Positions 1-64,000 of a stretch of DNA of 64,000 nucleotides are shown here, piece by piece (within the stretch, counting starts at the first letter, position 1; each line of letters starts with the position of its first letter). The translations under genes and the position numbers were made by a program. The stretch comes from an uncultured bacterium (GTDB lineage Bacteria > Bacillota_I > Bacilli_A > RFN20 > CAG-826). The stretch covers positions 485,119-549,118 of the forward strand of contig CASFKG010000001.1 of NCBI GenBank assembly GCA_949295325.1. The letters are read 5' to 3'. The notes under the pieces were generated by a model, which was not told the origin of the DNA, made no database searches, and saw only the letters and a program-made list of their open reading frames with translations.

Positions 1-2
1 TG

Positions 3-563
3 GGCGACAAGATGACCGGCGTCTATAGCGACAACTACGAGAAAATGAGGAAGATGACCTCCTATCTGCTATCCATTGGCCATAGGAACGTCGTCTTCAT
101 CCACGGCGAGAACAGCGATATCACCCGCGACCGGGTAAAAGGCTTCCGGGATGCGGTGGAAGAGGCCGGAATCCCCTTCAAGGAATCGATGCTGCTCGAA
201 ACGCTTTACACGGATCGCGATTCGGTCAAGAACATAACGATTAACCTCCTAAGGAGGGTCATACCGCCCACCGCGATAATGTATCCCGACGACTATTCGG
301 CCATGGCCGGTATTTCGACCATCAGGGAAGCCGGTCTTCGCTGCCCCGAAGATATATCCGTTACGGGTTTCGACGGCTTGAACATCGGTCAGGTCTTCAG
401 CCCCGCCTTAACCACCGTAAGGCAGGATACCGATGCCATAGGCACCTTGCTTGCCCAAAAACTCATCGAAGCGATGGAAGAAAAAGAAAACGCCCACCCC
501 GAACTCTGCGAGGTGCGCGCTTCCTTCTTGGTCGGCGCTTCGAGCGGACCGGTCGGAGAATAA
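3..563 (+). CDS. LacI/GalR-family transcriptional regulator, C-terminal sugar-binding domain (5' end outside window)
   Basis: Motifs YLLSIGHRNV, PEDISVTGFDG and PALTTVRQD; frame is open to the window edge; HTH not in window. Confidence 0.9.
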   Translation, partial: GDKMTGVYSDNYEKMRKMTSYLLSIGHRNVVFIHGENSDITRDRVKGFRDAVEEAGIPFKESMLLETLYTDRDSVKNITINLLRRVIPPTAIMYPDDYSAMAGISTIREAGLRCPEDISVTGFDGLNIGQVFSPALTTVRQDTDAIGTLLAQKLIEAMEEKENAHPELCEVRASFLVGASSGPVGE

Positions 564-571
564 TTCCGAAC

Positions 572-2035
572 CTAGTATGTTATCCCGGTGAAGGTTACTT
601 CCACGTTGTCAACGTAGGTGGTGCCGGTTCCCCCGTAGAAGCGGACTTCGACGTTGACGCATTTTTCGGGTGACTCCAGGGTTCCGCTGTAGGTTTTCAT
701 GGACGTCGAATCTATTTCGACAACGGTGGGGGAGGATACGTCCATTCCGAGGCGGTTCAGGTAATGGACTTCCATCTTGCCGGTGGAATTGCCGTCGGCG
801 AGTTTCGCGTCGAAGGAATAGTCGTAGTTGAAGCCTTCGTAGAACTCTTCCAAAGTCTGGAAGGTGAACGCCCTTCCTTCCGCCGAAGCCGTCAGGCTTA
901 GCATCTGGCTTCCGTCGACATTCGCGGTGGCGACGGCTCCTTTGTTGGCGCCTTCGCGTATTTGCCAGCCGTAATGATTGCCGCTTAGCAGAGGCACTTC
1001 CGACCAGGTGTCGAACCCGCCGTTGGCGATTTTGTTGATGCTTTTTACCTCGCTATATTCGATGGAGCCGATATTGGCTTGGCTTGGAGTGGTTTGCGTA
1101 TAGCCCGCATTTGCGCGGGATTCCTCATAGAACTGGCTTTCGTCGAAAGCGGTGAATTCGAAGGATTTCATAAGCATGAAATCGGTATCGAAAACCGCGT
1201 TGTTGGTCCAGGCCGGGAACCATAAGCCGATCCAAAGAGGCATTTCCTTCGTTGTTACCAAAGAACCCCTGACAGAAGCCACCAGCACCCCGTCGATAAA
1301 CCAGTCGACGCGTCCGTTGTTGGTATCGAGATAGTCCGTATACCAATCGAAGGTGTACTTGTGGAACTGCCCATCGTTCAGGTAAAGGAGCTCCGAGACG
1401 TCCTGATCGACCGTCTGCTTGTTGTCGTGGGTGGTCCAACTCGTGGCCCAGAAGTACTTGAAGGTCTGTCCGTCCGTATGGCCGCCGATTTCGATGTCGA
1501 TTTCGTTTTGGTCGGTGAGTTCGTTTCCGGTTTCGCAAAGATAAGTCCAGCAGGCCGAGATGCCTCCGTAGCGGGGCAGAGCCGCCATTTCTATTTCGTA
1601 ACGGCCCGGAATCAGCTTTTCCTTGGTGATGATGCCGGCACCTTCCGGCTTGACCTGCCCGTTGTCCATCTTTTCGAGGTCTCCGTCCTGGCAATATAAG
1701 CCGCGGCCCCTGAACCCAAGATAGGTATCGTTCCCGTCATGGACGTAGAAGAGGTTGCGGTTGTTCATGCCGGCGTGGAGCTTGCTCGGGTTGTCGTTTT
1801 GCCATGTGCCTTCAAGGGTATTCCAGTAGGCGTCATTGAGATGTCCGCCTTCCAGATGCTCGTTTATGTTGCCCTCGTAGTCCTTGTCGAAAGCGGCTCT
1901 GGTCTCGACTTTTTCGTAATACTCCGTTCCGTCGAACAAAGTATCGTCGTCGTAAGGCTCTTCGCCGCCTGCGGTACCCCCGCAGGAAGCAAGGGCGACA
2001 GCCAGCAGCCCATAGACGATGTTTGATTTCTTCAT
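572..2035 (-). CDS. GH16-family glycoside hydrolase lipoprotein with C-terminal CBM4/CBM16-like module
   Basis: Lipobox LASC; catalytic motif EIDIE; FHKYTFDW...WFIDG strand; C-terminal IANGGFD...YVDNV carbohydrate-binding-module pattern. Confidence 0.8.
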   Translation of the reverse strand: MKKSNIVYGLLAVALASCGGTAGGEEPYDDDTLFDGTEYYEKVETRAAFDKDYEGNINEHLEGGHLNDAYWNTLEGTWQNDNPSKLHAGMNNRNLFYVHDGNDTYLGFRGRGLYCQDGDLEKMDNGQVKPEGAGIITKEKLIPGRYEIEMAALPRYGGISACWTYLCETGNELTDQNEIDIEIGGHTDGQTFKYFWATSWTTHDNKQTVDQDVSELLYLNDGQFHKYTFDWYTDYLDTNNGRVDWFIDGVLVASVRGSLVTTKEMPLWIGLWFPAWTNNAVFDTDFMLMKSFEFTAFDESQFYEESRANAGYTQTTPSQANIGSIEYSEVKSINKIANGGFDTWSEVPLLSGNHYGWQIREGANKGAVATANVDGSQMLSLTASAEGRAFTFQTLEEFYEGFNYDYSFDAKLADGNSTGKMEVHYLNRLGMDVSSPTVVEIDSTSMKTYSGTLESPEKCVNVEVRFYGGTGTTYVDNVEVTFTGITY

Positions 2036-2058
2036 AATCGCTTTTCTCCCTCGGTTTC

Positions 2059-2075
2059 GAAACCGATTTCCTAAA
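2059..2075. promoter_or_regulatory. LacI-type operator, copy 1 (GAAACCGATTTCCTAAA)
   Basis: Identical 17-mer at 2189-2205; GAAAnCGnTTTC pseudo-palindrome typical of LacI sites; just downstream of the leftward promoter. Confidence 0.75.
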
Positions 2076-2079
2076 CGAG

Positions 2080-2108
2080 ATTATGGCCTAGCATCTATAC
2101 TTTTTCAA
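2080..2108 (-). promoter_or_regulatory. Sigma-A promoter for the leftward GH16 gene
   Basis: Minus strand TTGAAA (2108-2103), 17 nt, CATAAT (2085-2080). Confidence 0.7.
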
Positions 2109-2127
2109 TTACTGCTTTTGCAAATTT

Positions 2128-2139
2128 GAAAGCGCTTTC
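2128..2139. promoter_or_regulatory. Central LacI/CcpA(cre)-type palindrome GAAAGCGCTTTC
   Basis: Perfect 12-bp palindrome between the two -35 boxes; fits the same GAAAnCGnTTTC consensus. Confidence 0.65.
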
Positions 2140-2148
2140 CTTTTTTCG

Positions 2149-2177
2149 TTGAATCGCGGGTGCCCGCTTTCTATAAT
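2149..2177 (+). promoter_or_regulatory. Sigma-A promoter for the ABC/GH161/GH16 operon
   Basis: TTGAAT (2149-2154), 17 nt, TATAAT (2172-2177). Confidence 0.8.
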
Positions 2178-2188
2178 GAAGTCGTTAA

Positions 2189-2205
2189 GAAACCGATTTC
2201 CTAAA
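2189..2205. promoter_or_regulatory. LacI-type operator, copy 2
   Basis: Exact repeat of 2059-2075, just downstream of the predicted rightward transcription start. Confidence 0.75.
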
Positions 2206-2229
2206 TTCGGAATCGGAGGAAGAGGATAT

Positions 2230-3660
2230 ATGAAAAAAGCAAAAATAGCCCTTGCTTCGCTGGCCCTTGTAGCGGCAGCGGCCGGGCTGGCCTCCTGCGG
2301 AGGAACAGGCAGGAACCCCAGCAGCTCCAACGAGATTTGGATTTGCGCCTATGACGGCGGCTACGGACAGGAGTGGGCCAACGATTTGGCTGCCCGTTTC
2401 GAAGAACTTACAGGCAAGTCGGTCCACTTCGACTTCGACACCTCCCTTGTAAGCCGCCTTGGCAGTGCCTTGAAGGACGGAGGCGATTACGACATCTACC
2501 TCAGCCACGGAATCCCCTGGCAGGAATACGCGGTCCAGGGATTGCTGGCTCCGCTTGACGACCTCTACGAAGACAAAGTAGAGGGGTATGACGGCACCTT
2601 CGAGGACCGTCTAGTCGAAACGGCCGCCGAAAACAGCATGTTGGACGGCCATTACTATAAGGTCTGCTGGACGCAGGGCGCCGGCGGCATCCTCTATAAC
2701 ATGGACATGTTCGAGGCCAACGGCTGGGAAGTGCCGGAAACCTACGACGAACTGGTCGCGCTCTGCAATACCATCAACAACAGCGGCCTCGTCTCCTCCC
2801 AGGAAACTCCGGTGAAACCCTTTGCCTGGAGCGGCAGCGAACGTCAGTACTATTGGGATTACCCCGTCTTCGAATGGTGGGCCCAGTTGGCCGGAATGGA
2901 AAAGGTCAATCAGGTATTCGAGTATCTAGGCCCCACCGGTGAGTACAGCGACGGTTACGAAATGTACAATCCCGATACCTATTACAAGGAGTTCATCGAG
3001 GCCTACGAGATGTGGTACGACCTCGTCGCCACCGCGGACAACTCCTTGCCGAATGCCCAAAGCACGACTTTGAATTCCGCCAAGGGGCAGTTCGTCACCG
3101 GCCAGGCCGCGATGATGCCTTATGCCCAGTGGGCCAAATACGAACTGGAGATGGTTACCGATGGCGAAGGCCTCCCCTTCGACGTTGCGATGATGCCTAC
3201 TCCGAAAGCCACCGCCGGCGCAGAGGCCGTGAACTACATGGTCGGTTTCGGCGATTCCATCATCGTCCCGGCCAATTCGCCGAACATCGAGGGCGCCAAG
3301 GACTTCATCCGTTTTATGGCCACCGAAGAATCCTGCGCCACTTTCGTCGAAAAGAGCCATGGCGCTTTCCTTGCCTTCGACTATAGCGATGTCGACCTTG
3401 GCGAACTCGAAGCTACCGACACATATGTCAAGTCGGTTCATGAGAAACTCACCAACTCGGTCAATTTCTCTTCCCTCAGCGAAAACCCGATCACCTATGC
3501 CACTGTCGACGAGGTAATGCCTTGGGTCGGGAACATCTATTATTATCAAACCGCGGTCCAGAATCCTTCCGAGAATACCCCGGAAATCGTCGGAGACCAG
3601 ATTTACGCCTATGCCAGGAGCCACTGGTCCGGTTGGTTGGCCGCTGCCGGCCTGAGGTGA
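2230..3660 (+). CDS. Carbohydrate ABC transporter substrate-binding lipoprotein
   Basis: GGAGGA/AGAGGA before ATG 2230; lipobox LASC; SBP motifs GILYNMDMF, PETYDEL, AKDFIRFM. Confidence 0.9.
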   Translation: MKKAKIALASLALVAAAAGLASCGGTGRNPSSSNEIWICAYDGGYGQEWANDLAARFEELTGKSVHFDFDTSLVSRLGSALKDGGDYDIYLSHGIPWQEYAVQGLLAPLDDLYEDKVEGYDGTFEDRLVETAAENSMLDGHYYKVCWTQGAGGILYNMDMFEANGWEVPETYDELVALCNTINNSGLVSSQETPVKPFAWSGSERQYYWDYPVFEWWAQLAGMEKVNQVFEYLGPTGEYSDGYEMYNPDTYYKEFIEAYEMWYDLVATADNSLPNAQSTTLNSAKGQFVTGQAAMMPYAQWAKYELEMVTDGEGLPFDVAMMPTPKATAGAEAVNYMVGFGDSIIVPANSPNIEGAKDFIRFMATEESCATFVEKSHGAFLAFDYSDVDLGELEATDTYVKSVHEKLTNSVNFSSLSENPITYATVDEVMPWVGNIYYYQTAVQNPSENTPEIVGDQIYAYARSHWSGWLAAAGLR

Positions 3661-3661
3661 T

Positions 3662-4696
3662 ATGACCGAAGCCCTTGCACCGGTCATAGAAGCCCAAAAG
3701 AAGGGCGGGAAGATGATTAAACGCCAGGGAGGCGGCCACAAGGCCGCTTCCCATTGGCGGGTTTATCTTTTCATTTTCCTGATGCTTCTATATCCGGTCG
3801 CCCAGTTCCTCATCATGTGGTTCGGGGTGAACATCAACTCGATTCTCCTTACTTTCAAGACCTACTACCGCTTCCAGTTGGTTTGGGTCTTCGATTCGCC
3901 GGTGGTAAACGCGGAAGGGTCCAATTTCTTCTCGGTCCTTTTCGACAACTACGTCCAGCTGTTCAATTCGTTCGGACAGACCGATGTGCAGGACATGCTT
4001 TGTTCGTCGGTGGTCTATTTCGGTCTCAGCTGTTTCGTTACCTTGCCGATCGCGTTGCTTTTTTCCTATTTCGTCTTCAAGAAGATAAGGGGAGCTTCCT
4101 TCTTCAAGATCATCTTCTTCATTCCTTCGATATTGCCTCTATTCATCCTCTGCCAAGCCTATTCGCTTTCCTTCAATCCTTCAGGCGGCCTGCTTCCTGG
4201 ATTGATGGACATACTCGGCATCGATACGGGCAATTTCTTCTCCGGCCTATTCATAGGCAACCGGTTCGGAGAGTCGTCGTCCATCATGGTGTGGATATTC
4301 TGCGTTTGGTCCGGTATCGGATATGACGTCATCTTGCTTACCGCGGCCATGTCGCGTATACCCCGCGATATCCTCGAATCGGTGAAAATGGACGGCGTTG
4401 GTTCCGTGAAGGAGTTCTTCCGCATAATCATCCCCCTCATCTGGCCGACCATAACAACTTTGTTCATCTTCGGCATGATGGCGATATTCTCCACGAGTTT
4501 CCAACCTTTGTTCCTTACTCCCGGAAACAATGGGACGACCACGATCGGCTTGCAGATCTACAACCAGTCGCAGTCGGGAAGCGGAGCCCTTAACAACCCG
4601 GCTACCCTTGGGCTTTTCTGCTCATTGGTGGTTGCCCCGGTGATCGTCGGAGTGAGGTCACTCATGAACCGTTGCTACAAGAACGTGGGATTCTGA
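3662..4696 (+). CDS. Carbohydrate ABC transporter permease (MalF-like)
   Basis: Multiple TM helices; EAA loop ESVKMDG. Confidence 0.9.
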   Translation: MTEALAPVIEAQKKGGKMIKRQGGGHKAASHWRVYLFIFLMLLYPVAQFLIMWFGVNINSILLTFKTYYRFQLVWVFDSPVVNAEGSNFFSVLFDNYVQLFNSFGQTDVQDMLCSSVVYFGLSCFVTLPIALLFSYFVFKKIRGASFFKIIFFIPSILPLFILCQAYSLSFNPSGGLLPGLMDILGIDTGNFFSGLFIGNRFGESSSIMVWIFCVWSGIGYDVILLTAAMSRIPRDILESVKMDGVGSVKEFFRIIIPLIWPTITTLFIFGMMAIFSTSFQPLFLTPGNNGTTTIGLQIYNQSQSGSGALNNPATLGLFCSLVVAPVIVGVRSLMNRCYKNVGF

Positions 4697-4697
4697 T

Positions 4698-5645
4698 ATG
4701 AACATCGTAATAGCCTTAAGGAAAAAATTCCGTTCGAAGAGGGCGGAAGCCAGACAAAACAGCTACGAAAGGAAACACGACCTGCTTTTCAAACGCAAAG
4801 GCGGGACGGAAGCGGCCTTCGTGACGATGTTCATTGTCTTTGCCGTTTTTTCCATTACGTTCATATTCCCCTTCCTATGGATGCTGATGAACAGCTTCAA
4901 GTCGCAAAGCGAATTCGCCGTAAGCTTCATGTCGTGGCCAAAGTCCTTCAACTTCGACAACTTCATCGAAGCGGCGACCTTCAGCAACGTCACCACCCAC
5001 CACTACAACATCTTCATGATGATGGGCATGAGCGTTCTCTGCGCGGGCCTAGGAACCCTGGCTACCGTCTTGACGAGTTCATGCGCGTCCTATGTCGTGG
5101 CCAAATACAAATTCCCGGGGCGTTCACTGATATTCGCGGTAGTCATATTCTCGCTTACCGTTCCCATCGTCGGGAGCTTGCCTAGTCAAATCCAACTCAT
5201 GCAGGGCATGCATCTCGACCAGACCGTCATCGGTCTCGTCTTCCTATATTCTGGCGGCTTCGGGACGAACTTCCTGCTTCTATACTCCTTCTTCAAGAAC
5301 CTTTCCTGGACTTATGTAGAAGCGGCGAAGATCGACGGAGCCAGCGATGCCCGCATCTTCTTCCAGATAATCGTGCCGATGGCCAAAGGACCGATCATAG
5401 CGGTCGGCATCCTCTCGCTAATCGGACTTTGGAACGATTACCTCAACCCCTCCATCTTTCTCAAGGAACAGCCGACCATCGCCTACGGCATCAACGCACT
5501 CCGCGAAACGATGCTCGAGAACCAGGGGCGTTATCCCCTCTTCTTCGCGGTCGTCATCCTTACCCTCATCCCGATCCTCCTGGTCTTCTGTTTCTTCAGC
5601 AAGACCATCATGGAAAATACCGCCGTCGGCGGTCTGAAGGGCTAA
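4698..5645 (+). CDS. Carbohydrate ABC transporter permease (MalG-like)
   Basis: EAAKIDGAS loop; PFLWMLMNSFK, WNDY; ends GGLKG. Confidence 0.92.
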   Translation: MNIVIALRKKFRSKRAEARQNSYERKHDLLFKRKGGTEAAFVTMFIVFAVFSITFIFPFLWMLMNSFKSQSEFAVSFMSWPKSFNFDNFIEAATFSNVTTHHYNIFMMMGMSVLCAGLGTLATVLTSSCASYVVAKYKFPGRSLIFAVVIFSLTVPIVGSLPSQIQLMQGMHLDQTVIGLVFLYSGGFGTNFLLLYSFFKNLSWTYVEAAKIDGASDARIFFQIIVPMAKGPIIAVGILSLIGLWNDYLNPSIFLKEQPTIAYGINALRETMLENQGRYPLFFAVVILTLIPILLVFCFFSKTIMENTAVGGLKG

Positions 5646-5663
5646 AGCCCATAAGGAGATTTT

Positions 5664-7115
5664 ATGAAAAAGAACACCTTCAAGAAGGCCGCCTTCTACG
5701 GGGCCGCATCCGTCTTGCTGCTGGGACTGACATCCTGCGGTCCGACCGGGCCAGAGCAGGCCGATACCTATTTCGAAAACGCCCGTTTCTATTACGATAT
5801 CTCGGTAAAGACCCCCTATAACGTTTCGGTCGAAATCGGGACCACCGCGCCGGTTACCGAACTTACCAGCAGCCGCAATTCCGCGGAAGCCGGACAGTTC
5901 GTCAACCGCGACGGTATTCTTACCATTTCCGGCGAATTCCTTTCCAGCCTTTCGGCCGGGGAGAAGACCATCACTGCCACGACAGGCGAAGGCAGGATAA
6001 CCATCGACGCTTTTTTGGTCCATAAAATCATACGGACCGCGGAAGACTTCCAGAATATAAACGACAGGCTGGACGGCTATTACATCCTCGGAAACGACAT
6101 CGACCTTTCCGACATCGACAACTTCGAGCCTCTCGGCCGCCTCTATTCCGAAACGGATGTCCGGAATAAATACTTCCACGGAATATTGGACGGCAACGGA
6201 TATACGGTCAGGAACGCGACCGTCCACTATAGCGACACCGTCGCGACCAATTACGGCAATTATTCCAATACCGGTTCGACCCACTTCGAGGAGGAATGCC
6301 ATTTCGCGGGCGACAACATCGGGCTGTTCCAGGTCATAGGCTCCGCCGGCGAAGTCAGGAACATCGGCTTCGACAACATCGACGTCATGGGCCGCACGAT
6401 CGTTGGGGCGGTGGCTGGCAACGTGCAAGGACGCGTCCACGATGTCTATATCGGGGACTGCGACGTAGCGATGTCGACCCATTTCTACGACGACGACTGC
6501 AATATGGGCGGTGCCTTTGGCATCGTCGCCGGCAGCGGCTCTGTCAGCAACGTGATTAGCGAAATCGACCACCTCCAGCTAGGTGCCCCGAGCACTACCA
6601 GTGTCAACTATAACGGAGAAAACGTCGAAATCGTCAACGGCGTCTACCTCGATTTCGACGACGTATACGCCGGAGAAACCACCGGCAACGGCTGGGACCA
6701 TCCGACCGGGGAAGGGGCTTCGGTACCTTGGTGGCGTTTTGCGGCCAGCGACAAAGTCGATACCGCCGGCACTCCCGTTATCGACAGCAACGGACATGCC
6801 ACCAACGGCCAATATGCCTTTGTCGGCAAATGCTGGGGAAGCGTGAGCAACTGCGTCTCCCGTTCCTTCAACATCACCCCGATGGACGGGGCGACCAGGG
6901 CCGTCGACTTCGGGCAGACCCACGTCGGAAGCAACAAACCCACGAGCGGCGAAACCGACATGGGCATTATCGAAGACTGCGTCTTGGCCACTTCTTCCGA
7001 AATGAAGGAGGCTTCGACCTATTCCGCTTTCTCTAGCGACATCTGGGAGATCGAAGACGGCAAGGTTCCGACCCTCAAGAAGATCTATAACTCGGTCGAA
7101 AGCGTTGTCGAATAA
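5664..7115 (+). CDS. Uncharacterised lipoprotein with X2/Ig-like module and GLUG-type beta-helix-like region
   Basis: AAGGAG RBS; lipobox LTSC; LTISGEFLSSLSAGEKTIT (X2-like); YYILGNDIDLS...FHGILDGNGYTV...IGLF...VGAVAG. Confidence 0.7.
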   Translation: MKKNTFKKAAFYGAASVLLLGLTSCGPTGPEQADTYFENARFYYDISVKTPYNVSVEIGTTAPVTELTSSRNSAEAGQFVNRDGILTISGEFLSSLSAGEKTITATTGEGRITIDAFLVHKIIRTAEDFQNINDRLDGYYILGNDIDLSDIDNFEPLGRLYSETDVRNKYFHGILDGNGYTVRNATVHYSDTVATNYGNYSNTGSTHFEEECHFAGDNIGLFQVIGSAGEVRNIGFDNIDVMGRTIVGAVAGNVQGRVHDVYIGDCDVAMSTHFYDDDCNMGGAFGIVAGSGSVSNVISEIDHLQLGAPSTTSVNYNGENVEIVNGVYLDFDDVYAGETTGNGWDHPTGEGASVPWWRFAASDKVDTAGTPVIDSNGHATNGQYAFVGKCWGSVSNCVSRSFNITPMDGATRAVDFGQTHVGSNKPTSGETDMGIIEDCVLATSSEMKEASTYSAFSSDIWEIEDGKVPTLKKIYNSVESVVE

Positions 7116-7161
7116 AAAATCGCGCAAAAACAAAACATTCTTCTGATTTTACGGAGCAAAC

Positions 7162-10100
7162 ATGGCTACCTATTCGTTTAAAAACAACCGTTTCCGCATC
7201 GAGGATTACCAGAAGGCCACTCCCTTCTGCTCCTTTTTGCCGGCCGTGGCCGGTAAAGACGGGAAACCCCTTTGGGCCTTTTATGCCTCGGTAGGGCAGG
7301 CCATGGGGGGATTCGGGGCTACCAGCAAGGTAACTCCGATAGCCCCCTTCGACTCCGCGCATATGGCCTACGAAAACATCCCCATCAGGGGGTTCAGGAC
7401 CTTCCTAAAAATCGACGGACGGCCCCTAACCCCCTTTTTTGGGGAATCAAGCGCCAAGCGCAACATGGAGACCTCCCTCCACGACCTACGCATCGAGGAA
7501 ATAGGGGAGGACTACGAACTATCGTTTACTTATAGCGGTATCCCACACGAGACCTTCCCGGGGCTCATAAGGAAACTGGTTCTCAAGAACACTTCCGATT
7601 CCGATAAGACCTTCACCTGCATTGATGGCCTTCCGGTTTTCTTCCCGCTGGGTTTAAGCAATTCCGACTACAAGCAGCTCGTTTCCCTCATGGAAGCCTA
7701 CTGCGAGGTCAACGGTTTGGAGGACCGCCGCGTTTTCGCCAAGTTCAAGACCTCGACCGGGGACAACGCGGTCGTGGCCCTGAACGAAAAGGGCAACGGC
7801 TACTTCGCCAAGGACGAAGAGGGGCGGCTGCTTTACTGCATAGCCGATCCGGCGGCCGTCTTCGGCGATGATCTTAGCCTATTGACCGCGAAGCCCTTCT
7901 TCGAGAAGAGCTACTCGTCATTTTCCAAATATGCCCAGCAAAGGGAAAACAAACTCCCCTCCGCCTTCTTTGCCTTCAACCGTACCCTAAGCGCCGGGGA
8001 AACCTATACGGTCTACGAAGTGTACGGCTCTTTCCTTACCGAAGAGAGCTTCCGCGAAGCCGAAAAGAGGCTGTCCAAGGATTATCTCGATACGCTGATC
8101 GAGCAAAACGAGCAGCTCGTCGAGTCGCTCGTCTCGCCCATCACGACCCATACCGGCAACCCCGTCTTCGACTTGTTCGCCGCCCAGAGCTACCTGGACA
8201 ATAACCTAAGAGGCGGATTCCCCGCCAATCTCGGGAGCCGGGAAAGCCCGATTCCCTACTATTTGTTCGGCCGCAAGCACGGCGACATGGAACGCGACTA
8301 CAACGACTTCGTGATCCCGGCCGAGTACTGTTCTTCCGGCCCCGGGAACTTCCGCGACGTCAACCAGAACCGGCGTAACGATCTGTTTTTTGCTCCTTTC
8401 ATCGGTGACTACAACATCCATCTTTTCTTCGACCTCATCCAGATAGACGGGCAGAACCCCCTGAACGTCAAGCCGGAAACGTTCGTCCTCAGTAAGAAAC
8501 TCGGTTACAAGAAATTCGTCGACAACATCCCAGCCGACTTCCAGGATGGATTCAAGGAACTGCTCAAGGGCCGTTTCGAACCTTCCGGACTCTTGCATTT
8601 CCTCATCGACACGGCCGGCCTCGAAAAGTGGAAGGCGCAGCGGCTATTTGAAGAAATTCTGAAAGCCTGCCATCAGGAGGAAGAAGCAAACTTCGCGGAA
8701 GGCTATTGGGTCGACCATTGGACCTACAACGTCGATTTGTTGGAAAACTATTCTTCGATTTTCCCCGATAGGGAAGAAGAACTTCTCTTCCGAAACGACT
8801 ATTCATATTTCCACTCGCCGGTTTATGTGGAACCAAGAAGCGAGAAGTACTGTCTGCTCGGCGATGGTCGCGTGCGCCAGTACGGGGCCATCGACTTGAA
8901 AGGCATGCAGGAATATTGCCGCAAAAACGGCATCGATATCGGCAAAACCGATTGGCTAAAGGACAAAGCCGGCAACCGCGTCCATTCTACCTTGGCGGAA
9001 AAGATAGTCGGTTTGATTCTCGTTAAGTTCTCGACGCTTGACAGCCTGCAGATGGGAATCGAGATGGAATGCGAAAAACCGGGCTGGAACGATGCGATGA
9101 ACGGACTACCCGGGCTCTTCGGTTCGGGACTAAGCGAAACGGTCGAATTGCTCCGGCTGGTCAATTATGCCTCACAGCACCTTGCGCCTTTCAAGGATAG
9201 GAGCCTCGAGCTGCTTGTCGAACAGGTTCCGCTTTACGCTGCCCTTTGCTCCATGACCTCCTTACTCAAAAACGGGATGGTCGGTCGCTTCGAATACTGG
9301 GACAAAGTGACGACTGCCAGGGAAGAACTTCGGGCCAAATGCCGCTACGAAGTAACTGGGGATAAGAAGGCAATAGCCATTTCAGACGTACTCTCCCTTC
9401 TCGAGCGGATGAAAGCCATCCTTGCCGACGGCATAAGACGGGCCAAGGCCGCCGGAAACGGCATCCTCCCGAGTTATCTGATTTACAGGGTCAAGAGTTA
9501 CGAGAAGACCGGACACGTCAACCACCTAGGCTATCAGACCGTGAAGGCGACCGCTTTCGAACTCGAAACCATCCCGCCTTTCCTCGAGGCCAGCGCCAGG
9601 GCCTTGAAACTCGGAAAGGAGTTCGTCGGCAAAGAGGATTTGTCCGCCATCAAGGCATCTGGCCTTTACGACAGGAAGCTCGGGGTCTACAAGACCTGCG
9701 CCGACATTGACGATGCCCCCTTCGAAATCGGACGCGTCCATGCGTTTACGAAAGGCTGGCTGGAAAGGGAATGCGACTTCCTCCACATGTCCTACAAGTA
9801 CCTCCTCGGCCTGCTGAAGGCCGGTTATTTCCGGGAATGGGCCAAGGAAGCCAAAACCAATCTGACCATGGAACTCGATCCAAAGGTCTATGGCCGCAAT
9901 CCGACCGAGGCCTCTTCCTTCATCGTTCCGACCTGCAATCCGGATTCAAGCAAGCACGGCCGCGGCTTCTTTGCCCGCCTTAGCGGCGCGAACGCCGAGT
10001 TCCTCAATATGTACGTGATTCTCTTCGCCGGCGAGCATGTCTTCTCCTACGAAGACGGGAAGCTGCACTTCCATCTAAAACCGCATTTGCCGGCATCGCT

Positions 10101-10308
10101 GTTCGACGAAGGAGGGAACGCGACATTCCGCCTGTTGGGAAAGATCGACGTCACTTACCATAACCCCGGGCGCATCGATACGCTCAACGGGGAATATTCC
10201 CTCGTCTATTCGATCGACGGCATCGACTACCATGCCGTCGAAGGCGATTTGGCCGCCCGCATAAGGGAAGGGCTGGTATCAAAGATTTCAGTGAGGATCG
10301 AAAAATGA
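7162..10308 (+). CDS. Beta-1,3-glucan phosphorylase, GH161-like
   Basis: 1048 aa, no signal peptide; FCSFLPAVAG..G.PLWAFY, RKHGDMERDYN, GNFRDVNQNRR, EGYWVDHWTY, KPGWNDAMNGLPG, GWLERE; GH16/ABC context. Confidence 0.8.
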   Translation: MATYSFKNNRFRIEDYQKATPFCSFLPAVAGKDGKPLWAFYASVGQAMGGFGATSKVTPIAPFDSAHMAYENIPIRGFRTFLKIDGRPLTPFFGESSAKRNMETSLHDLRIEEIGEDYELSFTYSGIPHETFPGLIRKLVLKNTSDSDKTFTCIDGLPVFFPLGLSNSDYKQLVSLMEAYCEVNGLEDRRVFAKFKTSTGDNAVVALNEKGNGYFAKDEEGRLLYCIADPAAVFGDDLSLLTAKPFFEKSYSSFSKYAQQRENKLPSAFFAFNRTLSAGETYTVYEVYGSFLTEESFREAEKRLSKDYLDTLIEQNEQLVESLVSPITTHTGNPVFDLFAAQSYLDNNLRGGFPANLGSRESPIPYYLFGRKHGDMERDYNDFVIPAEYCSSGPGNFRDVNQNRRNDLFFAPFIGDYNIHLFFDLIQIDGQNPLNVKPETFVLSKKLGYKKFVDNIPADFQDGFKELLKGRFEPSGLLHFLIDTAGLEKWKAQRLFEEILKACHQEEEANFAEGYWVDHWTYNVDLLENYSSIFPDREEELLFRNDYSYFHSPVYVEPRSEKYCLLGDGRVRQYGAIDLKGMQEYCRKNGIDIGKTDWLKDKAGNRVHSTLAEKIVGLILVKFSTLDSLQMGIEMECEKPGWNDAMNGLPGLFGSGLSETVELLRLVNYASQHLAPFKDRSLELLVEQVPLYAALCSMTSLLKNGMVGRFEYWDKVTTAREELRAKCRYEVTGDKKAIAISDVLSLLERMKAILADGIRRAKAAGNGILPSYLIYRVKSYEKTGHVNHLGYQTVKATAFELETIPPFLEASARALKLGKEFVGKEDLSAIKASGLYDRKLGVYKTCADIDDAPFEIGRVHAFTKGWLERECDFLHMSYKYLLGLLKAGYFREWAKEAKTNLTMELDPKVYGRNPTEASSFIVPTCNPDSSKHGRGFFARLSGANAEFLNMYVILFAGEHVFSYEDGKLHFHLKPHLPASLFDEGGNATFRLLGKIDVTYHNPGRIDTLNGEYSLVYSIDGIDYHAVEGDLAARIREGLVSKISVRIEK

Positions 10309-11300
10309 AAAAGAAAATGCCTTTGCTCGTTCTTCTCGGCCTGACCGCCCTCGGACTTTCCGCCTGCTCGTTTTCGTTCCATTACGAATGGAGCGATTCT
10401 TCCACCGGGGAAGAAACGACATCCGCGACGGAAGAAAAACCGGATCCAGAGCCAACCAGCTCTTCCGACACGGACGTGGATCCCGATCCCGAACCCGCGA
10501 CTTCTTCCACCACCGAGGAGGAACCGGATCCCGATCCCGATCCCGACCCCGAACCGGAGGACAAACTCGTTTGGAGCGACGAATTCGACGGCACGGCTCT
10601 CGACACCAGTAAATGGACCTGCGAAACCGGAACCGGCAACAACGGCTGGGGCAATTGGGAACAACAGTACTACCGGGCGGAAAACGCTACGGTAGGAGGA
10701 GGATATCTGACCATAACCGCCAAGAAGGAAAGCTATGGCGGGATGCGCTATACCTCCGCGCGGCTCAAGACCCAAGGGAAGTTCTCCTTTACCTATGGTA
10801 AGGTCGAGGCCCGCATGAGGTTACCAGGCATTACCGGCAGCTGGCCGGCCTTCTGGATGCTTCCCGAAAACCTTTTCCAAGGCCGCGGTTGGCCGTGGAA
10901 CGGCGAAATAGACATAATGGAAAACCGGGGCAACCAGCCAAACCAATACCTCTCGACCATCCATACCGGACAGGAAAACGCTTCAGAATGGTGGAGCACG
11001 CAGAACACCTCGGGCGATATCACCCTCAATAGCCCGGTTACCGACTGGCATACCTACGGCGTCATCTGGACCGCGGACTATTTCTCTTTCTATTACGACG
11101 ACATCACCACCTACATGGTCACCAAGGACCGTTGGCAGAGCTGGAGTGCCTATGCCGGTACTTCAGCGCCATTCAACCAGAATTTCTTCATCCTTTTGAA
11201 CCTCGCGATAGGAGGGCAGTTCATTTCGCAGCAGCTGCCGGATGATTCACAGCTTCCCTGTCAGATGCAGGTCGATTATGTGAGGGTTTATTCCCTATGA
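10305..11300 (+). CDS. GH16 endo-beta-1,3-glucanase (laminarinase-type) lipoprotein with Asp/Pro/Glu linker
   Basis: Lipobox LSAC; WSDEFDG, GWGNWEQQYY, YTSARL, WPAFWML, EIDIME, LLNLAIGG, VDYVRVY. Confidence 0.92.
   Translation: MKKKMPLLVLLGLTALGLSACSFSFHYEWSDSSTGEETTSATEEKPDPEPTSSSDTDVDPDPEPATSSTTEEEPDPDPDPDPEPEDKLVWSDEFDGTALDTSKWTCETGTGNNGWGNWEQQYYRAENATVGGGYLTITAKKESYGGMRYTSARLKTQGKFSFTYGKVEARMRLPGITGSWPAFWMLPENLFQGRGWPWNGEIDIMENRGNQPNQYLSTIHTGQENASEWWSTQNTSGDITLNSPVTDWHTYGVIWTADYFSFYYDDITTYMVTKDRWQSWSAYAGTSAPFNQNFFILLNLAIGGQFISQQLPDDSQLPCQMQVDYVRVYSL
10430..10560 (+). repeat. Low-complexity coding repeats (CCCGAT-type hexamers; DPEP/DPDP linker)
   Basis: CCGGAT CCCGAT CCCGAT CCCGAC CCCGAA at about 10524-10553, with related units at about 10440 and 10479. 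Confidence 0.8.
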
Positions 11301-12172
11301 AAAAATTACTTGGCTTTCTTGCCTTGCCTTTGCTTCTTCTTACCGCCTGCGGTGGGGAAGAAGGCGGAACCAGCGGGGAATTCACCTTGGTCTGGAGCGA
11401 CGAATTCGAGGGAACGACCCTCGATTCCGCGAAATGGGACGTCATGACCGGCAACGGTGCCGAGTACGGAAACCCCGGCTGGGGCAACAACGAAGCCGAG
11501 TGGTATCAAGAAGACAACATTTCGCTTAAAGACGGCAATCTTGTCATTACCGCCAAAAAAGAACGGATCGAAGGCGAAGGCAAAACCTTCGAATATACCT
11601 CGGCCCGCATCAGGACCTACCAGAAGGCTTATTGGACATACGGTCGCTTCGAGGCGAGGATGGCCCTTCCCAACGTCGACGGCATGTGGCCGGCTTTCTG
11701 GATGCTCCCGGAAGAAAACTACAACAACCAAGGATGGCCGGTATCCGGGGAAATAGACATAATGGAGGCCAGGGGAAGCAGCGATTTGGCTACTTCGGGT
11801 GCCCTCCACTATGCGAACACCAACGGGCAGCATATCTACCAGACCGGTACCAAGTCCTTCAGCCGCCGAAACGGCGAGAGCAACACCGATTTCCATGTCT
11901 ACGCAATCGAATGGGACGAGGAAAGGATCGACTGGTTCGTCGACGACGACTTGTTCTTCTCGGTGGAGCGTCGGGTATGGCATCCGGACGGGAACAGGAT
12001 CTACCCGGATGACGATTCCGCGCCGTTTGATCGCCCTTTCCACATACTCCTGAACCTCGCGGTAGGCGGTAACTTCGATAACGGGACCATGCCTCCCAAT
12101 GACTTCGAATCGGCCGAATTGAAGGTCGATTACGTCCGCGTCTATCAGTGGAACTATCTCCTGGAGGACTAG
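11297..12172 (+). CDS. GH16 endo-beta-1,3-glucanase (laminarinase-type) lipoprotein
   Basis: Lipobox LTAC; [32 protein letters not shown]. Confidence 0.92.
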
Positions 12173-12173
12173 C

Positions 12174-13604
12174 ATGGGACGCATAGACATGGAAAAAATC
12201 AGGGCTTGGCGTGAGAAGTCGAAAGCCAAGTCCAAGGCCGAAAAGGAAGCCTTCGGGGCCGAAACCGCGATTTTGAATGCCAACTCGGCCTATGCGAAGC
12301 TCGTCGATAGGGCCGAGGCCGAAAACAAAAAGGAAAGCCAGGGGCTCGACGTCGGCAACGACTACCTGGTCAGTTGCCGCCATTTGACCAAGATATACGC
12401 TAATCGAGTGGAGGCGGTCCACGACTTCAATCTCGATATCAAGGAAGGGGAGTTCATCGTCCTTGTCGGCCCCAGCGGCTGCGGCAAATCCACGACCCTC
12501 CGCATGATCGCGGGGCTAGAAGACATTACCTACGGGTCCTTGTTCATCGACGGGAAATACTCCAACGACCTCCTCCCCAAGGAAAGAGGAGTGTCCATGG
12601 TCTTCCAAAGCTACGCGCTTTATCCCCACATGTCGGTTTACGACAACATGGCCTTCGGCCTCAGCGGCCTAGACAAAGAGGAAATCGATGCCCGCATCAA
12701 GGAAGCCTCGGCCCTGCTCGAAATAACCCCTTATCTAGATAGGAAGCCGACCGCCCTCAGCGGCGGTCAGTGCCAACGCGTTGCCCTAGGCCGGGCCATC
12801 GTCAGGAAAAGTCGCATCTTCCTGCTGGACGAGCCTCTTAGCAACCTCGACGCGAAACTCCGCGTCCAGATGAGAAGCGAGTTGGTCAAGCTCCACGAGC
12901 GGCTCAAGAACACGATGATCTACGTCACCCACGACCAGACGGAAGCCATGACCATGGCCGACCGCATCGTGGTTCTCAAAAACGGCTACGTGATGCAGAT
13001 CGGTACTCCAAGGGAAATATACGACAACCCCGCGAACGTCTTCGTCGCGACATTCCTAGGCTCCCCGACGATGAACATCATCGAGGCCCGTTACGAGAGC
13101 AAGCGGATAGTTTTTCCTAATGGGGAAATCTACGAACTCTCCGCGAAGGAGTGTAAGGACCTCGAAGCCTATTACCAAAATAGCCTGAAGAGCCTTAAAG
13201 AACGCAAGAAGGCCCTTGTGGAGGAACACGAACAAAGGCAGAAGCTCGCCGAGGAAAGAAAGGCCCTAGGAAGCCTCCCTCCCCACTTCGACGAGGAACT
13301 TTCCGAGATCGATGACCGTCTCGATGCGGTGGAGGATTTCATCGCCCACAAGGCCGGCAGGATCTATTTCGGCATCCGTCCGGAAGACGTAAGGATTTCG
13401 AATAGGGGAGGCTACAAGGCCAATCTCGACGTGGCCGAACTGCTCGGGGCGGAGTATTACGTCCACGTCTACTTCTCCAACCAGAAGATGGTGGCCAAGG
13501 TTTCCGCGGAGGATTATAAAGGCCCGGGCAACGGTTTCGGCCTTATTTTCGCAAAGGGCAAGGGACACCTTTTTGACTTCGTTAGCGGCGAACGCATAGG
13601 CTAA
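12174..13604 (+). CDS. Sugar ABC transporter ATPase (MsmX/MalK-like) with N-terminal extension and helical insert
   Basis: Walker [10 protein letters not shown]; LSGGQ; [14 protein letters not shown]; YVTHDQ; GIRPED. Confidence 0.93.
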
Positions 13605-13614
13605 ATCTTTGTCT

Positions 13615-13646
13615 AAAAGAGCCCGCCTATGCGGGCTTTTACTTTT
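13615..13646 (+). terminator. Intrinsic terminator of the glucan operon
   Basis: AGCCCGC-CTAT-GCGGGCT followed by a T-rich tail. Confidence 0.8.
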
Positions 13647-13702
13647 GTCTATTAATTCCGCCAATTTTTCCTCTTTTGTCAAAACGAGCCGGTTTTTGCA
13701 GC

Positions 13703-13730
13703 AAAAAAGGCCCCGCCGGAGCGGGACCTT
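13703..13730 (-). terminator. Intrinsic terminator of eno
   Basis: AAAAAAGG-CCCCGC-CGGA-GCGGGA-CCTT hairpin with T6 on the minus strand. Confidence 0.75.
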
Positions 13731-13740
13731 GATAGGCGAT

Positions 13741-15039
<1,299 letters not shown>

Positions 15040-15154
15040 CTAATTTCTTCTCCTTTGTGCTGTGCTTACTATGTAAGCCGCCACAATTATAGTGGCCTTT
15101 TCGCCATTGAGAAAGAGAAGGGCAAAAAGCCTTTTATAGAGTAGAATAGGCACG

Positions 15155-16093
15155 ATGAAGCAGAAGGCTACTTATATCCTCTACTTCCTGAAAAACCTGC
15201 CGTCTTCCCTGGCCATAAGGTTTTTCCGTAAGGGGAAGGACGTTACCCGCTTCAACGGGCAGAAGGGAATTACCCTGGAATATTCCTCCAAGGTACTGAG
15301 GGGATACATAAACAAAGGGGAACCCTTCAGCGCGGTGCGTTTCGGGGCCAGCGAACTCGGCTGCCTGAATGCGACCGAGAAAATAGACCTCGGCTTCAAG
15401 AAGACATACAAACCGGCGGTAAGGGACTCCATGAAAAGGAGGGCCGGGTACTATCCAACGGGCGATAGGCACTTAAGCGAATACAGCCACACCTTCTTCG
15501 AGAAGTGCAAAGGAAACGACATCCTCGCCATAAGCGGCATCCACATGGAGGACTATTTCGCAAAGAAATACATGCCTGATGCCAAGATAATCCAAAACCT
15601 TGCGCTGGAACCATTGCTAGGCGGTTGGACCGATTTGCTAAAGGGCAAGAAGGTATTGGTCGTTTCGGGCTTTGCCGACGACATCAGAAAACAATACGAA
15701 AGAAGGGAAAAACTCTTCCCCAAGGATAGCGGCATCCTGCCGGAATTCGACCTCAAGGTTTTGGAGGCCCCGCTTACGTCGGGGGATTCGGTGGACGAAC
15801 GTTTTCCGAGCTTCATGCGTTATCTCGAGGAGATGGAAGAAAGGATCAGGACCATCGACTTCGACATCGCCCTCATCGGCGCTGGGGCCTATGGCAGTCT
15901 CCTCTGCTTCTATATCAAGAGCCTCGGGAAGATGGCCCTTCAGACCGGCGGGGCCACCCAGACGCTTTTCGGCATCATCGGGAAGAGATGGGAAAACCGT
16001 GATTACGTGAAACAATATATAAACGAATATTGGGTGAGGCCGAGCCGTAAACCGCTCGGCTATGAAAAAATCGAAGGAGGTTGCTATTGGTGA
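15155..16093 (+). CDS. Putative GT-D-fold (DUF1792-like) glycosyltransferase
   Basis: PFSAVRFGASE, LKGKKVLVVS, DFDIALIGAGAYG, GGATQTLFGIIGKRW; typical of capsule-locus proteins. Confidence 0.6.
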   Translation: MKQKATYILYFLKNLPSSLAIRFFRKGKDVTRFNGQKGITLEYSSKVLRGYINKGEPFSAVRFGASELGCLNATEKIDLGFKKTYKPAVRDSMKRRAGYYPTGDRHLSEYSHTFFEKCKGNDILAISGIHMEDYFAKKYMPDAKIIQNLALEPLLGGWTDLLKGKKVLVVSGFADDIRKQYERREKLFPKDSGILPEFDLKVLEAPLTSGDSVDERFPSFMRYLEEMEERIRTIDFDIALIGAGAYGSLLCFYIKSLGKMALQTGGATQTLFGIIGKRWENRDYVKQYINEYWVRPSRKPLGYEKIEGGCYW

Positions 16094-17583
16094 AGAATAA
16101 ATCTTTCGACCTAAGTAGATTATTGCCTTATCTAGGTCCTAGCGTCGCCTTGGCGGTGCTCTTCCTCTTGGGTTTCGGCTTCGGAGGAACGCAGGGCGGC
16201 ATGATCGGTTACTTCGTGGTTTTCTTTATACTTGCCGTCTATTTTGTCTTGATGGCAAAAGCCCCGCTGTTCGGAAAGAACGCCGAAAACGGACTCGATC
16301 TTCTCTACGCGATACCCCTGCTGGTCTTCTGCGTCTTCGGTTCCCTAAACCAGTTCTACGGAGGTACTTTTGGCGGAATCGCTTCCGGCCTCTTGCTTCT
16401 ATTCGGCTTGCTTGGGGCTTTCCTATCCGGCTATTTTCTCCGCAATAAAGGGATAATGAAGGCGAAATACGCCGTTTATGCCGTGTTGGCCGGTCTCGCC
16501 CTCCTCGTCTTCGTAAATTTGGTCGCAAATCTCGCTTCTTATCCTCTGTTTTATTCCTATAACTTCGGGAACTACGTTTATTTCTACGAGGGCATTCCGC
16601 ATTTAATAGGGAACGAATCGCAGTTCCTCTACGGCTTTGGCCTAATGCCGATGTCGATGGATTACGCGGTGTTCCCGGCCATCGTCCTCTCGAGCGGTCT
16701 AGGGATGCTCTTCTATATCGATCCCAAGAAGAACGACTTGAAGAGCCACGGGCTCTACGAGTTCATCGCGGTCGCCGTGTTCGGGGCGATAGGTTGGCTT
16801 TTCCTCGTTTCCATGGTGGAGATCAAAGGGATGGTTCTTTCCTTATTGATAATCGCCGCCTCGGCTTTCTACCGCTTCGCTAAGTTAAGCAAAAAGCCCT
16901 CCAAGGCGGCGGTGGGAACCTTCCTTGCCGTTGTTGGCATCCTCATCGCCTTCTTCTTATTTGTTATCGCTAACGCGGTCTTCGAGCCTTCCTTCTTACA
17001 GGAAGGATTCCTCGGGAAGATATTCAATTCCGGGTATTTGCTACCCATCAACCAGACCATCAGCACCCTCTTTAACGGAGGAACTTATCGCGACGCGACC
17101 GCTGGTCAGGTCATACTTTCCATCCTTTTCGGGGCCTCGAGCGAAGGCACGACTACCTATGGTGTTACCTCTCCTATTTCGGTGCTCGACATCTCCAATT
17201 TCGCCTTCGAGTTCCAAGTGCTCCTCGAAGGCGGCTTCCTCGCCTTCATCGGGCTGGTCCTCCTGGTTTTGTTCTCCGTTAGGACCATCCGTCGCAATAT
17301 GGTCGAAGGGAAGGAGGACCCGGGCAAGGCCGGCATATCGATATTGCTTGTCGCGATACTTCTTACCGCGACCTTCTACTACGATTCGTTGCCCTTCGCG
17401 GTGACCCGTTATAGTTCGAGCGCCTATCTCTCGCCGCTTCAAAACAGCGTCTATCCGCTTATCGCCCTCTTCTTGCTGGGTTTTGTTTATCAAAGAAACG
17501 ATGTCGAAGAGAAAGACATAGAAGAGGAAGAACCCGAGGAAGAAATAAAAGAAGACGGGTCCGACGTCTTGGAGGTCCAGTGA
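16090..17583 (+). CDS. Polytopic membrane protein, possibly Wzy polymerase/O-antigen-ligase-like
   Basis: GAAGGAGG RBS then GTG overlapping the upstream TGA; about 12 TM segments with a late external loop; glycan-cluster context. Confidence 0.5.
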   Translation: MKNKSFDLSRLLPYLGPSVALAVLFLLGFGFGGTQGGMIGYFVVFFILAVYFVLMAKAPLFGKNAENGLDLLYAIPLLVFCVFGSLNQFYGGTFGGIASGLLLLFGLLGAFLSGYFLRNKGIMKAKYAVYAVLAGLALLVFVNLVANLASYPLFYSYNFGNYVYFYEGIPHLIGNESQFLYGFGLMPMSMDYAVFPAIVLSSGLGMLFYIDPKKNDLKSHGLYEFIAVAVFGAIGWLFLVSMVEIKGMVLSLLIIAASAFYRFAKLSKKPSKAAVGTFLAVVGILIAFFLFVIANAVFEPSFLQEGFLGKIFNSGYLLPINQTISTLFNGGTYRDATAGQVILSILFGASSEGTTTYGVTSPISVLDISNFAFEFQVLLEGGFLAFIGLVLLVLFSVRTIRRNMVEGKEDPGKAGISILLVAILLTATFYYDSLPFAVTRYSSSAYLSPLQNSVYPLIALFLLGFVYQRNDVEEKDIEEEEPEEEIKEDGSDVLEVQ

Positions 17584-18503
17584 TGAAGAAACGCGCATTG
17601 TCATTGATTGTAGGGGCGTTGCTACTTTCCTCCTGCTCCACCAATCCCCTTTACGAGCCACCGGCCTATGACGGGGCGAATTTCGAAGACAATTATCTCG
17701 TCGGGTTCGATGAGATAGGCGATAAGGAAGGAACGCTTCTAAAGGAAGTGGGCCTTACGAGGGCGGAAGCCCCATATCAAGACGGGGAAGCCTATTTCTT
17801 CGACGGGGATCAGGAATCCTCTTTCCGGGACGTCGCTTCAGCGGGCATGAAAGACGTATATCCCGAGCTTTTCACCTATACCGCGGAAGACGGGACCACC
17901 AAGGAGTTCGAATTCCTCGACTCCGCGGGCTCGATGCTCGATAACCCGGATACCATATCCTTCGGGAAGGCCCATTGCCTGGCCCTGAAAGACGATGGTT
18001 TCAAAAAAGGCGTTCTCAGCAAACTCTATAACGGCCAACTCGAATGCCATAGCTGGTACGCCAACGCCCGCATCCAGTGCGAGGAAAGCGGGTTCAAGGC
18101 CCTCTTCCCCACGGTCCTCGAAGACGGCGACATATTCGCTCTCTCGCTTAGAGGCAATACCTCGAGCAGCGTGGATAGCCGTTACGTGAGCGCGGACGTG
18201 ACCGTCAGATTCTACGTGGACGGCGAAAGCGCCTACGACTATTACCAGTTGACCTACGAAAGCGCCCTATTCTGGATAAACTCCGGAGGCTCGGCGGTCT
18301 CTTTGGTCGGCTCTTCCCTGAAGGACGCCTTCGGGGACGATTTTGCTAGGGACGGGATAGTGGGTTATTCGGTTTCCTTTTCTAGACCCGAGGAAGGCTA
18401 TTTCGAAGGGGACGGCGAATATAGTTTTGAAAAAGAAGGGGAAGGCCCCTATTTCGGGTTTTCCGTTTACGAAGTGATGCTTCCTTTGTCTACTTGGCGT
18501 TAG
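17583..18503 (+). CDS. Hypothetical lipoprotein
   Basis: GGAGG RBS, TGATG coupling; lipobox LSSC; acidic mature domain with no family recognised. Confidence 0.7.
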   Translation: MKKRALSLIVGALLLSSCSTNPLYEPPAYDGANFEDNYLVGFDEIGDKEGTLLKEVGLTRAEAPYQDGEAYFFDGDQESSFRDVASAGMKDVYPELFTYTAEDGTTKEFEFLDSAGSMLDNPDTISFGKAHCLALKDDGFKKGVLSKLYNGQLECHSWYANARIQCEESGFKALFPTVLEDGDIFALSLRGNTSSSVDSRYVSADVTVRFYVDGESAYDYYQLTYESALFWINSGGSAVSLVGSSLKDAFGDDFARDGIVGYSVSFSRPEEGYFEGDGEYSFEKEGEGPYFGFSVYEVMLPLSTWR

Positions 18504-19392
18504 GAAGCTTCAACCAGTTGCCCATTTCGAAGTCGGCTTGGTCGTCGTCTAGTATCAAGGTCCCCTTGGCCGGGGTGAATGTCATTTCCGAGAAATATAT
18601 TTTTCCCTCGACATCGTATAAATCTACCCTGACGAAAGGGAAAGGTTTTGCCAAAATTTCCGAAATTTTGACCATATCGTCGTAATTTGCGGGCTTTTCG
18701 AGCGGCACGTCGGTTTTTATCCAGCCGTTGAACTGGCTGCCGTCGAAGGGTTTGAAGTCGATGTAGTAGTTGTTGTAGCGGATGTCGACCCCGCGGCCGG
18801 TGACGACGTAGAGGCTTCTGGCCTTGCCGTTGAAGACGTGGATCTTGTATTCGGTGGGAAGAGTAGTGCCACCGATGTACTTCTCGGCGATTATCTGCGG
18901 CTTGATGAGCGAGTAGTGGGGCTCGACCGTCTTTTTCCCGTAGTCGGTCTTCAGCCACTTGTCGAACTTCCTTTTGGCTTCTTTTTTGTCGAATTCCGAT
19001 TTGTTCAGGCAAATCATGTTGAAGCCCGAGGCATGGGTGCATTTGAGAACGAAGGCATTGGGCAGTCTATCGAAATCGATGTCGGAAAAGCGGTCATAGA
19101 CCCCGTAGCAGGGAATGAGGATATCCCCTAAACCCTTTTCCTTTACATAGTCCCTGACGGTTGCCCGTCCGGCGCATCTGGCGACATCCTCGTTGTGGGA
19201 GAAGCCGTATAGGCGGAGCCACTGGAGTTTTTCCGTGTAGCGGACCGGGTGCTTAAGATTGAGTTTGTGGTGCGTTATATACCGGTATTCCGCCTTAACG
19301 TACAAAGTGGGCGAGATGGCTTTGACTATGGGTCTAAGCGGTTCTAGGAAGAAGCGTTTGAGCTTGTTTTCCTTTAACCTTTCCGCGAGCAT
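18490..19392 (-). CDS. TupA-like ATP-grasp protein (polysaccharide modification)
   Basis: LNLKHPVRYTEKLQWLRLY, FVLKCTHASG, EYKIHVFNG, PFPFVRVDLY, FSEMTFTP. Confidence 0.88.
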   Translation of the reverse strand: MLAERLKENKLKRFFLEPLRPIVKAISPTLYVKAEYRYITHHKLNLKHPVRYTEKLQWLRLYGFSHNEDVARCAGRATVRDYVKEKGLGDILIPCYGVYDRFSDIDFDRLPNAFVLKCTHASGFNMICLNKSEFDKKEAKRKFDKWLKTDYGKKTVEPHYSLIKPQIIAEKYIGGTTLPTEYKIHVFNGKARSLYVVTGRGVDIRYNNYYIDFKPFDGSQFNGWIKTDVPLEKPANYDDMVKISEILAKPFPFVRVDLYDVEGKIYFSEMTFTPAKGTLILDDDQADFEMGNWLKLPNAK

Positions 19393-19530
19393 GCAAAAAG
19401 TATAGGCCCTCTCCCTTTTCCAATAAAGAAAAGGGTCTCTTCCATAAGCAACAATTTGAACACGACGTGGCTTTGCCAGAGGAGGAAACTCCCGATTATT
19501 TATCGAGCTTGGGGAAAGGAGAAACTTCCG

Positions 19531-20077
19531 ATGTGTAAAAAATTCATCAGGGTTCTGCTTTGATACTTCTTGCGTCTTTAGCGACTTTCTGTTCTTCGAA
19601 TAGCGGATCGGAAATCATTCGGAGGATAACCGGCGAGACCTATTTCGGCTGGAATTCTCAATCGTAAGCGCGTCCTTCGATTTGAGCGTGGCGGATACCG
19701 AAGTCGGGTCGAACAACCTCATCGAGGACGAATTTGAAAAAGAAGGCGGTCTTTTCCTCCAAGTCGGGCTCGATAAGGCCAACAAGGTACGGAAAGAATA
19801 AATTATCCATATGCAAATACGTACGAGCGACTTCGCCTGGGGCGACCTTTTGCCCGCCCCGAGAGAAGTGCTATCTGCTCCGGATTGGAGCATCGACGAA
19901 ATACCTTATTTCGTAAACCTTCTGGATGCCGGTTTTGTCCGTTCCGACTAGTCGGGCGGGGTGTGCGGCCATCAGCTTTACCACAGCGATAGCCAAGTGA
20001 TTCTAAAATACATTTTCGAACTTCCGGGGCAGATATCCTTGGATTTGTCTTTAATAGGACGTATTTCGACGAATTGA
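19531..20077 (+). pseudogene. Degraded gene for a secreted/lipoprotein-like product
   Basis: AAGGAG RBS then ATG 19531 (MCKKFIRVLL*); shifted frame gives LILLASLATFC; long frame from about 19619 broken by TAA 19799 and TAG 19949; antisense shadow ORF has the register seen under real + genes. Confidence 0.55.
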
Positions 20078-20108
20078 CGGTCGAAGCGGTGGGAATACTC
20101 TTGATTAT

Positions 20109-20137
20109 GCCGCCGAACCGCCTTCGGACGGCGTTTT
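20109..20137 (+). terminator. Probable intrinsic terminator after the pseudogene
   Basis: GCCG-CCGAA...TTCGG-A-CGGC hairpin followed by GTTTT. Confidence 0.45.
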
Positions 20138-20212
20138 GGAGAAACTGTTCGGCTGGCCGTCCGATGGCGAGGTTTCCTAGCCCTTATCCCCGCATTGTGG
20201 GATAATCACGCC

Positions 20213-21415
20213 ATGCGGATCTTGGTGGTCAGCCAGTATTTCTATCCAGAAAACTTCGCGATAAACGAAATGGTGTTCGATCTCCGCAAGAGGGGACACC
20301 ATGTCGAAGTGTTGACGGGCCAGCCCAATTACGGTTTCCAGGGAATACCCGAAGGTTACGAAAACGTTTTCGAACAGGAAGTAAACGGGGTACTTATCCA
20401 CCGTGTGAAGATCCATCCCCGCAAGAGTTCCTCCATGAAGGACCTTTTGCTCAACTATTACTCATTTTGGCATAACGCCAAAAAAGCCGTAAGGAAACTG
20501 AAAGGTCCCTTCGACGTCGTCTATTCGATGTCCTTCTCGCCCTTAATCGGGGTCGTAAGCGCCAACAAGGCCGCGAAACGCTTCGGTATCAAGAACGTCC
20601 TCCACGTCCTCGATCTCTGGCCGGCTTCCCCGGTCGCCGTCGGGGCGGTGAAGGAAGGTTCTCTTTTCTATAGGTTCCTCTATCGGTGGAGCCGGAGGAT
20701 ATACGAGAAGGCCGACATGCTTTTGCTTTCTTCTCCTTCCTTTGAAGACTATTTCAAAAACGTCATAAAGACCGACCGGCCGCTCATGTATCTGGCCCAG
20801 CCGGCCCTTGCGGTTTCCCCGATTGGGGAAGGGAAGATGGACGAGCAAGATTTCAACATCGTCTATTCAGGGAACATCGGGAACCTCCAATTGGTCGAAA
20901 ATCTGGTGCAGGGCCTCTCGTTATTACCAATGGGCAACAATATCCATCTCCATCTCTTCGGAGGCGGAAGCCGTTTGGCCGAAGTTAGGAAAACGGTCAT
21001 AGAAAAGGGGTTAAGCGACAAGGTGACAATATACGGACGGGTGGATACCAGGGCGGTTTCGTCCTATCAGGGCCATGCTGACGCCTTGGTCGTTTCCTTA
21101 CACGATGACGGCAGCCCCGTTTCCGAAACGTTGCCCAACAAGCTTCTTACCTCCCTTTACCATGGCAAACCCATCCTTGGCGTGATCGGGGGAGACGGAA
21201 GGAAGGTCTTAGAGGATGCGAAAGGGTCGGTCCTTTCCGAAAGCGAAAGCCCCAGCGACATTTCCAAAGCCATGGCCACTCTTTCTAGCCTAAGCAAGGA
21301 AGATAGGGAAAAGATGGGAAAGGCCAACCGGCTTTATTACGACACTCACTTCGAGTTTTCCAAACTCATGGACGAACTCGAAAACGTACTATCGAAATTT
21401 GCCAAGAAGGATTGA
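20213..21415 (+). CDS. GT4 glycosyltransferase (WbuB/Cap5L-like)
   Basis: MRILVVSQYFYPE, VLTGQPNY, DLWP, YSGNIGNLQ, PNKL. Confidence 0.88.
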   Translation: MRILVVSQYFYPENFAINEMVFDLRKRGHHVEVLTGQPNYGFQGIPEGYENVFEQEVNGVLIHRVKIHPRKSSSMKDLLLNYYSFWHNAKKAVRKLKGPFDVVYSMSFSPLIGVVSANKAAKRFGIKNVLHVLDLWPASPVAVGAVKEGSLFYRFLYRWSRRIYEKADMLLLSSPSFEDYFKNVIKTDRPLMYLAQPALAVSPIGEGKMDEQDFNIVYSGNIGNLQLVENLVQGLSLLPMGNNIHLHLFGGGSRLAEVRKTVIEKGLSDKVTIYGRVDTRAVSSYQGHADALVVSLHDDGSPVSETLPNKLLTSLYHGKPILGVIGGDGRKVLEDAKGSVLSESESPSDISKAMATLSSLSKEDREKMGKANRLYYDTHFEFSKLMDELENVLSKFAKKD

Positions 21416-22497
21416 AGCCCTTCTTTGACGTTACTCTGCCCGCATAACCTGCGGATTTTGCTTTGCCCGTAGTTTTGCTTGAGCCGGACGAAGGTTCCCT
21501 TCTTTCCGATGTGTTTCTGCAAGAAGAGCCTGATTCCTTCCTCCGAAACGTCGCCAATCCAGTTCACGTCGTCTTCGAATTTTTCTCTTAGGGGAGAACA
21601 TTGCGAAGACAAAATAGGAGGTTCTAGGGATAGGAACTGCACTAGTTTTGAAGGAACGCAGTAGGGATCGAGTTTCCTATCATAGGGCCTAGGATTGACG
21701 TTAAGGGCACTTTGACTTGCAAGGGTATGATATTCCAGGGGCGAAACCTGTTTCAGGTAATGGATCTTCCGATTGCCGTTAATGGCTTCTTCTATTTTCT
21801 TATCCGCGTGGTGTCCTACGAGTACCAGACTATAAACCGAACTTAGTTCCTTGAATGCGTTTATTAAATTCAATGCACCGAAGCGCTCGTTTAGGGCGCC
21901 TCCGTAGAAGATATAGCTTCCTTCCTCGAACTTATTTGGTTTATGCCTCGCCGATCCAAGAATTCCCGGAACGATAAGGGATGGTTTTCGCTTGTCGTTA
22001 TAGAAGTCGTTAAGTCCTTTGGTTACGGTAATGAATCCGTTTGCGTAATAGAGTAGCGACTTGATCTGATGGGAATAAAACAGCGGGGTTCCCGATATGT
22101 TGGAAGCCTTGTCCGTTATGACGGCTACCGTTTTGCAAAGATGCTTGGCCCTAAGTATCTTCGCTGCCTTCGCTGCCTTGATGTTCAGGGCATCGAAAAA
22201 TACAAGCAATTTGTCGTTTTCCGCAAATTGAAGGGCCTTTGAAACGGCTTTTTGGATAAGGGTAAGCGGATTCCTCTCGTTTTCCGATAAGTAGGACACG
22301 CTTATCACTGGCTTCTTGTAATCAATGTGGGGATTCTTCAAAAATGATATGACCAAGGTGGGTAGCAAAGAGCCGATTACCTTAGCTAGCAAAGCGTGGT
22401 AGTTTTGGCCCGATGGGTTGGTAAAAGCCTTCTTCTGGAGACTTAGGACCTCGTAGCCTTCGGGCTCGTATATATTTCCTAGATAGATCGCCTTCAT
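21346..22497 (-). CDS. Divergent GT4-like glycosyltransferase
   Basis: IFYGGALNERFG, NVNPRP...PSKL; ATGA-coupled to the upstream GT. Confidence 0.7.
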   Translation of the reverse strand: MKAIYLGNIYEPEGYEVLSLQKKAFTNPSGQNYHALLAKVIGSLLPTLVISFLKNPHIDYKKPVISVSYLSENERNPLTLIQKAVSKALQFAENDKLLVFFDALNIKAAKAAKILRAKHLCKTVAVITDKASNISGTPLFYSHQIKSLLYYANGFITVTKGLNDFYNDKRKPSLIVPGILGSARHKPNKFEEGSYIFYGGALNERFGALNLINAFKELSSVYSLVLVGHHADKKIEEAINGNRKIHYLKQVSPLEYHTLASQSALNVNPRPYDRKLDPYCVPSKLVQFLSLEPPILSSQCSPLREKFEDDVNWIGDVSEEGIRLFLQKHIGKKGTFVRLKQNYGQSKIRRLCGQSNVKEGLQSFLANFDSTFSSSSMSLENSK

Positions 22498-23576
22498 TGA
22501 ATTGCCCCCAGGATATCCAGATGGACTTTTGCCATTTCTTCGAGTGTTTGGCTACGCGCTGTCTTCAAAGCGTTTTCCCGCATTTGTTCGCTCAGTGAAT
22601 TTCCTAACGCTATTAAAAATTCCTTCTCGCTATTCACGAGATAGCCGTTGACGCCGTTGCTTATTAGTTTTCTGGCCGCATTGCTGAAGGGGGAGGCTAT
22701 GACCGGCGTTCCTTGGCTTAGCGATTCGTTAACTACGTGGCCGTAGATGTCTTCCTTGGTAAGGAAGATGCTCGCATCGGCATTGCCTAGGTACTTGAGC
22801 GTCTCCTGTTTATTTTTAAAGCCGGGGAAGTAAACATTTTCCATATGGAGTTTCTTAACTAGTTCCTTGGCTTTGTTTTCCAATTTACCGGATCCTAGGA
22901 AAACCAAGGCGTTTTCCTTTCCGGCCTTGCTGAAATAGGAGATAAGCCTAAGCGGGTTCTTGCGGCGGATGATTTGCCCGGCGGCGACATAGACGTTTTT
23001 GGCCTTTATGCCCTTTGATTCATAGAAAGTCTTTCTTTCTTCCTTGCTTATGGGCTTGGACAACACTTCCCTTTCATAGACCGTGGAATAGGGGTATAAC
23101 TTTATTCTACTTTCCTCAGCTCCATAATGGAGAAGGTAGGACCTCGAGTTGTCATCTGGACAAAGATAAAGGTCCGCTCCGGATATATAGTGTTTCTTTA
23201 TAGACTCCAAGGGGAACAGACATTTGTTTTTGGTTAGTCCCCCGTTTATGGCAAAGACGTACTTCTTCCCGTGTTTTTTCAGATAATCGATGGACTTCAT
23301 TTCCCCGAAGGTTGACCAGCCGTTTATGACTATGACGTCGTAGTCCTTTTTCAAATAGGGGATTATCCCGTTGGTGTAGGAGTTATGTGGTCCTAGGGGC
23401 AAGGCATTTAGGAAGACCGCTTTGAAATTCGTAGGCTTTTCGCTATAGAAGCCCTTTTCCCGGTCGGCTTCGCTCCCTCTTTCGAAAAGGACTTCGAGAT
23501 CGGCGCGTTTCCCGAGTTCATTAAAAAAATCGACCTTGTAGGGAGCCGGGTGGTTGAAGACCCAGAGGATTCGCAT
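22494..23576 (-). CDS. GT4 glycosyltransferase
   Basis: MRILWVFNHPAPYK, GQIIRRKN, EDIYGHVVNESLSQGTPVI (EX7E). Confidence 0.88.
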   Translation of the reverse strand: MRILWVFNHPAPYKVDFFNELGKRADLEVLFERGSEADREKGFYSEKPTNFKAVFLNALPLGPHNSYTNGIIPYLKKDYDVIVINGWSTFGEMKSIDYLKKHGKKYVFAINGGLTKNKCLFPLESIKKHYISGADLYLCPDDNSRSYLLHYGAEESRIKLYPYSTVYEREVLSKPISKEERKTFYESKGIKAKNVYVAAGQIIRRKNPLRLISYFSKAGKENALVFLGSGKLENKAKELVKKLHMENVYFPGFKNKQETLKYLGNADASIFLTKEDIYGHVVNESLSQGTPVIASPFSNAARKLISNGVNGYLVNSEKEFLIALGNSLSEQMRENALKTARSQTLEEMAKVHLDILGAIQ

Positions 23577-23638
23577 CGCCAAAAGTATAGGCATATTCAC
23601 GTGTTCCAAAAAGGGATAAGAAGGATAATATCCTTTGT

Positions 23639-24304
23639 ATGCTCAAGGATTGGGAAACGCTTTTCGATGAATTCAAAAAGACTCCGTATGCCGCAAGTCT
23701 CCATAGGTTCCTAGACGGCGAATACGGAAGCAAAACCATCTATCCCCCGCGTGACATGGTTTTCCAGGCCTTCCGGCTGACTTCCCCGAAAGACCTCAAG
23801 GTCGTTATCATAGGACAAGATCCATATCATAACCCCGGGGAAGCCATGGGTCTTTCCTTCTCGGTTCCAAGGGGACTCGATATCCCGCCTTCCCTGATGA
23901 ATATATACAAGGAAATCGAAGGCGATCTCAAAATCAAAATGAACTTCGAAAACGGGGATTTGACCCCTTGGGCCAAGCAGGGTGTTTTGCTGCTGAATGC
24001 CTATCTGACCGTGGTGGCCCACGTACCCCTTAGCCATAGACGGGAGGAGTATGACCGTTTCCTCGAAATGACCCTCGGGTACATCGATACCTTGGACCAA
24101 CCCATCGTTTTCATGCTCTGGGGTTCCTTTGCCAAGAAATACGCTTCGTTCGTGAAAAACAAAAAACACATTGTCCTAGAGGCCGTGCACCCCAGTCCCC
24201 TGTCCGCGAATAGGGGCGGATGGTTCGGCAAGCATCTCTTCAGTGTCTGCAACGCCTACTTGGTCGATAGCGGAGTGACCCCTATTGACTGGAAAATTGG
24301 CTAG
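23639..24304 (+). CDS. ung: Uracil-DNA glycosylase (family 1)
   Basis: GQDPYH, PPSL, GVLLLN, HPSPLS. Confidence 0.98.
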   Translation: MLKDWETLFDEFKKTPYAASLHRFLDGEYGSKTIYPPRDMVFQAFRLTSPKDLKVVIIGQDPYHNPGEAMGLSFSVPRGLDIPPSLMNIYKEIEGDLKIKMNFENGDLTPWAKQGVLLLNAYLTVVAHVPLSHRREEYDRFLEMTLGYIDTLDQPIVFMLWGSFAKKYASFVKNKKHIVLEAVHPSPLSANRGGWFGKHLFSVCNAYLVDSGVTPIDWKIG

Positions 24305-24308
24305 CGTA

Positions 24309-24405
24309 TTCTTTTTACGCCGGAGCTTGCCGTAGCAGGCTGAGAGGAACCATGTATCTGGCTCGACGGATTACCTGAACTGGATAATGCCAGCGGAGGA
24401 AGGAA
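24309..24405 (+). ncRNA. TPP riboswitch (translational)
   Basis: GGAGC, CTGAGA (24340-45), ACCTGA (24373-78), GGATAATGCCAGCGGAGG; anti-SD TTCCTCC 24417-23 pairs with SD GGAGGAA 24430-36; upstream of a thiamine transporter. Confidence 0.92.
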
Positions 24406-24442
24406 AATGCATCTTTTTCCTCCGGGTATGGAGGAATTTTTT

Positions 24443-25459
24443 ATGGAGAAGACCATTTCCCTTAACGTCGGGGAAAGCAAAACGGGGAAACTTGTCGCGA
24501 CCGCCGTTTCAAACGGATTAGGAATCATCGCGTTCCTGTTCCTATTCGGACCTTTGGTTTCTTCGGTTCTTAGCAATGGAACGGAAGGACTGTTGTCCAT
24601 GGTAGGTTTATTTTCCGGGGAAGGAGTCTTCTCCGTCGGGTTCCTGTTCTCCTTCCTCTTCCTGCTAGCCTCCATCGGCTTTGGAATCGGAGGGTATTTC
24701 AAGAAGGACCTCGGCACCGTCTCGATGATTCTCTATTTCCTTACGGCTTGCTTCTTCATCTGCGTTCCTTCCTTCTACGACTATGCCTTGTCGCTCAAGG
24801 GTCTTGCCGAAGGCGCGGTCGTCTCCGGTTACGGCTGGGCCCTAATCGTCGTCATCGTCCTCTGCTTTATAGCCGGATTCGGAGAGCTGATAATCGAAAA
24901 CAAAATCGACCCGCTTTCCATAAGCGAGATATCCGAGATGGCCGTTCTCATCGGTCTTGCCGTTGTACTCGACATCTATGTGTCCATCGATATCGGTCCG
25001 ACCGGCGGATCGCTTAACTTCTGCATTATCCCCCTATATTTGATTGCCTTGCGTTCGGGTCCGGCGAAAGGCTTTGTCGCCGGCGGCATCGTGTTCGGCT
25101 TTCTGACCTGCCTTACCGACGGTTACGGGTTCTATTTCTTCCCCTTCGACTACCTTATCGGGTGGGGAAGCATCGGAATAATAGGTTTCTTCCACAAGTG
25201 GATATTCGACAACAAGGGAAGCGGATATACCCTGACAGCGATAATCGCCATTTCCCTTTCCGCCTTGCTATCGACACTAGTCAGAATGCTCGGTAGCAGC
25301 GTCAGCAGCATCATCTTCTACGGCTACACCTTTTGGGAGGCCATGGCCTACAACGCGACGTATTGCCTGCCGACGATGGTACTCGGCATCGTGGTGGTGC
25401 TTGCCCTTTATCTGCCTCTCAAAACCGTCAATAACATGTATAAAGTCCGCAGGAATTAG
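24443..25459 (+). CDS. thiT: ECF thiamine transporter S component ThiT with an extra N-terminal membrane domain
   Basis: C-terminal half ISEMAVLIGLAVVLD...GGSLN...IALRSGP..GF..G...FDYLIG...YNATY; TPP riboswitch upstream. Confidence 0.8.
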   Translation: MEKTISLNVGESKTGKLVATAVSNGLGIIAFLFLFGPLVSSVLSNGTEGLLSMVGLFSGEGVFSVGFLFSFLFLLASIGFGIGGYFKKDLGTVSMILYFLTACFFICVPSFYDYALSLKGLAEGAVVSGYGWALIVVIVLCFIAGFGELIIENKIDPLSISEISEMAVLIGLAVVLDIYVSIDIGPTGGSLNFCIIPLYLIALRSGPAKGFVAGGIVFGFLTCLTDGYGFYFFPFDYLIGWGSIGIIGFFHKWIFDNKGSGYTLTAIIAISLSALLSTLVRMLGSSVSSIIFYGYTFWEAMAYNATYCLPTMVLGIVVVLALYLPLKTVNNMYKVRRN

Positions 25460-25662
25460 CAATATCTACCGTTTTCCGGGGGATTTGCGGACAAAAACAC
25501 GAAACTTACTTGATCTTCATTATTTCCACGTTATCCGCGCATAAGCCTTATTTCCTCTTTCTATTTAGCCATTACGCTATTTTGGTTCCGCAATTTTGCC
25601 TTAGGTGGAAATCCAAAATTCTTCTTTGGTAGTTTCAAATTCTAGGCTATATTGCTCTAGCA

Positions 25663-26904
25663 ATGGAAAAAGAAGAAAAGAAAATCGAAGCAGCCGCCGA
25701 GGCCGGCGAAAGCGAATTCAGCGATGCGGAGGTAGAGCAGCCTGCCGTCGAAGAGCCGGAGCCCAAGGCCGAGGAAAAGCCCGCTGAAGAAAAAACAGAA
25801 AAGCAAGAGCCAGGCAAATCCGAGAAAAAGGAACAAGTCGCCTATACCTACGATGACAGCAATTTGGCCAACATCGAAGCGGCACGCGCCGGTTTCCTCA
25901 AGAGCTATTCTTCCCTTAGGAAATGGTCTTTCTTCCCGACCATTGCCCTAATCGCCGTCATACTCGCGGCCTTCATCGTCCCGAATTCTATCCCCGGTGT
26001 CGACCCCAACGTTTCGCTATGGATATCCATAGCCGTGGTCGCGGTGGTCATCGTTGTCTTGCTGGTCCTAAGCTATTTCAAACGCAAGAAGACCAACGTA
26101 ATGATGAAGGACTACTTCAACAAGTTCTACACCTATACCGACGAGTACGTCTTCCATGGGACCGGAGTTACCAATCTCCAAGGCAACATCGATAGCAAGC
26201 TTACCCGCGAGGAATTCGAGGAGTGCGGTTTGTACAAAGACATTTTCTCGGTCGGTTCGAGGGCCTCTTTGCTCTTCAACTACGGCGGCAAGAAGTGCGG
26301 CATCGCCGACGCGGCGGCGCAGGTCAGGGGCCAGAAGTCCGCGGTTACCGTATTCGTCGGAAAGTTCTTCCGCGCCCCCAATACCTATAAGGGCGAGCCA
26401 CTCGTCATCTATCTGAAAGGCAACGACCGTGCCTTGCCTCCGACCGGGGTTGACGACATGGACGTCATTACCGAGGACAAGACCATGATCGTCCGTGGGA
26501 ACGATTTGGCAAAGAAATCCTTCACCAAGAAAATCAAAGATGCGGTCAAGGCTTTCAAGACCGACGATACCTTGGTCGACCTGACCATCAAGATCGAGGA
26601 AGGAAAAACTTTCGTTTTGCTCGGCTACGAAGATACCCTCATGATCCTTCCGATGGAAAAGCCCTTCAATCCGGGGCCGACCGCCCATTATCGTGACGAC
26701 ATGAAGAAGGTCTTCGCCTTGGTAGATACCATCGATGGCATCGGCCGCGGAAAGAAGCCGGGGGAAGAGAGCGAGGAGGAAGACGGTCCGGCTCCTACCA
26801 AAGAACCGGAAGCGGCTAAAGAAGGCACCGATGATTCAACGGCCGCGGAATCCGAGTCCAAGGGATCCGACCCCCTGCCGGGAGAAGCTCCAAAAGGGGA
26901 ATAA
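25663..26904 (+). CDS. Hypothetical membrane protein (2 TM, acidic disordered termini)
   Basis: 413-aa ORF with host-like codon usage, two hydrophobic helices, terminator downstream. Confidence 0.75.
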   Translation: MEKEEKKIEAAAEAGESEFSDAEVEQPAVEEPEPKAEEKPAEEKTEKQEPGKSEKKEQVAYTYDDSNLANIEAARAGFLKSYSSLRKWSFFPTIALIAVILAAFIVPNSIPGVDPNVSLWISIAVVAVVIVVLLVLSYFKRKKTNVMMKDYFNKFYTYTDEYVFHGTGVTNLQGNIDSKLTREEFEECGLYKDIFSVGSRASLLFNYGGKKCGIADAAAQVRGQKSAVTVFVGKFFRAPNTYKGEPLVIYLKGNDRALPPTGVDDMDVITEDKTMIVRGNDLAKKSFTKKIKDAVKAFKTDDTLVDLTIKIEEGKTFVLLGYEDTLMILPMEKPFNPGPTAHYRDDMKKVFALVDTIDGIGRGKKPGEESEEEDGPAPTKEPEAAKEGTDDSTAAESESKGSDPLPGEAPKGE

Positions 26905-26926
26905 AAAAGAACGCGACTTTTGACTT

Positions 26927-26956
26927 AAGGGGAACTCTGGTTCCCTTTTCTTTTTT
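26927..26956 (+). terminator. Intrinsic terminator
   Basis: AAGGGGAAC-TCTG-GTTCCCTTT followed by a T-run. Confidence 0.75.
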
Positions 26957-27022
26957 GCATGTCAACGGCGAAAGGGATTATTAGTTTAATTAAATGGGCA
27001 TCTTTAACTTATAATAGGCGCC

Positions 27023-27574
27023 ATGGAGAGAAAGGCCTTCCTGAACAAATGGATCACCGTCATGGCCTATAAGCACGACGGGACGGTCCATCGGCTCTGG
27101 TCTCCAGCCTATCTCGTAGGAGAAACCTATGATTACTGGGCCTTGGCCTCCAGGGCTTCATTGGTCAAGGAATCCGACGGCCGGGAGTGGATTACCAAGG
27201 AACATGCGATTTTCTATCTCTTCAAGCACGAATGGATGAATGTAATTAGCATGTTCAAGGAAAAGGGCATCTGCTTTTACGCGAACATCGCCTCCCCGGC
27301 GATAATGGACCAAGGCATAATCAAGTACATCGATTACGACCTCGACCTGAAACTGCTTCCCGACGGCAAAGAGAAGGTTTTGGACGTCGACGAGTACGCG
27401 GAAAACGCTAAAAGCTATGGCTATGACGATCGGCTCATGATGGCCATCCGCAAGTCCTTCCGCAAAACGGAAAAACTATTGGAAGCAAGGAAATTCCCCT
27501 TCGACGAAAGGGAAGTCACGCGTCTATTTTCGAAATTCGAAAAGGAGACGAGGCCAATCGTCAAAAAGTTCTGA
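27023..27574 (+). CDS. DUF402 / Ntdp-YgaC-like nucleoside di/triphosphatase
   Basis: AYKHDGTVHRLW, ESDGREW, YANIASP, YIDYDLDLK, DVDEY. Confidence 0.88.
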   Translation: MERKAFLNKWITVMAYKHDGTVHRLWSPAYLVGETYDYWALASRASLVKESDGREWITKEHAIFYLFKHEWMNVISMFKEKGICFYANIASPAIMDQGIIKYIDYDLDLKLLPDGKEKVLDVDEYAENAKSYGYDDRLMMAIRKSFRKTEKLLEARKFPFDEREVTRLFSKFEKETRPIVKKF

Positions 27575-28445
27575 ACAATTCTTTCAATACGATGTCGGCC
27601 TCCCGGAATCCGGGTGCCATTCTTTTTTTGTGATCCGGGGAGTAGGCACAGTCGCCAACCGCGTAAACGTGGTCGGAGACCCTGAAGGCGGAATCGACCT
27701 TTAATCCCACTCCGGGATCGGCTTTCTCGAACCCGAAATAATGAGGCGCTGGCATGGCCCCGAAATTGACCAGTATGTCGTCTACGTCCAGCAGTTGCTT
27801 TTCGTGTGTTTCGGTGTTTTCTATCTCGGTCTGGACTACCCTACGCCCATCGAGAATCAGCTTCGAAGGCACATAGGGGAGATGTAAAACGACGTCGCAC
27901 CCCCTAATCGTTTCCGGATTCCCCCGGAATTCCCTTCTCCTATGGATTAGGTCAACTTTCGCGTGGCCGCTCAATTCCTTGGCCCAGTCCAAGGCGGAAT
28001 CGCCCCCGCCGAAGATGGCCACGCGCTTTCCGTAGAGTGTGTTGGGCTCCTTCAAGGAATAATGGACATTGTTCGCATCGTCTCCGTCCAGTCCGAGTTT
28101 CCTTGGGACGTATCTTCCAAGCCCGGTGGCAATTATCATCGCCTTGGCGAGGTAGGTCTCCCCGTTCGTAACCGCGAAGGTTCCTTCTATTTTCAAAACC
28201 TCCGTATTTTCCTTGATTCTCTTTGGGTCGACCTTGGACAACAGACAGGCGAATATTTCCTTGGCTTTCATGGTTCCGATTTCTGAAACGTCCACGACCG
28301 GCTTTTCGGGATAAAGGGCAAGGACCTGCCCGCCGACGTTCCCGGCTTCTAACAGCAGATAGTCGGCTTTCTTTTCTTCCAACCGTCCGGCTAGGTAAAT
28401 GCCGACCGGTCCGCCGCCGATGATCAGGTAGTCGCAAACACGCAT
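27561..28445 (-). CDS. Ferredoxin-NADP+ reductase (YumC/TrxB-like)
   Basis: GGGPVG, GGQVLALYPEK, GGGDSALDW, IHRR; no CxxC. Confidence 0.85.
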   Translation of the reverse strand: MRVCDYLIIGGGPVGIYLAGRLEEKKADYLLLEAGNVGGQVLALYPEKPVVDVSEIGTMKAKEIFACLLSKVDPKRIKENTEVLKIEGTFAVTNGETYLAKAMIIATGLGRYVPRKLGLDGDDANNVHYSLKEPNTLYGKRVAIFGGGDSALDWAKELSGHAKVDLIHRRREFRGNPETIRGCDVVLHLPYVPSKLILDGRRVVQTEIENTETHEKQLLDVDDILVNFGAMPAPHYFGFEKADPGVGLKVDSAFRVSDHVYAVGDCAYSPDHKKRMAPGFREADIVLKELFRTF

Positions 28446-28456
28446 GGCTATTTTGA

Positions 28457-28474
28457 TATACCACTAGTGGTATA
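28457..28474. promoter_or_regulatory. Perfect 18-bp palindrome forming back-to-back extended -10 elements
   Basis: TATACCACTAGTGGTATA within the 39-bp gap between divergent genes. Confidence 0.6.
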
Positions 28475-28484
28475 CTTGGCAAGC

Positions 28485-28964
28485 ATGAACTCCATCTCTA
28501 AGCAAAAGTTTGAATATCGGTCAGGCTCCCCGGAAGAAACGCTGTCTCTCGGGAAAAAACTGTCCAAGTGCCTTTATCCCGGCTGTGTATTGACCCTGAT
28601 AGGCGATCTAGGGGCCGGAAAGACCCTTTTTACCTCGGGCATTGCCAAGGGACTTGGCATAGACGAGTCCATCACCTCCCCGACCTTCAATATCCTCAAG
28701 GTCTACGAGGAAGGCACCCTTTCCCTTTACCACGTCGATGCCTATCGCCTCAAGGACGGGAACAGGGACATCGGCTTGGAGGACTATATTTACGGGGATG
28801 GCATAACCGCGGTCGAGTGGCCGGAGTTCATAGAGGAACTTCTTCCCGAAGAACGGATCGCGGTTCGTATCGTCCCGGTTGACGAGAACACCCGCCTTTT
28901 CGAATTCGAAGCCGTAGGCGGAAAAAGCATCGAAGCATTGGAGAAACTAGAGGAACTACTATGA
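28485..28964 (+). CDS. tsaE: t6A biosynthesis ATPase TsaE
   Basis: GDLGAGKT, SPTF, YHVDAYRL, VEWP. Confidence 0.97.
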   Translation: MNSISKQKFEYRSGSPEETLSLGKKLSKCLYPGCVLTLIGDLGAGKTLFTSGIAKGLGIDESITSPTFNILKVYEEGTLSLYHVDAYRLKDGNRDIGLEDYIYGDGITAVEWPEFIEELLPEERIAVRIVPVDENTRLFEFEAVGGKSIEALEKLEELL

Positions 28965-29566
28965 GCTTGGGATTATTGATAGACACTTCCTTTACTACCC
29001 TCAGGGTAGGTTTGGAGGCAGACGGAAAGCTTATTGCCAAGAAGGAAGAGAAGGCCTTCCGCAAGCAAAGCGAATTGCTTGTCCCCTATATAAAGTCCTT
29101 GCTTGAACAAACGGGTTATAAAGGCAACGACATAACATTGGTCGTGGCCGGGAAGGGACCCGGTTCGTATACCGGGGTCCGTATCGGATTAACGGTGGCG
29201 AAGACCGTCGCTCTTGCGCTTAACGTGCCCCTATACCTTGTCTCGTCGCTATATCTGCTCAAGGCGGGAGACCAACCCACCGTGTGCCTCATGGATGCAC
29301 GGAACAAGAGGAGCTACATGGGTGTCTACGAAGGCGACAAGGTCATCATGGATGACGCGGCGGTCGCCAATGAAGAAGTCGCCAAAGTGCTCTCCGAGCA
29401 TCCCGAATGGAAAGTCGGGGGAGATACCGCCTATCTTGGCATCGAGCACCAAGAAGACGACGTCTTCTCGAATCTTCTCGGTGCAGTCAAAGAAAGGTAT
29501 GAGTGCGATCCCTTAAGCGCCAGGCCGAGTTATCTGAAGGAGCATTACGATGTGCCGCATCTCTAG
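28961..29566 (+). CDS. tsaB: t6A biosynthesis protein TsaB
   Basis: IDTS, GPGSYTGVRIG, MDAR. Confidence 0.96.
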   Translation: MSLGLLIDTSFTTLRVGLEADGKLIAKKEEKAFRKQSELLVPYIKSLLEQTGYKGNDITLVVAGKGPGSYTGVRIGLTVAKTVALALNVPLYLVSSLYLLKAGDQPTVCLMDARNKRSYMGVYEGDKVIMDDAAVANEEVAKVLSEHPEWKVGGDTAYLGIEHQEDDVFSNLLGAVKERYECDPLSARPSYLKEHYDVPHL

Positions 29567-29993
29567 GTGCGATAAATCGGATGCACCGGCCTTGGCCGAA
29601 CTGGAAAAGCAGTGCTTTGAGTACCCCTTCAGCGGAAAAGACTTCGAAAACGAATTCGAAAACAACCCTTTTGCGGCGATTATCGCTTTATGGATCGAAG
29701 AATCGCTAATCGGTTACCTCGAATACATGGTTACGTACGACTCTAGCACGGTGGTAAGGATCGGCGTTCTCCCGGCTTTCAGGAGGAAGGGCTTCGCTTC
29801 GAGGCTATTCCATGCGATGTTCGAAGAATTAAAGGCTCTGGAAGAACCACCTTCCACCTCTACTTTGGAAGTATCGGTGGACAACGTCGGGGCCATCGCC
29901 TTGTATAGGAAAGAAGGCTATGTCGAAGCCTCGGTAAAGAAGGGATATTACAAAGACGGCAGCGATGCCATCTACATGGTGAAGGGATTATGA
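29550..29993 (+). CDS. rimI: RimI-like GNAT acetyltransferase
   Basis: FRRKGFA, LEVSVDNVGAIALY, YYKDGSDAIYM; canonical position between tsaB and tsaD. Confidence 0.88.
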   Translation: MCRISRCDKSDAPALAELEKQCFEYPFSGKDFENEFENNPFAAIIALWIEESLIGYLEYMVTYDSSTVVRIGVLPAFRRKGFASRLFHAMFEELKALEEPPSTSTLEVSVDNVGAIALYRKEGYVEASVKKGYYKDGSDAIYMVKGL

Positions 29994-31009
29994 GCAACAT
30001 ATTGGCAATCGAATCTAGCTGCGACGAAACCGCCGTCGCGGTTCTCTCGGGCGACAGGCTTCTGTCTTCCGTCATTTCCTCCCAGATCGACATGCACCGG
30101 AAGTACGGAGGCGTCATGCCGGAAATTGCTTCGAGGCTGCACGTGGAAAATATCGGCGTCTGCCTGAAGGAAGCCATCGGGAAGTCCGGTCTTTCCTTCG
30201 GAGACATGAATGCTTTCGCGGTAACCCGCGGACCGGGGCTTGCCGGATGTCTCCATGTCGGCGTCCAGGCCGCCAAGACCCTTTCCATGCTTTACGGCAA
30301 GCCGCTTATAGCCGTCCACCATTTAGCCGGGCATATCTACGCGAACGAATACGTCGGGGAGCTAAAGTTCCCGCTTCTTGCCGTGGTCGTTTCCGGCGGC
30401 AATTCCGAACTCGTCTATATGCCAAGGCACATGGAATTCGAGGTGCTCGGGGCTACGCGCGACGACGCGGTCGGGGAGTGCTACGACAAGGTCGCGAGGG
30501 TTCTCGGCCTTCCTTATCCGGGCGGCCTGCCCATCGACCAGAAAGCCAAATTCGGCAGGCATACCTACGACCTGCCGCTGCCATTAAGGGCCAAGGGGAC
30601 CTACGACTTCTCCTATTCCGGTCTGAAGACCGCGGTGATAAATCTAGTCCACAAAATAGAGAGCCGCGGCGAGAAGGTCAATGTCGAGGACATGTGCCGC
30701 AGCTTCCAAGATACGGCCATAGAAATGATAGTGAGCCACGCGATTGCCGCGGCAAAAGACAAGGACGTCCGACAGATCGTCCTTTCCGGCGGCGTGAGCG
30801 CCAATTCCTATCTCCGTTTGGAAATAGAACGCCGTCTTCTCGATTCCGGAATCGAAGTGCTTCTCCCTCCTTTGTGGTGCACGACCGACAACGCGGCCAT
30901 GATCGCGAAGGTGGCAAGCCACCTCTACGACATGAAGTTCTTTGCCCCGCTCGACATCGCACCCGATCCCAATTGGAAGATCGAGGACTGGCGGAAACTT
31001 TCCTTGTAG
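29990..31009 (+). CDS. tsaD: t6A transferase TsaD
   Basis: IESSCDET, HHLAGH, VSGG, DDAVGECYDK, SYSGLKT, TDNAAMI. Confidence 0.98.
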   Translation: MSNILAIESSCDETAVAVLSGDRLLSSVISSQIDMHRKYGGVMPEIASRLHVENIGVCLKEAIGKSGLSFGDMNAFAVTRGPGLAGCLHVGVQAAKTLSMLYGKPLIAVHHLAGHIYANEYVGELKFPLLAVVVSGGNSELVYMPRHMEFEVLGATRDDAVGECYDKVARVLGLPYPGGLPIDQKAKFGRHTYDLPLPLRAKGTYDFSYSGLKTAVINLVHKIESRGEKVNVEDMCRSFQDTAIEMIVSHAIAAAKDKDVRQIVLSGGVSANSYLRLEIERRLLDSGIEVLLPPLWCTTDNAAMIAKVASHLYDMKFFAPLDIAPDPNWKIEDWRKLSL

Positions 31010-31027
31010 CGTGCTAAAATCTCGACC

Positions 31028-32401
31028 ATGCAGGATAGTCTAGTAAAAGATCTATACGCCCAATACGAAGAAGGGCGTCTATCGGAAACGGAAATCGCCT
31101 TGGAAGGTTGGGTAAGGACCAACCGCGATAACGGAAAGATCGGTTTTATCGAACTCAATGACGGGACCAGTTTCAAGAACATCCAGATCGTCTATGACGG
31201 CGATAGCGTGCTTGGCGAAAAGATGCGCCACTACAAAACCGGAGCCGCCATATCGGTAAAAGGCAACCTCAAGCTTACGCCCGGTGCCCCCCAGCCTTTC
31301 GAACTCAAAGCCGTCGAAAGCGAACTAATCGGCGACGTGGATGCCGATTATCCCCTCCAGAAGAAACGGCATTCCTTCGAGTTCCTGCGCGAAATCGCCC
31401 ATCTTAGGCCGAGGACCAATACCTTCAATGCCCTCTACCGGGTACGTTCTGTTTTGGCCTATGCCATCCATTCCTTCTTTTTCGAGAAGGGATTCGTCTA
31501 CGTCCATACCCCGGAAATAACGACAAACGACGCAGAAGGAGCGGGACAGTCCTTCGAAGTGGTTACCCGGGCCAAGGATCCCTACAAGGATTTCTACGGC
31601 ACGACCGCGAGTCTCACCGTTTCGGGACAGCTCCACGTCGAGCCTTTCGCCCTTGCCTACCGCAACGTCTACACCTTCGGCCCGACATTCCGGGCGGAAA
31701 AATCCAATACCCCGCGCCATGCCTCGGAGTTTTGGATGATCGAACCGGAAATGGCTTTCTGCGACCTCAAGGGCGATATGGAGGTAATAGAGGCTTTGAT
31801 CAAGCATTGCATCCGGTTCGTCAGGGCCCACTGCAAGGACGAAATGGCCTTCTTCAACCAGTTCGTCGACAAGGGCCTGGACGAAAAACTTGACAGGGTG
31901 CTGAATAGCGACTTCAAGGTCATGACCTATACCGAGGGCATCGAGATACTCAAGAAAGCCGTGGCCGACGGACATAAATTCGATAACCCCAACATCTACT
32001 GGGGAATGGACCTGCAAAGCGAACACGAGCGTTATCTGACGGAAGCCGTGGCCAAAGGACCGGTATTCCTCATCGACTATCCCAAGGAAATCAAGGCCTT
32101 CTACATGAAGGAAAACCCGGACGGCAAAACCGTGGCCGCCTGCGACTTGCTCGTGCCTCTAGAAGGCGAAATTGTCGGAGGTTCGCAGAGGGAAGACATC
32201 TACGGAAAGCTTAAGGAAAAGATGGAAAAGGCCGGCAACGCCGAGGGACTGGCCTGGTATTTGGACCTGCGCCGCTACGGCGGCTGCTCCCACTCCGGCT
32301 TCGGCCTCGGATTCGATAGGTTCCTTGCCTATCTGACCGGCATGGCCAACATCCGCGACACCGAGCCTTATCCAAGGACCTACGGGAACCTGAAGTACTG
32401 A
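31028..32401 (+). CDS. asnS: Asparagine-tRNA ligase
   Basis: LTVSGQL, FGPTFRAEKSNTPRHASEFWMIEPE, GGSQRE, GFGLGFDR. Confidence 0.98.
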   Translation: MQDSLVKDLYAQYEEGRLSETEIALEGWVRTNRDNGKIGFIELNDGTSFKNIQIVYDGDSVLGEKMRHYKTGAAISVKGNLKLTPGAPQPFELKAVESELIGDVDADYPLQKKRHSFEFLREIAHLRPRTNTFNALYRVRSVLAYAIHSFFFEKGFVYVHTPEITTNDAEGAGQSFEVVTRAKDPYKDFYGTTASLTVSGQLHVEPFALAYRNVYTFGPTFRAEKSNTPRHASEFWMIEPEMAFCDLKGDMEVIEALIKHCIRFVRAHCKDEMAFFNQFVDKGLDEKLDRVLNSDFKVMTYTEGIEILKKAVADGHKFDNPNIYWGMDLQSEHERYLTEAVAKGPVFLIDYPKEIKAFYMKENPDGKTVAACDLLVPLEGEIVGGSQREDIYGKLKEKMEKAGNAEGLAWYLDLRRYGGCSHSGFGLGFDRFLAYLTGMANIRDTEPYPRTYGNLKY

Positions 32402-32402
32402 T

Positions 32403-32570
32403 ATGGAAAACGATAATCCTTTGATCGTCGACAATCCCCCCGAGGCCAAATCGCCTAAGAAAATCGCGGAAGAGAAACTCTCCCGCAAAAGGATTTTCTA
32501 CGCGATAGTCGGGCTTTGCTTGGTTTTGGCCGCGCTCATCGTCTGGGAGATCGTCGACCTTTTCCTCTAG
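32403..32570 (+). CDS. Small (55 aa) C-terminally anchored membrane protein, absent from the ORF track
   Basis: ATG 1 nt after the asnS stop; MENDNPLIVDNPPEAKSPKKIAEEKLSRKRIFYAIVGLCLVLAALIVWEIVDLFL*; exactly fills the gap. Confidence 0.75.
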   Translation: MENDNPLIVDNPPEAKSPKKIAEEKLSRKRIFYAIVGLCLVLAALIVWEIVDLFL

Positions 32571-33250
32571 TCCCCTTTCTTTCCTTCTTCCTTCTTTTCG
32601 TCCTCTTTCTTGCTGGGATTGCCCTTCAGGGCAAAGGCATCGAAGTAATTGAAGCTTTCCAGATGGTGATCGTAGATGCTGGAGGCCCTTTTGTTCGTCC
32701 TAAGTAGACGTGAAACGTAACCTAGGCTGACGACTAGGTAATATACGCCCGAGACTATCCATATCGGCATGACGGTATAGGCCAGCCAATAGTCGGCGAC
32801 GGCGTGGGGGAGGCCTCCGTACTCGTCGTCCATAAGTGGAGGGAAGCGGCACGGAAGCGTTATTCCGAAGAATTCGTGGAAGTTATCGGGGTTGCTCCAG
32901 TCGAAACGGTAGAAAAGGGTCGAGAACTGCCCTATGAGATCGTCGCCCCAGCGGCCGGTAGCCGTGTTGGCAAAGACGAATATGAGCAGTCCCAAGACCG
33001 CCAATCCCACGGGGATAAGGGATTCCTGGAAGTAGATCCGGTGGTTTTTCTTCTTGGCCAGGGCCTTGAAACTTGCCGGGTCATGCACGGTCCCGGTCCT
33101 CGCGGCCTTACCCATTTCCCGATCGATGCGGTCACCCTGGACTTCCATGAGCTTTCTTATCGCCATGCCGATCAGGCCGAGAAGGATGAAGACCACGACG
33201 AAAATAACTAGAAGGGCGATGAGAAGCTTTTTGTCACTGCTGTCCATCAT
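32567..33250 (-). CDS. Hypothetical membrane protein (3 TM)
   Basis: GGAGGA RBS; three hydrophobic helices; overlaps the upstream gene. Confidence 0.75.
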   Translation of the reverse strand: MMDSSDKKLLIALLVIFVVVFILLGLIGMAIRKLMEVQGDRIDREMGKAARTGTVHDPASFKALAKKKNHRIYFQESLIPVGLAVLGLLIFVFANTATGRWGDDLIGQFSTLFYRFDWSNPDNFHEFFGITLPCRFPPLMDDEYGGLPHAVADYWLAYTVMPIWIVSGVYYLVVSLGYVSRLLRTNKRASSIYDHHLESFNYFDAFALKGNPSKKEDEKKEEGKKGD

Positions 33251-33749
33251 CGTCCTCCATGGTTATGTCAATAACCTCATCTTCCGATTCCGGGGCTTTC
33301 TGCTCTATCGCGGTTGGGGAAGCCGCCGCCGCGGCATTGGCTTGTTCGATGGCCCTATGATCGACTCCGGGGATATCGGGAATCCTCGCGTTGGGTAAGG
33401 GCGGAACGGCAGCGCCGCCGAAATTGGGCTGATTGTTTTGGGGCGGCACGCCCTGGTAGATATTCTGCTGCACGTAGACGTTCGTCGTTGCGGGCTTTAC
33501 TTCCGCGGGGGTCTTGCTTTCCTCCCCGTCGTTCTCCAGACCTTTGTCTAATAGGCGTTCCGCCTTCACGTCTTCTTCGAATTCCGGGAAGAACTTCTGT
33601 CCCTTGAAGAACCTCACCAGTCCCGCGAATCCGGTTACAACAAAGTTGTAAAGGCCATAGATGGAGAACGCCAAAAGGACGAGCAGAAGCACCGGGCTAA
33701 GGATCATGTAGAGCAATCCCAATCCGAAGGACTTGATGAAGTTAAGCAT
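33234..33749 (-). CDS. Hypothetical membrane-anchored protein with Pro/Gln-rich disordered tail
   Basis: GGAAAGGGA RBS before ATG 33749; N-terminal hydrophobic segment. Confidence 0.75.
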   Translation of the reverse strand: MLNFIKSFGLGLLYMILSPVLLLVLLAFSIYGLYNFVVTGFAGLVRFFKGQKFFPEFEEDVKAERLLDKGLENDGEESKTPAEVKPATTNVYVQQNIYQGVPPQNNQPNFGGAAVPPLPNARIPDIPGVDHRAIEQANAAAAASPTAIEQKAPESEDEVIDITMEDDDGQQ

Positions 33750-34644
33750 TTCCCTTTCCTTGCCTAGAGATAATAGCACTAGTTAGGCCGCCTATACCCG
33801 CGGATAAAAAATACAAAGACGCCAAGGTGGCGGCGGTTTCGTAGGGGAGATAGGAGTAGATGGCTGCCATGAGGATGAGCGAGACAAAGCATCCGAATCC
33901 GAAAACCACCCAGCCGGCCTTGCTTCCCGAGTAGTGGATTGTCGCCAAGGACATGAGCCCGGAGTAGATGCTCATAAGGAAGGAAACATAGCAGAGGCTA
34001 GGCAGATAGAAGGCTCCTGCAAGTGTCGTCGCCGTAAAGAATACGGTCAAAGCCGGAAACAGAAACGGAAAGGCGTTTTCCGGCGCAAAATCCGCTTTGA
34101 ATCTTCCGAATTCGAGGCTGATCACGAAGGCCGATAGAGCGGTGGCGAGACTTGCATAACAAAAAACGATTGCCGGGAAGAGGGCCTGACCGAATGAATT
34201 ATCCGCGATTCCCATCACCGTAAGCAGTAGGGTCACCGGGTTTATTCCGTATAGAAAATCGATCAAAGGGAGGCAGGCATAGACGATCCCCGTGTAGGCA
34301 AGAGACGAAAGAAGGGTCAGAAGGCTTAGCGGGAGTCCCTTCTTCGACAAATATCCGAAAACCAAGCCGACGACGATGCTTGGGAAGGTGTAAAAAAGCG
34401 TTGATTCGTAGTTGTAGGCAGTTACCGCAAGGGAAAGGCCGAGGGAGGCCACCGCGTATATCAGACAATAACGTCCTTTGCAGAGCAATCCGGTCAAAGC
34501 GCTTGCCGGCGGTAGCAGGAGCATTACCAATAGTCCCCCAAGAGGCAAAAAGGAGGCGACGACGCTCAGCAATACGTTTACCGCCGCCATGACGGAAACG
34601 AAGGCGACGTTTTCGTTTTTGCTGACCCTCGGGGCGAAGAACAC
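33742..34644 (-). CDS. Polytopic membrane protein (DUF2232/YybS-like)
   Basis: About 9 TM helices; start inferred at GTG 34644 (uncertain). Confidence 0.55.
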   Translation of the reverse strand: MFFAPRVSKNENVAFVSVMAAVNVLLSVVASFLPLGGLLVMLLLPPASALTGLLCKGRYCLIYAVASLGLSLAVTAYNYESTLFYTFPSIVVGLVFGYLSKKGLPLSLLTLLSSLAYTGIVYACLPLIDFLYGINPVTLLLTVMGIADNSFGQALFPAIVFCYASLATALSAFVISLEFGRFKADFAPENAFPFLFPALTVFFTATTLAGAFYLPSLCYVSFLMSIYSGLMSLATIHYSGSKAGWVVFGFGCFVSLILMAAIYSYLPYETAATLASLYFLSAGIGGLTSAIISRQGKGNA

Positions 34645-34761
34645 CACGCTAATTATTGTTGCACCGGCCGCAAAAGAAAAACACATAAATCGATGTCCTG
34701 AATTTATCCCAGCGGCTTCGTGGTGCTTTCTAAGAAAGCAATATCTATTTAAACTATACGG

Positions 34762-39034
<4,273 letters not shown>

Positions 39035-39035
<1 letters not shown>

Positions 39036-39065
39036 AAAAAGAGGCGCAAATCGCGCCTCTTTTTT
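39035..39065. terminator. Bidirectional intrinsic terminator
   Basis: AAAAAAGAGGCGC-AAATC-GCGCCTCTTTTTT between convergent genes. Confidence 0.88.
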
Positions 39066-39075
39066 GTCAAAGACT

Positions 39076-39885
39076 CTATTCGTCCTTCTTTTCCCCGCCT
39101 TTGTCCTCGAGGGCCTTGGGTTCTTCGGTCGACTCGACGGACGGTGTTTCCTGAATCTGTTTGGAGGGATTTTCCTCCTTCTTTCCGGTCATGTCGAATT
39201 CGGCATCGGGAGCGACTTGTTTGTCCTCGGCGGCCTCCTCTGCCGTCTGCCCTTCTTCCACGGCCTTTGCAAGGGCCTTGGCCGCCATCCTCATCTCGCG
39301 GAGGACAGTGGTCGTGTAAACGATGAGCATGATTGCCGCGGCGACGAAGAAGATGCCGATGACGACCAGGAAGATGGTGAACATCATCTCGCCCGTAACG
39401 AAGGCAAGCACCAGGGATCCTAGGACGATGAGGACGGCTCCGAGCACTATTTCGACGATTGGAAGATAAAGGCTATAGAATTTCTTGACTATGAAGGCGA
39501 TTCCAAAGAGGACCAGGAAGACGCCTCCGACTATCATCAGTATCCCGATGAAGGTTGCGAGTATTCCGATCACGTTGAGTATTTCGGTGGAAACGAACGT
39601 AATCCCCAAGGCGAGTTCGAAGGCTCCGGGGACGATGTTCGCGAAGTGGAGGGACTTGGCATCGGTTATCCTGAACAAGGGTATGAAGTCGCTTACGATG
39701 CGGAGGGATCCGTCGGCAATCAGTATCGTGCCAACTAGTATGAGGAAGATGTTACGCAGGGTTTCGTTCTGGCAGAAGATAAGGAAACAGATGCCGGCAA
39801 CCAATAGCAAAGCGGCTTCCACGTAGTTCCATATGGCCAGGTAGAGGGGGATGGATTTGATCTTTTTGCTCAATTTGCTTTCCAT
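39076..39885 (-). CDS. Membrane protein (HdeD/DUF308-like, 6 TM, acidic tail)
   Basis: Repeated helical-hairpin TM pattern; GAAAGG RBS. Confidence 0.6.
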   Translation of the reverse strand: MESKLSKKIKSIPLYLAIWNYVEAALLLVAGICFLIFCQNETLRNIFLILVGTILIADGSLRIVSDFIPLFRITDAKSLHFANIVPGAFELALGITFVSTEILNVIGILATFIGILMIVGGVFLVLFGIAFIVKKFYSLYLPIVEIVLGAVLIVLGSLVLAFVTGEMMFTIFLVVIGIFFVAAAIMLIVYTTTVLREMRMAAKALAKAVEEGQTAEEAAEDKQVAPDAEFDMTGKKEENPSKQIQETPSVESTEEPKALEDKGGEKKDE

Positions 39886-39936
39886 GTTGTTTAGCCTTTC
39901 GGTTGGTTAGGTATATATTAGCCCCGAGGTTAATTT

Positions 39937-41166
39937 ATGGACAAAAAGAAATTGGAAAACTATGCCCGCCTCATCGCCGTAAGCGGCGGTGCGGTCCAAA
40001 AAGGACAGGAGGTTTACATAACTTCGTCAACGGAAGTCGCCTACTTCGCAGAGATGGTAGCCAAGCAATGCTATCTTGCCGGGGCCAGCCGCGTCAGGAT
40101 CAAATGGACCAACGAAGAACTCGATAGGCTCAACTACCAGTATGCGGACGAGGAAAATCTCTCCACCCTAAACGAATTGGATAAGGGCGAGCAGGAGTAT
40201 CTGAACGCAGCGCTCCCGGTCATGATTTATCTTGAAAGCGATGACCCGGACGGTTTGGCCGGAGTCGACGGCGGCAAACTGAGCCGCGTCCTCAAGGCGC
40301 GCAAGCTCGCCATCAAGCCCTTCCGGGCAAAGAGGGAAAACCGCTATCAGTGGTGCATCGCCGGCGCCCCAGGCATGGCTTGGGCCAAAAAGGTCTACCC
40401 GGACCTTGCCCCCGAAGAAGCCCTCGAAGCCCTTTGGACCGCGGTCCTCAAGGTTTCGCGTGCCTTCGAAGGCGACCCGGTCAAGAACTGGGAAGAACAC
40501 GAAGCCGATCTGAAAGCGAGAAAGGCAAAGATGAATTCCTTCCATCTCCGCCGTCTCGTCTACAAGTCCTCCAACGGCACCGACTTCTCGGTCGGGCTCA
40601 TCCCCGGAGTCATCTTCGAAGCCGGGGGAGAGATGACCCGCGGCGGGACCGTTCTCTTCCAGCCAAACATCCCTACCGAGGAATGCTTCACCACCCCGAT
40701 GAAGGGCGATGCGGAAGGCATCGTCTACGCGAGCAAGCCCCTTAGCTACAACGGGACGCTGATCGAGGATTTCTCCGTCCGGTTTGAGAAGGGCAAGGCC
40801 GTGGAAGTGCATGCGAAAAAAGGACAGGAGGCATTGGAGTCCATACTTCATATCGACGAGGGCAGCGCTTACCTTGGCGAATGCGCTCTGGTGCCGTTTG
40901 ATTCGCCGATAAACCTTTCCAACATCCTGTTCTTCAGCACCCTTTACGACGAGAACGCCGCCTGCCATCTGGCCCTGGGGCGCGGCTTCGAAACCCTGTA
41001 CCCCGGGTATGACGAATTGGGCGACGACGAGGTCCATAAGCGCGGCATGAATACATCGACAAGCCACGTCGACTTCATGATCGGCAACCGCGACCTCGAC
41101 ATAACCGGCATCGACGAAAACGGCAAGGAAATTCCCATATTCCGCCACGGGACCTGGGCCTTCTAG
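39937..41166 (+). CDS. Aminopeptidase, M29 family (AmpS/PepS)
   Basis: PNIPTEECFT, LGECALV, DENAACHLALG, HVDFMIG. Confidence 0.95.
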   Translation: MDKKKLENYARLIAVSGGAVQKGQEVYITSSTEVAYFAEMVAKQCYLAGASRVRIKWTNEELDRLNYQYADEENLSTLNELDKGEQEYLNAALPVMIYLESDDPDGLAGVDGGKLSRVLKARKLAIKPFRAKRENRYQWCIAGAPGMAWAKKVYPDLAPEEALEALWTAVLKVSRAFEGDPVKNWEEHEADLKARKAKMNSFHLRRLVYKSSNGTDFSVGLIPGVIFEAGGEMTRGGTVLFQPNIPTEECFTTPMKGDAEGIVYASKPLSYNGTLIEDFSVRFEKGKAVEVHAKKGQEALESILHIDEGSAYLGECALVPFDSPINLSNILFFSTLYDENAACHLALGRGFETLYPGYDELGDDEVHKRGMNTSTSHVDFMIGNRDLDITGIDENGKEIPIFRHGTWAF

Positions 41167-41171
41167 GATTT

Positions 41172-41200
41172 ACCCCGCTCCTGCGGGGTTTTCTTTTTCT
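41172..41200 (+). terminator. Intrinsic terminator
   Basis: ACCCCGC-TCCT-GCGGGGT followed by a T-run. Confidence 0.85.
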
Positions 41201-41261
41201 TCCGTTGCAGAAATCCCCATTTTTTCCTTGGGATTAAACAGACTTTGGCTATAATTTGCCT

Positions 41262-43496
41262 ATGGCAAGAAAATCCGAACGACCGGATCCCAGCGTCCAT
41301 CTGAAGTGCCTCAACGGCATCAGCAGCTGGGAAATAGTTTCGCCTTTTTCCGAAAAGGCCCTTTTGCACGACGGCCCGAGTGGCCTTCGCATCGACGATC
41401 CTTCCTGCTGGGGAAGAAACATCCCTTCCAGTTCCTATCCTTCGGCTTCGGCTTTGGCCTGCTCCTTCGATTTGGCCTTGGCCGAAAGGGCCGGGGAAGC
41501 CATGGGGAATAATTTTTCCAACGCCAAAGTCGACCTGGCCTTGGCTCCTGCCTGCAACATAAAACGCAGCGCCCTCTGCGGCCGCAACTGGGAATACTAT
41601 AGCGAGGACCCGCTCCTATCCGGATCGATGGCGGCCGCGGTCATCAACGGCCTTCAGTCTTCCGGGGTCGGCGCGTGCCTCAAGCACTATCTCTGCAATT
41701 CGCAGGAGTATTACCGCCATGTCAACGAATCGGTGGTAAGCGACCGTGCCCTTAGGGAAATATATGCCCGCAATTTCGAAATAGCCTTGCAGAACAGCAA
41801 GCCCGCTGCCGTGATGACTTCCTATAACCGCGTCAACGGCGAGTACGTAAACGGTTCGAAGTACCTCCTGGATACACTTCTCCGCAAGGAGTTCGGCTTC
41901 GATTCCCTGGTCATCAGCGACTGGAATGCGGCCACCAATAACGACGGAAGCTATTTCGCCTGCGGCCTAGATGTCGAAATGCCTTGCCGCCCGAGCGCCT
42001 TGGAAGACTACGAAAAAGGCTACGGCCATACCTTCGGCGAAGCCGATTTGAACCAAAGGCTTACCGAAATCGGCCGTTTCTTCTCGTTTGTGAAACGCCA
42101 CAAGCAGATGGCCAGGGCCGACGACCCGAAGGCCGACTACGATTTGTCAGTGGGTCTATACGAGAAATGCGCGGTGCTGGCCAAAAACGATTCGTTCTTT
42201 CCGCTTGGCAAGGACGACGACGTTCTCGTGGTCGGATATCTAGCAACCCACCCCTATTATGTGGGAGGAGGATCGGGAAAGACCGAGGCGATAATAAAGA
42301 AGAATTTCCTCGATGTCCTCAACGAAAAGGGCCACGGATACGTTTTTATCGACGGCTACCGGCCCAATACCGAGATGGATTTGTCGAGTCTCTCCAAAAT
42401 TGCCGGCGAACACAAGAAGGTCCTCTTCTTCATGGGCGCCTACGACGGCGACGAGTCGGAAGGATATGACCGAAAGGACATGGCGATCCACCGCGAGCAG
42501 CTGCTGGCCCTGGCCACAGTACTTAAGGAAAATCCGAGGGTCGGCGTCATTTTGGAGGCCGGGTCCCCCTACGACGTTTCTCTCTTCAAGGACCACGTCA
42601 AAGGGCTATTCATCGCCTATCCCGGCGGAATGGGAATGTCGGAAGCCCTCTACAATCTGGTCTACGGCAAGGCCAATCCCTCCGGCCATCTGGCCGAATC
42701 CTGGCCAATGAGCCTCGCTGACAATCCGCTTTACGGGCATTTTCACGAGGATCCATACCATAGCTATTACGACGAGGACATATACGTCGGTTACCGCTAC
42801 TACGATACCTTCGGCGTTGATGTCGCCTATCCTTTCGGGCACGGTCTCAGCTACTCGGATTTCGTCTATGAAAACCTCAAGGTCTATCCTAGCCGCGGCG
42901 GTTACGAAGCCGAGGTCAAGGTAAAAAACGATTCCCCGATGGACGGTGAGGCCCTAGTCCTTGTTTTCTCCAGCAAGAAAGGCAGCGCCATCTACCGCGA
43001 AAAGCATTCGCTCGTAGGCTTCGCCAAGGCTTTTGTCAAAGCCGGGGAAGAAGCGGCCGTAAAGGTTAAAATCAACAAAACCTGTCTCAAGGTTTATCCA
43101 AGCAAGGACGAGGAAGGGTATATCGAGGACGGTGATTACGTCTTCTCCGCCGGGCCAAACGTGAACGTGCTTCCGTTATCCGCCTCCGTTAGGCTCAAGG
43201 GCCGCAAGGCCAAGTCCATGCCGCAGCCGGTGAAGCTTCCAAGACGGCATTACGACTACGAATACCGTTTCGACATCAATACACCGGCCGCCGCCTTCTG
43301 CTACATAAGTGACTATTTCAGGCGGCACAAGAACCTGTTTAGCAGCGAAGGCGAGTACCAGTGGTTCACCCACTCCGAAGAACCGATCAGGGTCATATTC
43401 ACAAACCCGAACTTCAGCCGCGACGAAATACTCCAAGCCATCGACGAGGCCAACGAGTTAATCGGCGGGAAAAGCTTCGTGCCCCTCACCAAGTAG
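41262..43496 (+). CDS. GH3 beta-glucosidase (cytoplasmic)
   Basis: DGPSGLR, CGRNWEYYSEDP, LKHY, ISDW nucleophile, ESEGYDR, YPFGHGLSY, Fn3-like tail; no signal peptide. Confidence 0.93.
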   Translation: MARKSERPDPSVHLKCLNGISSWEIVSPFSEKALLHDGPSGLRIDDPSCWGRNIPSSSYPSASALACSFDLALAERAGEAMGNNFSNAKVDLALAPACNIKRSALCGRNWEYYSEDPLLSGSMAAAVINGLQSSGVGACLKHYLCNSQEYYRHVNESVVSDRALREIYARNFEIALQNSKPAAVMTSYNRVNGEYVNGSKYLLDTLLRKEFGFDSLVISDWNAATNNDGSYFACGLDVEMPCRPSALEDYEKGYGHTFGEADLNQRLTEIGRFFSFVKRHKQMARADDPKADYDLSVGLYEKCAVLAKNDSFFPLGKDDDVLVVGYLATHPYYVGGGSGKTEAIIKKNFLDVLNEKGHGYVFIDGYRPNTEMDLSSLSKIAGEHKKVLFFMGAYDGDESEGYDRKDMAIHREQLLALATVLKENPRVGVILEAGSPYDVSLFKDHVKGLFIAYPGGMGMSEALYNLVYGKANPSGHLAESWPMSLADNPLYGHFHEDPYHSYYDEDIYVGYRYYDTFGVDVAYPFGHGLSYSDFVYENLKVYPSRGGYEAEVKVKNDSPMDGEALVLVFSSKKGSAIYREKHSLVGFAKAFVKAGEEAAVKVKINKTCLKVYPSKDEEGYIEDGDYVFSAGPNVNVLPLSASVRLKGRKAKSMPQPVKLPRRHYDYEYRFDINTPAAAFCYISDYFRRHKNLFSSEGEYQWFTHSEEPIRVIFTNPNFSRDEILQAIDEANELIGGKSFVPLTK

Positions 43497-43799
43497 TTCG
43501 AAGTCGACCAGATCCCCAAAGGGAATCTCGGGGCCATCTGGAATGATGGCCTTTTTCCTGTGGACATCCAGCCTTATCCCCGATGCCTGCATGGTTACCA
43601 CGTTCCCGTCATCGAAATACGTGATGTTTGCTGTCCCGCCACTGTAAAGGCGCATTGCCCTGTCGATTTCTTCAGCTTTCTCGCTCGATATAAGCGGTTT
43701 GTCCGCCTTTCTTTTCCTATCCATCATTTGCTTCAGGAAATCGGATTGTTCGTTGAGGCTCTTGTAAGGGAGCCATTTCATCATGCCGCGGTCTTTCAT
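43458..43799 (-). CDS. YolD-like protein
   Basis: MKDRGMMKWLPYKSL N-terminus; ATGA-coupled to a Y-family polymerase. Confidence 0.85.
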   Translation of the reverse strand: MKDRGMMKWLPYKSLNEQSDFLKQMMDRKRKADKPLISSEKAEEIDRAMRLYSGGTANITYFDDGNVVTMQASGIRLDVHRKKAIIPDGPEIPFGDLVDFELLGEGHEAFPAD

Positions 43800-45037
43800 C
43801 TCCTGTGCCCTCCTATCTGTCCGTGTCTTTCCCTGATCATCGAGTAGGGCAATAGGGAGGTTGCCCTGAGCACGGCGTTTTTCCCGTACGTCTCGTTTAT
43901 CGCGTCCATCGCATATGAGAGGCGCTCGTTTTTAATGAGCACTTCGGCATCGTCAAAATATGAAAACTGCGCAAAATCCCCTTGGCTTGAAAGTTTTCCC
44001 AGAGACACGGATATCGCGATTATCCTTCCCTCTTCGATTTCCGAATAAAGGGATTCGGCTTCTTTGAAGACGGCATCGTTTTCGTAGGTTCGGTATGGCA
44101 ATGTCCTCTGCTTTGAAAAATTCGGAGCATCGCCGTATCCGACGTAGAGGTGGAGCGATTTGCATTGCTTGTTCTGGCGCCTTAGGCGATAGCAAAGCTC
44201 GTCCACGATTTCCCTAAGTATCAGCCTTCCTTCTTTCTTGCCATAGGGCCTATAGAGGGTCTGGCCGTAATTTAGGCTCGGGTTTTCGGGAACGTACTTT
44301 TCGGAGATCACCGAACCGTCGATCCCGTTTGCCAGATCACCCAATTGCCTTCCCATTACCCCGAATTCCCTTTCCAGGCATTCGGGACTGGTCTCGGCCA
44401 ATTCCTTCAGGCTTTTTATGCCGATGCGCGATAGGTGGGACTTGATGCCTTTATTGATACCCCAGATGTTTTCGATGGGTTTCACATTCCAGAGTTTTGT
44501 TTTGACGTCTTCCATCTTCCATCTGGCTATGTAGGGCGGCTTCTTTTTGCCCTCGTTGTCGAGGCAGGCCTTCGCCATGAACGGATTGGGCCCGAGGCCG
44601 CAGGTGGCGATGAGGCCGGTCTTGGCGTATATGGTTTTCTGTATGTCCCTGCATATGTCTTCGGGCGTTTTTCCGTAATAGGAAACATAGGGAGTCAGGT
44701 CTACAAAGGACTCGTCGACCGAATAGACGTGGAGGTCTTCCTCCGATACGAAGTCTAGAAATATCGAGACCACTTTTGCCGATAGCCTCAGGTACATTTC
44801 CATCCTGGGAACGGCGAAGATTAGTCCTTTTACCCGCGGGAGTTCCTTTTTCCTGCAGACATTGGAAAGCCCGTATTTGCTTTTCAGATAGGGTGTGACC
44901 GACATCACCACCGTGTTCGGACCCCTGTTTGGATCGACGCAGGCCAAAGGCGTCTTGAAAGGGTCGAGGTGTCTTACGGCGCATTCGGCGGAAGCATAGA
45001 AACTCTTTAGGTCTATGACCGCTATTACCCTTTCCAT
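43796..45037 (-). CDS. Y-family DNA polymerase (UmuC/UvrX/YqjW-like)
   Basis: IDLKSFYASAEC, VPRM, YSVDESF, WGI; C-terminal IGGH. Confidence 0.93.
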   Translation of the reverse strand: MERVIAVIDLKSFYASAECAVRHLDPFKTPLACVDPNRGPNTVVMSVTPYLKSKYGLSNVCRKKELPRVKGLIFAVPRMEMYLRLSAKVVSIFLDFVSEEDLHVYSVDESFVDLTPYVSYYGKTPEDICRDIQKTIYAKTGLIATCGLGPNPFMAKACLDNEGKKKPPYIARWKMEDVKTKLWNVKPIENIWGINKGIKSHLSRIGIKSLKELAETSPECLEREFGVMGRQLGDLANGIDGSVISEKYVPENPSLNYGQTLYRPYGKKEGRLILREIVDELCYRLRRQNKQCKSLHLYVGYGDAPNFSKQRTLPYRTYENDAVFKEAESLYSEIEEGRIIAISVSLGKLSSQGDFAQFSYFDDAEVLIKNERLSYAMDAINETYGKNAVLRATSLLPYSMIRERHGQIGGHRR

Positions 45038-45226
45038 GACCCCAATTCTAGTCATAGGAAAACGGCACTGAAGTCTTGCATTTGGGAAAGTGGCCTTTTA
45101 AGCCCACTCGAGTTTTTGGCATTGACATCGACCGGGTCCGGCGGTCTGGCCTGCCTCCGCCGCCTTCCCTTTCGATAACGCACTCGCTCAAAACGGTTCC
45201 CGTACCCTTTGATTTGGGGGTTTTCG

Positions 45227-45255
45227 TTGCCTGAAGACTTCAACAAACATATAAT
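45227..45255 (+). promoter_or_regulatory. Sigma-A promoter of tRNA-Ala
   Basis: TTGCCT, 17 nt, TATAAT. Confidence 0.75.
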
Positions 45256-45267
45256 TAAGCCCGCTTC

Positions 45268-45343
45268 GGGGCCGTAGCACAGCTGGGAGTGCGCCTCGTT
45301 CGCATCGAGGAGGTCGCGAGTTCGAGCCTCGTCGGCTCCACCA
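45268..45343 (+). tRNA. tRNA-Ala (anticodon CGC)
   Basis: 76-nt cloverleaf: acceptor GGGGCCG/CGGCTCC with G3:U70, anticodon arm CCTCG-TTCGCAT-CGAGG, TTCGA T-loop, encoded CCA. Confidence 0.97.
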
Positions 45344-45353
45344 AAGCGAAATT

Positions 45354-45374
45354 AACGCCCTCGGGGCGTTTTTT
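45354..45374 (+). terminator. tRNA terminator
   Basis: AACGCCC-TCG-GGGCGTT followed by TTTT. Confidence 0.8.
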
Positions 45375-45449
45375 CGTTTTTCCAATCGGAAACGAAAAAA
45401 CAAAGTGCACGAAGTTTCTTCCAGACCGCCGAGGATGTAGACTATTGGG

Positions 45450-45851
45450 GTGATTTCGAACCTGCTACATGTTTTGTTCCATATCGGGAAGGTAGTGGTT
45501 GCCGACGGAAAGAAGAGGTTTTTATATTCTCTCCTACACGTCTTACTGGTGGCAGCCGCGATCGGACTAGGCCTTTTCATATACTGGGGTTTCAAGAACG
45601 TAGGAAGCTATTTCGGCAGCAATTTCTGGTATGGCATCGGAATATGCATTGCCATGGGGTTTGCCTTTGCCATAGGCCTTTACCTCTTGATCGAAGGCGT
45701 ACTCGCCCAGCTGGTGACCGCGGTTACGGCATTGATCGGCGTCTTCGTCCCCAAAAATCACCTGTACAATCTTCTTGCCATGTTCGTATCCTCGGCTTCT
45801 TTGGCCCTAGGCGCTTTCGCGGTCTACGCCCTTTACCCATACATTCTCTGA
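45450..45851 (+). CDS. Hypothetical membrane protein (3-4 TM)
   Basis: Hydrophobic 133-aa ORF, GTG start 6 nt after TAGACT; ends 5 nt before nrdG. Confidence 0.7.
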   Translation: MISNLLHVLFHIGKVVVADGKKRFLYSLLHVLLVAAAIGLGLFIYWGFKNVGSYFGSNFWYGIGICIAMGFAFAIGLYLLIEGVLAQLVTAVTALIGVFVPKNHLYNLLAMFVSSASLALGAFAVYALYPYIL

Positions 45852-45856
45852 TTTCC

Positions 45857-46552
45857 ATGGATTTCAGCGGACTTGAGAAGCTCTCGCTCGTCGACTTCGA
45901 CGACAAAATAACCTGCACGTTGTTTTCGGCCGGCTGCAACATGCGTTGCCCTTTCTGCCATAACGGGCCGCTGGTCGTCCACGCGGACAGGGCAAGGAAG
46001 ATCCCTTGGACGGAAATAAGATCCTACCTCGAAAAAAGGAAGGGGATGCTCGATGCCGTCACGATTTCGGGCGGGGAGCCGTTGCTATATCCGGACGTCG
46101 CGGCGAGGATCAGGGAAATAAAAGACCTCGGCTTTTTGATCAAACTCGATACGAACGGCAGTTTCCCCGATCGGCTCGAAGCCCTCGTGGCCTTGGGACT
46201 CGTTGACTATGTGGCGATGGACATCAAGAACAGTAAGGGAAAGTATCCAATGACCGTCGGCGTCGGCGATTTCGACGTTTCCAAGGTTGAAGCATCCGTT
46301 TCCTTTTTGCTGAAGGGCACGGTGGATTACGAATTCAGGACCACGGTCATGGAGGAATTCCATGACGCGGACGACTTCAAGGACATTGCCGATTGGGTGA
46401 AGGGAGCCAAGCGTTACTTCATCCAGGAGTACAAGGATAGGGAAGGGTGCATAGAGCGCGGTTTCCACATGGTTCCAAAAGAAAAGGCCTTGGAATTCAA
46501 GGCCTTATTGGAAGCAGAGGGGATCCCCGCTAGGCTAAGGGGATACGATTAA
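45857..46552 (+). CDS. nrdG: Anaerobic RNR activating enzyme (radical SAM)
   Basis: CNMRCPFCHN, ISGGEP, KLDTNGS, YVAMDIK, YEFRTT; near nrdD. Confidence 0.92.
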   Translation: MDFSGLEKLSLVDFDDKITCTLFSAGCNMRCPFCHNGPLVVHADRARKIPWTEIRSYLEKRKGMLDAVTISGGEPLLYPDVAARIREIKDLGFLIKLDTNGSFPDRLEALVALGLVDYVAMDIKNSKGKYPMTVGVGDFDVSKVEASVSFLLKGTVDYEFRTTVMEEFHDADDFKDIADWVKGAKRYFIQEYKDREGCIERGFHMVPKEKALEFKALLEAEGIPARLRGYD

Positions 46553-47463
46553 TTGATCGACCGCAGGTAATTCAAGGCGCCTAAGGCAGCTATGGCACCG
46601 TCGTTCTCGGCGGTGACGACCTGCCTTATTTTCTTTTGCCGGGTGTCGCCGGCGGCGAAGACGCCGGGAGTCGAAGAGGCCATCGACTCATCGGTCACTA
46701 TGTAGCCTTTTTCATCAAGCTCGACGATATTCGCAAATCGTCTGTTATCCGGTTCTTGCCCGACGGCAATGAAGGCACCAGCCGCCGGTATTGTTACCCT
46801 TTCTTTGCTCTTGGTGTTTTCGAAAGTTACGGATTCCAGGTTCTCGTCACCATTGAACGAGATGGTGTTTAGGTTATGCAAAACCGACACATTTGGAAGA
46901 GAAAACAGGGTTTTTACGAGGCTTTCTTCACCGAAGAACTTGTCGAATAGGGTAACGACCGTGACCTTTTTGCAGAGGCTGGACAGGGTAATGGCATACT
47001 GAAGGGCGCTATTGGCATCGCCTATCACCAATACGTCTTCCCCTTGGAAGAAGGCCCCGTCGCAGACGGCACAATAACTGACCCCGTGGCCGACAAGGCC
47101 TTCCTCGCCTTCGACGCCGAGGTGCTTGTGCCTGGCACCGTTTGCGATTATCACCGCATCGCCGATGTAGGCCGCGTATCGTCCCTTGGCCTTGAAGGCG
47201 TTTCCTTCTTTGACGACCCCGGTGATTTCGTCGAGCTCGAATCCGGCTCCAAGATCGGTGGCCTGATTGAACATTTTATCGGCGAGTTCGATTCCGCTCA
47301 CCGCGGGGATGCCGGGGTAGTTGTCAACCCTCGGGCAATCCGCGATTTGCCCGCCTATCGAATTCTTTTCGATAAGCAGGGGATCGGCACCGCCCCTGGA
47401 AAGGTAAACGGCGGCCGTTAAAGCCGCCGGTCCCCCGCCGATTATCAGTACCTTAGGCCGCAT
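46549..47463 (-). CDS. trxB: Thioredoxin reductase
   Basis: GGGPA, GVSYCAVCDG redox motif, GVFAAGD. Confidence 0.92.
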   Translation of the reverse strand: MRPKVLIIGGGPAALTAAVYLSRGGADPLLIEKNSIGGQIADCPRVDNYPGIPAVSGIELADKMFNQATDLGAGFELDEITGVVKEGNAFKAKGRYAAYIGDAVIIANGARHKHLGVEGEEGLVGHGVSYCAVCDGAFFQGEDVLVIGDANSALQYAITLSSLCKKVTVVTLFDKFFGEESLVKTLFSLPNVSVLHNLNTISFNGDENLESVTFENTKSKERVTIPAAGAFIAVGQEPDNRRFANIVELDEKGYIVTDESMASSTPGVFAAGDTRQKKIRQVVTAENDGAIAALGALNYLRSIN

Positions 47464-49843
47464 GGCCCTTCTGGGCTTCGATGTAGCCCTTGATAAGCGA
47501 GGCGTTTTCGTAGATGTCGAAGTGTTCGCCGTTGGGGACCACGAGACTCGGAGCCTTCATGATTCCCAAGGACTTCGCAAGTTCCTTGTTCTGCATCGCG
47601 TCGACGTTGCGGTAGGCAAAGCCTTCGCGGTCAAGCAGTTCCTTGGCCATCTTGCAGTTGGGGCAGGTCGGGGAAGTGAAGAGAAGGGGTTCGGTAAGGC
47701 AAGGCCTTTCGTCTTTACGGAGATCGACCTTGAGCGAGCATGCATCCCCTTCCTCGGCCTTCGGGGCTTCGGCATCGTTTATGACGTAGGTCTTGCGGTC
47801 GGCGAATTCCTGTCTCTTGCCGTCGTTCCAGTTCTTCACCGGACGGTAGTAGCCGGTAATGCGGCTATATACCTCTGTTTCCTTGTGGCAGATCGGGCAG
47901 CTATAAGCTTCGCCTGAGATGTATCCGTGGTCTTTGCAGACCGAGTAGGTCGGGGACATCGTGTAATAAGGGAGTTTGTAATTCTCCGCGATTTTGCGGA
48001 CGAGGCTCATGCAGGATTGCCAAGAAGGCAGCCTTTGCCCGAGGAAGGCATGGAAGACGGTTCCGGAGGTATATAGCGTCTGGAAACGGTCTTCGATGTC
48101 GAGGGCCTGGAAGATGTCCTCGGTGTAGCCGACCGGGAGATGGCTCGAATTGGTGTAGTAGGGGGTTCCGTTTTCTCCACCTGCGGTGATTATGTCCGGA
48201 TACCTTTCCTTGTCGTGTTTGGCAAGGCGGTAGGCGGTCGATTCGGCCGGGGTGGCTTCGAGATTGAAGAGGTCACCGAAGCGTTCCTGGTAGTCGCTAA
48301 GCTTGGTGCGCATGTGGTTTAGCACTTCGACGGTGAAGTCCTGCGCTTCCTTGTTGGTCAGATCCTTCCTAATCCAGCGGGCATTTAAGCAGGCTTCGTT
48401 CATGCCGACGAGGCCGATGGTGGAGAAGTGGTTCTTGAAGGTGCCGAGGTAATGCTTGGTGTAGGGATATAGACCGGCTTCCAGGAAGGAAGTAACGGCC
48501 TTGCGCTTGATGTCGAGGGAGCGGGCCGCGATATCCATCAGGTGGTCGAGGCGCTTATAGAAATCCTCTTTGTCGGTCGCAAGGTAGGCTATGCGCGGGA
48601 TATTGAGGGTGACGACGCCGATGGAACCGGTGGATTCGCCGGACCCGAAGTAGCCGCCAGACTTCTTGCGGAGTTCCCGTAGGTCGAGCCTCAGACGGCA
48701 GCACATCGAACGCACGTCGCTGGGTTCCATGTCCGAGTTGATGTAGTTGCTGAAATAGGGGGTGCCGTACTTAGCGGTCATCGTGAACAAGAGCCTGTTG
48801 TTTTCGGTATCCGACCAGTCAAAGTCCTTGGTGATGGAGTAGGTCGGAATCGGGTATTGAAACCCGCGGCCGTTGGCATCGCCTTCGATCATGACTTCGA
48901 TGAAGGCCTTGTTGACCATGGCCATTTCCTTGACGCAGTCACGGTACTTGAAGTCCATCTCCTTGCCGCCGACGATGCAGTTGAGGTTCGCCATGTCGTT
49001 GGGCACGGTCCAGTCCAACGTGACGTTGGTAAACGGGGCCTGGGTACCCCATCTAGACGGGGTATTGACGCCGTAGATGAAGCTTTGGATGGCCTGCTTG
49101 ACTTCTTTGTAGGAAAGGTTGTCGGCCTTGACGAAAGGAGCAAGATAAGTATCGAAACTCGAGAAGGCCTGGGCCCCGGCCCATTCGTTCTGCATGATGC
49201 CTAGGAAGTTGACCATCTGGTTGCAAAGGGTCATGAGGTGTTTGGCCGGGGAAGAGGTAATCTTGCCCGGAACGCCGCCTAGACCGTCTTTGATTAACTG
49301 TTTCAAAGACCAGCCGGCACAGTAGCCGGTAAGCATGGACAGGTCGTGGATGTGCATGTCCGCGTTGCGGTGGGCATCGGCGATCTCCTTATCGTAGATT
49401 TCGCTAAGCCAGTAGTTAGCAGTAACGGCACCGGAGTTGCTCAGGATCAAGCCGCCGACCGAATAGGTAACGGTGGAATTTTCCTTGACGCGCCAGTCGT
49501 TGATTTTTAGGTAATTGTCGACCACCGACTTGTAGTCGAGGTTGGTCGCCTTGATTTCGCGTAGCGCCTGATGCTTCTTGCGGTAGTCCATGTAGGACTT
49601 CGCAACGTCGCTATATCCGCTTTCCACGAGGACGAATTCGACTCCGTCCTGTATGTCTTCGACATCAAGCAAACCGTCCTTGACTTTGTCGTTGGTCTTC
49701 GCGACCACGCGTAAGGCCAACAGTTCGATGATATCGTCATTGATTTCCTTATGCTCGGCGACGAAGGCTTTTTTCATCGCGGCTTCGATCTTCTTGATGT
49801 CGAAGGGGACCACCTTGCCGTCTCTTTTCTTGATTTGAACCAT
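47453..49843 (-). CDS. nrdD: Class III ribonucleoside-triphosphate reductase with ATP cone and C-terminal glutaredoxin/NrdH-like domain
   Basis: IKKRDG ATP cone; HIHDL; RSMCCRL finger loop; YSRITGYY glycyl loop; tail LFTSPTCPNCKMAK...APSL. Confidence 0.95.
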   Translation of the reverse strand: MVQIKKRDGKVVPFDIKKIEAAMKKAFVAEHKEINDDIIELLALRVVAKTNDKVKDGLLDVEDIQDGVEFVLVESGYSDVAKSYMDYRKKHQALREIKATNLDYKSVVDNYLKINDWRVKENSTVTYSVGGLILSNSGAVTANYWLSEIYDKEIADAHRNADMHIHDLSMLTGYCAGWSLKQLIKDGLGGVPGKITSSPAKHLMTLCNQMVNFLGIMQNEWAGAQAFSSFDTYLAPFVKADNLSYKEVKQAIQSFIYGVNTPSRWGTQAPFTNVTLDWTVPNDMANLNCIVGGKEMDFKYRDCVKEMAMVNKAFIEVMIEGDANGRGFQYPIPTYSITKDFDWSDTENNRLLFTMTAKYGTPYFSNYINSDMEPSDVRSMCCRLRLDLRELRKKSGGYFGSGESTGSIGVVTLNIPRIAYLATDKEDFYKRLDHLMDIAARSLDIKRKAVTSFLEAGLYPYTKHYLGTFKNHFSTIGLVGMNEACLNARWIRKDLTNKEAQDFTVEVLNHMRTKLSDYQERFGDLFNLEATPAESTAYRLAKHDKERYPDIITAGGENGTPYYTNSSHLPVGYTEDIFQALDIEDRFQTLYTSGTVFHAFLGQRLPSWQSCMSLVRKIAENYKLPYYTMSPTYSVCKDHGYISGEAYSCPICHKETEVYSRITGYYRPVKNWNDGKRQEFADRKTYVINDAEAPKAEEGDACSLKVDLRKDERPCLTEPLLFTSPTCPNCKMAKELLDREGFAYRNVDAMQNKELAKSLGIMKAPSLVVPNGEHFDIYENASLIKGYIEAQKGHAA

Positions 49844-50179
49844 CTTTTCCTCCTACTTCTTGGCGGGGTTTGAAAACCCCTCGATTGCCTTTTTTTGGGG
49901 TTTATCTCACGTTTCCGTGCCCGTTCATCTTAAGATGCCGGAAGGATATTTCAAAACAATTTGCAGACCCAAAATGTTTATTCGGAATTAGAACAATCAT
50001 CATTATTGGAAAAAGGTGGCTTGTATCGGGAGAAAACTACCTTCTATGCGGTCGTCCGGAAATTCATTTCCCGGTACTAGACACTGTATAAGTTTTCCCT
50101 AAGCCTTTTTCTTGAAGTTATGATTTTCATGGTCTAAGGACACAGATATACTTCCCTCGCCCAAGCCAAAGGAGCTTTT

Positions 50180-50935
50180 ATGGAAAAAGAAAGAAAGCCA
50201 AAAATCACAAAAGAAGAAAAGAAGAAAGCCAAAGCTGAAAAGCGGAAGAAACTGCGCGAGGAAGGCAAGGGCATCGTAAACGAATTCAGAAAATTCATAA
50301 GCCGCGGCAACGTGGTCGATCTCGCCGTCGGCGTCATAATAGGCAGTGCGTTCAGCGCAATCGTGACCGCGCTGACCAATATATTCCTAAGTATCTGCAC
50401 CTGGTGGATTCCCGGAGGCCTCAGCGGATTGGTTACCTGTTTGCCTGCGACCAATGCGGCGCAGGCGGGCGTGGCCGGAATCGGGCAGTCCTTCGCCTCT
50501 TCCGAGTTGGAGGAAATGACGATCATCTTCGCGGCTACCCGCGGGGCCGAGGGTTTGGAAGCCACCGATGCGAATTTCATGGATTTCCAGAATGCATTGC
50601 TGTCAAATTACACCAACCATGGCGGCACTTATTATTACAACGGCGCCAACCTCATAGACTGGGGTGCTTTCCTGAACGCTGTCATAACCTTCTTGCTCAT
50701 AGCCGTCGTCCTCTTCCTCATCGTGAAGGCTATCAACATGGTCCACAAAAAGGCCGATGCGATAAAGGCCGCCCAGCTTGAGGCCTATTATGTAAAACAC
50801 CCCGACGAAAGGCCCGCTCCGGTCGTCGAAGGCGCTCCAAAACTAAGTGAAACGGATCTGCTTATCCAAATCAGGGACGAACTCAAGAAGAGCAACGAGT
50901 CGAAAGTAAAAATAAGCGATGATGCAGGCGTTTGA
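50180..50935 (+). CDS. mscL: Large-conductance mechanosensitive channel, extended form
   Basis: EFRKFISRGNVVDLAVGVIIGSAF, GAFLNAVITFLLIA, LLIQIRDEL. Confidence 0.92.
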   Translation: MEKERKPKITKEEKKKAKAEKRKKLREEGKGIVNEFRKFISRGNVVDLAVGVIIGSAFSAIVTALTNIFLSICTWWIPGGLSGLVTCLPATNAAQAGVAGIGQSFASSELEEMTIIFAATRGAEGLEATDANFMDFQNALLSNYTNHGGTYYYNGANLIDWGAFLNAVITFLLIAVVLFLIVKAINMVHKKADAIKAAQLEAYYVKHPDERPAPVVEGAPKLSETDLLIQIRDELKKSNESKVKISDDAGV

Positions 50936-51749
50936 TCTAGGAGGCTGTCATTGCCGCTACGGCACGACTGCGGAGGGCCGTGTCGTCTATATTTCCGGGA
51001 CCGGCCTTAGCGTCAACGGAATAACGGTTGATGTTCGCGATTTTTCCGGAAGTCTAAAAGACGTTTTCGATGACCCTAGGATTCTCAAGCCGGCAACGGG
51101 TTTGGTTCTTTCGGGACGCTATCCTATCGAAATAAGGGGCGGGACTCCTGCTTTGGCCATTGCGGCCCTGATACTCATTTTGCAGGGGGTATCCACATCG
51201 GAAATCTCCGTAAAAATTCCATCGATAGATGAAAATGACCTGAAGGAATCCATCTTTTTGATCAACGCAAAGCACAACGATTTCGAGGGCTTTTTCGAGG
51301 GCTTGGGATTCGACGACGATAGCTTCAAAGCCGTTTCCAATATTCTCGGGAAGCGGGAACTGAGCGCCGGAGCCGTTCTCGTGTCTCCTAGGGGCAGATA
51401 CCTTGTTGAACACATGGCGCTTGGCCATTACTCCTTGCCTAAAGGCCATAAGGAAGAGTCCGATGCCGATCTCGTCGATACTGCGAAAAGGGAGATAAAG
51501 GAAGAACTAGGGCTTCTTGCCGACATCGATGCCGATTTCGACCAAGTCATCCGTTATTCGCCCTACGATGGAGTTATAAAAGACGTGCATTTCTTCATAG
51601 GAAAAGCCAAGGAAGACGGCATGGTCCTCCAAAAAGAAGAAGTCTCCGATGCCTATTGGCTAGAACCCGCCGATGCCTATCGGACTTTAAGCCACGGCTC
51701 CGACCGGGAGATTCTCCAGAAGGCACATGCCTATCTATACAAGGGCTAA
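50919..51749 (+). CDS. Nudix hydrolase (Ap4A-hydrolase-like) with a degenerate tyrosine-phosphatase-like N-terminal domain
   Basis: SAGAV, LPKGH...AKREIKEELG Nudix box, KDVHFF; N-domain discussed under findings. Confidence 0.75.
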   Translation: MMQAFDLGGCHCRYGTTAEGRVVYISGTGLSVNGITVDVRDFSGSLKDVFDDPRILKPATGLVLSGRYPIEIRGGTPALAIAALILILQGVSTSEISVKIPSIDENDLKESIFLINAKHNDFEGFFEGLGFDDDSFKAVSNILGKRELSAGAVLVSPRGRYLVEHMALGHYSLPKGHKEESDADLVDTAKREIKEELGLLADIDADFDQVIRYSPYDGVIKDVHFFIGKAKEDGMVLQKEEVSDAYWLEPADAYRTLSHGSDREILQKAHAYLYKG

Positions 51750-52622
51750 CTTTTCCATTATGTGGCGGGCGTAGGCCCCGGCCACGTTAATACCGGTTAC
51801 CGATTCTATTCCGGTGAGGAAGGCATTGGAGTTTACCTCGCAGAGAACCACATCTCCATTTGCACCTTCGAGTAGATCTATGCCGCAGTAATCCAATCCC
51901 AAGATGGAGGCCGCCTTCAAAGCGGCCTTTTCCTGTTCTTCCGACAAGATTATCTTGGTTCCCCTTCCTCCTTGGGCGATGTTGCTGCGGAAGTCCCCTG
52001 ATTCGTTCTTGCGTTTCATGGCGGCAACGACCTTCCCGCCCGTAACGATAACCCTGTAGTCGAAGCCGAAGCTCGTTGATACGAATTCCTGGTATAGGCG
52101 GGGGTAATACAGGAGCCTCTGTTCAAACGAATCGAGTTCCTGCCTATTCTTTATCAGGTGGACTTCGCGTCCAAGGCTCCCGAAGTTCGACTTGGCTACC
52201 ATGGGAAAGCCGAGTTCCCGTTCGAGGTTGTCCAAAAAGGCTTTGGTCGATTCGCCTGTGTAATTTAGGGGAGCGCTTATGGTTTTTGGCATTCTGATGC
52301 CGGCATTTGAAAGCGCCAAATGGGTAAGCATCTTGTCATCGCAGAGGCTTATGGCCCTCGCGGAGTTGAATACCTTGTAGCCTAGCCGCTCCAAGCCGGT
52401 CGACAGGTAGAGGTCCTTGTCGAGGAACAAGACGAAATCCGCATTGCCTAGGTTCGAAACGAGATTTCCGCAGGAATTCAGGTAGAAGAGGATTCGGTCG
52501 GTTCTTACCAAATCGAGTTCGGTAGAAAATGCCGAAAACTCTTCCTTCATCCGTTTGTAGAAATGGAGAATCGAAGGAGAGGGGCTGAAGGCATTTACGA
52601 TGCATATTCCTTTTTTGGCCAC
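51735..52622 (-). CDS. RimK/LysX-family ATP-grasp ligase
   Basis: CDDKMLT, MPKT, GSLGREV, DYRVIV, FRSNIAQGG, GIDLL, CEVNS. Confidence 0.92.
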   Translation of the reverse strand: MAKKGICIVNAFSPSPSILHFYKRMKEEFSAFSTELDLVRTDRILFYLNSCGNLVSNLGNADFVLFLDKDLYLSTGLERLGYKVFNSARAISLCDDKMLTHLALSNAGIRMPKTISAPLNYTGESTKAFLDNLERELGFPMVAKSNFGSLGREVHLIKNRQELDSFEQRLLYYPRLYQEFVSTSFGFDYRVIVTGGKVVAAMKRKNESGDFRSNIAQGGRGTKIILSEEQEKAALKAASILGLDYCGIDLLEGANGDVVLCEVNSNAFLTGIESVTGINVAGAYARHIMEKLALV

Positions 52623-52700
52623 GTGGGAAATTATGGCCGCAAGAGGGAAAGAGGGTAAGGGGTATTAACTGGCCATAAAAATGGCATTATCATGTCATAC

Positions 52701-54797
52701 ATGAAAATAAAACCGATCACCACTTTGCGCGACAGCGAACTCGTGACCAATCTGGTCAAAGACGGGGAGCCATTGCTTCTTACCAAGAACGGCGAGGAAG
52801 CCCTCGTCGTCTTGTCCCCGAAAAACTACTTGAAAGAAACGGCCGCTTCCGGGCGGAAAGTATATGGTGTCCCGTATGGCGATATCTCCGATCCTTTGGG
52901 ATTCGTGCGTGTCGAAGCCAGGCCGATAGAGGTCAAAGTAGCCAACGTAAAGCATAACCAGAAGGAAATCATCAAAGCCATGGAAGAGGCCAAGGCCAAG
53001 GGCGTCCACGTTCTTTTGCTACCCGAGCTTTGCCTTACCGCCTATACCTGCGGGGACCTCTTTTACGACTCTACCTTACTGGAAAATGCAAAAGAGGCAT
53101 TGGGGGAAATCGTCGAAAAATCGAAGGAATTGGACGGCGTGTTGACCGTGATCGGCATGCCTTTGGAAGTGTCGGACCGCCTTTACAACGTAGCTGTTGC
53201 CTATACAGGAGGTAGGATACTTGCCGTTATCCCGAAGGAGAACATTCCAAATTACAAGGAGTTCTACGAAGCCAGGTATTTTGCCAAAGCAGACAAGGAA
53301 AACAGAGAAATCGAACTTTTGGGCCAGAGGGTCCCTTTCGGAAACAAGGTCATTCTTGTCGATAGCAACTATCCGGACTTGAAGATAGGGATCGAAATAT
53401 GCGAGGACCTCTGGGTCATGGACCCGCCTTCCACCGGCCTAGCCAAAGCCGGCGCCGACTTGATCCTCAATATGTCGGCATCCAACGAAACCGTAGGTAA
53501 AGCGTCCTATCGGAAAGGACTCGTGGAGTCGACTTCCGCGCGACTTCTGTGCGCTTATGCCTATGCCAGCGCCGGGAGGGGAGAATCCTCCACCGATTTG
53601 GTTTTCGGGGGGCATTGTCTCATAACGGAAAACGGGAATTGCCTAAGCGAGAGCAGGCTATTCGAAATGGTTTCGGCGATAGCGGATATCGATTTGGAAC
53701 GGCTCAAGGCCGAGCGGATAAGGCTTACCAGCGTCACCACCACGAACGCTTCGTACGACGTTTGCTATTTCACGCTCCCGCTAGAGAAGCCGGGCAAACT
53801 CCTAAGGCATTATGACCGGAATCCCTTTATCCCGGACGGAGACGTCGATACCGAACGCGTATCCCTGATTATCAGAATGCAGGCCGAAGGATTATCCAAA
53901 AGGTTGCAGGCCACGAAAAGTCGTAAAGCCGTGGTCGGCTTGAGCGGTGGGCTGGATTCGACTTTGGCGTTGCTCGTGGCCGTCGAGGCTTTCAAATTGC
54001 TTGATTTGGATCTCAAGAACATCGAAGCGATAACCCTGCCTTGTTTCGGAACGAGCAAAAGGACGCACGACAACGCGGAGCTCCTGGCAAAGTCCTTGGG
54101 GGTTTCGTTTAAGGAAATCGATATAAAGGAAGCGGTCACCGTTCATTTGAGGGATATCGGGCATGAACCCTCAAAAGGAGACATCGCCTACGAGAATTCC
54201 CAAGCGAGGGAGAGGACCCAGGTACTTCTGGATTACGCTAACTCGGTAGGGGCCTTGATGGTCGGAACGGGCGATCTCAGCGAACTTTGTTTGGGTTGGA
54301 CGACCTATAACGGCGACCATATGTCCAGCTATGGTGTTAATGCTTCCATACCCAAGACACTGGTGCGTTACCTCTGCAAAGGCTATGCGATTGTCCACAA
54401 GGAAGCCGCAGCGGCCCTCAACGACATAATCGACACCCCGATTTCGCCTGAATTGCTACCCCCGGACAAACAGGGGAACATTGCCCAGAAAACGGAAGAC
54501 AAGATCGGGCCCTACGAGTTGCACGATTTCTTTATTTATCATTATTTGCGATTCCTTTATCGTCCTAGAAAACTATATGAAATAGCTAAGAATGCCTATT
54601 CGGGAATCTATGACGATCCGACCATCAAGAAATGGCTCAAGGAATTCTTCCGGCGTTTTTTCGCCAACCAGTTCAAAAGGAGCTGTTTGCCAGACGGCGC
54701 CAAGGTCGGGTCGGTCGCCATTTCCCCAAGGGGGGACTGGCGGATGCCAAGCGATGCCGATAGCGAAGCCTACCTTAGGGAAATCGATGAACTTTGA
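52701..54797 (+). CDS. nadE: Glutamine-dependent NAD+ synthetase with N-terminal Phd/YefM-like domain
   Basis: Nitrilase triad PELCLT, PK..IPNY.EFYE.RYF, EICEDLW; synthetase GLSGGLDS, ENSQARERT, GTGDLSE, QFKRS. Confidence 0.96.
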   Translation: MKIKPITTLRDSELVTNLVKDGEPLLLTKNGEEALVVLSPKNYLKETAASGRKVYGVPYGDISDPLGFVRVEARPIEVKVANVKHNQKEIIKAMEEAKAKGVHVLLLPELCLTAYTCGDLFYDSTLLENAKEALGEIVEKSKELDGVLTVIGMPLEVSDRLYNVAVAYTGGRILAVIPKENIPNYKEFYEARYFAKADKENREIELLGQRVPFGNKVILVDSNYPDLKIGIEICEDLWVMDPPSTGLAKAGADLILNMSASNETVGKASYRKGLVESTSARLLCAYAYASAGRGESSTDLVFGGHCLITENGNCLSESRLFEMVSAIADIDLERLKAERIRLTSVTTTNASYDVCYFTLPLEKPGKLLRHYDRNPFIPDGDVDTERVSLIIRMQAEGLSKRLQATKSRKAVVGLSGGLDSTLALLVAVEAFKLLDLDLKNIEAITLPCFGTSKRTHDNAELLAKSLGVSFKEIDIKEAVTVHLRDIGHEPSKGDIAYENSQARERTQVLLDYANSVGALMVGTGDLSELCLGWTTYNGDHMSSYGVNASIPKTLVRYLCKGYAIVHKEAAAALNDIIDTPISPELLPPDKQGNIAQKTEDKIGPYELHDFFIYHYLRFLYRPRKLYEIAKNAYSGIYDDPTIKKWLKEFFRRFFANQFKRSCLPDGAKVGSVAISPRGDWRMPSDADSEAYLREIDEL

Positions 54798-54834
54798 AGT
54801 GAAATCTAAAAATCGTTTGTTATAGTGAATCAAG

Positions 54835-55581
54835 ATGAAACTAAGCGAAATAAAGAAAAGACAGGAAGCGGCGAAAGCAGCGGATGTTGCCGGTGTCAAG
54901 AAAACCAAAACCGTGACGATTGTCAAAACGGGACATACGGAAACAAAGGCCGTTTTTAATGGAAAAGAAAATGAGAAAACCACCCCCTCTTCATTGGAAA
55001 AGGATATAATCACTATAACCGCAAAAACGCCCGCAAAAGAGAAAGAAAAACCGCAAAAGAAAGGTATTTTTGGTGAAATATTTAGGTTTGTGGTCGTTGG
55101 AATCATTGCTACCGTAATTGATTTAGCGGTGGAACTTTTGGCCGTTTACGGTCTTGGGTTCACCAGTCTCAGCACAATTCCCGATTATGGGTCGTACATC
55201 GTCTGGGCAATAGCCGTTGCCGCCGGCTTTTTGGTTTCCAATCTTGCCAACTTCTTTCTTTCCTTCATCTGGGTCTTCCAAAATGTGGACAGGAAGAAGA
55301 CCCGGCGTTCTTTCGGCTCGCTTTGCCTATTTACATTGTTGTCGGCAATCGGGCTATTCCTTGGAATCGGGATGCAATTGCTTGGGAACTACGTTAGCCT
55401 TTCCTGCTTCGGCATTGATTTAGGCAACCTTACCGAAGGCGCCATTTCCATCTTGACCAGCGGCGAGTACTTGACGGTCCTTGCTTTCCTAATCGTTTTC
55501 GTGCTCAAAACGGCACTTACGATGATCTATAACTACATTAGTAGAAAACTTATTATCTTTAAAAAGCCAAAATCGGAATGA
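54835..55581 (+). CDS. GtrA-family flippase-like protein with Lys-rich N-terminal extension
   Basis: EIFRFVVVGIIATVID, NFFLSFIWVF, NYISRKLIIF. Confidence 0.85.
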   Translation: MKLSEIKKRQEAAKAADVAGVKKTKTVTIVKTGHTETKAVFNGKENEKTTPSSLEKDIITITAKTPAKEKEKPQKKGIFGEIFRFVVVGIIATVIDLAVELLAVYGLGFTSLSTIPDYGSYIVWAIAVAAGFLVSNLANFFLSFIWVFQNVDRKKTRRSFGSLCLFTLLSAIGLFLGIGMQLLGNYVSLSCFGIDLGNLTEGAISILTSGEYLTVLAFLIVFVLKTALTMIYNYISRKLIIFKKPKSE

Positions 55582-55587
55582 CGGCAA

Positions 55588-56079
55588 TCATTCGTCTTTA
55601 TAGACGGTTATGATTTTGGAAACCTTCTCGTGGACCTCTTCTCCGGGATCTTCGTAATTTTGGGCCATCGATGAAATGACCTCATCCGGAACCCATTTTT
55701 CCTCGTCCCTTTGTTTGTTCCGGAACAGGCAACCGCTGTAGTCGTGCATTTTAAGCAGATAAAGGTCTATCTCGTCGAAATGAGGAAGGTTGTCGATGAA
55801 ATAAAGACGTCTCTCGTCATAAAGCATCGTGGTGTCGAATATGATGGTAATGGATTTGTTTCCGTAATAAGCGGACTTGGCCAATTCGATCATCTTGTCA
55901 TAAACCGGCATCATGTTCTTGCCGGGAGGGAAGTCTTTGTAACTACCGCACATTTCCTTCCTCACCTCGTCGGCAGCGATGATCAGGCAATTCTCGTCAC
56001 CGTGTTCTTCAACATACTTTTTGGCGAAAGTCGACTTTCCGATTCCGGCGGGGCCACAGATGAGCAAGAGTTTTTTCAC
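55588..56079 (-). CDS. AAA_33 / Pnk-like P-loop kinase
   Basis: GPAGIGKST, DEVRK, FDTT, RNKQR...VP. Confidence 0.85.
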   Translation of the reverse strand: MKKLLLICGPAGIGKSTFAKKYVEEHGDENCLIIAADEVRKEMCGSYKDFPPGKNMMPVYDKMIELAKSAYYGNKSITIIFDTTMLYDERRLYFIDNLPHFDEIDLYLLKMHDYSGCLFRNKQRDEEKWVPDEVISSMAQNYEDPGEEVHEKVSKIITVYKDE

Positions 56080-56178
56080 GTTGCAATGATAGGACCCCTA
56101 CATATTTCTTTCTACTTAGATTTTTCTTGATAGGGGAATAACGATGTTTATAGTCAAAATAGAGCGGAGGAGGACACC

Positions 56179-57516
56179 ATGTTGACCAAAGGGCAAATTA
56201 TAGACATCGCAAAGAAGGAGGGCGTGCGTTACGTCCGCCTTCAATTCACGGATATTCTGGGCAATATAAAGGCCGTTGAAATTTCAGTCGGCCAACTCGA
56301 AGACGCGTTGGACAACAAAATAATGTTCGACGGTTCTTCTATCGAAGGTTTCGTCCGTATCAAGGAAGCCGATATGTTCCTGCATCCCGATCTTTCCACC
56401 TTCATGGTCCTAGGCTTCGAACAGGAAGACTATGGCAAGGTCGCTAGACTCGTCTGCGATGTGTATACGGCAAACGGCCAGCCGTTCGCCGGGGACCCTA
56501 GGTACATCCTCAAACAGACAGTCGCCCACATGAAGGAAATGGGCATCGGCGAACTCGATGTCGGATTTGAACCAGAGTTCTTCCTTTTCAAACTCGATAG
56601 CGAAGGCAAGCCCATCATCGACACAATCGACCAAGCTGGATATTTCGACCTTTCCCCGATGGACGGTGGCGAATACGTCCGCCGCGAAGTGGCCATGGAA
56701 TTAGAAAAGTTGGGCTTCGTCATCCAAACGGCCCATCACGAGGTCGCCCCTGGCCAAAACGAAATCAACTTCCGATTCGCCGATGTGGTTACGGCCTGTG
56801 ACAACGTCCAAACTTTCAAACAGGTGGTCAAGGTCGTTGCCAGAAGAAGGGGTTACCTTGCTACTTTCATGCCCAAGCCCATTGCCGGCATCAACGGCTC
56901 CGGCATGCATACAAATTGCTCGCTGAGCGATGGCAAGGGAAACAACGTCTTCTACGATTCCAAGATGCCGATGGGCCTTAGTTTGTTGGCCCGCAAGTGG
57001 ATAAACGGCATCATTGCCCATGCCCGCGGATTCAGTGCCTTGACCAATCCGACCGTCAATTCCTACAAGAGGTTGATACCCGGATACGAAGCCCCCTGCT
57101 ATGTCTGCTGGAGCGACTCGAACAGAAGCGCGATGATAAGGATTCCGGCCGCAAAAGGCCCGGCCACGAGGACGGAAATCCGTTGCGTCGACCCGACTGC
57201 CAATCCCTACCTCGCCCTATCTGCCATACTGGCCAGCGGGCTTGACGGCATAAAGAACAGCAAGGACGACGAACTTGTCCCGCCGGTTTACGACGACATA
57301 TTTGCCCTTACCCGCGAGCAAAGGGAAGAACAAGGCATCGAAAACATGCCCGAGAACCTAAAAGACGCAATCAAAGAATTAAAGTCCGATCCGTTGATGA
57401 AAAAGGTTTTGGGCGAACACTGTTTCAACAAGTATGTCGAAGCCAAGGAAATCGAGTGGGATGCCTATCGCTGCTTGGTTACCGACTGGGAAATTGAAAG
57501 CTACCTGAATAAATGA
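56179..57516 (+). CDS. glnA: Glutamine synthetase type I
   Basis: FDGSSIEGF, HHEVAPGQNE, TFMPKP, NGSGMH, SYKRLIPGYEAP, NPYL. Confidence 0.98.
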   Translation: MLTKGQIIDIAKKEGVRYVRLQFTDILGNIKAVEISVGQLEDALDNKIMFDGSSIEGFVRIKEADMFLHPDLSTFMVLGFEQEDYGKVARLVCDVYTANGQPFAGDPRYILKQTVAHMKEMGIGELDVGFEPEFFLFKLDSEGKPIIDTIDQAGYFDLSPMDGGEYVRREVAMELEKLGFVIQTAHHEVAPGQNEINFRFADVVTACDNVQTFKQVVKVVARRRGYLATFMPKPIAGINGSGMHTNCSLSDGKGNNVFYDSKMPMGLSLLARKWINGIIAHARGFSALTNPTVNSYKRLIPGYEAPCYVCWSDSNRSAMIRIPAAKGPATRTEIRCVDPTANPYLALSAILASGLDGIKNSKDDELVPPVYDDIFALTREQREEQGIENMPENLKDAIKELKSDPLMKKVLGEHCFNKYVEAKEIEWDAYRCLVTDWEIESYLNK

Positions 57517-58676
57517 GGATACTCATTCTTGGCGGCGGGGCGGGCGGTCTATTTTCGGCGTTGGCGTTGAAAAAGGAAAACCCATCTCTTGAAATTCACA
57601 TCTTCGACAAGGAAGACAAGCTCGGCAAAAAGCTTTATGCGACCGGCAACGGGCATTGCAATATATCGAACCTCGGTATCGATTCGAAGTTTTACAACAA
57701 CCCTGAATTTGTGCAAAAACTGTTCGGGTTTTGCGGTTTTCAAAAAGTCTATACTTTTTTAAATGATTTTTGCATACCTACCAAAAACCTCGGAAACCTC
57801 GTCTATCCCCTGTCTTTTTCCGCCGGAAGCTTAATGGCGTCCCTCGAAATTCTCCTAAAAAACTACGGCGTTGTACCTCATACAAGCGAAAAAGCCATCG
57901 ACTATGGATCGGCGGAAGGTAAACTCGTTCTTCATACCGATAAGGGGTCATATGAAGGGGAACGTTTGATTGTGGCTACCGGGGGAGCGTCTTCCCCGAA
58001 TCTAGGAAGCGACGGCTCTTTTTACGGAGTCCTGAGAAACCACGGCTATAAGGTCAACCGCCTCAGGCCTGGTCTTACTTCCGTTCGTTGCAAAGGCGGT
58101 ATACCAAAGGCCGACGGCTCGCGTCATGAATGCTTATTAAAGGCCTTCGATAACGGCAAACTGATTTACCAAGAAGAAGGGGAAGCCGTCTTTAGACACG
58201 ACGGGCTTTCCGGTATTTGCGTCTTCAACGCCGAAAGCGTCATCGAGAGAAACTTCGAAAAAGGCCACCATTACGAAATTGTGCTCGACTTGTTCCCACA
58301 AGAAAACGCTGATGAGTTGTCCACGAAGATTTCTCGAGCCATTTCCGTCTTTGGAAAGGACTATATGCTTTGCTTTCTCGGCGAGAAACTCTCATCATAC
58401 GTGGGAGGCCGCTTGCACGACAGGGCGGATGCTCGGGAATGCGCCTGGCTTTTGAAGAACCTTGCCTTCGAATACACGGGTTCTTCCGGATTCATGCATA
58501 GCCAAGTAACGCTTGGCGGACTCGATGTTTCCGAGGTTTCCGACGAATTGGAAAGCCGTCTGGAGAAAGGCGTTTATTTCGTCGGGGAAGTCTTGGATAT
58601 CGATGGCCTTTGCGGCGGGTTCAACCTCTCTTTTGCGATTGCCTGCGCTCTGCGGGTGGCTAAAACTTGCACATAA
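57513..58676 (+). CDS. HI0933/BaiN-family flavoprotein
   Basis: GGGAGG, KLYATGNGHCN, ATGG, GLSG, GEVLDIDGLCGGFNL. Confidence 0.9.
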   Translation: MRILILGGGAGGLFSALALKKENPSLEIHIFDKEDKLGKKLYATGNGHCNISNLGIDSKFYNNPEFVQKLFGFCGFQKVYTFLNDFCIPTKNLGNLVYPLSFSAGSLMASLEILLKNYGVVPHTSEKAIDYGSAEGKLVLHTDKGSYEGERLIVATGGASSPNLGSDGSFYGVLRNHGYKVNRLRPGLTSVRCKGGIPKADGSRHECLLKAFDNGKLIYQEEGEAVFRHDGLSGICVFNAESVIERNFEKGHHYEIVLDLFPQENADELSTKISRAISVFGKDYMLCFLGEKLSSYVGGRLHDRADARECAWLLKNLAFEYTGSSGFMHSQVTLGGLDVSEVSDELESRLEKGVYFVGEVLDIDGLCGGFNLSFAIACALRVAKTCT

Positions 58677-58796
58677 GGCTTACAAACCTATGGTTTGCGG
58701 TCCTTTTCCGCGTTGACACTCTCAAGTCCGTGATTTTTAATAATTAGCGCGTTTTGGCATTCTTCAGAAGCCTGCGCTCGAGGACTATATCAATTT

Positions 58797-59732
58797 ATGA
58801 AATACGGAAACACTTCTAGATCCCTCTCTCTTTTTTTCCATGGGATCCTCGCCCTTGGCGGCGCCGTTTTGGCGGCCTACTTCGGCTTCTTCGTTCTGCC
58901 GACGACATTCGTCGACTCGACGGCGTTCATTCTGACCTACGTTCCCTTGAACCTCAAACTTGAGATGGCAATATTCGGCCTGACTGGCGCGGTTATATCC
59001 GGTTACGGTTTCTTCCAGGCCCTTCGGTCCTTATCCCATCCTAGCGACGACACACCCGTCCTCAAGAGTTTCCAGGCCTTTATAGTCCTTGGGTACGTCG
59101 CCGCTCTGTTTTTCTTCCTCAATGGCGTCGTTTATTTCGATTTGATCGCCAATACCGCTTCTAGCGGAACCAGTCCCGCCTTCGTGATAGTAGTCGCCAT
59201 CATCCTTGCCGTCGGGTGCCTTATCGCCGCCAACGTCCCGATGGTCCGTCTCTTCGACAATAAGGGACAAGACGATATGTACCGCGGCATTGCCCTCGGA
59301 TTCTCCGTGAATTTCTTCTCCGCGACCCTATTCAGCCTCATAGCGCTAATCGGCCTATTGGCCAACCAGAACTCCACTAACTTCAATAATGTCACCATGC
59401 TGATCCTTTACGTCGGATTCTCGCTGGTCGCCGGTCTGCTTGCCCTCTTCTGTGGACTCCTTCTAAAAAAGAAAGGACAGCTCTCCGGACTTCTAGGGTC
59501 CCTTGCCGTCCTTGTCGTCGGCGCGGCCTACTGCGTCTTCGGCGGCCTCGAACTGGGCTGGGGCGGAAGCACCTCCTTCCACTTCAATTCCTGGAGTACC
59601 ACGATGACCGTCGGGGGAGACGTCAATTCCTACGGCCTCGCCTGCATCGTCTTCGGCGCTGCCGTTGCCCTTGCCGCCGTCATTTGCATGCTCGTTCTCT
59701 TCAAGCCTTGGGAAAGCGAAAAGAGCGAATAG
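58797..59732 (+). CDS. Hypothetical polytopic membrane protein (about 8 TM)
   Basis: Hydrophobic ORF; TTGACA-17-TTTAAT promoter at 58713-58741; GAGGA RBS; terminator downstream. Confidence 0.75.
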   Translation: MKYGNTSRSLSLFFHGILALGGAVLAAYFGFFVLPTTFVDSTAFILTYVPLNLKLEMAIFGLTGAVISGYGFFQALRSLSHPSDDTPVLKSFQAFIVLGYVAALFFFLNGVVYFDLIANTASSGTSPAFVIVVAIILAVGCLIAANVPMVRLFDNKGQDDMYRGIALGFSVNFFSATLFSLIALIGLLANQNSTNFNNVTMLILYVGFSLVAGLLALFCGLLLKKKGQLSGLLGSLAVLVVGAAYCVFGGLELGWGGSTSFHFNSWSTTMTVGGDVNSYGLACIVFGAAVALAAVICMLVLFKPWESEKSE

Positions 59733-59750
59733 ACGATTGCTTAGCCAATT

Positions 59751-59771
59751 AAGCCCCCTAGGGGGCTTTTT
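59751..59771. terminator. Intrinsic terminator between convergent genes
   Basis: Palindrome AAGCCCCCTAGGGGGCTT followed by TTT. Confidence 0.8.
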
Positions 59772-59816
59772 AGTTGTTTTGGGAGAGACAGATCCTATCT
59801 GCCCAAAGGAATTTGA

Positions 59817-60323
59817 TTAGGATTCCCTTATTTTCTTTATAAGCGGCGAAACGAAGTCCGGGCCTAGGACGATATATTCGTCGTACATGGACTTGACTTC
59901 CTCGCTCACGGGTTCCAACTCCGAGCGAAGGTTTTCCATTGCCTTTTCCGGTACCACCCTATCGCCTTCCCGCATTTTGTTCTGCACCAGGCATATCTCG
60001 TATGGAATATCTAGATAGACAAGTACGTGCCTGTCGAATCCCGGAGTCATTTCGCAGTAGTACTTCCGGTATTTGTTTTGGAGATTCGTGGCGTCCCCGA
60101 TGACGGTGACGTCTTCGTATTTTTCCGCATAGGAATTTATGTCGTCCAGAAAAGTATCCCAGACTTCCTTTTCCTTGTTGAACTTCGATAGGGATCCGGC
60201 AATCCGCTTCCTTACCTCGTCGCTGGAGACGATGAAGGTATTTTCGTGCGTATCCTTGTAGTGGCGGGCCCAAGTCGATTTTCCCGATCCGGGGAGGGCG
60301 CTTAGCAAGATGAAAGTGCGCAT
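59817..60323 (-). CDS. AAA_33 / Pnk-like P-loop kinase (second paralog)
   Basis: ALPGSGKST, SSDEVRK, DATN, QNKMR...VP. Confidence 0.88.
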   Translation of the reverse strand: MRTFILLSALPGSGKSTWARHYKDTHENTFIVSSDEVRKRIAGSLSKFNKEKEVWDTFLDDINSYAEKYEDVTVIGDATNLQNKYRKYYCEMTPGFDRHVLVYLDIPYEICLVQNKMREGDRVVPEKAMENLRSELEPVSEEVKSMYDEYIVLGPDFVSPLIKKIRES

Positions 60324-60403
60324 CGATTGCAATATAGCACAACGGGAGGCTTCCTACCCAAGAATAAGAGGACAATGTCACAAAATTCGATTATCCTTGG
60401 CCC

Positions 60404-60997
60404 ATGGACATCAAAATAGGACGTTCCGTTTATGCCTACGACGAATCCGACCCCGTCTACGATAATGGATCAGGAACGCTTTTCGCCGCCACCGATAAGA
60501 AGGGAAAGAAGTACTTCCTTTTGCTAGCCAAGGAAGGATGTTTCGAGGGTATGGTCGATCTCAAGAAAAACCTCAAGAAGATCGGGGTCGATTCGCCCAA
60601 ACTCAAGAAAGCCGACAAGAACACCAACGCCATATTGCTGAAATATTTCGAAGGGGAGAGGGTGGACAAGCTGCTTTTCGAATCCCCTCTTTCCGACGGC
60701 ATATTCGAGGAAGCCTTCAGGTTGGCGAGATTTGCAAGGCTATCGAAATATACGCTGGACTTCGCTCCGGAAAATTTTCTCTACGGGAAGAAGGGGATGG
60801 TCTATGTCGGCACGGGACTCTATCCCCTCAAGGAAGAGAGGCGATTCGAAAGAAACGACATCCGGCTTTGGATATACACCTCCGAAGGCGTAGCCCATTT
60901 AAAGTCCCTTGGCTACGATGTCACGGGGATAGTCCCCTATAATGAAACGGAAGGCAACCGTCAAGTGGTCCTTACCGTGGTCAAAAACTACCAATAG
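60404..60997 (+). CDS. Protein-kinase-like (Bud32/Kdo/RIO fold) protein, probably inactive
   Basis: GVDSPKL...D...ILLKYFEG and DFAPENF; beta-3 Lys and DFG Asp not evident. Confidence 0.55.
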   Translation: MDIKIGRSVYAYDESDPVYDNGSGTLFAATDKKGKKYFLLLAKEGCFEGMVDLKKNLKKIGVDSPKLKKADKNTNAILLKYFEGERVDKLLFESPLSDGIFEEAFRLARFARLSKYTLDFAPENFLYGKKGMVYVGTGLYPLKEERRFERNDIRLWIYTSEGVAHLKSLGYDVTGIVPYNETEGNRQVVLTVVKNYQ

Positions 60998-61015
60998 CGA
61001 CTATAATTCCCCCAA

Positions 61016-61975
61016 ATGGATAAGGATAACGTTTTACTTTTCTCGCTAACCGCGAACCCTAACCTTGCTAAGGAGGTTTCCGAGGCCCTCGGGCTTCCAC
61101 TAGGAAACAGCCAGGTCAGCCATTTTGCCGACGGGGAAGTGATGGCGAGGACGGCCGACAACGTTCGCAATAAGAAGATATACATAATCCAGTCGACCGC
61201 GACGCCGGTAGCCGAGAGACTGATGGAGTTATTGGTCTTCATCGATGCTTTGAAGAAAGCCAAGGCCAAGGAAATAAACCTAGTGATCCCCTATTATGGC
61301 TTTTGCAGGCAGGATAGGATCGCCAAAAGGGGTGAGCCCATCACCGCGAAGTTGGTGGCGACGTTGCTCGAGACCGTCGGTATTTCGCGAATAATCACAA
61401 TGGACCTGCATACCCCGCAGATCCAAGGTTTTTTCTCCGTTCCCGTGGATGATTTGTCCCCTATTCCGCTTTTTGGCCAGTATTATCGCAGGAAATTGGC
61501 GGAAATCGGCGCAAAAACGAGAGATGTAACGGTGGTTTCTCCCGACCACGGCTCGATTCACCGAGCCCGTGACCTCGCCAGTGAACTGCCCGATTCCCAG
61601 CTTGCCATCATCGATAAAAGGCGCCCCGCTCCAAATACGGCCGAAGTCGTCAACATCGTCGGCGACGTAAAGAACCGCATCTGCGTGATGATCGACGATA
61701 TCATCGATACCGGCGGCACGGTTTTGGCTTCGGTAGAGGCTTTGTACGCCCACGGGGCGAAGGCCGTTTTGGTCGGCGGGACCCATGGCGTCTTCAGCCA
61801 CGATTCGGGCAAGGCCCTGCTTGGCTCGCGTATCAAGGATCTGGTCGTAACCAATTCCATCGAACACGATTTGCCAGGCATATCAGTCATTTCCATCGCC
61901 CCTATGATTTCGAAGATGATAGAAGTCAGCGAGGACGGCGGCGACATTCCGGATTCCTGGATGGCATTCTATTGA
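61016..61975 (+). CDS. prs: Ribose-phosphate pyrophosphokinase
   Basis: FADGE, PYYGFCRQDR, DLHTPQIQGFF, VSPD, DDIIDTGGT. Confidence 0.97.
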   Translation: MDKDNVLLFSLTANPNLAKEVSEALGLPLGNSQVSHFADGEVMARTADNVRNKKIYIIQSTATPVAERLMELLVFIDALKKAKAKEINLVIPYYGFCRQDRIAKRGEPITAKLVATLLETVGISRIITMDLHTPQIQGFFSVPVDDLSPIPLFGQYYRRKLAEIGAKTRDVTVVSPDHGSIHRARDLASELPDSQLAIIDKRRPAPNTAEVVNIVGDVKNRICVMIDDIIDTGGTVLASVEALYAHGAKAVLVGGTHGVFSHDSGKALLGSRIKDLVVTNSIEHDLPGISVISIAPMISKMIEVSEDGGDIPDSWMAFY

Positions 61976-62004
61976 TTTGAGATTATAATAGCCCCGGCTA
62001 AGGC

Positions 62005-62044
62005 ACGTGTTCTTCCTCTGAACCACGTATAAAAAACAAGGAGG
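62005..62044 (+). ncRNA. preQ1 class I riboswitch (translational)
   Basis: P1 ACGTG/CACGT, loop TTCTTCCTCTGAAC, tail ATAAAAAACAAG running into SD GGAGG; TATAAT at 61984; upstream of queT. Confidence 0.85.
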
Positions 62045-62051
62045 TCGCAAA

Positions 62052-62564
62052 ATGGGCGATCAAAGTCTAATCAAGAAAATCGTGGCCAATGGTCTACTGG
62101 CTGCGATTTATTTTGTTCTCTGCATTCTCTGCGGGCAGTTCGCATACGGTCCGATTCAATTCAGGATTTCCGAAATCCTGGTTCTGTTATGTTTTTTCCG
62201 CCCAGATTTCATTTGGGGCGTGACGATCGGAACCTTCCTTGCGAACATCATGTCAATCAGCATGTTCGGTCCTTGGGACATGATTTTCGGGACCCTCGCC
62301 ACTTTAATCGCCGCGGTGGGCTGCGCGTATCTGTCCCCGCGTCTGCTCGTCGCCTGCGCTTGGCCGGTTTTGGTGAACGCGGTGGTCGTTGGACTGGAAC
62401 TCTGGCTCATAACCGAAACGCCTTTCTGGCTCAATTTCCTGACCGTCGGGGGAGGTGAACTGGCCGTCATCGCCGCCGGCTATGTATTGCTACTGTTCCT
62501 GATAAGGCGTCCTTCCTTTACCGATTCGTTGTCCTTTACCCGCCATGTCGCGGTCAAGTGGTAG
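62052..62564 (+). CDS. queT: QueT queuosine-precursor transporter
   Basis: AAIYFVL, AYGPIQFRISE, DMIFG, PVLVN. Confidence 0.93.
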   Translation: MGDQSLIKKIVANGLLAAIYFVLCILCGQFAYGPIQFRISEILVLLCFFRPDFIWGVTIGTFLANIMSISMFGPWDMIFGTLATLIAAVGCAYLSPRLLVACAWPVLVNAVVVGLELWLITETPFWLNFLTVGGGELAVIAAGYVLLLFLIRRPSFTDSLSFTRHVAVKW

Positions 62565-62584
62565 TTGGCCCTAAACAGGGCTAG

Positions 62585-63714
<1,130 letters not shown>

Positions 63715-63715
<1 letters not shown>

Positions 63716-64000
63716 TGGACATCAATCTATTCGACTTCTATCTGCCGGAAAGCCAGATAGCCCAGTCTCCGAGTTCGGTAAGGGACGCCTGCCGTCTTCT
63801 GGCGGTGGATAGGGAACGCAAAACCTACGAAGACAAAATCTTCTCCGACATCATCGACTACCTAGATCCAAGCGATGTCTTGGTCAGAAATAACACGAAG
63901 GTGATCCCAGCCCGTTTGATCGGCGTGAAGGAGGATACCGGCGGGGCAGTGGAACTGCTTATTTTAAAGCCCATCGGGGAAGACGAATACGAATGCCTTG
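63715..64000 (+). CDS. queA: SAM:tRNA ribosyltransferase-isomerase (3' end outside window)
   Basis: TGATG-coupled; MDINLFDFYLPESQIAQSP, RLL, LVRNNTKVIPARLIG. Confidence 0.95.

Follow-up and report, generated by a model that had tools for sequence, protein, structure and literature searches.

A Phd/YefM antitoxin-type N-terminal domain on a glutamine-dependent NAD+ synthetase and the probable autoregulation of nadE

What does the DNA-binding head of an antitoxin do on an enzyme of NAD synthesis, and could it control the gene by which it is encoded? This question is raised by a nadE gene on the plus strand of the window analysed here (a stretch of 64,000 nucleotides from an uncultured bacterium), the product of which carries such a domain ahead of an NAD+ synthetase. 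Enzyme-repressor fusions that repress their own or pathway genes, e.g., PutA, BirA and NadR, are known as trigger enzymes, and the N-terminal ribbon-helix-helix of PutA is also an antitoxin-type fold. NAD synthesis also has dedicated regulators (NiaR, NrtR and NadR) of unrelated folds. In the main texts covered by the literature search, no description was found of a Phd/YefM domain fused to NadE or to any other enzyme. The protein described here would thus add a Phd/YefM fold, not found described on an enzyme, to the known enzyme-repressor fusions. As outlined below, negative autoregulation of nadE is the best reading of this locus and a probable one, in which DNA binding and repression are what we infer from sequence and predicted structure.

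One open frame on the plus strand extends from 52692 to 54797; it encodes 701 amino acids counted from its first ATG and 698 from the ATG at 52701, and ends in a stop codon at 54795-54797. The start was set at the ATG at 52701 because all relatives begin at the matching position and the public gene call (P0001) is the 698-aa form. The body of the protein (52890-54794) is that of a complete glutamine-dependent NAD+ synthetase, with both the CN_hydrolase (glutaminase) and NAD_synthase domains of Pfam (52935-53711 and 53874-54392, respectively) and 801.9 bits in the NCBIfam equivalog NF002730, 'NAD(+) synthase', the cut-off of which is 473. The marks of this enzyme are a Glu-Lys-Cys triad and an SGGxDS ATP loop; an SGGLDS loop and the motifs PEL, KEFYE and EICED can be read by eye in the translation. 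The closest solved relative is 3dla_A (E 4e-126), which we take to be the octameric enzyme of M. tuberculosis. Because the alignments with NF002730 and 3dla_A start only at residue 69 of the 701-aa form and at residue 11 of 3dla_A, respectively, about 63 N-terminal residues are extra. The protein thus resembles 3dla-type synthetases in its full-length equivalog match and its two catalytic domains, and differs from them in this N-terminal addition. The original prediction of some 60 in-frame residues ahead of NadE is therefore borne out, and translation does not start near the GFVRV at which an ordinary enzyme would begin.

Residues 1-49 (52701-52847, plus strand) are a Phd/YefM antitoxin N-domain, as had been proposed from the residue pattern. 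PF02604 matches residues 4-46 of the N-terminus alone with an E value of 3.1e-6, although its score of 27.3 bits is just under the gathering cut-off of 29.8 (23.0 bits in the full-length protein, also below it), while TIGR01552 (phd_fam) barely passes its own cut-off (20.9 versus 20.8). The HMM search proposed earlier thus gave a match that stays sub-threshold in Pfam, and the assignment draws on other concordant evidence. A profile of the N-domain built from 21 orthologues matched 13 PDB entries at E≤1, all 13 of them Phd/YefM-type antitoxins, as were 7 of 7 matches in a further PDB profile search. The AF2 model of the domain, built from a 91-row alignment, has a pLDDT of 91.1 and the element order β-α-α-β-β-α (β1, residues 2-5; α1, 6-10; α2, 12-20; β2, 25-29; β3, 32-37; α3, 40-49), and this fold superposes on solved Phd/YefM structures. 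The top Foldseek match is 4zm2_B, i.e., Phd on operator DNA (TM 0.77, rmsd 1.9 Å, 51 columns), and all Foldseek matches listed are antitoxin N-domains, nearly all of the Phd/YefM type, with E values of 2.6e-3 and weaker that reflect the shortness of the domain. An earlier AF2 model from a 21-row alignment (pLDDT 68.9) was dropped, its Foldseek matches being noise. Whether the domains pair was also addressed by prediction: two copies of residues 1-52 gave a complex score of 0.48, while the best of three controls scored 0.00. Of proteins with solved structures, 20 of 30 pairs and 1 of 23 single chains come up to the mark set for this score. The runs have 96% or more of their contacts in common, the pLDDT of the partner is 74 or higher, and the interface passes through β3 (residues 33-40). 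The N-domain is therefore predicted to homodimerise via its β3 strands, with a score that may only echo likeness to solved Phd/YefM dimers.

Alignment of the orthologues shows that P5, I6, T7, R10, K29, N30 and G31 are invariant. Six of these residues (P5, T7, R10, K29, N30 and G31) map to the α1-turn-α2 element and the β2-β3 loop and lie outside the named residues of the predicted dimer interface. In S. aureus YefM, the major groove is read by the same two elements (Arg10-Gln11, Tyr6-Ser7), which also contact the minor groove (PMC7544224); the register of R10 relative to Arg10/Gln11 of YefM is an extrapolation. Mean pairwise identity is 0.50 in the N-domain and 0.50 in the glutaminase domain, and 0.10 in the linker that joins them (residues 50-63; 52848-52889, plus strand). 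This linker takes the place of the toxin-binding tail of a free antitoxin and varies from 10 to 32 unconserved residues in relatives; the C-terminal toxin-neutralising region is absent, and NadE follows directly after α3 and linker, as anticipated in the original prediction.

The fusion also occurs outside this assembly. Of 41 relatives, 22 have it in full, and within the order it is carried by at least 114 of the 401 genomes sampled, spread over four families; since these genomes are kin, the counts across them are not independent. When the N-domain profile was run against the 401 genomes, 114 of the best 150 places lay within frames of 627-755 aa, and an 8-row alignment of closer sequences found 29 loci, 25 of which read as fusions with a length of 704-715 aa, the other 4 being unparsed. 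Searches with single sequences were less productive: a related-locus search with the first 80 residues of the window's own protein gave no match, and a word-based protein search with its N-terminal 75 residues gave two clusters, a result of low sensitivity rather than of rarity. Unfused NadE enzymes that contain no Phd-like domain exist in the same order. In the NadE tree, 21 fused bodies are separated from 5 unfused ones by a single branch (support 89/85; 88% of bootstrap trees), and the fusion has one origin.

Upstream of the gene, a promoter-like site is present at 52665-52693 on the plus strand (one site found versus a shuffle mean of 0.5), with a -35 box TTAACT (52665-52670), a 17-nt spacer and a -10 box TATCAT (52688-52693). 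Since the end of this box lies 7 nt ahead of the ATG at 52701, the mRNA, with its transcription start placed from the box, probably has little or no leader. In relatives of the genus, TGnTAnAAT stands 6 nt upstream of the ATG and a Shine-Dalgarno sequence is lacking. Overlapping this promoter is an operator-like element (52670-52698), in which the consensus found in relatives, (R)GCATAATTATG-n-TAnAAT-nATGWCAT, is present in degenerate form and which includes ATGGCAT (52681-52687) and ATGTCAT (52692-52698), 11 bp apart. With a PWM from 11 relatives that excluded it, this site ranked second among 2,203,954 genome positions, and it is the only place in its own genome with an ATGNCAT pair at a spacing of 7 to 35 bp. 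A dyad, ATTATCATGT / ACATGAAAAT (52686-52708; 10-nt arms, 90% complementary, 3 nt apart), has its centre immediately ahead of the start codon and extends into codons 1-3. The enzyme and a DNA-binding domain are thus combined, in silico, in one polypeptide with a candidate site in its own promoter.

The dyad is clearer in relatives, many loci having (A)TGRCATAATT-N7-AATTATGYCAT at -27 to +1 of the ATG. At ≤1 mismatch the relatives' dyad is the sole match per genome in 5 of 5 genomes, and at 0 mismatches it is unique in the two genomes G026 and G037. As a whole, the element consists of the core CATAATTATG followed by TAnAAT and then ATGWCA, and lies across both the -10 box and the start codon. 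The copy in the window is the most degenerate (2 core mismatches, weak symmetry), and 2-3 core mismatches are present in 11 of the 31 fused promoters. The flanks, which are symmetric, are kept beyond the -10 hexamer across four families and are common to toxin-antitoxin (TA) operons. Two unfused loci (L022 and L025) have AT-rich promoters that are vaguely similar. ATGNCAT-N4..15-ATGNCAT, tried as a general operator, is unique in the window's own genome, but in 5 relatives it returned other sites and did not single out the nadE promoter, and it was rejected as a general definition. No clear covariation between operator variants and the residue that follows R10 (D, N or K) was visible by eye. 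The conserved element is in part an extended -10 box, which promoter function alone could conserve; this speaks against self-regulation, as do the mismatched copies, the promoters of L022 and L025 and the outcome with the heptamer pair.

The origin of this promoter is suggested by the free-standing relatives of the N-domain. The closest of these pass the PF02604 cut-off (31.0-35.2 bits), and in two of them (L061 and L063) the Phd/YefM antitoxin is followed by a ParE toxin and preceded by a promoter of the form GGCATAATT(A/G)TGCTATAAT-TWTGTCA. These operons share with the fusion the N-domain subfamily (profile E 1e-19 to 1e-18) and the promoter-operator layout, i.e., GGCATAATTATGC, then TAnAAT, then TGTCA. 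The fusion differs from them in having neither toxin-binding tail nor toxin gene and in being joined to a 635-aa enzyme, and in the window's genus also in the absence of a Shine-Dalgarno leader, the ATG abutting the operator. With ≤1 mismatch and within 75 nt upstream, the core CATAATTATG was found at 20 of 31 fused and 7 of 24 free-standing loci, and in 0.87% of shuffled windows; the shuffle is the cleaner control, as the figure for other windows of the same loci (88/8084) is inflated by unmasked duplicate loci and by the reverse strand of the palindrome. When the free-standing genes are divided by closeness to the NadE domain, 5 of the nearest 7 (E≤1e-15) have the core, as do 2 of the remaining 17. 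The operator thus travels with the Phd domain and not with nadE. In the f7 and f8 families the fusion promoters read GTAC-N8-GYTA, and the operator core of yefM is given as GTAC(N)8GTAC in PMC7544224. Since the same element is found at the promoters of Phd/YefM-ParE operons whose antitoxins are the closest relatives of the domain, nadE probably captured a TA promoter together with its operator and DNA-binding head, with loss of the toxin-binding tail and of the toxin.

Self-regulation is the best reading because a domesticated domain without its tail, a conserved fusion and a TA-type dyad over the -10 box and start codon are found together. The window's own genome also offers no other candidate, with no second Phd domain, no match to ParE or YoeB toxins and no NiaR 3H domain. 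In this model, an ancestor would have placed the 5' part of a TA operon, comprising its promoter, its dyad operator and the N-domain of the antitoxin, ahead of nadE, a floppy linker taking the place of the lost tail and toxin. Pairs of N-domains of the NadE oligomer would bind the dyad over the -10 box and the transcription and translation start of nadE and block RNA polymerase, so that the enzyme would repress its own synthesis. In TA complexes the toxin bridges two antitoxin dimers; here, we infer, the enzyme body would bridge the N-domain dimers covalently and so provide avidity. The likeness to YefM-YoeB and Phd-Doc autoregulation (PMC7544224; 4zm0/4zm2) extends to the fold, the Arg at the α1-turn-α2 element, a pair of dimers on neighbouring palindromes across the -35/-10 region and, in the f7/f8 sites, a GTAC-N8-GTAC-like core. 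In contrast to those systems, the bridging co-repressor would be the enzyme body and not a toxin, which leaves no room for conditional cooperativity governed by the toxin:antitoxin ratio. The layout shares with PutA, BirA and NadR the presence of enzyme and DNA-binding domain in one chain and differs in its Phd/YefM fold, its apparent restriction to its own promoter and its putative ligand control; with NiaR, NrtR and NadR it would share the end served, i.e., control of NAD synthesis genes, and not the fold.

Other functions of the head have to be weighed against negative autoregulation. A special case of it, in which NaAD, ATP, glutamine, NAD or the oligomeric state alters operator engagement, is possible but not likely. 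By analogy with the layout of PutA, BirA and NadR, the enzyme could act in this way; NiaR 3H domains gave no match in the window's own genome, and according to PMC7544224, DNA binding by YefM-YoeB is tuned allosterically by the state of the region after α3. However, the unconserved linker (10-32 aa, identity 0.10) argues against a precise allosteric connection. A more elaborate form is rather doubtful: the NadE body would replace the toxin as bridging co-repressor and set nadE transcription through its oligomeric state or its ligands (NaAD, ATP, Gln, NAD) and, in two relatives (G075 and G113) that also retain a Phd/YefM-ParE module with this operator core, free antitoxin and enzyme would compete for each other's promoters, wiring TA activation to NAD synthesis. 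We regard it as unlikely that the head is a tether, i.e., a dimerisation or stability module of NadE that does not bind DNA, below an inherited strong promoter with an extended -10 box. Such a tether would agree with the predicted dimer, with the TGnTAnAAT promoter box at the centre of the conserved element and with the weak dyad of the window; it leaves aside that P5, T7, R10, K29, N30 and G31 are invariant on DNA-contacting elements of YefM and outside the named interface, that the symmetric flanks beyond the -10 hexamer are kept in four families and in TA operons, and that the unfused NadE enzymes of the order manage without the domain.

A role of the head in TA or defence biology, as a trans-acting antitoxin, a toxin decoy or part of a response to phage NAD depletion, is very unlikely. 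True Phd/YefM-ParE antitoxins are its closest relatives, and in the genomes G075 and G113 a fusion is accompanied by a free Phd gene that shares its operator core; only in such relatives is a link to a TA module conceivable. Against this role, the toxin-binding tail is absent, neither the full-length protein nor residues 1-52 matched any PADLOC family, and the 95%-complete genome of the window contains no match to the ParE/RelE (PF05016) or YoeB (PF06769) families and no PF02604 match besides the fusion. The flanking genes, RimK-like (ATP-grasp) and GtrA-like, are housekeeping genes in conserved synteny, in agreement with the earlier statement that no toxin gene is adjacent. Of the original prediction of a domesticated antitoxin domain that makes NadE self-regulating, the domain has thus stood, and self-regulation is supported by the conserved fusion and the TA-type operator, while the proposed link to phage NAD depletion found no support. 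That the head is an artefact of a mis-called start or chimeric assembly, the true start being near GFVRV, is barely credible: TTG and GTG codons do occur at the LGFVRV position, but no Shine-Dalgarno sequence is seen by eye ahead of them, the promoter directly adjoins the ATG at 52701, and the domain is conserved at the protein level in a frame that is unbroken in 22 of 41 relatives and at 114 of the best 150 places.

If negative autoregulation is correct, a selfish TA module was dismantled and its promoter, operator and DNA-binding head were reused to control an essential enzyme, a clear natural example of how regulators arise. It would also offer a system with a covalently fixed bridging partner, which could help to dissect avidity and bridging in operator occupancy, and it suggests a way in which gut Bacilli with very small genomes regulate the final step of NAD synthesis, no NiaR-type 3H domain having been found in the window's own genome. 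Automatic annotation overlooks the Phd/YefM head of these proteins: an Atlas cluster of 231 members is named NAD synthetase, and the domains listed for it are CN_hydrolase and NAD_synthase only.

The nadE gene of the window (52701-54797, + strand) occupies an uninterrupted open frame (52692-54797) and encodes a fusion protein whose ATG at 52701 is the start both in the public gene call (P0001, 698 aa) and in all relatives. Residues 66-698 constitute a complete glutamine-dependent NAD+ synthetase, containing the CN_hydrolase and NAD_synthase domains of Pfam and scoring 801.9 bits against the NCBIfam equivalog NF002730 (cut-off 473). The best solved relative is 3dla_A (E 4e-126), an enzyme of a type that we take to be octameric. 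The alignment begins at 3dla_A residue 11, so that about 63 residues precede the enzyme.

This N-terminus is, with near certainty, a Phd/YefM domain. Residues 1-43 match PF02604 (E 3.1e-6; 27.3 bits, slightly below the 29.8-bit cut-off), and in profile searches of the PDB Phd/YefM-type antitoxins accounted for all 13 matches at E<=1 when 21 orthologous N-termini were used and for all seven at E<=0.1 with a deeper alignment. An initial AF2 model from a shallow alignment was poor and gave an empty fold search; it was superseded by a model from a 91-row alignment (pLDDT 91.1) with the elements b1 (2-5), a1 (6-10), a2 (12-20), b2 (25-29), b3 (32-37) and a3 (40-49). All Foldseek matches listed for this model are antitoxin N-domains, almost all of the Phd/YefM family, with E values no better than 2.6e-3, a consequence of the short domain length; the best is an operator-bound Phd, 4zm2_B (TM 0.77, rmsd 1.9 A over 51 columns). 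For residues 1-52, homodimer formation via b3 is predicted (score 0.48, versus 0.00 for the best of three controls; among proteins of solved structure, 20 of 30 pairs and 1 of 23 single chains attained the mark set for this score). At least 96% of the contacts are common to the runs, and the partner pLDDT never falls below 74. This prediction reflects likeness to Phd/YefM dimers that have already been solved and is not proof of pairing. After a3, free antitoxins carry a toxin-binding tail of about 35 residues, whereas the fusions have an unconserved linker of 10-32 residues (identity 0.10). The N-domain itself equals the glutaminase domain in conservation (identity 0.50 in both, 0.66 in the synthetase domain), and P5, I6, T7, R10, K29, N30 and G31 are invariant among the fusions.

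The head predicted originally on NadE is thus confirmed. The full fusion is present in 22 of 41 genomes (the window's own and 40 relatives), 18 of them in the window's genus, own genome counted, and four in three other families. Two more genomes have it split over contigs and five have an unfused NadE. Across the order, 172 of 401 sampled genomes match the N-domain profile; among the best 150 places, by our count, 114 fall within open frames 627-755 aa long and 30 within short ones (60-139 aa), another five are in frames of intermediate length (283-426 aa) that are probably truncated at contig ends, and one has an internal stop. The fusion is therefore not an assembly quirk. Genome sizes range from 0.8 to 2.7 Mb (own genome 1.10 Mb, 55% G+C), and the bearers are labelled Bacilli, Bacillota or 'uncultured Mollicutes' MAGs. 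The fusion gene of this lineage also occurs in records labelled Bacteroides, Faecalibacterium, Escherichia coli and others ('cleanbin' isolates; loci L038, L040, L042, L047, L050, L052, L056 and L058), which are probably mislabelled bins. In a midpoint-rooted tree of NadE bodies, in which two rows are long, one branch divides 21 fused from five unfused proteins (support 89/85, 88% of bootstrap trees), a topology consistent with one old fusion. The unfused bodies of L028 (genome G018) and L029 (G033) cluster on long branches outside the fused clade; both genes lie directly 3' of a gene that by eye resembles nadD, and have no promoter of their own. L031 (G020) and G028 encode a 565-577-aa NadE-like protein with a matching C-terminal half, a different N-terminal half and no Phd head; L031 retains the RimK-like neighbour described below and, judged by eye, may preserve part of the left operator half.

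At most loci of the genus, TGnTAnAAT plus 6 nt directly precedes the ATG and there is no Shine-Dalgarno sequence, which suggests a leaderless nadE mRNA. Around the -10 box, from -27 to +1, lies the dyad (A)TGRCATAATT-N7-AATTATGYCAT. In a looser form with at most one mismatch, the nadE-fusion promoter is the only site in each of five genomes tested; when two mismatches are allowed, each genome has 1-9 further sites, a modest excess over the 0-5 of a reversed-pattern control. The window's own copy is degenerate: the operator-like element at 52670-52698 ranks second of 2.2 million positions with a PWM of 11 relatives, ATGGCAT-N4-ATGTCAT (52681-52698) is the sole such pair in the genome, and a 10-nt dyad extends over 52686-52708; a consensus scan places a -10 box at 52688-52693, 7 nt upstream of the ATG. 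The intergenic region also holds the inverted repeats TTTTTTGGCCA / TGGCCATAAAA (52611-52621 with 52670-52680) and TTATGGCC / GGCCATAA (52631-52638 with 52671-52678). Promoters of the other families read (GT)ACATAATTATGC-TATAAT followed by a normal leader; with no mismatch this sequence is unique in G026 and G037, in G030 it is one of two 1-mismatch matches, and in G036 and G005 it is not present in that form. The other G030 copy of operator core and -10 box, CATAATTATGGCATAAT (G030:C3:73837-73853), may be a second target in that fusion-bearing genome.

The same element is found at toxin-antitoxin operons. Searching 1.84 billion representatives with the N-domain profile gave 2103 matches at E<=0.001, and the best 150 are mostly free-standing proteins of 60-130 aa, of the type ...PITDLRNT...ITKNGYGDLVVMS..., the rest including NadE fusions and their fragments. 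From the order, 24 of the 30 short frames were taken as the free-standing set (omitting those of G250, G073, G372, G231, G382 and G109). The antitoxins of two of these loci, L061 and L063, which were the two covered by a toxin family scan, exceed the Pfam cut-off (34.5 and 35.2 bits), and at each locus an overlapping gene for a ParE-family toxin comes next (37.3 and 44.8 bits); L062 and L064 have no obvious toxin in the ORF list. The L061 and L063 promoters, GGCATAATT(A/G)TGC-TATAAT-TWTGTCA with a Shine-Dalgarno leader, contain the element of the nadE fusions. Its core CATAATTATG, allowing one mismatch within 75 nt upstream, occurs at 20 of 31 fused loci (10 exact) and 7 of 24 free-standing ones (four exact), compared with 0.87% of shuffled windows. 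It precedes five of the seven free-standing genes closest to the NadE domain (E<=1e-15) versus two of the 17 more distant ones, which have variant dyads of their own; the cis element therefore tracks the domain subfamily and not nadE. The simplest history is that nadE acquired, as a single unit, the DNA-binding head of a Phd/YefM-ParE operon along with its operator and promoter.

How such a head may act is indicated by the S. aureus YefM-YoeB-DNA complex (PMC7544224): two YefM dimers occupy adjacent major grooves at paired palindromes that cover the -35/-10 region, the GTAC core is recognised by Arg10-Gln11 of the a1-turn-a2 element, contacts to the flanks come from Tyr6-Ser7 and those to the minor groove from the b2-b3 loop, and a hexamer bridging two dimers binds DNA far better than a tetramer. 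The common core of yefM operators is given there as GTAC(N)8GTAC. The fusion operators of families f7/f8 have GTAC-N8-GYTA. In the fusion model, R10 lies at the a1-turn-a2 junction, although its exact register with Arg10/Gln11 is extrapolated from the alignment, and K29-N30-G31 form the b2-b3 loop; among the invariant residues, only I6 is named in the interface of the predicted dimer, the unnamed ones being uncertain and not excluded. From these parallels we propose that paired N-domains within the NadE oligomer would repress nadE by occupying the dyad that covers its -10 box and start site, with the enzyme body taking the toxin's role as bridge between dimers. The final step in making NAD would thereby come under simple negative autoregulation. 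In this scheme the domain's identity, fold and conservation and the operator homology are demonstrated, the dimer is an in silico prediction, and binding, repression and bridging are inferred.

Given the conserved head and the toxin-antitoxin-type operator, the originally predicted self-regulating enzyme is the best reading, and we consider it reasonably probable that the fusion autoregulates nadE. Its extension to control responsive to a ligand is hypothetical, and the loose linker speaks against tight allostery. The associated idea of a phage or defence role finds no support: the fusion protein has no PADLOC match, family searches of the 95%-complete own genome gave neither a toxin of the ParE or YoeB type nor another Phd domain, and nadE is flanked, in conserved synteny, by housekeeping genes, a divergent RimK-like one and a GtrA-like one downstream. 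Cross-talk with a toxin-antitoxin module is conceivable solely in relatives where a fusion and a free Phd gene share the core, G075 (L062, L086) and G113 (L061, L085).

The RimK-like ATP-grasp gene (51735-52622, - strand; PF08443, E 2.7e-41) diverges from nadE across a 78-bp gap, so the dyad could act on it as well, and this layout is kept in 15 fusion-bearing loci of the genus (among L003-L019) and also in L031. The ends of this gene and of an MscL gene are overlapped by 50919-51749 (+ strand), near nadE in six relatives, whose 276-aa product has a C-terminal NUDIX domain (residues 146-267) after a 145-aa part without a Pfam match, an architecture other than that of NrtR. Searches of the own genome (95% complete) gave neither a NAPRTase (PF04095) nor a NiaR 3H domain (PF02829). 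Beyond nadE, 55588-56079 (- strand) encodes a 163-aa protein that resembles P-loop kinases (AAA_33, E 1.3e-14) and has a weak, sub-threshold likeness to Zeta_toxin (19.3 versus 22.3 bits).

Fusions of enzymes to repressors are known as such, as in PutA, BirA and NadR; what is new is a Phd/YefM head, with its toxin-antitoxin operator, on a core metabolic enzyme. We found no description of a Phd/YefM-NadE fusion in the literature searched (main texts, mostly outside subscription journals), and an Atlas cluster of 231 members is named plainly as glutamine-dependent NAD synthetase, with the two enzyme families as the only Pfam entries. Phd-like heads also occur on a nucleotidyltransferase (Polbeta/NTP_transf_2; P0101), on an unnamed C-terminal region of about 80 aa common to several proteins, and in tandem two-head proteins; besides P0101, the proteins concerned are P0029/P0012/P0020/P0036 and P0009/P0049/P0143.
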